Virus record (IMG/VR): IMGVR_UViG_3300020045_000605
Coordinates: 1 to 29,618 of that record
From: a virus
Lineage: Duplodnaviria > Caudoviricetes
Strand: one strand, 5' to 3'
Length of the DNA stretch: 29,618 nt
Positions within the stretch are counted from its first letter, which is position 1. The number at the start of each line of letters is the position of its first letter. The notes beneath the pieces are model-generated. The model had not been told where the DNA came from, searched no databases, and was given only the letters and a program-made list of their open reading frames with translations. A program made the position numbers and the translations under genes. This document shows, piece after piece, positions 1 through 29,618 of this stretch.

Positions 1-118
1 TTGCTGATAATGTAATTGAGAATTTACTTACAATGGGAGGAGCTTCTAGATTTACTAGGATGCAGGTATCTAAGGAAGGATTTGGATCAGCAATGCTGCA
101 GCAGGTTTTACCACCGAT
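1..118 (+). repeat. Inverted copy of 688-805 (internal part of the giant ejection-protein gene), 114/118 identical
   Basis: The reverse complement of 688-805 aligns to 1-118 with differences only at positions 56, 59, 65 and 96. All four are synonymous in the gene frame (ACC/ACT, AGA/AGG, CAA/CAG, TTG/CTG). Confidence 0.95.
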
Positions 119-205
119 ATAGCTTTTGAAGAAATTCAAATTCTTCCAAAGAAACTTACCTTGAAGAAAATAATAAAGTTGCTGAAAAAGCTGAAAAAAG
201 AATAG
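119..205 (+). other. Probable 3' remnant of a convergent plus-strand gene (IAFEEIQILPKKLTLKKIIKLLKKLKKE*)
   Basis: Open frame from the inverted-repeat junction to TAG at 203-205, at the terminator hairpin; no start codon is visible. Confidence 0.35.
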
Positions 206-230
206 GATGCAGATTTCTCCACATCCTATT
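193..230 (-). terminator. Rho-independent terminator ending the late operon (possibly bidirectional)
   Basis: Minus strand AATAGGATGTGGA-GAAA-TCTGCATCCTATT forms a 13-bp stem (2 G-U pairs) with a GNRA loop. It is followed by CTTTTTTC and lies 6 nt after the stop at 237. Confidence 0.85.
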
Positions 231-236
231 TATTAA

Positions 237-1958
237 TTACTGAATCGTCTTTGCTACATCAATATACTTTTTCAAAATCTGTTCTCTCTGATCCTTTAAC
301 TGACCAAGTCTCATTTGGACATTTTCTGTACTTGGCAGTTTTTCTAACTTATTAATAACCGCCTTATTTCTGTTCAATGCTGCTTGAAAATTCTCCTGTA
401 ACTTCATTTGCTTAAACCGATCTAGGTTAGCTTCAATGAAGGTTCTTTTATCAGTAGAATTTTCAAGCTGTTTTTTGAACAAGTCTGCAGCTTTCGTTGC
501 TTCAGAGAAGTCTTTCTCAGCTAATGATTTCTTATTCTCTTCTCCTCTCCCATAATGCCAATAATACAACTTACCTAATCCAGGAATAGAATCAATTATT
601 CTTGCATGATCAAAGCTACTGGTATCACCAGAGACATAATTATCATAACCTTCTGCTAAGTCTTTACTTGCAGAATTGATGAACTTCATCGGTGGTAAAA
701 CCTGCTGCAACATTGCTGATCCAAATCCTTCCTTAGATACTTGCATTCTGGTAAATCTAGAAGCTCCTCCCATTGTAAGTAAATTCTCAATTACATTATC
801 AGCAAATCTAGTTTCTTTTCCAAGCATCCAATCTTTTAATTCATCTGCACTAGCATTAGCAAGTGTAAGCAATGCCAACAGTTGAACCATATTCGTAAGT
901 CCTTGAATCTTCTGTTGTGGATTATCAGACTTAAGATTATGAATAACCTCCCTTCTGAAAACATCAAATTGCTTAATGGTATAAGTCTTGAGCATATAAG
1001 CAACTCGACCATTACCAGCCTTGAGATAAAATTCAGGCATTTCAGAAAGTGCTGCTGGTTGAAAATCAAGCACTTTTGAATAAAGCAACATCTTCACATT
1101 ATCACTTGGAACATCAGCTAGAATTTCCTGGACAACATCAAGAGATTTGCTTCCAAATGTTGGCTTGATCTTCTTAGCCAGGGCTTCAGGATCTCGTTTG
1201 GCTTCAGCCTTATATTGATCAAGTGCATTATTAATTAATACTTCTTTACCAATTGAATCAACCTTCTCCAGTCCTACAAGTTTAAATGCTTTACTAACTG
1301 CCTTACCTAATGTAGTTCCATCAGCAAACTCTTGAGCAATTCTTTCAAATCCCAGATCCTCTTTAGTTACTTCAGACTTGCCAGTTACTGCTTTACCAAG
1401 ATTTCTTACTGTTCCTAAAAATCCACTCGGCGTCCATACCTTCCCTACATACATTGCCCAGGCAAGATCACCTATCTGAGTTATTGCTGATGCAGGATTC
1501 GCCATAACATCAATATATGCAGCATTCTTAAATGCATTAACTACACCAGTAGTTCCATGCTCATTGAATCTTGCAGTTAAAATGTCTTTAACTGTCTTTT
1601 CATCTTTCGGAGCAATCCTACCAGCTACACGCATTTCATCAATATAAGCACCAATGTTTTCAGTATAATCACGTTGGATTTTATACATATTTAAACTCTG
1701 ATCAATTCTTGCAAGGTCTTCATTCAGCTCAATAATTCTATCTTGATATTCTGTAAAAGCTTCAGGATTTTCTGTCTGAGCCATATCAGCAAGCTGAGTA
1801 AATTTTATCAATTCAGCATTCTTTCGTTTGCTAGATGTTTTAAGAGCGCTGATTCTCTCTGGAACTTTACCAAAGAATTTCCTAGCCTCGATCTTCTTAG
1901 TCATACTGTAAACATACTGCATCAAAGACGCATCAGCATCCATGTAGAATTTTGCATA
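237..1958 (-). CDS. C-terminal part of giant internal virion/DNA-ejection protein (continues 1960-6918 across a frameshift)
   Basis: In the 592-aa ORF, the first ~19 residues overlap the upstream ORF out of frame. The joined read ...VFETIPK|YAKFYMDADASLMQY... is natural. The helical C-terminal region is typical of podovirus ejection proteins. Confidence 0.75.
   Translation of the reverse strand, partial: YAKFYMDADASLMQYVYSMTKKIEARKFFGKVPERISALKTSSKRKNAELIKFTQLADMAQTENPEAFTEYQDRIIELNEDLARIDQSLNMYKIQRDYTENIGAYIDEMRVAGRIAPKDEKTVKDILTARFNEHGTTGVVNAFKNAAYIDVMANPASAITQIGDLAWAMYVGKVWTPSGFLGTVRNLGKAVTGKSEVTKEDLGFERIAQEFADGTTLGKAVSKAFKLVGLEKVDSIGKEVLINNALDQYKAEAKRDPEALAKKIKPTFGSKSLDVVQEILADVPSDNVKMLLYSKVLDFQPAALSEMPEFYLKAGNGRVAYMLKTYTIKQFDVFRREVIHNLKSDNPQQKIQGLTNMVQLLALLTLANASADELKDWMLGKETRFADNVIENLLTMGGASRFTRMQVSKEGFGSAMLQQVLPPMKFINSASKDLAEGYDNYVSGDTSSFDHARIIDSIPGLGKLYYWHYGRGEENKKSLAEKDFSEATKAADLFKKQLENSTDKRTFIEANLDRFKQMKLQENFQAALNRNKAVINKLEKLPSTENVQMRLGQLKDQREQILKKYIDVAKTIQ
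688..805 (-). repeat. Internal copy of the left-end inverted repeat
   Basis: Reverse complement matches 1-118. Confidence 0.95.
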
Positions 1959-4900
1959 CTTTAGGAATAGTTTCAAATACACGAGCTTTAATGTTGCCAG
2001 GCCCACCAATACCATAATGCCTACCTAAGATCATATTACTTATTATGTCTGCTTTAACTTCAGGAAACTCTCGTTCAAATTGTGTTTGAGTTATTCCGAG
2101 TTTCTTTGCTTCAGATCTGATTGCTTCAGTAAATTCAGCACGCTGAGAAATTCCTTGAGTTGCCTGCAGGAAGCCTTCAGTGTCTTTGATTACACGCGGC
2201 CAGTAATCTTCAACAAAACCTACATCATATCCAACTTCAATTGCATCAGCACGAATTTGATCAAGCTTAGATCGAAGCAATTTTACCTGATCAGTCAGTC
2301 CATACTTACTCTCAATCCTTTCAATCTTTCCTGTGTCTGAATTTAGTCTAGCCCAATTCCATTCACTCTTATCAACTGGTGACATGTCTTTAGTTGCATC
2401 AAGCAATGGCTTTGCAGTCTTTAGAACATCAATGATCTTTTGACTAGTTTTAAAATCAAGCCATCTCAGGTGTTCTGAAAGTTCAGGATCAACTTTCTTA
2501 AGTCGAGTTGATATAGAGCCTAGAGCTTTATCAGCAAGTAACTTTACTTCATGGTATTTTATTCCTGCCTGTTGGACAATATTCTTCAAGAGATTATTCT
2601 TTTCTGCATATACTGCATCATAATCACTTTGAGGTAAACGTTGTTCGATTTCAAGAGATTCGTAAGATTCATTAATAGTTTGATTACTTTGATTAATATT
2701 CTCCTGACTAGCCAACTTTGCAATAATGCTTAATGTTTCACCAAAAACATTCTTATTCGTTCCTTGTATCCCCAATGCTTTCATTACCACTTCAACAAAG
2801 GCATCCCAGGCATTTCGCAAAACTCCTTTATCAGCAATAGTAGTTGCTTTCAGCAAAGTCTGAAACTGTTCATTTCCCATTGCTTGTGCAAGAAATTCAA
2901 ATTCATTCAGCAATCCATATGCAACACTATCATATTTAAAATTACCTTTCAGATTTTCTTTATATCCTAAACTTGATTTTTCAGTTTCAATCAAACTCAT
3001 TTGTGCTGGAGTAATAATAGCTTCTTTAATAGCTTTCAATTTTACTCGATCCATCAAGAGCTTCACTTGATCTCTGATTGCTGGATTCGCAATCATTTCA
3101 CGTGCAGTAACTGCATGCGTGATTTCATGAATTGAGCTAGTTAATTGTGACGGATCACGCAGAGTTATAGTGTTTACTTTTCCTGCTACATAATTTGCAC
3201 TTCTAACTGATGGATCAATTATTACTTTGATATCAAGCTTGGATTCAGGTATGAAGTCTGCAATAAAGTTTGCAAGCTGGCCAGTTAGGCCTTCAGCAGA
3301 TTTTACTGCAGAAAGAATATTGCCAAGGTTTGTTTCTTGTTTTATACTTGCTGATGGATTATAAGCTTGTCCATTCGACAATTCAAACATTGGCATACCT
3401 TCATTGAGAGCTTTAGCTTTCATTCTCTCAGTGATTGGTAAAGAAAAAACATTTAATGTATTAGCTTCATAACCATCCTGATAATATTTATTTGTTAAAG
3501 TATTTAACTCTCCTTGAGGAATCTCAATCTTTTCAACTTTTGCATTTCCCCACTTACCACGATTGAATTCACTATTCAACATTCTTGGTAAGTCAACAAG
3601 ATATCTATTAACAATAGAAGATACGTTTCTATAATCACCAACAAAATAAGAAGTTCCTTGACCTAAATCACTTTCTCTTGCTTCTATTTCTGGCCAACTT
3701 TCAATTTGTTCTATTTGTTGAAGTGTACTTGGCCAAGAGATTTTATCAAAACCATTCTCAGCAGCATATCTGACCATTCGCTTCATTGCAAGTAAAGGCC
3801 ATGTTTTCTTGAATGGAGCGTCTGGAATATCACTACGTCCATCAGGTAAATTACTTTGATCCGTAGCAATTAACTCATAGAGTTCTGCATCTTCTTTAGA
3901 TACTCCTTGCTCAACAAGAGGCAATGCATCAGGATAGCCCATTAAATATGCTTGAAAATCAGTATTAGGATATTTCTGCTCAATACGATTTAATTCAGAT
4001 GTTGTAGTAATTTGATTTTTAGTTTGATAACCACTTTTTCTCCCAGCCTGATGCCAATCACTTTGAACCTCGTTAATGAATAAAACTTTATTACCTTCAG
4101 AATCAGTTCTTTCATCAAATCTAATATGAGCTAAAATGTTTGGTGCATCAAAATGAGCTGAAGTATAATTACTATTAGAAAGTTTAATAGCTTTTTTATC
4201 TAATTCATCTAATTTATCAGTTTCTTCTTTTGTTAATTTTTCCTCCAGCTTAAAATAATTTCCTTCGTTATATTTTTCTACCATTTTTTGGTAAAAATTT
4301 TTATATTCTTCATTTGCAGTATTTTGTATTTCAGGAATAGTAATTAAAAGTTCTTTATAATTTTTTCCACCTGGAAGCTTAGCATCAGAGTACTGAGTAT
4401 TTGTTTCTCTTATAGTAACTTCTTCCAGCTGAACATTATTTTCCTGAATAAAATTCATCAAAGCATCTTTACTTACTTTTCCTTCTTGCTTATCAAGCCA
4501 TTCATTCAAGCCGATCCAATCAAGTTCTTCCTGCTTAATACCAGGATAGTTCTTAATCATTCCTTTCCATTGATCAGGAGTTGCTTGCTTCTGCTGAAAT
4601 CCTTTCACAACATTTTCAAGTGCAGAATACCATGCATTTGCAGGATCATTTCCTAATTCTTCAAAAGTATCAAACTGCTCAACTGAAGTTCGTATTAATG
4701 CATTATCTTTTTCTAATGTATCAATCTGATTTAAGAAATTTATTCTTTCAGTTCGATCAATTGTTTTATTTAATTGTTCTGTTAACTTTGCAATTTCAAA
4801 GTTGTTCTTATCTACAAGAATTTGTTGTTGGTCGGTCAATGGAACTTGCCGTTCATCAGTGAACGAACTTGTCTGACCTTTACCCATACCTGCTTTTTCA

Positions 4901-6918
4901 AATGCATAAGCAGATTGTTCAGCAGACTTTGTCGTAACTTCATTATAAGCATCAACATTAAAAGGACGTTTTTCCTCAGCAAAAAGCTGAGTATAAAACT
5001 TCTCACCTGCTTCTTGTGCTTTAGCAGCTTCTTCTTGCTTAACAATATCAGAAAGATTATTTTTTATGTAATCAGTATACTCCGCAATCTTTTCTGCATT
5101 TGGTTCAACATTAACCTTAGTCATTAACTGATCAAGATATTGCTTCCTATCTTCAGCCTTAACATTATTAATATGATTAACATAATCAGCAATATTTTTT
5201 GAACTTAATTCTTCCTGAAATACTTTCGCTGAGTCAATTGCATCTTTTTCAATTCCAACTTTATCACCAACATTTACTGTACCAAAAAGATCATTTAAAA
5301 TCTTTTGTCTTTCTTCACGAGTTGTATATGGAGCAAATGATTTATTTTCAACAATGTCTTTCTGTTTATCAGTAAGAGTATTCTTCTCTTTTCGAAGATT
5401 AAAAACTCGATCAGCGATTAGTTTTTTCTTTTCAGGATCAGTTTCTTTAGCATATTGATCAACAGCAATTGATTCTCTTTTATTAATAGCGTCAAGATCA
5501 GTATTAATCTTTTGTGCTTCATCAATTACTTTTTGCCTGTTTTCTTCACGTTGGGCAGTAAACTTATTCTCAATATCTTTGATTGCTTTTTCTTCAGGAG
5601 ATAGTTTTTCATATTCTTTCTTAACTAATTCTTCCTTAGCTTTTATTCCTGCATTAATTTTATCGAGTAAAACCTGATTATTCTTATTCTCATAAACAGT
5701 CTTTGATAACAATTCAGCAGGTTCAATATTTAATTCTCTTGCCTTAGCTTCAAGTTTATCAACATCATTCAGAATTTCTTGATTTAATTTAAGATCAACA
5801 GATAGTTTTTGAACACTATCATTAAGTTGATCTTTTTCAAGATTAAGAATATTCGCTGCACGTCTATCTAATTCAATCTCTTGATCAGTTTTTAATTTAG
5901 CATCTTTTGCCTGACCAGAAAATACTGCATTAACTCCAGCACCAGCTCCGCCACCTACTGCACCAGCAGCCATGCTTTCAACAATTCGTTCAATATTTTG
6001 AGCAGTTAAAAGTTTTTCATCAGTATTAACTACAGTATTAAGAATATTAAGAGCTTCCTGACTACCTTCTTGTAATGCTTCTTGTGGAATATTAGTTAAA
6101 AGTTCTTTTGCTGATTTCTTAATAGTTCCAGTTGCCCCTTTACTAATAGCATCAACAAGAGTATCAACCAACTTACTATTACCACCAGCGAACTCTAATG
6201 CAGTTGCTAAAGAACCAAAAAGCATTGCTGTTCCAGGTGCATCAATTCCTTTTTCTGCTAACAATTCTCCATACATACCACCAGACTCTACTGGCATTAC
6301 AGCAGCTCCAATACCAGCTTTAGCACCAAGTTTTTTCAGTGCCTGACTAGTAACTTGCTTCTTTATTTGATCTTCAGCAAGCTCACCTACACTACGTTTC
6401 AATGCTTGTTCTGTAGCTTTTTCAATTCCTTTCTTAAGAATTGTTTTACCAGCTACACCACCTGCAACAGTACCTGGACCAGGAGCTACAGCAGATCCAA
6501 CAAGTGCACCAACTCCAGCTTCAACCATACTCGGAACTAATTCACCAAGAGTTCCTTGAACATAATCAATAGTTCCTCCAACGCCTGCATCACCAGTATA
6601 AACATCTTTAAAAGAATACTTTGCAGGATATTGTTTTACCTCTTCAATATTACGCTTGTATCCTTCAAGACCAAAATCTTTAACTGATTCACCTACTGAT
6701 TCAGCACCAAGATTTTTAAGTCCCTCACCTGCAAGTGCAGTTGCACCATAAGCAGATGCCTGAAGATTCTGCAAACCTCTCTGAATACCTTGTTTAAAAT
6801 CAGGCGTATCAGGATTTACATTAGATTTAGTAATACCAAAAATATCATCAAATTCTCCAGAAGCAGTATTTTCTTGTTCCGAAGAAATACCAAAAATATC
6901 ATCGTAATTATCAGCCAT
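1933..6918 (-). CDS. Giant internal virion/ejection protein, polyvalent type (N-terminal part)
   Basis: ~1660-aa ORF, start MADNY with upstream AAAGGA. It has a Gly/Ala-rich hydrophobic N-terminal region, long coiled coils, an EVQSDWHQ-containing globular domain and a zincin motif HEITH followed by EFEFLA. It is last in the structural operon. Confidence 0.75.
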   Translation of the reverse strand: MADNYDDIFGISSEQENTASGEFDDIFGITKSNVNPDTPDFKQGIQRGLQNLQASAYGATALAGEGLKNLGAESVGESVKDFGLEGYKRNIEEVKQYPAKYSFKDVYTGDAGVGGTIDYVQGTLGELVPSMVEAGVGALVGSAVAPGPGTVAGGVAGKTILKKGIEKATEQALKRSVGELAEDQIKKQVTSQALKKLGAKAGIGAAVMPVESGGMYGELLAEKGIDAPGTAMLFGSLATALEFAGGNSKLVDTLVDAISKGATGTIKKSAKELLTNIPQEALQEGSQEALNILNTVVNTDEKLLTAQNIERIVESMAAGAVGGGAGAGVNAVFSGQAKDAKLKTDQEIELDRRAANILNLEKDQLNDSVQKLSVDLKLNQEILNDVDKLEAKARELNIEPAELLSKTVYENKNNQVLLDKINAGIKAKEELVKKEYEKLSPEEKAIKDIENKFTAQREENRQKVIDEAQKINTDLDAINKRESIAVDQYAKETDPEKKKLIADRVFNLRKEKNTLTDKQKDIVENKSFAPYTTREERQKILNDLFGTVNVGDKVGIEKDAIDSAKVFQEELSSKNIADYVNHINNVKAEDRKQYLDQLMTKVNVEPNAEKIAEYTDYIKNNLSDIVKQEEAAKAQEAGEKFYTQLFAEEKRPFNVDAYNEVTTKSAEQSAYAFEKAGMGKGQTSSFTDERQVPLTDQQQILVDKNNFEIAKLTEQLNKTIDRTERINFLNQIDTLEKDNALIRTSVEQFDTFEELGNDPANAWYSALENVVKGFQQKQATPDQWKGMIKNYPGIKQEELDWIGLNEWLDKQEGKVSKDALMNFIQENNVQLEEVTIRETNTQYSDAKLPGGKNYKELLITIPEIQNTANEEYKNFYQKMVEKYNEGNYFKLEEKLTKEETDKLDELDKKAIKLSNSNYTSAHFDAPNILAHIRFDERTDSEGNKVLFINEVQSDWHQAGRKSGYQTKNQITTTSELNRIEQKYPNTDFQAYLMGYPDALPLVEQGVSKEDAELYELIATDQSNLPDGRSDIPDAPFKKTWPLLAMKRMVRYAAENGFDKISWPSTLQQIEQIESWPEIEARESDLGQGTSYFVGDYRNVSSIVNRYLVDLPRMLNSEFNRGKWGNAKVEKIEIPQGELNTLTNKYYQDGYEANTLNVFSLPITERMKAKALNEGMPMFELSNGQAYNPSASIKQETNLGNILSAVKSAEGLTGQLANFIADFIPESKLDIKVIIDPSVRSANYVAGKVNTITLRDPSQLTSSIHEITHAVTAREMIANPAIRDQVKLLMDRVKLKAIKEAIITPAQMSLIETEKSSLGYKENLKGNFKYDSVAYGLLNEFEFLAQAMGNEQFQTLLKATTIADKGVLRNAWDAFVEVVMKALGIQGTNKNVFGETLSIIAKLASQENINQSNQTINESYESLEIEQRLPQSDYDAVYAEKNNLLKNIVQQAGIKYHEVKLLADKALGSISTRLKKVDPELSEHLRWLDFKTSQKIIDVLKTAKPLLDATKDMSPVDKSEWNWARLNSDTGKIERIESKYGLTDQVKLLRSKLDQIRADAIEVGYDVGFVEDYWPRVIKDTEGFLQATQGISQRAEFTEAIRSEAKKLGITQTQFEREFPEVKADIISNMILGRHYGIGGPGNIKARVFETIPKVCKILHGC

Positions 6919-6944
6919 TATCAATCCTTTAGATAAATTTTATA

Positions 6945-8267
6945 TTATCTTGCTGAAAGTCTTTCATTAAGTTTTTTCATCATTTCAATTCTTTTTTCTG
7001 GAGAAGCAGATTCAAATGCTTTTTTGTATGCCGGATTTGAATTGATAATATCATTTGGATTTGATGATTTTGCCATACCACTAACATATTTACCTTCAGA
7101 ATTAGCTATCATAACTTCTTCTCGTGTCCCACCAAGTCCATCAGGTACTTTAACTACAATTGGTTTTGGAGCAGCTTTCTCTATTGCAGCCTGTGCTTGA
7201 AGATTTCGTAAGTTAACTTTTGATTCACTTTCAGAAATATCTTTTAAGTTTTTAAATCCAGCAAGTTGTGTATTTGCATTTAATTGTGCTTGCTGCAAAT
7301 TTCTAAGATTAGTTGAATCAGCAATATCTTTTTGATTTTGATATCCTAAAAGAGTTGTGTCTGCCGCTAATCTAGTTTTTTCTCTATCACGAACATCATC
7401 CTGATTTCTATAAAAGTCTCTTCTTGCAGTAGCACTTTCAATAACTTTTTTATCTTCACTAACTGCATCGTCCCAAGTTTTACTTGATTCTCCAGGCGAA
7501 TAAAGTTCAGGAGGAGTATTTGCACTTTTGCCTCGACTAAGAATCTTACTTACATTTTCTGCAGCTAACATTCCTTGATCATTAGAATTATTTTGAGTAT
7601 TATATCTATTTATTTGTGCTAAAGGCTGCACTGGTTTTTCAAGAAAAGCACTCTTAGCTTCAGGAGAAATAGAACTATCAAATGATACAGATAAATTACC
7701 ACCTTGATTAGAATTAATATTTTTTAAACCTAATGGTTTTTCAACTACAGTACTTTCAGGCACAAATGTATTTGCTTGTTCTTTTATTTGCTTAACTTTA
7801 TTTATTTGATCAAGTGTAATTGGTTTTCCTGTGCCTGGATCTACACCAGTAGATATAATTTCATCCATCTTTGAAATATTATTTTTAAGTTTATCAGCAT
7901 CATTCAATTTATATGCAAGAGTATTACCACCAATGTTATAAGTATTTATATTTCCATCAGTAGATGATGTCATTTTACCTAATTCTAAATCTCGTCTATT
8001 ATTTTGAGTTTCATTTATTACTGGTGCTTTTAATGTCGTTCCTAATCCAGCAAGTTCAATAGGTGTCATGTTAGTTATTTTTCCATGATCTTCCTGAGTG
8101 GTATTAATATTTTGTAAAACATTATCTTTAGGCACTAATTGTTCTGGCTTAACTATTGGTGATTCAACTCCAGGTAATGTATTGCTTTTAATATCTGTTT
8201 GAAAGATTGCTTCCTTACGTTTTCTTTCTTTTTCTTCATCAGTAATTTGTATATTATCTAATGCCAT
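6945..8267 (-). CDS. Putative internal virion protein (low-complexity, N/Q/K-rich)
   Basis: 440-aa ORF directly upstream of the giant ejection protein; no catalytic motif recognised. Confidence 0.55.
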   Translation of the reverse strand: MALDNIQITDEEKERKRKEAIFQTDIKSNTLPGVESPIVKPEQLVPKDNVLQNINTTQEDHGKITNMTPIELAGLGTTLKAPVINETQNNRRDLELGKMTSSTDGNINTYNIGGNTLAYKLNDADKLKNNISKMDEIISTGVDPGTGKPITLDQINKVKQIKEQANTFVPESTVVEKPLGLKNINSNQGGNLSVSFDSSISPEAKSAFLEKPVQPLAQINRYNTQNNSNDQGMLAAENVSKILSRGKSANTPPELYSPGESSKTWDDAVSEDKKVIESATARRDFYRNQDDVRDREKTRLAADTTLLGYQNQKDIADSTNLRNLQQAQLNANTQLAGFKNLKDISESESKVNLRNLQAQAAIEKAAPKPIVVKVPDGLGGTREEVMIANSEGKYVSGMAKSSNPNDIINSNPAYKKAFESASPEKRIEMMKKLNERLSAR

Positions 8268-8290
8268 TTTATCACCAATATTAATTTTTA

Positions 8291-8752
8291 TTATCTTCTT
8301 TTACTTAAATAAGTAGGCAATACTGTTACTTCATCTAAAGAAAACCAGCAACCACTAACATTCTCAACTTTATATCCCCAATAATAACCCATATTATTAT
8401 TTGGTACAGACATTTTCATAAACTGCTTTTCAGTACTATTTGGAGTAAATGTTATTGGAGTTCCATTAGCGCCATCAATTATAGGTGTAACAATAATAAC
8501 TCCATCTGTTTCTACACCAAGATATATAAAACGATTCTTCTTCTTGCCCATCCAGTTTAAAATACTTGAACCAGTTATAAAATATGCTGAAATATCTGTT
8601 CCTGCATCATCAGCTCCACAACATAATTTTCTTAAACCAACTGTACCAGCACCAAGTGGTATTCCATGAATAAGTGCCATTGATTGAAAATCAAAATTAC
8701 TATATTGAGTAGAAGCATTATTCTTAAGATTAGTTCTAACAGTACTTGACAT
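8291..8752 (-). CDS. Tail structural protein (resembles C-terminal beta region of podovirus nozzle/stabilisation proteins)
   Basis: 153 aa; STQYSNFDFQSM...GADDAGTDISAYFITG...KKNRFIYLG pattern; 1-nt overlap with the upstream gene. Confidence 0.5.
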   Translation of the reverse strand: MSSTVRTNLKNNASTQYSNFDFQSMALIHGIPLGAGTVGLRKLCCGADDAGTDISAYFITGSSILNWMGKKKNRFIYLGVETDGVIIVTPIIDGANGTPITFTPNSTEKQFMKMSVPNNNMGYYWGYKVENVSGCWFSLDEVTVLPTYLSKRR

Positions 8753-9582
8753 TATGCCTCCTTATAATCATGGCCTTCATTCAAGGTATTTCCTATTGAA
8801 TATCCAACCTGACGAGTCTCAGAATGTCCGAACGCCTCGCTGCGGCTTACACCAGTACTATGTGACAATCCAGCACTTGCATGAAACGATCCAGCCCAAG
8901 AAGCTACTGATTGCATTCCAATATTAGCCATTGCTTCAGCAATCTTTTCTCTCAACCCTGCGATAGCTTTTGCATACTCAAGTGCCCTATTATTAACCTC
9001 ATTAGCAAAATTACGAAGTATCTGCTCAAGATCTTTTGCCATGCCTATAATGAACTGGCTATTCTTCTGAGCGAGTTCAGCCTGCATAATAAGCGTCTTC
9101 TCATTAAGGTCAGTACGGTTTCTTGCTCGTTCATTGGCAAGCTCTGCAATTGCTCCTTGCATTGCACCAGTCGGTAGGGTAAAACCTCTAGTTGAAAAGA
9201 ACTCAAGAGTCTCTTGTTCCTGCTTATCGTCAATAATATCTTGCCTGGCTTGCGCTCGGTCGATGTATGCTTGTTCAACAGTAGCATTTACTCCGGTTGC
9301 ACCATCTTCCAAGTCAGTTAGCAAACGAGCAAGTAGCGTAGGAAACACCGAATTATCAGGAGAAACTTCAGCCCATGTAATCGGGCCATTAAGCAATGTA
9401 TTAAGTGTTTCTAAGTAGCCTCCGGTGCCTATAAGCCGCTCCAGCATCAAATCACTATTTTCTAGTGAGTCGTTGAATTTAGCTTCGACTAAGGCTTTAG
9501 TCTCTTCCGAGCCTGTTCCTGCAATGCTCGGAGTTCCAAAAGTAAACGGGGTTTGCGGCAATTTATCAACGAATGTTCCCAT
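8752..9582 (-). CDS. Putative internal virion protein
   Basis: 276 aa, helical; G-x-N-x-x-VEQA...FSTRGFTLPTGAM pattern recalled from podovirus virion proteins; SD AAGGAG. Confidence 0.55.
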   Translation of the reverse strand: MGTFVDKLPQTPFTFGTPSIAGTGSEETKALVEAKFNDSLENSDLMLERLIGTGGYLETLNTLLNGPITWAEVSPDNSVFPTLLARLLTDLEDGATGVNATVEQAYIDRAQARQDIIDDKQEQETLEFFSTRGFTLPTGAMQGAIAELANERARNRTDLNEKTLIMQAELAQKNSQFIIGMAKDLEQILRNFANEVNNRALEYAKAIAGLREKIAEAMANIGMQSVASWAGSFHASAGLSHSTGVSRSEAFGHSETRQVGYSIGNTLNEGHDYKEA

Positions 9583-9592
9583 AATAATCTCC

Positions 9593-11728
9593 TTATATTA
9601 ATCCTATATCAAACAATTGATCTTCTGCTCCAATTAATCCATCTCGCGAAAGAGCAGTTAAAATTGCTGAAAGTTTTGCAACCCCATCATGGTAGATTTC
9701 TGTTTGTCCAGCTACAGAAGAACGAACAGCTATTACTATACCCTGACTGCCTTCGCTCCACCTGTCGTCGAATATTCCAACTGTGAGAATACCTGAAGCT
9801 GTGAAAGTATCTGGGCATTCATAAATAACACACAGGTCGTTGTCTGTTGACTCGTTAATATTGTGCGTCGAAGTCTTGGCCCATATACTTGATGCTATCT
9901 GTGCTTCTAGTGGAGGGACTGCCACAGGGAAATCATCTAATGGGAGAATATTAGCCGGATCTTCAATTGTGTACCCATACGGGTATGTTATGGTGCTTAC
10001 TGCATAAGGGCTTGGAGGTGGGAGGTAAAATGGGTTATCCACACTCCAATTGGCAAATGTTTGCGCCATATCGTAATACACAAATTTTGCACTAGGGCCG
10101 GTAACTCTCCTCTCAATCGTGGTATTGACAGCAACCGCCAGGGTTGAATCTAATAATACCACATTCTGCATCGGAATCTGAACGTCCTGCTTCAGTCCAA
10201 ATCCACCAGTTACACTCGCGGTAATTGATCTAGCTGCCGTTAATGATCCTACCCTTGTTGCACAGTACCCACTCTGCTGGTGGCACCAGTGTATTAATGT
10301 ATAACATTCTTCAACATATTGGCCGCTTTTTCTTCCTCTAAGCACGTCTGTATATCCAGCAGCATCGATTCCATATATCGACATTCGGACTAGCAACTCA
10401 GACCATGCGGCGTGAGTTTCGTAATAATCTGTTCCGTCCTCCCATACCTCGTAAACGTCATACGATGGGCACGCTGGTGGGGTTGAGCCGCAGTCATCGA
10501 CTGTATATGAATTATCTATCGCTGTATCAGCTTTTAAAATATCGTCCAACTCTCCGCTTTCGTAGACGTATTCTGCGGATGTATATTGCGAATAGCCATT
10601 TGAGACACATTTAAATGTTGACATTGAGCCTGATGCAGTGCATGAATCAACATTAACCCCTGAATCAATAACACACACGACGTTCAATGGGGTTGATTCC
10701 AGTGGTAGCGTCAACGATATTCCAGACCTGTTTAACTCGGTAATATCAGACAGTATGCCAATTGGTTCGCGGAGTGAATCGCTTCCGGTTGTCGTTATTG
10801 AGTAATCATCCCCAACATCCCCTGTAATTGAAAACGTAGTATATGATGAAACTTCCCAATCACCATCAGTTGAAATATCTATAAACGCTATTCCTCCTGC
10901 CATAGATCCAGTAGCTTCAGTGTGAGTTATCGGTTCTGTTATAAGCCATTTTTGTATTACGTGATACCAACACAATGTCCGAGATTCTAAATCTACAAAA
11001 AACCTATTTTGAGGATTTTTGCTGCATTCTGCGTCATAATCCCATTCCCCTCCTCCTGGTAATGGAATTATCGGAGCATATATTATGTTGTCTCCAACTG
11101 ATAAGAAATTATATCCAGCCACAAACCTATCTTTTTTAATTATTCCGGTTGTCGGATTAGCTGCTTCCATGTCAAACGATCTGGTGTAGTTGAAAAACAT
11201 ATAATCAAGCATGGTAACTGCTTGCAGAAATGTTTCATCACTTACATTACGAGACTCGTTGTAATAAATTGTGTCATCTGTTTCAACAACTCCGTATAAT
11301 TCTCCAGTTTCATAGAATGCTATTTGATCAGATATTGCAGGTGCTTCAGTGTTATAAAAGAAATCTATCCAATAATATCTCGTGTCGTCTCTGGTAACAT
11401 GTCCTAATTCGTCAAGGTCTACATCACTGGATTTTCCGACACGAACAAAAAACCTGTTATCGAGCTTACTTCCTATTTCTTTTTTATCTTTAACATTTTC
11501 TTCTTGCAGATAGCTACTTTCATCAACTGTTATTCGTATTGTTTCAAGAGAAAAATGCTTCGCTACTTCAATTAACACTCCGTCATTAGGTGATACTTCA
11601 CTTGTTCCTTGTTGAAGTCCTTGGAAATTTAATGAAGAATTTAGTTCAGCAAGCACACTTTTTGCATATCCAATAAACGATGCTTCGAAGGCTGACCTGT
11701 TGGTGAGTATTATCTTAGGTGGAATCAT
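9593..11728 (-). CDS. Large acidic tail/receptor-binding-like protein
   Basis: The likely start is MIPPKIIL at 11728 (ATGA overlap with the upstream TGA stop). The body is beta-rich, acidic and Cys-rich, and lies in the tail module with visibly higher GC. Confidence 0.5.
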   Translation of the reverse strand: MIPPKIILTNRSAFEASFIGYAKSVLAELNSSLNFQGLQQGTSEVSPNDGVLIEVAKHFSLETIRITVDESSYLQEENVKDKKEIGSKLDNRFFVRVGKSSDVDLDELGHVTRDDTRYYWIDFFYNTEAPAISDQIAFYETGELYGVVETDDTIYYNESRNVSDETFLQAVTMLDYMFFNYTRSFDMEAANPTTGIIKKDRFVAGYNFLSVGDNIIYAPIIPLPGGGEWDYDAECSKNPQNRFFVDLESRTLCWYHVIQKWLITEPITHTEATGSMAGGIAFIDISTDGDWEVSSYTTFSITGDVGDDYSITTTGSDSLREPIGILSDITELNRSGISLTLPLESTPLNVVCVIDSGVNVDSCTASGSMSTFKCVSNGYSQYTSAEYVYESGELDDILKADTAIDNSYTVDDCGSTPPACPSYDVYEVWEDGTDYYETHAAWSELLVRMSIYGIDAAGYTDVLRGRKSGQYVEECYTLIHWCHQQSGYCATRVGSLTAARSITASVTGGFGLKQDVQIPMQNVVLLDSTLAVAVNTTIERRVTGPSAKFVYYDMAQTFANWSVDNPFYLPPPSPYAVSTITYPYGYTIEDPANILPLDDFPVAVPPLEAQIASSIWAKTSTHNINESTDNDLCVIYECPDTFTASGILTVGIFDDRWSEGSQGIVIAVRSSVAGQTEIYHDGVAKLSAILTALSRDGLIGAEDQLFDIGLI

Positions 11729-12069
11729 GCACCACACCGCCTGAATCTTATAGGCTCAAATGCTTTCGGATTGGTTGCTCTAAAATAAAGTTTTGCGTTA
11801 GATTGCAATGAGTATATCGATCTTTTATTTACAAATGCGTGCATATAAAGATTTGCTGTTTTTGCTGTCAGACTAACTATAGCATGTCTTGGATTTACTG
11901 CATGAAATACCAAACTAGGTCTTCTCGCTCTTAATCCAATATTTACTACAGATGGATTTGTCGCCGAAGACTGTATTTGAGGTAAATATGACTCAAGAAA
12001 AAATCTACCTCGATTCCACGTCTTACTTATTAAAGATGCTTTCGGTGCATCTAAATATACAATATTCAT
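11725..12069 (-). CDS. Basic hypothetical protein in tail module
   Basis: 114-aa ORF filling the gap between neighbours; TGA stop coupled to the next ATG. Confidence 0.55.
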   Translation of the reverse strand: MNIVYLDAPKASLISKTWNRGRFFLESYLPQIQSSATNPSVVNIGLRARRPSLVFHAVNPRHAIVSLTAKTANLYMHAFVNKRSIYSLQSNAKLYFRATNPKAFEPIRFRRCGA

Positions 12070-12081
12070 GTGATTATATAC

Positions 12082-12564
12082 TTACGACTTTAATTCAGTA
12101 TGGTAAAATTCATCAATAACGATAGGTTCGTCTTCTACTACGATAGTGTTGCTAACCTGTCCTTCATACGTAGATCCTGTGCCTATTGCAAAGTCAACGC
12201 GAGCCGACGTAGTATCTGCACCAGTTGTATATGAGTTGTCGTACCATCTACCCCACGTTGCAGCTTTTCCAGGTAAAGGCCCAGCTGCTGCTGTTCCAAA
12301 TGCTTTCCATTCTTCCGCAGATGCTTTTGATAATACTCCAGCAGTAGATGTGCCCATATTAAGGCCATTAGTAGATACCCCACCAGTAAATGCTCCAGCA
12401 GATAAAGTAAATAATGCAAGAAGATCAACTGTACCTTCTGTAGCATCAGCGTTTGCAGGTTGTGCGCCGTTAAACCAAGCGACAACACCATCAGCCATAA
12501 TATCTTTTACGCAGCCAGTAACATTTTTTTTATTTACAAATCCTGTCGAATAATTTTCAGCCAT
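12082..12564 (-). CDS. Tail-associated structural protein
   Basis: 160 aa; YSTG...GAQPANADA...ATWGRWY...ARVDFAIGTG pattern typical of small phage tail proteins; SD GAGGTG. Confidence 0.6.
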   Translation of the reverse strand: MAENYSTGFVNKKNVTGCVKDIMADGVVAWFNGAQPANADATEGTVDLLALFTLSAGAFTGGVSTNGLNMGTSTAGVLSKASAEEWKAFGTAAAGPLPGKAATWGRWYDNSYTTGADTTSARVDFAIGTGSTYEGQVSNTIVVEDEPIVIDEFYHTELKS

Positions 12565-12572
12565 ATATCACC

Positions 12573-13505
12573 TCAACCTACTGTATTAATGCAAACTCCA
12601 TTATAAACCACAGTCGCACCGGTTGCGCCTGTTGGATAAATTAACTTGTCTTCAGTCACTACAATTATCCTACCATCTTCAGTTCCTACGCACAGCCCAT
12701 CATCGCTTGACCACATTGCAGATTCACCAGGAAGCTTGAGAATTGAATCGCTCAGGTCAACAAGCTGACAGTTTACTGACCACTCATGAGCAGGTCTGCG
12801 AGAAGGTTTAGCAATCCATGTTAAATCTTTAAAAAGATCTGCTTTACGAATGAAACCAATTTCTTCATTAGTGCTGATCCAAATTCCTCCTTCAACTCCT
12901 TTCATCATTACTATGTCAGCACCAAATAGAAAGAATTTTTTAGCTAAGTTATATTTTCCTATAGCATATGGCTCAGAAACATAAACTATATTACCAATTG
13001 CTATCCACATCATACCTAACCAATACTCAATATGATTACCAACTGGAGCAGGATAAAATTCTCTAGTAGTATTTGCTCCTACATGAGTAGCTTGATCAGG
13101 CCAAGCTGCTGACGTTCCGGAAGTAATAACTCCATTCTGAACACCATTAGTATAATATGTTTGATCTCCTACCTGTGCATATGAAAAATATGCCCCTTTA
13201 ACTAAACCAGAGCGTACACCTGTTAATGAAAAATCATTATTAATCTTATAAAGTGCAGCGTCACTAGTTCTATCTTGAGCGACAAATGCATCTCCTTTAT
13301 TTTGAAATAAAGAATGTGAAGCTATTGTTGATAAAGATATCTGCCCTAATCTTACAGACAATTTCCATGCATCATCAACATCAACATTAACTCCCTCAGC
13401 TAAATCAGTTAATCCCGTTTGAGGATCATTTTGACGTAACCATTTAGGATCTACTTTATTATTTATTCCAGCACATTTAGAAATAATTTTGATTGGATCA
13501 GTCAT
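12573..13505 (-). CDS. Tail protein, probable beta-propeller/nozzle-like
   Basis: 310 aa; GINN...LAEGVNVDVDD...VRLG start and beta-repeat body; follows the adaptor gene. Confidence 0.55.
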   Translation of the reverse strand: MTDPIKIISKCAGINNKVDPKWLRQNDPQTGLTDLAEGVNVDVDDAWKLSVRLGQISLSTIASHSLFQNKGDAFVAQDRTSDAALYKINNDFSLTGVRSGLVKGAYFSYAQVGDQTYYTNGVQNGVITSGTSAAWPDQATHVGANTTREFYPAPVGNHIEYWLGMMWIAIGNIVYVSEPYAIGKYNLAKKFFLFGADIVMMKGVEGGIWISTNEEIGFIRKADLFKDLTWIAKPSRRPAHEWSVNCQLVDLSDSILKLPGESAMWSSDDGLCVGTEDGRIIVVTEDKLIYPTGATGATVVYNGVCINTVG

Positions 13506-13515
13506 AATAAGTATT

Positions 13516-14427
13516 TTACCTAAGCATTAATCCACGAGTATAAGCAGGTATAGATAATTCAAGTGTTCTCATAGCTTCAAGGAAAAGTTTTTTATATTTA
13601 ATTGTATTAGGAGTTTCTCCTTCTACACCATCCTCAAGAATTTCTTGAGCTTTCCAAATAGCAAAATTTACTAACAATGATACTTGTAAATGTTCAGGAA
13701 TACCATCTGGAAAATCTCCATCAGCAACCATAGTAACTGGTTTTCTATAATAATGAATTGTTAATGATTCACTCGTTGTTGGAATACCTTGATAATATAA
13801 TCTATTTCCATGTTCAATAACTTCAGAAACTTTACCAGATTTATTTAATAACGGATAAGTTTCTGTAAATTCAATAAATGAATCAGCAATATCTATTTCA
13901 CTTCCAGTAGAAGATGAAACAAATTGTAAGTCACGATGAAAGTTTGCTGGCATATTTACATAAGCATTTACACCTGTAGATACAGTAGTTATTGTAAACA
14001 AGTCAGGTAATGGTGGTGTTAATGAATTTGGTAATGGGTTATCAATTCCATCTAATAATGATGACATACCTCCAGCAATTTCATAAACTCCTTGATTAAT
14101 AAAATCACCTAAAGAAGTAAATAAATTAGTATCATTAACAATAATATTAGCTCTATCTATTAATGATTTAAAAGTATGTGTAGATGTTGCTACTACAGAA
14201 TCTCCATAAAAAATCTGAAGTTCATCAGTATCAGACATTGTGGCAGTATCATAGACAAGCGTAAAAACTTGTCCAACAAGTGTGCCTGTATTTACTGAAG
14301 AAACTGAATTATAAATAGTAACTTCATCAGTAGCATTTATTATAACTTCAATATTTGCTTCAATTACAGAATCAGTAAAAGTTATTGTTCCTTCACTTGC
14401 ATCAAATGCATAATCAGTTCTTAACAT
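13516..14427 (-). CDS. Head-tail adaptor (tail tubular protein A-like) with extra N-terminal beta domain
   Basis: TFKSLIDRA...DFINQG...LYYQGIPT...LTIHYYRKP...PDGIPEHL...LLVNFAIWKA pattern of podoviral adaptors; SD GGAG. Confidence 0.65.
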   Translation of the reverse strand: MLRTDYAFDASEGTITFTDSVIEANIEVIINATDEVTIYNSVSSVNTGTLVGQVFTLVYDTATMSDTDELQIFYGDSVVATSTHTFKSLIDRANIIVNDTNLFTSLGDFINQGVYEIAGGMSSLLDGIDNPLPNSLTPPLPDLFTITTVSTGVNAYVNMPANFHRDLQFVSSSTGSEIDIADSFIEFTETYPLLNKSGKVSEVIEHGNRLYYQGIPTTSESLTIHYYRKPVTMVADGDFPDGIPEHLQVSLLVNFAIWKAQEILEDGVEGETPNTIKYKKLFLEAMRTLELSIPAYTRGLMLR

Positions 14428-14442
14428 TAAAATTCTCCAAGA

Positions 14443-14688
14443 TTATAAATCATTTGATGTTATTGGATTATTAGGATCAATAAAACTTTCAGTTGGTTCT
14501 GGCCGATATACTGGAACACTTTGCTTATCTCCAAGTGGTTTAGGATCAGTATAATGTGGATGCTTTTCTTCCCAGCAAGTATCTGCACAAACAAATAACT
14601 TATCCCAAGTCATTCTACAGTCAGACGCATATCGCTGAAATCCACATTGATCACAAATAACAAAATAATCACCTGGCTTATATGACAT
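14443..14688 (-). CDS. Small Cys-rich putative Zn-binding phage protein
   Basis: 81 aa with CDQCGF...W...VCADTCWEEKHP...RPEP; SD GAGGA. Confidence 0.75.
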   Translation of the reverse strand: MSYKPGDYFVICDQCGFQRYASDCRMTWDKLFVCADTCWEEKHPHYTDPKPLGDKQSVPVYRPEPTESFIDPNNPITSNDL

Positions 14689-14854
14689 TGTTTAATTCCT
14701 CATTAACAATTCTAATACAATATTTTATAGCTTGAACTCTGATCTTTGCATCAATACCTTTTGGATCAATTATACCTGCATCATCTTTTACTAAGATAAG
14801 TTTTTCTTTTGCAAGCAAACTTTTAAGACGATATAATATGTTTTTATCCTTCAT
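14678..14854 (-). CDS. Unannotated 58-aa hypothetical protein (MKDKNILYRL...EELNNVI)
   Basis: Hand translation. ATGA overlap with the upstream stop; ends overlapping the next gene start and fills the gap exactly. Confidence 0.7.
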   Translation of the reverse strand: MKDKNILYRLKSLLAKEKLILVKDDAGIIDPKGIDAKIRVQAIKYCIRIVNEELNNVI

Positions 14855-15114
14855 GGTGCAATAACCGTTTTAAGTTTTACTCCAGCTCCAAGAACAAGAA
14901 GTCCTATAATACCTGCAAGTAACAATTTTATTAATGTATTTCTTACTGTCTTTTTACTATCATTTACTGCAGTAACAATAGCTTCCGTAAATTCAATAGA
15001 AGCAAGCATTCTTTTAGGATCAATTCCATTAAATCGACAATGACTATCATTTTCATTTAATGCTTCAATAAAAGCTTGAATGTCTTCATTAGATAATTTT
15101 CTACGATCAGTCAT
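14851..15114 (-). CDS. Small membrane protein (holin/antiholin-like, one C-terminal TM helix)
   Basis: 87 aa; hydrophobic LIKLLLAGIIGLLVLGAGV segment. Confidence 0.6.
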   Translation of the reverse strand: MTDRRKLSNEDIQAFIEALNENDSHCRFNGIDPKRMLASIEFTEAIVTAVNDSKKTVRNTLIKLLLAGIIGLLVLGAGVKLKTVIAP

Positions 15115-15131
15115 GTAAAGAGCCTTTTAGA

Positions 15132-15443
15132 TTAAAGATTAGTAGATTCAGAAATAACATCCTTAATCTTTTCTGACTTCCGCCCAAGACCAATTGCCGT
15201 CCAACCTAAACCAAAACTTGCTGCTCCTAATTCAATAGATTTCCAAGCCATATCAATATCTACAGGCCCTGATATTTCAGGAGTATTTAAAGTAGGCCAA
15301 ATAAGTTTCGCAAACATTACAAAACCCATGATAATTTTCACTATTCCTACAAGCAATAATACTATCGCTCCAGCTAAAGTGTTTTTTCCATCAAGTTTAT
15401 TTGATAAATATTTAATTCCAAGCATAGCCACCATTTTATCCAT
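15132..15443 (-). CDS. Holin-like membrane protein
   Basis: 103 aa; DGKNT followed by hydrophobic helices and a basic C-terminal GLGRKSEK; SD AAGGAG. Confidence 0.6.
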   Translation of the reverse strand: MDKMVAMLGIKYLSNKLDGKNTLAGAIVLLLVGIVKIIMGFVMFAKLIWPTLNTPEISGPVDIDMAWKSIELGAASFGLGWTAIGLGRKSEKIKDVISESTNL

Positions 15444-15699
15444 GAGCTCTCCTTTCTTTATACCTTTTAATCATTTTCGCCTTGATCCAAAAGACCATAC
15501 CAAATAATCTGACAAAAGTAAAATAAGTTTTAGCAATCTCCAGATTGCTTGCACGAGTAATTCAAAAGAGCAATTTCATATCTGCAGACAATCGATCAAT
15601 TAGTTGCTCTTCATAATCCTCATCATGAACCCTTCATCAAAAACTTATATCATAACTAAATGGAGAGTCAGGTGATAATGTACACCAATCTTTTTTCAT
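15436..15699 (-). CDS. Phospholipase A2-like protein with three in-frame TGA codons at cysteine positions; candidate selenoprotein (87 aa)
   Basis: Translation: MKKDWCTLSPDSPFSYDISF**RVHDEDYEEQLIDRLSADMKLLF*ITRASNLEIAKTYFTFVRLFGMVFWIKAKMIKRYKERRAHG-TAA. TGA codons are at 15637-15639, 15634-15636 and 15562-15564. The ORF starts 2 nt after the upstream stop and overlaps the downstream start by 8 nt. Confidence 0.75.
15532..15549 (-). promoter_or_regulatory. Putative bacterial SECIS hairpin for TGA codon 46
   Basis: AGCAATC-TGGA-GATTGCT is a perfect 7-bp stem starting 12 nt after the TGA, with a G-containing 4-nt loop. Confidence 0.6.
15610..15629 (-). promoter_or_regulatory. Putative SECIS hairpin for tandem TGA codons 21-22
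   Basis: TTCATGAT-GAGG-ATTATGAA is an 8-bp stem (1 G-U). The loop starts with G, 15 and 12 nt after the two TGAs. Confidence 0.45.
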
Positions 15700-15701
15700 A
15701 A

Positions 15702-16157
15702 CTATTGTCCAGTAACTCGACTGTTATCGGTGCTGGGGTTATACATATTCTCCCAGGACTGCGTTTTGGTGATAGCTGTAGTCGCAGTAAATGGGCTATC
15801 AATCTGTGCATATCCTTTAGCAGAAGTTTGGTTAAATCCAATAAAGGTATTATTGTTGCTGCGATTCAGGTTAAAGCCTTGGCCACTTCCCCCACCACCA
15901 TAAACCGTCCGGAAAACCTCAAGCGCAAGATTTCCCCACGGCAGGGCCGAGGTAATAATTCCTGTTACAGAATCCTCATTCTTTGTGAACATCCCCGTAT
16001 AAAGAGCAGCATTCATTGAAGCCACACAACCAGCCTCTCCTTTGCAATTTGCTACGGCATCAGAAAATGCCCCCATGAATGCGAGTCTGTCGGTTTGATT
16101 GCCAGCACACCCTGAAAGCATCGTCAAAACCGCGATTAAAAGAATTGTCCTGATCAT
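15702..16157 (-). CDS. Lipoprotein
   Basis: Signal peptide MIRTILLIAVLTMLSG followed by lipobox Cys (LSGC); SD GAGG. Confidence 0.75.
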   Translation of the reverse strand: MIRTILLIAVLTMLSGCAGNQTDRLAFMGAFSDAVANCKGEAGCVASMNAALYTGMFTKNEDSVTGIITSALPWGNLALEVFRTVYGGGGSGQGFNLNRSNNNTFIGFNQTSAKGYAQIDSPFTATTAITKTQSWENMYNPSTDNSRVTGQ

Positions 16158-16194
16158 AATTTCCTCGTTTTGGTTGGTGTTCGTTTCTAATCAA

Positions 16195-17685
16195 TCACAC
16201 GAACGTAGGCATAACAACAATCGCATGAATCGCCGCACATGCAGTATGATTTTCGTGTTCTCCGTCAGCTGTGTAGCCAGGAGTCCATTTACCAGAATCA
16301 GTAGTTGATTCCACTAATCTCGTAATCTCGATAAAACTACCATTACCAGATATTCCAGCCCGTATTGCCGCGTTTAATGTGTCATACGTTGACGCATAGC
16401 TAATTGTTTGGTTTTCGACCGTCGCCCAACTATCTGTTGAGGTGGTGTATGGGGTTATAGTTGTCTGATGAACAGTGTTACGGGTATTGAGTCTGGCCCT
16501 AACTGACGCAAGCAAAGCCAGAACTTGGCTGGTGGTGTTAGTTTTACGATCATTTTCCCCACAGGCGCAAATAACCTTATTTGTATAATTAGATAGGACG
16601 CACCTAATTGTCCCGTTCACACCTGCCAAAACCCCGGCAGTTCCGCCTGGAATTGCAGCAGAAATGAATGGTATCTTCAGATTGAAAAGCACTGGAGATA
16701 CCTGACCATAGTTGGTGTTACCGACGGTACCGCTGTCTTTACCAGGAGAGTTTCGGCTATCCCCAAGAACCAATACCGAATCTTTTCTTGTCGGGGCTAT
16801 AATTGCAGATGGGGTATAAACAATGTTCCGTTGAGCCACTGCACCCCCGGCAGTTAAATCTGGAGTAGTAACTCCATACTGTGCCCCCTCACCTAGTCCT
16901 GCGGCTACCTGGTTTGTGCAAATCCTATAGACAATTCGTGTTGCGGAGGTTAGGAACGAGCGAACATAAAACGCGGCATTTGCTGGGATATCAACATCAA
17001 CAACATCACTTATGATATTGCTGCCACTCGGTATTGTTCCGCTTGCCGCACCCACTGCGAATGTAACCAGAGTAAATGTACCAGCTGGGTACTCAATGCT
17101 TGCCTTGATTGTCGCATCACCACCGTGTGCTACTTCTTCCCCATAAAAACTATCAAAAACTAAACGCATCCCAGTGAGATCCTGGTTCGTAACATGGTAA
17201 CTGCGGCTCATTATTTGTTGAGCTGAGTCAACACTTGATGTAGGTACACCGGCATGAGTCGCAACCTGTCCTAAATACAGGTCCGAGTCCGGTGCGCCAA
17301 GATATCGAATAATCTGTGCTGATTTTGCCGCTTGTGTCTCGTCGTAGCCAACAATCCCTCTCCTGCCGATCCACACAAACGATGTGTTTAGCAGCTCATA
17401 CCATTCAATGCCAAACCTGACTATCGGGGTATCCGAGCCATCAAAAAACACACCTCCACCCTCCAGCGTGTCGAGGGTACGCATTACGGTCGTGTCTGGA
17501 AACGCCCATGACGCCGCCAGTAAATCGGCAAAAGTTCCGGTGGTAAGGGTTATGCTTGATTCTCCGATAATATCAACCCCTTCAACCCACCTGGCGATGT
17601 AGCCAGATTGTAGAGAGTTGCCACCATATCTATACATTCCAGCCATGGAAGATTGTAATGAATTTACAATAGATGAGCTAAGCAT
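16195..17685 (-). CDS. Virion-associated SGNH/GDSL hydrolase (esterase/deacetylase)
   Basis: SGNH blocks: VLVLGDSR, IPGG, CGEND, DGEH. The catalytic domain is preceded by beta-rich domains. Confidence 0.8.
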   Translation of the reverse strand: MLSSSIVNSLQSSMAGMYRYGGNSLQSGYIARWVEGVDIIGESSITLTTGTFADLLAASWAFPDTTVMRTLDTLEGGGVFFDGSDTPIVRFGIEWYELLNTSFVWIGRRGIVGYDETQAAKSAQIIRYLGAPDSDLYLGQVATHAGVPTSSVDSAQQIMSRSYHVTNQDLTGMRLVFDSFYGEEVAHGGDATIKASIEYPAGTFTLVTFAVGAASGTIPSGSNIISDVVDVDIPANAAFYVRSFLTSATRIVYRICTNQVAAGLGEGAQYGVTTPDLTAGGAVAQRNIVYTPSAIIAPTRKDSVLVLGDSRNSPGKDSGTVGNTNYGQVSPVLFNLKIPFISAAIPGGTAGVLAGVNGTIRCVLSNYTNKVICACGENDRKTNTTSQVLALLASVRARLNTRNTVHQTTITPYTTSTDSWATVENQTISYASTYDTLNAAIRAGISGNGSFIEITRLVESTTDSGKWTPGYTADGEHENHTACAAIHAIVVMPTFV

Positions 17686-17695
17686 TATTTAAACC

Positions 17696-18004
17696 TTATT
17701 CAAACTTTATACCGAAAGCATTTCCAATACTTTCAGGCTTAGCTATCCGATATGTTCCACGGAAAGGAAGACTAATGCGATTATTAGTTGCATTAAGTAC
17801 ATAAGTAGTACTATCATAAACATAATTCGTCCAATCAGCATCAGTATCTTTTGCAGGACTTGCAACCTTAGGAATTTGAATAGCAACACTTTCTGCAACA
17901 ACAAGTCCAACTATTGAAAGTGATCCATTCATGTTTTGATTATCAATAATTAAAATTGCATTGGCTGCTGCAGTTGTAGATTCAATTAATGTTTTTCCTC
18001 TCAT
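17696..18004 (-). CDS. Small beta-sandwich structural protein
   Basis: 102 aa, beta-rich; SD AAGGTG; structural context. Confidence 0.55.
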   Translation of the reverse strand: MRGKTLIESTTAAANAILIIDNQNMNGSLSIVGLVVAESVAIQIPKVASPAKDTDADWTNYVYDSTTYVLNATNNRISLPFRGTYRIAKPESIGNAFGIKFE

Positions 18005-18021
18005 ATAATCACCTTAAATAT

Positions 18022-18657
18022 TTATGTATGATACTCAGTAAAAGTTCCAATAGAATCAATTTCATAATGAAAATCAATTTCCAATAATGCTACATCACTT
18101 CCATAACTATCTGTTCCACCAGTAGCAGTTGCATCCCTAAATAATCTACAAATAAGCATACTTGAAATTGTATCTATAGCAGTCATAGATATTATTCCAA
18201 GTGAAGTTATATAATGAGTTTTTGCTATTAAAGATGTAACAACCGGATAAACATCATTGCCATAAATAATTGTACTATTTCCAAAAACACTTCCAATCTT
18301 TTGTACACTATACTCTAATCCCCAAGAAACTTGCTGTCCAGCACTTCCATTTGAAACTGGAAACCAATGAATATGAGGATAAATTGAAGTTTCTTTTTTC
18401 CAGTTATGTGGTAATTGACAAATAAAATAAATTTCTTCTTCAGTACCAGCATCAAATAAATAAGCAAAAACTCCTTGAGATCCACTACCATTATCAAGTA
18501 CTACTGCAAATCCTGGATCTTTTGATCCACCAAGTTTTGTAGAAGTAACTGGAATCCTTAAATCATTGAATACAGTTTTATCAAGAATAATCCCATTTTC
18601 ATCAATAGTAACAAATCCATCAATTCTTATACCATTTGGAAAATTTGATAAAGTCAT
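18022..18657 (-). CDS. Putative capsid appendage protein (NFPNGI N-terminus plus jelly-roll-like domain)
   Basis: NDLRIP...QLPHNWK...IYPHIHW...EIDFHYEID pattern recalled from phage structural proteins. Confidence 0.6.
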   Translation of the reverse strand: MTLSNFPNGIRIDGFVTIDENGIILDKTVFNDLRIPVTSTKLGGSKDPGFAVVLDNGSGSQGVFAYLFDAGTEEEIYFICQLPHNWKKETSIYPHIHWFPVSNGSAGQQVSWGLEYSVQKIGSVFGNSTIIYGNDVYPVVTSLIAKTHYITSLGIISMTAIDTISSMLICRLFRDATATGGTDSYGSDVALLEIDFHYEIDSIGTFTEYHT

Positions 18658-18692
18658 AATTAATTAATCCTTATAAGTTAAATAAACTTAAA

Positions 18693-18723
18693 TTTCCACA
18701 GAAACATTATATTACTGTGGAAA
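18693..18723 (-). terminator. Hairpin, possible terminator/attenuator between the two appendage genes
   Basis: TTTCCACAG...CTGTGGAAA 9-bp inverted repeat followed by TTTAAGTTTATTT on the minus strand. Confidence 0.5.
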
Positions 18724-18741
18724 GTTAAAATTATTTAAAAA

Positions 18742-19713
18742 TTAAGACTGAACAGCAATTCCAGATGTTGCATAGGTAGGAACAGCTCCAGCAATCAAAA
18801 CACCAGTCGTAGTAGATAACTTAGTATTGTTGATAGAAACACAATTCTTAAGAAGAACTTGACCTACTGTCAAAGTTGCCCCAAATTGAACACATTGTCC
18901 AGGAACGGCGGTTGCATTTTTAGCATTAATGAACGTACAATCATCAAATACCATAATGCGCTCAACGTCAGTTGCACCAGAACCATATACATGTGAACCA
19001 GTTGTACCACCAGCACGTTTCCAGAAATTACAAGATTTAAAATATACATCCCTTGCAACAAGTCCAGTACCAGCAAGACCTTTCGTTACTCGTACAGAAG
19101 AACGAATAATGTCACCAACCTGAAGGTCTGCAATGCTACCAAATGTACAATTAAACAACTGTGTAGAATCTCCATTCATTACAAACTCAGATGCTCCAGC
19201 AGTACTAAGAAGAGATTCTTTATAAAACTCACAGTTATCATAAACAGTATACTCACCACCCTCAAGAACTGTATAAAGACTTTCTGCTTTAGTGTTTGCA
19301 GAGGTAAATTTGATATTCCGAAAACTGTTTCGTACACCAGTATTAAGTATTGCACCTAAATCAGTTGCAGCAGTAGTTACTCCCATAGAAACTTTTGCAT
19401 TTTGTCCATACATCCTACCGCCTGGATCATAACCAAACATATGAACTCGACTCTTACTTACAGTAAGCATCTCAGTTAATACATGACTAGCATTACCCAT
19501 TAGGGCTATGCCTTCATTTTTGTTAGTTGTAATTAATCCCATTGCCTTGGCAATTGTCTTAAATGGCTTAACTGGAGAGTTATCCTTCTCAGCTACTCCA
19601 TCAGACCCATTCCCATAATCAACAAAAAGAACTTTTGTCAATCCCATTGGAACTCCACCAGGAAATGGAATGCCCATACTTGTAATACCATTTGGAAAAT
19701 TTGTATAACCCAT
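18742..19713 (-). CDS. Capsid appendage/spike with right-handed beta-helix (pectin-lyase-like) fold
   Basis: LFVDYGNGSDG...SPVKPFKTIAKA motif followed by repeated xNCxF beta-helix turns; directly after the major capsid gene. Confidence 0.65.
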   Translation of the reverse strand: MGYTNFPNGITSMGIPFPGGVPMGLTKVLFVDYGNGSDGVAEKDNSPVKPFKTIAKAMGLITTNKNEGIALMGNASHVLTEMLTVSKSRVHMFGYDPGGRMYGQNAKVSMGVTTAATDLGAILNTGVRNSFRNIKFTSANTKAESLYTVLEGGEYTVYDNCEFYKESLLSTAGASEFVMNGDSTQLFNCTFGSIADLQVGDIIRSSVRVTKGLAGTGLVARDVYFKSCNFWKRAGGTTGSHVYGSGATDVERIMVFDDCTFINAKNATAVPGQCVQFGATLTVGQVLLKNCVSINNTKLSTTTGVLIAGAVPTYATSGIAVQS

Positions 19714-19725
19714 AATTTTTTCTCC

Positions 19726-19820
19726 TGGGACACTTCTTGTCTCAAAGAACTGCCTGAAAGATTTTAACTTTCATTTACCCATTTGATAAAGCCGTCCTCA
19801 ACTCGTCATCAAAGACGGCT
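19726..19820 (-). ncRNA. Structured RNA element downstream of the major capsid gene (hairpin plus three-way junction abutting the next SD)
   Basis: 13-bp hairpin at 19790-19820. Junction: P1 TGGG/CCCA, P2 TGAAAG/CTTTCA, P3 GGCA-G-TTCTT/AAGAA-G-TGTC. Confidence 0.5.
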
Positions 19821-19865
19821 ATTAATGTAACTTAGTTTAGTCGTTCACTTATGAACACCAAGTTA

Positions 19866-20789
19866 TTACGCTGCACCAGGCGAACCAAAAACACCTCTTG
19901 CATCAGACCAACCAAATGAACCACGGAAAGTTGCTTTGAACTTAGCATTTTCTGTGTCAAAATCATTCTCAGTTCCAAATGCATCCGGTCGACGTTCCAT
20001 GTATTTAAGACCATCAGGACAATTGGTCAAAATAAACCATGCATCAGCATCCGTGAGATAATGATTTACCTTAACACCCTGTGGAAACTTCTTAGAAGCC
20101 TTAAGTGCATTAATATCATTATTCGCAGTACCAGATTGCCCAATAGATTCAAGAATCCGCATTGCATCAAACTCAAGGGCAGTTGGGATAACTAACTTTT
20201 GCGGCATGATAGCAATCTTAAGACCACGATCAGTAGTAAAGCCAGAGATATCAATACATGCTTGTTCAAGAGCTGCTTCACTTAAATCTGCCGCAGTAGC
20301 AAGTTCATTCCGCCAAGTACCACCAGACTTATTCGGATGATCAGTAGCACAAAGCTCCTTACCATCAGAATTAGCTCCCATAGTATAAGAAGAGTTAAAC
20401 GCCCGATTGAGAATATTTGCGCCAATGATCTCTTTGGTCTGCCGAATCGAGAATGCCAACGCATTTGCACGTCTCAACGCAACCGTAACGGCAATACCAT
20501 CTTCATACATTTCTCGAGTAATGATAAACCCAAGACCGTACGTTACATGCGTATAGCGACTAACAAATCCTTGCTCTTGCTCGTCATATGCAACGCCAGC
20601 ACCTTCAGACTTAATCGCAGCAAGACCAAAACCAGTTACACCAGCTTCCTCTTCAAATGCCTTTGTAGAGTTTCCTTTTTCAAAAATCTCCAAATACTCA
20701 ATTGGATATTCTTTATATTTTTGTCCAAACCAGGTTTTTACACCAGGCACTAAATCTTTTGCAAAATTGCTAGTAGTAATAATACCCAT
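19866..20789 (-). CDS. Major capsid protein (HK97 fold, Mu gpT-like family)
   Basis: 307 aa; FAKDLVPG...GFGLAAIKSEG...YGLGFIITREMYED...ADLSEAALEQA...NHYLTDADAWF...SFGWSDARGVFGSPGA; SD AAAGGAG. Confidence 0.9.
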   Translation of the reverse strand: MGIITTSNFAKDLVPGVKTWFGQKYKEYPIEYLEIFEKGNSTKAFEEEAGVTGFGLAAIKSEGAGVAYDEQEQGFVSRYTHVTYGLGFIITREMYEDGIAVTVALRRANALAFSIRQTKEIIGANILNRAFNSSYTMGANSDGKELCATDHPNKSGGTWRNELATAADLSEAALEQACIDISGFTTDRGLKIAIMPQKLVIPTALEFDAMRILESIGQSGTANNDINALKASKKFPQGVKVNHYLTDADAWFILTNCPDGLKYMERRPDAFGTENDFDTENAKFKATFRGSFGWSDARGVFGSPGAA

Positions 20790-20842
20790 TATGAATCTCC
20801 TTTAAAATGATGAATAAGTAGTTTAAGTTAATAGCACACTAA

Positions 20843-21430
20843 TTAAACATCAGTAGCTGCCAACATTTCATGCTCAATGATGGTAACTTCCCACTTGCAA
20901 TAATCACCAAGATCATTATCATCACGATTAACAGCCCGCAAAATCTTACATTGGCCCAATGCAGTAGCAGTGTCACTAGAATCAAGTTCCATTGCAGATT
21001 TGCCTGTAGTAGTAGATCCAGAACCTACAACGATGTCAGTGGACAAACCTACCATTGCAGCAGTAATTGAGTTTGCATCACTGTCTTCTTGGATCTCAAA
21101 GATAACAAAAGGATCATCAACTACAAATACATACATTGCAGTAGCCGCAGGACGATATCGACGCATCGGATAATCTGGATTCGTCATAGTATTAGGATTA
21201 TCACCAAAACCTACAATAACTCCACGAATTGCAGCAGCCGCAGTAGCTTGTGCAACGGTAGGATATTTTCCAGTAGCATCTGCAGCACCAGCACTTTTAA
21301 CTGCATCACCAATAAAAAGAGCAGTATTATCAGTCGATGGAACATAATAAACATTTGCCTTGCCATTCCAAGGAGCACCAATCAAATGTTTTACCGGTTT
21401 AAAACCGAAAGGTGTATCTAAATTAGCCAT
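20843..21430 (-). CDS. Capsid decoration/cement protein
   Basis: 195 aa; MANLDTPFGFKPV...VVDDPFVIFEIQ...STTTGKSAMEL; immediately upstream of the major capsid gene. Confidence 0.7.
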   Translation of the reverse strand: MANLDTPFGFKPVKHLIGAPWNGKANVYYVPSTDNTALFIGDAVKSAGAADATGKYPTVAQATAAAAIRGVIVGFGDNPNTMTNPDYPMRRYRPAATAMYVFVVDDPFVIFEIQEDSDANSITAAMVGLSTDIVVGSGSTTTGKSAMELDSSDTATALGQCKILRAVNRDDNDLGDYCKWEVTIIEHEMLAATDV

Positions 21431-21457
21431 ATCTTTACCTCAACAAAAATTTAAAAT

Positions 21458-21874
21458 TTAAGAAATAATTACATTTCCAGACAAGCCATCTTTACCTTCA
21501 CCTTTAGAGTTACGTCTAATTTGATTCTCTACAGCAGTAATATTAGCTTGTGATTCGGCGCGGTCTGCCTCATAAATCTCTTCTGGGATCTCCATCAGAA
21601 CTGCTCGCTGATTATTACCAACACTAGGATTAGTTGCACTTCCAATATTAGAAGGCCTACCGATTTTAGGATCTCCAGCAGTTATACCATCATCAACAGT
21701 TCCCCATCCAGCATCTTTAAACATCTGAATGCGATCTCCAGTATCATTAACAAACCGGCGCACGAATCCGGACTTTTTCGGTGCAGTTAAAATATTCCGT
21801 GAACCTAACGGTATTCTTTTTCGAGGTTGCTCACCATTACTATTCTGTATTGTTTCTTTTGCTTGATCAGTCAT
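21458..21874 (-). CDS. Head-module protein
   Basis: 138 aa; GFVRRFVND...GW...AVLMEIPEEIY pattern; lies between scaffold and capsid genes. Confidence 0.65.
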   Translation of the reverse strand: MTDQAKETIQNSNGEQPRKRIPLGSRNILTAPKKSGFVRRFVNDTGDRIQMFKDAGWGTVDDGITAGDPKIGRPSNIGSATNPSVGNNQRAVLMEIPEEIYEADRAESQANITAVENQIRRNSKGEGKDGLSGNVIIS

Positions 21875-21875
21875 T

Positions 21876-22091
21876 CTATTTCTCCACGCTATATGAATTC
21901 AAATTTGAAAAAGATTCTGAAATTGGATATGCAGTAGTATAAGATTTTAAAGAATAGCCTACACTTAAAGCACAAGAAAATATCTGAAATTCTTCAACAA
22001 GAACTTTTCTTTTAGTATTATCAGTTTCTCTTAATATTCCATCAAGCATAATATCAATAATTGCATTTATTTTAGCTTCTTGAGAATCCAT
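21876..22091 (-). CDS. Hypothetical protein
   Basis: 71-aa ORF tightly packed between neighbours; SD AAGGAG. Confidence 0.6.
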   Translation of the reverse strand: MDSQEAKINAIIDIMLDGILRETDNTKRKVLVEEFQIFSCALSVGYSLKSYTTAYPISESFSNLNSYSVEK

Positions 22092-22093
22092 TT

Positions 22094-23050
22094 TTAATCT
22101 CCTTGCATCTTTGCAATATCATTAATATATTGTTCTTCAGTCATAATGCCACCACGAACAAATTGGTTCATTATATTAACTTGATCTTGTGTAAGATCTG
22201 ATTTGGTAAACGAACCAGTAGCGCCTTTATTATTTGTAGCTCCATCAACTGGTGAAACAGGCCCAATTGGTTTATTGCTTACAGTAGTTGCAGTATTAGT
22301 TGTTTTTGATGCAAACTTTTCAGGAAAAACTTCTTGCACTTTTTGCCTAACTAACGAATAAATTTTTTCAAGCGGAGCACCAATATAATTCTGTGCTACA
22401 TTCTCTGCATACTGCGCCATAGTTTGATCATTCAAGTACCAATCGTTATCCTTAACCCATTCGTCAAAAACAGGATTTTCAACACTTTCAGAGTTGTTAG
22501 TATTTTGTACTTTTGGTGCATTAATATCTTTTTGCTTCTCTTCAATTTGTGCATCCAACTCTTCTACTTTATTAACATCAGCAAGTTCAACCGCCGACCG
22601 TCGCTCTTTCTTAAGAGTAACTATCTCAGAGTGAAGTTTTTTAACTTCAGCCTGATACACTCTCTCATTATGTTCCTTTAAAGCATTTACAGATGCCTGA
22701 ACTACATTAAGATTCTCTTTCAAGTCTTTATTATGTTTACTCATTGATTTCTGAATATCTTTCGATCTCAGAATATAAGTAACTGCATCTACAGCATCTT
22801 CACCTTGATGATCTTTATTCCAACCAAGTTGAGCAGCAAGTTCTTCTACAGTAGGATTAGCTTTGGTTTGATCAGAATCAGCATTACCAGTAATGGATTT
22901 AGTTTGATTGGAAGATTGATCATCTCCAGAAGCAATCTCCACAGTAGAACCGGCCTTATCACCTGTTGCAACTGTGGCTGTAGAAGAACTTTTATTCTCT
23001 GTTGCACTAATTATATCTTGTACAAATTCTTCGGACATAATAACCCTCAT
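22094..23050 (-). CDS. Capsid scaffolding protein
   Basis: Disordered N-terminus, AAQLGW, coiled coil, FDEWVKDNDWY, C-terminal MTEEQYI. The start may be 23038 (MSEEF). Confidence 0.7.
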   Translation of the reverse strand: MRVIMSEEFVQDIISATENKSSSTATVATGDKAGSTVEIASGDDQSSNQTKSITGNADSDQTKANPTVEELAAQLGWNKDHQGEDAVDAVTYILRSKDIQKSMSKHNKDLKENLNVVQASVNALKEHNERVYQAEVKKLHSEIVTLKKERRSAVELADVNKVEELDAQIEEKQKDINAPKVQNTNNSESVENPVFDEWVKDNDWYLNDQTMAQYAENVAQNYIGAPLEKIYSLVRQKVQEVFPEKFASKTTNTATTVSNKPIGPVSPVDGATNNKGATGSFTKSDLTQDQVNIMNQFVRGGIMTEEQYINDIAKMQGD

Positions 23051-23377
23051 TTAAAAAAGTAACTTAGCTAGTACATCATTATCATTAATCAATACATAAG
23101 ATTCGTTATCCTTTCCAGTCATAGCTACACCAGAATAACGTGCATAACTGATCTTATCTCCAACTACTGCCCAAGGCATACCATCATCAATGTCAGTCCA
23201 TGCACCAGGGCCAATAGCAATTAATCTTCCAACAGTAGCTGCTTGTTGTTCTTTATCCTGAGCTGTTTTAGGAATGTAAATACCACCAGCAGTCTTTTCT
23301 TCAACTTTTTCAGGAAGTACAAGCAAATGCCCACCAGTTGGAATGATACCTGATTGATTAATGTTTTGTTCGCTCAT
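23051..23377 (-). CDS. groES: Co-chaperonin GroES (Cpn10)
   Basis: IPTGGHLLV...EEKTAGGIYIP mobile loop, AIGPG, VGDKISYARYSG, YVLINDNDVLA. Confidence 0.92.
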   Translation of the reverse strand: MSEQNINQSGIIPTGGHLLVLPEKVEEKTAGGIYIPKTAQDKEQQAATVGRLIAIGPGAWTDIDDGMPWAVVGDKISYARYSGVAMTGKDNESYVLINDNDVLAKLLF

Positions 23378-23414
23378 AATTATTACCCTTTTAAATAATT
23401 GTTATTACAGATAC

Positions 23415-23666
23415 TTAATATCCGCTTCTTGTATCAACATCATTATTTACTGAATCACCTTCAAAAGATATATTCAATAACTGATTCAATCCTTCTATAT
23501 GACCTACTATTCTATTAGTAGAACCATGTGTAAATTCTGCGGAACCAATAGTAGCACCACAAGCTAACTGATCTATAAGTTCTTTACGAGCTTTCTTAAG
23601 TTCAGTAAATAGTTCTTTTGTAACTGGATGATTTTTCCACTCTTGGAATTGCTCTGCTGAGATCAT
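23415..23666 (-). CDS. Small post-portal protein
   Basis: 83 aa; FQEWKNHPVTK...GHIEGL; ATGA overlap with the upstream gene. Confidence 0.7.
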   Translation of the reverse strand: MISAEQFQEWKNHPVTKELFTELKKARKELIDQLACGATIGSAEFTHGSTNRIVGHIEGLNQLLNISFEGDSVNNDVDTRSGY

Positions 23667-23875
23667 TTTGATTCCTCTAAAAATTTACGAATTCGATCTA
23701 TTAAAGTCCTATCATAATCTAACATTGCCCAAAGCTGTCTTTGTAATGCATTTAATTCAAATTCACTTAAAGTTTTTAAATTATCAATAGTTGTAATAAA
23801 AGTAATTAATTTAATAATCTTTTCTGCAAGTTCTTTTTGCTCAGTTACAACTCTTTCTTGATAAGTTTCCATCAT
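23663..23875 (-). CDS. Small helical-hairpin phage protein (crAss001_48-like)
   Basis: YQERVVTEQKELAEKIIKLITFI...LQRQLWAMLDYDRTLIDRI pattern; SD AAAGGAG. Confidence 0.7.
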   Translation of the reverse strand: MMETYQERVVTEQKELAEKIIKLITFITTIDNLKTLSEFELNALQRQLWAMLDYDRTLIDRIRKFLEESK

Positions 23876-23895
23876 TTAAGCTCCTTTAAATTCTT

Positions 23896-24072
23896 CTAAT
23901 CTTGTGTTATTTCATCTAATGTTTTCTTTTTATTCTTTGCAATAGTTGCTACATTTCCAGCATAAAAAACATTTTTATCTGGAGTTTTTTCTTTATTTGA
24001 ATCAAGTCCAATTGTACGTAAGAAAGAAAATGTGCCTTTCTTCTTTTTTTCTAATTCATCAGTAGTATCCAT
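23896..24072 (-). CDS. Unannotated 58-aa Lys-rich hypothetical protein (MDTTDELEKKKKG...ITQD)
   Basis: Hand translation. Starts 1 nt after the portal stop with upstream GAGGA and fills the gap. Confidence 0.65.
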   Translation of the reverse strand: MDTTDELEKKKKGTFSFLRTIGLDSNKEKTPDKNVFYAGNVATIAKNKKKTLDEITQD

Positions 24073-24073
24073 A

Positions 24074-26287
24074 TTATTCCTCTTGATTATTACTACTCAT
24101 TCCATATTCTCGTTTCATAGTACTTTCTTTTAACCCACCTGGAGCCTTACCTAAACTTTGTTGACTTCTTCCAAGTTCAAGTTGTCCAGAGATTTGCTTA
24201 TCTTGAAGGGCTAACTTAATCTTATCATTATCCATACCTTCAATAGTTTCTTGCTGTTCAATTTGAGCTTTAGGAACTTCTGCTAAAGTTTTCTGAGTTT
24301 CTGCATTCATCTTATCAACTTTTGCCATTAACTCAGCTATCTCAGCTTGAAGCTTCTGAAGAGTTAATTCTTTTTCTGGATCAGAATCATCTTCAGCAGG
24401 CATGAACCTTTCAATATCTTCAATATCAAGTGCAAGTAAATATTGTCGTAATATTTCTTGATCATTCAATCCTTGCCCACGCAACTCAAGCATAGCTTTA
24501 GCTTTGAGAAGTCTCTGCATCATTGTAGTACTATTCGGATCACTTACCGGAACTACATCGAAATCTGAACTAGAAAAGTCTGATTGAACAATTGCATTCT
24601 GATCATCGAGAACAACGCTGTAAGTCATCTGATCAAGATAAAGAGCATTAAGTCGACGTAACTTGCTAAACTCTTTATATTGACTACGATATAAACGTTT
24701 GTGAATTGCACTATAGACTTGTAAACCTTGTTCAATAAGTGCAAGGACTGATTCAGCTGGAACATTTGCACCTGGAGAATTACCTGCAAGAATTTCTGTC
24801 ATGCCTGCAAGTTCTTTCCCACTTTCGATCATAAGTCCAAGTAACTGGAATAAAACATTACTTGGCTCACGTACAGGCATTGGAAAAATATTCTTTCGCA
24901 GATCATCACCAGTAGCATCGACTGGTTTCCATTCACCTGATTTTACTTGAATTGATTTTCCTCTTCCGAGTTTGAGACCACGACCAAGAAATCCAGACTG
25001 TCGATTTGATAATGTTCCTGCGTCAAGAAGCTGATTAATGACAGTATTTATGGCTGAGTTACTACTCATCAAAAGTGAGCCAAAACCCATACCATAAAAC
25101 CCACCATCAATAGCAGGCATGAAAATGAATCTAGTAAAATACTGTTCAGGTATTATCTTAACAATTTTTCCATTTGGATCAATCGTTCCAGCAGCATTGT
25201 TTGCTCTAATAATTCCATCAGTTGCAAATCTAGGAGATATTCGAACTAACTTTTGTGATTGCTCATGGATAGTTACTACATATGGTTCTTGATAACCATC
25301 ACCATCTAAGTCGTACCATCTATGTTGTTCAAGAAACAAATGTGGAGTTTCATCATCGATATCGGCAGTCTTATCACTGGTAGCTTGGCCAAGTTCCTTA
25401 ATATCAAATTGGATGAATATTCCAGAATTGATGCGCTCAACTATTTCGTTATGGTACAAATAGATTTTATGTGTAACTCTTGGAGCCCTTTCAAGTGATT
25501 CAGTAAAATAATTTACAACTAAATCATCAGCAAAGACAATTTGAGATATAGACTTTCGTTCAATTGAATTGAAGTAACTCTTTTTGAAAACACATCCAAT
25601 TGCTGGGAGAGTAAAAAGTAATTGATCAACACCCTCTTCCCAATCTTCCATTAGTGACAGAAGCTGGAAAGACATGAATTTAGAAATTCGTGAGGCTTTA
25701 TCAAACTTAAGGTTATTTGGATCAGTTCCAATTACCTTGCCTTTGACAACTTCATTACCTTTAATGAGTTCAGGATATGCACGAGCAGCAAACTGAATAC
25801 AGGCATTAATGATTAAAGGATACTTAACATTCGCTACAACTTCACCATTGTAAACTTTCTTCTTTACTAAAAGTTTTGCAAGGTCGATGATTTGCTCATT
25901 GAGTTCTGACCATTCTTTACGGCTAGCAAGATCAGTTTTATAACCTTCAAGAACTTTAGTCGTCAGATCAGAAATTACTTCTTTAGATTGTCTATCAGCG
26001 AGATTGGTGATTAAGACAACTGCTTCAGCACGAAGAGCTTCTTTTTCAACTAATGCAGTTGTAACTGGATCAGATGTTATTGGTGCAATAATATCTTCTA
26101 CTGGTTCTTCAGTTGCCCAAAAAGGAACTTGGCCATTTATAATAGTTTGTTCGTCTTCAGGAAGATTTCCAGTCACACCTGGAGATACCTGTACTGATTG
26201 ATTGGCAATAATAGCATTCGCCATAGGTGTAGATGGATTGCCTGGATTAGCCAGTTCGTCTACAGGAAATTCGTAATTAGTTGCCAT
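24074..26287 (-). CDS. Portal protein (podoviral, with C-terminal coiled-coil barrel)
   Basis: 737 aa after terL; YPLIINACIQFAARAYPEL...GCVFKKSY...GFYGMGFG...NQLLDAGTLSN...PVSDPN. Confidence 0.9.
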   Translation of the reverse strand: MATNYEFPVDELANPGNPSTPMANAIIANQSVQVSPGVTGNLPEDEQTIINGQVPFWATEEPVEDIIAPITSDPVTTALVEKEALRAEAVVLITNLADRQSKEVISDLTTKVLEGYKTDLASRKEWSELNEQIIDLAKLLVKKKVYNGEVVANVKYPLIINACIQFAARAYPELIKGNEVVKGKVIGTDPNNLKFDKASRISKFMSFQLLSLMEDWEEGVDQLLFTLPAIGCVFKKSYFNSIERKSISQIVFADDLVVNYFTESLERAPRVTHKIYLYHNEIVERINSGIFIQFDIKELGQATSDKTADIDDETPHLFLEQHRWYDLDGDGYQEPYVVTIHEQSQKLVRISPRFATDGIIRANNAAGTIDPNGKIVKIIPEQYFTRFIFMPAIDGGFYGMGFGSLLMSSNSAINTVINQLLDAGTLSNRQSGFLGRGLKLGRGKSIQVKSGEWKPVDATGDDLRKNIFPMPVREPSNVLFQLLGLMIESGKELAGMTEILAGNSPGANVPAESVLALIEQGLQVYSAIHKRLYRSQYKEFSKLRRLNALYLDQMTYSVVLDDQNAIVQSDFSSSDFDVVPVSDPNSTTMMQRLLKAKAMLELRGQGLNDQEILRQYLLALDIEDIERFMPAEDDSDPEKELTLQKLQAEIAELMAKVDKMNAETQKTLAEVPKAQIEQQETIEGMDNDKIKLALQDKQISGQLELGRSQQSLGKAPGGLKESTMKREYGMSSNNQEE

Positions 26288-26290
26288 TAG

Positions 26291-27760
26291 TTAATATCCT
26301 GTAACGTGATTTGTTTCTTGAGCGTTGTATAAATCACTTTCTTCCCAGGCCTGAAATTCCCAATATGGTTTAGCAATTGCTCGTTTAAGTCCAGACATAA
26401 TTAAATATCGAGTACAATCCATCAAGTGATCGCGATCTTTAACAATTTGGCCATTTTCATCCCTGCGATAAATTCTAAACTCTGAAAACCAATTAACTAG
26501 AGAAGCAAAAACTTTTACTTTATTAGTACTAAGCATTTGCCAAACTGTATAAAGACCTGCTTCAATTGCTTTATCAGCATTTTCAAGATCTAGTCCAACA
26601 TCAGTAAATAGTTGATAAACATTTTTACCATCTACTTGTGATCTTCCATGAGCAGCCGTATCAATAACTCCAGGTATCCATACTCCCCTGGCCTTAATTC
26701 CTTCTGCATGAATTATAGGTTCAGCTTGACCTTGATAATACTCAGAGTAAAGATAAGTTATATGGCTAGTTGGATCAGTTGCAGCCCATAAACAAGCAGT
26801 CTTTTTCCAACCAACATCAAGTGCATAACAACGTAGCCAATGATCAGGGATTGCAAAATCAGCTACGGTGATGTTACTTTCTAAAATTGGATAAATTGCA
26901 CCAGAACCAAGTTGAGGTACACCTTTCGACCGAGCGTCTCGTTGATGTGGAGGTAAAGCTGCCCAGAGTTTTTCTTTCTGTTCAGTTGTTAAATGTGGTG
27001 CATCATCCCAAGTTGCCTGAATAAGGAACTTACTTCCTTCTTGAACTTCTTCAATCTTACCATTTGGCATGAACTGAAGAACAGTATCCGTGAGTCCTTC
27101 AAGTGGTGTGAAGGTTAGCATAATCAAACCATTTGTTGTCATGGTTCGAGTTATACACTCAGTATAGATCGGCATTGGACATTCTTCATCCAGCCAGATT
27201 AAATCTTGTTCAGTACCCTCAAATGATTTCCTACCTTCAGCATAAGACTTAATTTTAATTCTTGATATTCCACCTGATATGTGCTGAACTAAAATTGTAT
27301 CAACTGCATTAGGTACACCACCAGCTCTTGGTGTTGTCTTTATTATGTATTTTTCTGGAATAAGTCCAGTGCCAAAATCTTCTGGATTTCCAATAAGTTT
27401 GAATTGAACAATATCACGGGCTGTTGTACTAGTTGTTCCACAAGCCCAAATTGATACAGGCTTATTGAAACGTTTTCCAATCCACCAACTAGGATATCTT
27501 CCAGTTGCATGAAGAGTTGTTTCATAAGCACCGATACCTTCGCTCTTACCAATTCTGTTTGCAGCCATAATACAGCGCTCAGAAAACTGATTGCCTGCTG
27601 CAAAGAATTGCATGTGCTTAGGATAATTGTGTCTACTAAGTGGTCCGTCCTCTGGATAATATTGAGTTATCTTATTTTGGCGAATTCGAACATTTTTTGC
27701 CTGCAAAAGTTTTAGATATTGCTCTTTTTTATCTCTATCAAGTGATGAAATATCAAGCAT
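26291..27760 (-). CDS. terL: Terminase large subunit
   Basis: Walker A AANRIGKS, Walker B LIWLDEE, motif LTFTP, nuclease motifs ALDVGW and DHLMDCTRY. Confidence 0.95.
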   Translation of the reverse strand: MLDISSLDRDKKEQYLKLLQAKNVRIRQNKITQYYPEDGPLSRHNYPKHMQFFAAGNQFSERCIMAANRIGKSEGIGAYETTLHATGRYPSWWIGKRFNKPVSIWACGTTSTTARDIVQFKLIGNPEDFGTGLIPEKYIIKTTPRAGGVPNAVDTILVQHISGGISRIKIKSYAEGRKSFEGTEQDLIWLDEECPMPIYTECITRTMTTNGLIMLTFTPLEGLTDTVLQFMPNGKIEEVQEGSKFLIQATWDDAPHLTTEQKEKLWAALPPHQRDARSKGVPQLGSGAIYPILESNITVADFAIPDHWLRCYALDVGWKKTACLWAATDPTSHITYLYSEYYQGQAEPIIHAEGIKARGVWIPGVIDTAAHGRSQVDGKNVYQLFTDVGLDLENADKAIEAGLYTVWQMLSTNKVKVFASLVNWFSEFRIYRRDENGQIVKDRDHLMDCTRYLIMSGLKRAIAKPYWEFQAWEESDLYNAQETNHVTGY

Positions 27761-27762
27761 TA

Positions 27763-28470
27763 TTATCTCTTACCAGAATGAAAAATATCAACAGGTAAAT
27801 CGTCCAAAAGACTTGGATCTTCAATTAATGGAACTTCATCAACTTCTAAGGCATCTGAATATTCAAAAAAGTCTTCCAGAGAAAATTCAGCTTCATTAGC
27901 GGTGGTCATTGATTCAGGAGAACTTGTGGCAGATGGAACAACAACAAATGAACTAGATTTATCAAGTGAAGGAGGGTCAGTTGAGTTTGTCTTAGTCGAA
28001 AAGGAATTAATCTCTGGAAGACCTTTACCTTTAATAGTTTTGTTTATTGCAGCTTCGATGGCATTTATTTCAGCATCGAGCTCTTCATCAGTTTTAGTTT
28101 GCAACATCATATCAATGTTCAAGCGATCTGGCGCTTTATAACCATTGCGATCAAGAACATCTTTAGCTGCATTAAACTGGACGCTTGCTGGAACTGCTTT
28201 GCGTGAACTCTTGTCGAGTAAGTGTGAAAAAGTGTCAAGTGCATCTTTGTTGAGGCTTACAAGTTTTTTGCGTACATCTAAAGTTGCTTCATGTGCACGA
28301 TCTTGCAAACCATTCAAGTAGGCTTGTCCAAGTGGTGAATGAAGAATAATTGATACTGTTGACTGAGTCATTCCAAGACGCTCAGCGATTTCATTATTCT
28401 TATAGCCATTAAATGACATTTGAATAATGTTGCGGTGCTGAGATTTTAGCTCTTTTAGAATGGTTGTCAT
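27763..28470 (-). CDS. terS: Terminase small subunit (HTH) with long acidic C-terminal tail
   Basis: HTH GYKNNEIAERLGMTQSTVS; VQFNAAKDVLDRNGYKA oligomerisation pattern; adjacent to terL. MTTILKEL is preferred over the longer ORF start at 28575. Confidence 0.75.
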   Translation of the reverse strand: MTTILKELKSQHRNIIQMSFNGYKNNEIAERLGMTQSTVSIILHSPLGQAYLNGLQDRAHEATLDVRKKLVSLNKDALDTFSHLLDKSSRKAVPASVQFNAAKDVLDRNGYKAPDRLNIDMMLQTKTDEELDAEINAIEAAINKTIKGKGLPEINSFSTKTNSTDPPSLDKSSSFVVVPSATSSPESMTTANEAEFSLEDFFEYSDALEVDEVPLIEDPSLLDDLPVDIFHSGKR

Positions 28471-28750
28471 AATGAAACTTAGTAGGTAGTTAATATTGGT
28501 TTTGTAAACCTTTTGGTATATCTTATAATAGTGTGACATTTTATTGTGGAAAAAGCAATGAAAAAGTGATAGCACCTTAATTATCCTTATTCACACCTTT
28601 TGACGGCAATCATATGATGCCCGGCCTAATTTAAAACCTTATTCACTGCTTTAATGCCTAGTCAGTTTCTATAATCCCAAATTGAATGTCTGGTAACTTT
28701 TATTTGTTCCATGCCTGGATGACTGTTCATTTGTGAACAATGAGTTTTTA

Positions 28751-29263
28751 CTATAATAAATTATTTTCTATTAAATATTTCTTTGCAGAAGAACGAGTAT
28801 TTAAAAGCTGATAATTTAATTTTAGTTCAGCTTCATACCTAACTTTTACAGCTTCTTCAAAAGAATTAAATATACCTAAAGCAATATTCTTTCTATTAAC
28901 ACTAATGCGAGCTTGCCATTTTCCTGATGCTTTATGCAGTGATACTCCAACTACTCCTGAAATATTATTAGATCTGTTTGGAACATTAATTGCATTTTCA
29001 ATATAAGAAGATTCACGAAGATTTTCAATTCTATTATCTTGACGATTACTATTAATATGATCCAATTGACAAGATGGAAACTTTCCGTAATGATAAAGCC
29101 AAACAAGTCTATGAACTAAATAATTTTTATACTTAATACAAATTCTTAAATAACCCCTCATGTAAGATCCAGCAACTTTATTAGTAGCTCTTCTTATAAG
29201 AACACCTTTTTCATAATCATACTTAAATAATCTTTTAAGTTCTTGTTGAGTAAGTTCTTGCAT
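28751..29263 (-). CDS. HNH endonuclease with C-terminal AP2 domain (free-standing homing endonuclease-like)
   Basis: HRLVW...DHINSNRQDNRIENLR (HNH); SGVVGVS...KWQARI...LGIFNSFEEA (AP2); SD AGGAG. Confidence 0.9.
   Translation of the reverse strand: MQELTQQELKRLFKYDYEKGVLIRRATNKVAGSYMRGYLRICIKYKNYLVHRLVWLYHYGKFPSCQLDHINSNRQDNRIENLRESSYIENAINVPNRSNNISGVVGVSLHKASGKWQARISVNRKNIALGIFNSFEEAVKVRYEAELKLNYQLLNTRSSAKKYLIENNLL
28847..28915 (-). repeat. Internal copy of the right-end inverted repeat
   Basis: Exact reverse complement of 29550-29618. Confidence 0.95.
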
Positions 29264-29306
29264 AATAATCTCCTATGAAAAATGTTTATAATAACTATTT
29301 AAAATA

Positions 29307-29334
29307 ATAGTAACTCGAATATAGAAATTTGCAA
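29307..29334 (-). promoter_or_regulatory. Possible sigma70-type promoter upstream of the HNH gene
   Basis: TTGCAA-16 nt-TACTAT, about 45 nt upstream of the ATG. The AT-rich context makes a chance match possible. Confidence 0.3.
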
Positions 29335-29549
29335 GGGGTTTATTTGGTGTTTTTTGACTCCATTAATAAATGCTTGGTTTTCGTTTTTCAGTATAGAAAC
29401 CCTAATCTGTAACCTGGAGATCGAGGCATCAACCTCTTCGAGGCTCAACAAATAAAAAGATTGTTCCCAATTGAAAGATATGGAAAGATAAAATTGGCAA
29501 GCATTATAGATATGGTGACTGGAAATCTGGGATGCAAAATAACTATTGA

Positions 29550-29618
29550 CAAGCTCGCATTAGTGTTAATAGAAAGAATATTGCTTTAGGTATATTTAAT
29601 TCTTTTGAAGAAGCTGTA
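29550..29618 (+). repeat. Inverted copy of 28847-28915 (AP2 region of the HNH gene), 69/69 identical
   Basis: Direct base-by-base comparison; runs to the window end. Confidence 0.95.

Follow-up and report, generated by a model that had tools for sequence, protein, structure and literature searches.

Within the 29,618-nt stretch of viral DNA analysed here (the window), all of whose genes lie on the minus strand, one 87-codon reading frame contains three TGA codons. It raises the question of whether such a frame is a gene at all and, if it is, how its TGA codons are read.

The frame, its neighbours and its protein family

The frame (15436..15699, minus strand) runs from an ATG at 15699 to a TAA at 15438-15436. 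As a preliminary description of the locus had maintained, it is a single frame, interrupted only by TGA at codons 21, 22 and 46, with no frameshift and no stop of any other kind. The close packing between neighbours described there is equally real: the ATG lies 2 nt past the TAG of the upstream ORF (15702..16157), and the TAA falls in the overlap with the downstream ORF, whose ATG is at 15443. Judging from its translation, the upstream neighbour (151 aa, minus strand) carries an N-terminal signal and an LSGC lipobox-like motif; it matched nothing in Pfam or PHROG. The downstream neighbour (15132..15443, minus strand, 103 aa) reads as a hydrophobic, holin-like membrane protein, and a 44%-identical homologue of it is present in the contig of one of the relatives discussed below (L059).

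The two adjacent TGA codons (15634..15639, with codon 21 at 15639-15637 and codon 22 at 15636-15634) stand on the 'CC' of a CCxxHD motif, and the third, codon 46 (15562..15564), on the fourth conserved cysteine column. The first conserved cysteine, Cys6 (15682..15684), is encoded by TGT and both tryptophan codons of the ORF are, as had been claimed, TGG.

With TGA read as cysteine, the product (P0001) matches phrog_6098, a phage protein family of unknown function, at E = 1.7e-17 (residues 1-75 on profile positions 2-75 of 78). A word-indexed protein search retrieved no homologue, but an exhaustive one recovered the family, with 152 cluster representatives matching at E<=1e-3. Megablast of positions 14800-16400 against phages gave no match. 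When a profile of the family was compared with solved structures it matched the phospholipase A2 (PLA2) chains 7ygk (9.4e-8), 4aup (1.8e-7) and 1faz (7.4e-7), all group XIII/XIV secreted enzymes. The AF2 model of the product has a pLDDT of 89.7, and the best four structures found with it by Foldseek are PLA2s, with probabilities of 0.98-1.00 and TM scores of 0.57-0.59 but E-values of only 0.17-0.31. Pfam PF09056 scores the window protein at 19.6 bits, under its gathering cut-off of 29.4 bits, and is matched at E<=0.01 by 15 of 74 family members (best 4.1e-6); DUF1353 is weakly matched by eight of the 74. One candidate relative from the first locus scan (L003) was discarded as a spurious tail-fibre match through the peptide KTYFTFVR.

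Residues H25, D26, Y29, D40, V63 and G67 are invariant in the family alignments and include the HD, Y and D residues previously noted as intact. Profile and fold comparisons both support the proposed PLA2-like family. By analogy with TtaP and SvPLA2, H25 and D26 (the 'HD' motif, codons at 15622..15627) are predicted to be the catalytic histidine and its adjacent aspartate, and D40 (15580-15582) the second aspartate of the dyad. On these sequence comparisons we regard the ORF as a genuine, conserved phage gene for a small PLA2-like protein whose activity is predicted. As anticipated, genes of this kind are skipped or truncated by gene callers: four database proteins of the family (P0008, P0081, P0108 and P0123) each end exactly before the fourth cysteine column.

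TGA codons on cysteine columns

In alignments of six and of 74 sequences, codons 21, 22 and 46 all fall on invariant or nearly invariant cysteine columns, homologues having cysteine at positions 6, 21, 22 and 46 as the preliminary description had expected. All three TGAs therefore show the pattern looked for in selenoprotein genes, an in-frame UGA aligned with cysteine in homologues and set between conserved flanks. The alternation of TGA and TGY that had been suggested as a check was found in relatives at exactly cysteine columns 2 to 4. Writing these columns in order, with U for TGA, scans for TGA at the CC position yielded five U-U-U relatives (L059, L069, L075, L076, which is the same as L082, and L229) and one U-U-C relative (L061), all six sharing the tandem TGA TGA of the window. 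There are also four U-C-U relatives with TGA at exactly columns 2 and 4 (L257, L259, L265 and L266) and one C-U-U relative (L290). A further scan was conditioned solely on TGY-TGY at the CC position; three of its 43 loci have a stop at the fourth cysteine column, TGA each time, and no other stop type occurs there. A scan of genome contigs for members of the TGATGA type produced 118 pattern matches and no family member.

The total is 15 distinct TGA-bearing sequences including that of the window. The GOS selenoproteome study, in its available text, asked for at least two independent UGA-containing sequences per family (PMC2398784). The other 14, from phages or metagenomes, are 31-61% identical to the window's sequence, which excludes their being copies of one recent lineage. 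They carry TGA at one to three of the same cysteine columns and nowhere else in frame. The fourth column is TGA in 13 distinct sequences besides the window, and the first in none of the 15 nor in any family member seen. Columns 2 and 4 also behave alike where cysteine is missing altogether: 23 of 150 representatives, checked by eye, have xC..HD in place of CC..HD, and inspection shows the fourth cysteine to be missing as well from at least 20 of the 23.

Three stops within 46 codons, skipped by gene callers and reflected in truncated database entries, might be expected of a pseudogene disabled by nonsense mutations, and one relative, in phage T5S1, does appear disrupted, having a TAG at a non-cysteine column. 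The probability that three random nonsense mutations would all fall in the four cysteine codons of the ORF is, however, 1.2e-4 to 3.5e-4; 14 further sequences have TGA at these positions as well, and accident is improbable as an explanation of the placement. The preliminary description had pointed to random stops, frameshifts or neutral evolution beyond the TGAs as signs of decay. None was seen: frames of the TGA-bearing relatives are open with zero frameshifts, catalytic and core residues are all intact, and mean pN/pS rises from 0.25 ahead of the TGAs to 0.38 between them and 0.52 beyond, values to be read in the knowledge that synonymous sites are saturated. That non-synonymous change stays well below synonymous change points to purifying selection and supports continued translation past the TGAs. 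Together with the co-varying RNA hairpin described below, these comparative data lead us to reject decay of the gene, which we consider scarcely credible.

Nor is it plausible that phage or host reads TGA as sense in all its genes. Phages that recode stop codons have been described, the recoding being concentrated, as far as the available text of the report goes, in late genes (bioRxiv 10.1101/2021.08.26.457843). In the window, however, TGA terminates six of 33 tiled ORFs, three of the six in ATGA overlaps, so that the earlier statement that it is a normal stop elsewhere stands. No other ORF of this tightly tiled stretch contains an in-frame TGA, so the hallmark of stop-codon-reassigned phages, a stop codon that lies in frame in many late genes and has ceased to terminate, is absent. 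The 66 other cysteine codons in the window's ORFs are all TGY. Moreover, TGA is the terminator of the family gene in L011, L038, L229, L061, L259 and L266, several of which also contain it internally. The window's own stop usage rejects a change of the whole code, to which we attach a negligible probability.

The remaining conclusion, context-dependent recoding of UGA, is well supported by sequence evidence, because the codons lie on cysteine columns and alternate with TGY in open frames of a PLA2 family, while TGA remains a stop elsewhere.

RNA hairpins and the identity of the inserted residue

The published bSECIS model (PMC13188914) describes a stem of 4-16 bp, a loop of 3-9 nt with G in its first two positions, a spacing of 16-37 nt and an MFE <= -7.5 kcal/mol. 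A hairpin after UGA46 (AGCAAUC-UGGA-GAUUGCU, 15532..15549, minus strand), beginning 12 nt after the codon, fits it with 7 bp, the loop UGGA, 19 nt from UGA to apical loop and a segment MFE of -8.6; folded in isolation it reaches -6.9 kcal/mol, above the model's -7.5. As a strict -7.5 cut on isolated hairpins passes few, geometry, segment MFE and covariation are given separately. All 14 sequences with TGA at the last cysteine column have a hairpin 11-15 nt downstream. Ten of the 14 satisfy geometry and the G-in-loop rule at <= -5.8 kcal/mol by a strict script; the G rule alone holds in 11 by reading and in 10 by the script. Two of the 14 isolated hairpins attain -7.5 kcal/mol, and folds of whole segments range from -7.6 to -15.1 kcal/mol except in L229 (-4.3).

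RNAalifold recovers the hairpin in six sequences. In a fixed register over nine sequences, 84.1% of cells pair against 73.7+-2.9 in shuffles (0/500), with double-sided changes in five of the seven base pairs; over 14 sequences the figures are 78.6% and 67.6+-2.8 (0/500). Structure z-scores are lower after TGA (mean -1.57, n=9) than after TGY (-0.46, n=36; one-sided p=0.009). A strong hairpin also follows the fourth cysteine codon in some all-cysteine members (L021, L027, L035 and L045), so its presence is not tied to UGA alone. An Rfam search of 15300-15800 found no SECIS family, permissive E-values giving noise alone.

The tandem codons present a different picture. A local hairpin in the window, UUCAUGAU-GAGG-AUUAUGAA (15610..15629, minus strand), starts 4 nt after UGA22 and sits 15 and 12 nt from UGA21 and UGA22, under the 16-nt minimum of the model, and is not kept in relatives; neither UGA is followed in the window by a structure that fits bSECIS. 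Among the 12 sequences with UGA at cysteine columns 2 and/or 3, a strong, fitting hairpin occurs only in L061 and L266, and single folds, RNAalifold and explicit enumeration yielded no conserved structure for the tandem. The fold of the window sequence itself also has a long stem between codons 30-32 and 43-45, which was set aside, as RNAalifold did not find it conserved.

We consider it probable that the three in-frame UGAs of this real, conserved PLA2-like phage gene, all on cysteine columns, are read as selenocysteine by the SelB/tRNA-Sec system of the host. The preliminary description had proposed selenocysteine or cysteine at these codons; recoding itself is upheld, and selenocysteine as the residue is inferred from the co-varying, SECIS-like hairpin that follows the third UGA only. 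Two general considerations weigh on the other side. Selenocysteine seldom serves in bridges that are structural only, and the losses from three inefficient recoding events within 87 codons would compound, which counts against its insertion here.

Could the residue instead be cysteine, supplied by a dedicated opal-decoding tRNA of the selC* type, tRNA-Cys(UCA), with a SelB paralogue, to give an ordinary four-cysteine PLA2-like protein? According to the available part of the report, a delta-proteobacterial tRNA-Cys with anticodon UCA, encoded beside a second selB copy, read an opal selenocysteine codon as cysteine in an E. coli test (PMC5389517). This route would likewise use a SECIS-like hairpin and fits the alignment of TGA with cysteine. 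On the other hand, if cysteine were inserted either way, replacing TGY by TGA would be costly to translation and offer nothing in chemistry. The replacement has nevertheless persisted, at as many as three columns, among sequences only 31-61% identical to that of the window, and it is position-specific, the first cysteine never being TGA. In addition, the system is described, in the same available text, for two delta-proteobacterial groups alone (PMC5389517), and no such tRNA was found on the window or four related contigs, where a search for tRNAs and tRNA-Sec likewise found none. We therefore regard cysteine insertion as unlikely.

If the UGAs were simply leaky and read through non-specifically, by tRNA-Trp for instance and perhaps with stimulation from the hairpin, a dangerous lipase would be held at trace level and neither selenocysteine nor cysteine would be inserted. 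A membrane-active lipase may indeed need tight dosing, and those in-frame UGAs that are free to vary never precede U, which follows four of the six true TGA stops in the window, more than any other base. However, the UGAs are confined to cross-linking columns whose otherwise invariant cysteines are lost pairwise in relatives, in four sequences both ends of one predicted bridge are encoded by UGA, and a bulky tryptophan at three cross-link sites of a three-helix core is implausible. Three leaky stops in succession would, besides, leave almost no product. Such read-through seems to us very improbable.

With selenocysteine as the preferred residue, two disulfides of the product would be replaced, one by a selenenylsulfide between Cys6 and Sec22 and the other by a diselenide between Sec21 and Sec46, a pairing suggested by the joint loss of cysteine columns 2 and 4 in relatives. 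As selenium bridges resist reduction, they could allow the protein, made like other phage proteins in the cytoplasm, to fix its fold under the reducing conditions there, and the enzyme might then act on membrane phospholipid at lysis or entry. The tandem UGAs may depend on the hairpin that lies some 94 nt further downstream, or be decoded by a different route. The full picture, a phage three-selenocysteine enzyme whose shape is locked in the cytoplasm by a diselenide and a selenenylsulfide replacing PLA2 disulfides, and whose tandem UGAs are decoded lacking a SECIS of their own, through the distal hairpin or SECIS-independently, is possible, although we lean against it as a whole. A search for phage similarity in the provirus that carries L061 (G004) returned only weak baseplate matches to Bordetella phages.

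Significance and comparison with known systems

Full-text literature searches turned up no phage selenoprotein. A 2026 review of prokaryotic selenoproteomes (PMC13188914) nowhere mentions phage, virus or phospholipase, and phage is not mentioned in the available text of the GOS paper (PMC2398784). If the UGAs do encode selenocysteine, a bacterial virus would be exploiting the selenocysteine machinery of its host for a protein of its own. Selenocysteine would then serve, as it rarely does in nature, as a structural staple and not a redox catalyst, with two adjacent Sec residues and a predicted diselenide. The family would offer a graded natural series (all-Cys, C-C-C-U, C-U-C-U and C-U-U-U) for what selenocysteine adds to a disulfide. 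The upstream UGAs without a SECIS bear on how strictly bacterial insertion needs one nearby and, if the tandem is decoded as suggested, would represent an insertion mode not known in bacteria. In practical terms, gene callers skip or truncate such genes.

The gene resembles bacterial SelB/SECIS selenoprotein genes, of which E. coli fdhF is the prototype (PMC13188914), in having in-frame UGA aligned with the cysteine of homologues, a 6-7 bp hairpin with a 3-6 nt loop 16-22 nt after the last UGA, several independent UGA-bearing sequences and TGA still serving as a stop elsewhere. It differs in being phage-encoded, in packing three UGAs, including an adjacent pair, into 87 codons, in the lack of a conserved SECIS for the two upstream UGAs and in the siting of the codons at structural bridge positions of a hydrolase, not at a redox active site.

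With the group XIII/XIV secreted PLA2s (Streptomyces violaceoruber 1FAZ/1LWB, Tuber borchii 4AUP and Sciscionella 7YGK; PF09056) the phage protein shares the motif C..PD...xC..HD..Y...D...Y..VR.FG, the three-helix core, the His-Asp residues and the first disulfide, from C1 to the cysteine before xxHD. In contrast to them it is about 40 residues shorter, has no signal peptide, possesses an extra cysteine pair (columns 2 and 4), here UGA-encoded, and ends in a long amphipathic helix. Another point of comparison is TtaP, the DUF1353 PLA2 of the typhoid-toxin islet. In the available account it too is small and of bacterial or prophage type, lacks a secretion signal, is a distant relative of group XIV and adjoins a phage-type lysis gene; the 15-residue H...D spacing also matches TtaP H70/D85 (PMC11525133). 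TtaP is described there as having no cysteine bridges (PMC11525133), whereas the phage family depends on four conserved Cys/Sec columns.

The selC* tRNA-Cys(UCA) and SelB* pair, as portrayed in the accessible portion of its report, similarly reads UGA in a context-dependent way where cysteine or selenocysteine is expected, but it inserts cysteine, has been described only from some delta-proteobacteria and, for this tRNA type, has no link there to phages (PMC5389517). Finally, stop-codon-recoded phages (TAG to Gln, TGA to Trp; bioRxiv 10.1101/2021.08.26.457843) also contain late genes with an in-frame stop read as sense. Theirs, on the available description, is a genome-wide reassignment in late genes by suppressor tRNA; here a single gene is concerned, TGA still terminates others and the codon aligns with cysteine, not tryptophan.

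Reading frame and predicted fold

The window, a 29,618 b viral contig from IMG/VR with an estimated completeness of 44% and a G+C content of 36%, carries every gene on its minus strand. The PLA2-like gene, at 15699..15436 (-), is a single ATG-to-TAA frame of 87 codons that reads MKKDWCTLSPDSPFSYDISF-(TGA)(TGA)-RVHDEDYEEQLIDRLSADMKLLF-(TGA)-ITRASNLEIAKTYFTFVRLFGMVFWIKAKMIKRYKERRAHG, the TGAs at codons 21, 22 and 46 being its sole interruptions. Just 2 nt separate its ATG from the TAG stop of the ORF upstream, and its TAA overlaps the start of the next. Minus-strand translation and the ORF map thus bear out the preliminary description, which was right at every checkable point, including its view of TGA as a normal stop elsewhere: among the 33 ORFs tiling the window, 23 end in TAA, six in TGA (three as ATGA overlaps) and four in TAG, and all the others are free of in-frame TGA. 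Since TGA serves as a stop in the window, a genome-wide code change is excluded; equally, six family genes both contain in-frame TGA and terminate in TGA. Elsewhere in the window, the TGA of a 1663-aa ORF (1933-6924, -) falls 83 nt inside the next listed ORF (237-2015, -), whose translation probably begins downstream of the first ATG listed for it.

When TGA is translated as Cys, the protein matches phrog_6098 over its full length (1.7e-17) but scores only 19.6 bits against Pfam PF09056 (prokaryotic PLA2), under the 29.4-bit threshold. It passes no Pfam family's threshold and so, by that measure, belongs to none. An exhaustive HMMER search retrieved 152 cluster representatives at E<=1e-3. In a 74-sequence alignment C6, C22, H25, D26 and G67 are invariant and C21, Y29, D40, C46 and V63 nearly so, which places Cys in homologues at each of the four positions expected beforehand (6, 21, 22 and 46). 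Among these 74 members, PF09056 is matched by 15, DUF1353 by eight and PLA2G12 by six (E<=0.01).

The PLA2-like assignment made from the sequence also held when profiles and structures were compared. The profile of the alignment matches the solved PLA2 structures 7ygk (9.4e-8), 4aup from Tuber borchii, group XIII (1.8e-7), and 1faz from Streptomyces violaceoruber (7.4e-7). The AlphaFold model (pLDDT 89.7, pTM 0.79) has helices at 19-31, 36-50 and 53-86, and its best four matches in Foldseek are again these PLA2 structures, with probabilities of 0.98-1.00 and TM scores of 0.57-0.59 though weak E-values (0.17-0.31). TtaP, a DUF1353 protein shown by experiment to be a PLA2, is described as having a His/Asp dyad whose members lie 15 residues apart, with an Asp adjoining the dyad His (PMC11525133); H25, D26 and D40 of the window protein are spaced in the same way. 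Because of these profile and fold matches and the TtaP-like spacing, the protein is a predicted mini-PLA2 of the group XIV/DUF1353 superfamily.

The gene is placed between head and adaptor modules, flanked upstream by a 151-aa protein whose LSGC signal resembles a lipobox and on the other side by a 103-aa hydrophobic holin-like protein. All-Cys homologues adjoin tail-fibre genes in cultured phages, namely Mannheimia PHL101 and Mannheimia 3927AP2 as well as Ralstonia RSP15. Two genes upstream in the window lies a 496-aa protein (16195-17685, -) matching phrog_8480, 'lysophospholipase L1-like esterase' (3e-43), which could form a functional pair with the PLA2-like protein (PLA2 plus lysophospholipase) or be a mere tail-associated SGNH esterase. 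The head module also contains a GroES-like co-chaperonin (23051-23377, -; phrog_3188, 1.9e-16).

UGA codons at cysteine columns in relatives

We refer to the cysteine columns at residues 6, 21, 22 and 46 as C1 to C4, and to TGA at any of them as U. A scan of viral contigs conditioned solely on Cys-Cys at the CC motif gave 43 loci. Three (L010, L011 and L038) have a stop at C4, TGA in each case, beyond which the frame continues to the conserved VR.FG motif; no other stop occurs at C4 among the 43. Searching viral contigs for TGATGA gave 54 stretches, 10 with in-frame spacing, and six family members: L059, L069, L075 and L076 (= L082), all U-U...U, and L061, from a GC-rich provirus, U-U...C. The same scan found two members among 26 stretches in metagenome contigs, L228 (= L069) and the new L229 (U-U...U), and none among 118 stretches in genome contigs. 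Scanning viral contigs for TGATGY, TGTTGA or TGCTGA yielded 41 stretches and five members, L257, L259, L265 and L266 (U-C...U) and L290 (C-U...U), of which L257 and L265 were picked out by eye, the motif filter having passed them over.

The alternation of TGA with TGY that had been anticipated in relatives is therefore found: C-U-U-U in six sequences, the window among them, C-U-C-U in four, C-C-C-U in three, and C-C-U-U and C-U-U-C in one each. TGA at C1 occurs in none of these 15 sequences. They share 31-61% identity with the window protein and, with TGA as Cys, all 15 keep C6, D11, D17, C21, C22, H25, D26, Y29, D40, C46, V63 and G67. The contig carrying L075 is a close, syntenic relative of the window phage (capsid 90%, portal 75% identical) and retains all three TGAs. 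Judged from these comparisons, the TGAs are conserved and no accident.

Were three random nonsense mutations to hit the ORF, all of them would land in its four Cys codons with a probability of 1.2e-4 to 3.5e-4. In six aligned clade members, with synonymous sites saturated, mean pN/pS goes from 0.25 ahead of the first TGA to 0.38 between the TGAs and 0.52 past the last, the downstream constraint that the preliminary description had looked for. With pN/pS below 1 beyond the TGAs and so low a chance of Cys-codon hits, a pseudogene is excluded.

Four called proteins of 43-46 aa (P0008, which is L010, P0081, P0108 and P0123) end right before the C4 column. This suggests that the last three, DNA having been read for P0008 alone, are more family genes with a C4-column stop, truncated by gene callers. 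Unlike the TGA-at-Cys set, an unannotated homologue in phage T5S1-k141_444551 (PQ867842.1; locus L007, 1495-1731) looks like an ordinary broken copy: its frame is interrupted by TAG outside the Cys columns, and its C-terminus has diverged. The next base is U after none of the in-frame UGAs free to vary there (window UGAs at 15562-15564 and 15634-15636, and the equivalent columns in 14 related loci), while T follows four of the six true TGA stops of the window; this may reflect a weak termination context or mere codon composition.

Hairpins downstream of the UGA codons

A SECIS-like hairpin, AGCAAUC-UGGA-GAUUGCU (15549..15532, -; segment MFE -8.6), begins 12 nt past UGA46, and all 14 sequences with TGA at C4 have one beginning 11-15 nt past it. 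The bacterial SECIS model, as outlined in a 2026 review (PMC13188914), has a loop of 3-9 nt, a stem of 4-16 bp, G within the first two loop positions, a UGA-to-loop distance of 16-37 nt and MFE <= -7.5. A strict script found this geometry and the G at <= -5.8 kcal/mol in 10 of the 14; the remaining four have a mismatch or bulge or lack the early G. RNAalifold recovered the C4 helix from six full genes. Covariation was scored in a single, unvarying register, to the disadvantage of four hairpins that are shifted slightly. Paired cells amounted to 84.1% in nine sequences (73.7+-2.9 in shuffles, 0/500) and 78.6% in 14 (67.6+-2.8, 0/500), against 13-52% and 17-50%, respectively, in slid registers. 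Double-sided changes affected 5/7 pairs in the nine (9/500) and 16 cells in the 14 (7.5+-2.2 in shuffles, 0/500), with covariation scores of 0.504 versus 0.310 (0/500) and 0.436 versus 0.267+-0.043 (0/500). The compensatory stem changes bring amino-acid changes, such as Leu/Glu to Glu/Phe between the window and L010.

Where C4 is TGA, the RNA past that codon has a mean structure z-score of -1.57 (n=9), lower than the -0.46 seen past TGY (n=36; one-sided p=0.009). The hairpin is not exclusive to UGA, since strong ones also follow the C4 Cys codon in L061 and in the all-Cys loci L021, L027, L035 and L045 (z -2.2 to -3.3 in the all-Cys members, around 10-45 nt past the codon). These may be relic SECIS elements from Sec-to-Cys reversion or have another role.

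The tandem UGAs are also followed by a hairpin in the window, UUCAUGAU-GAGG-AUUAUGAA, only 15 and 12 nt from UGA21 and UGA22, but this arises mainly as a side effect of the HDEDY codons, and a similar one forms in L010, where the tandem site is Cys-Cys. A strong, model-fitting hairpin past a C2 or C3 UGA is present in only two of 12 sequences: L061 (CCACUAC-GGGC-GUAGUGG, 21 and 24 nt from its tandem UGAs) and L266 (GGUACGA-GGC-UCGUACC, 26 nt from its C2 UGA). Folds of relatives and RNAalifold revealed no conserved alternative structure for the tandem UGAs. The C4 hairpin is kept in 11/11 sequences with UGA at C2 or C3 plus UGA at C4, and L061, the sole C2/C3-UGA sequence lacking UGA at C4, has its own local hairpin. 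This distribution suggests one of two decoding routes, proving neither: the upstream UGAs may be decoded with help from the distal C4 hairpin, some 94 nt further on, or by a route independent of any SECIS.

Probable selenocysteine and predicted bridges

Sec is favoured, on sequence grounds, as the residue at the in-frame UGAs, since a change from TGY to TGA would be gainless were Cys inserted, and since the TGAs are limited to certain Cys columns and kept across deep divergence. The same points make it unlikely that Cys is inserted by a selC*-type tRNA-Cys(UCA) with a SelB paralogue, a system described from some delta-proteobacteria (PMC5389517). Non-specific read-through of the UGAs is more improbable still. 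No tRNA, tRNA-Sec included, was found on the window or four related contigs.

Among 150 representatives, 23 have xC..HD in place of CC..HD, and at least 20 of the 23, checked by eye, are missing the C4 Cys as well. Because proteins without C2 mostly lose C4 too, column 2 is predicted to be bridged to column 4, and column 1 to column 3; TGA at exactly C2 and C4 is seen in four sequences. By profile alignment, the C1-C3 bridge would be common to group XIV PLA2 and the window family. The window protein would then have a Sec21-Sec46 diselenide and a Cys6-Sec22 selenenylsulfide. Diselenide and selenenylsulfide bridges are far harder to reduce than disulfides. We infer that this resistance would be a rationale for selenium bridges in a bridge-dependent fold made in a reducing cytoplasm, and that the protein may act in lysis or entry.

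A full-text literature search for phage or viral selenoproteins returned eukaryotic-virus literature only, and phages go unmentioned in the 2026 prokaryotic selenoproteome review (PMC13188914) and the GOS paper (PMC2398784). The present locus stands out for three UGAs within one gene, two of them adjacent, for its predicted diselenide, for the graded replacement of Cys by UGA across its family and for upstream UGAs without a SECIS.
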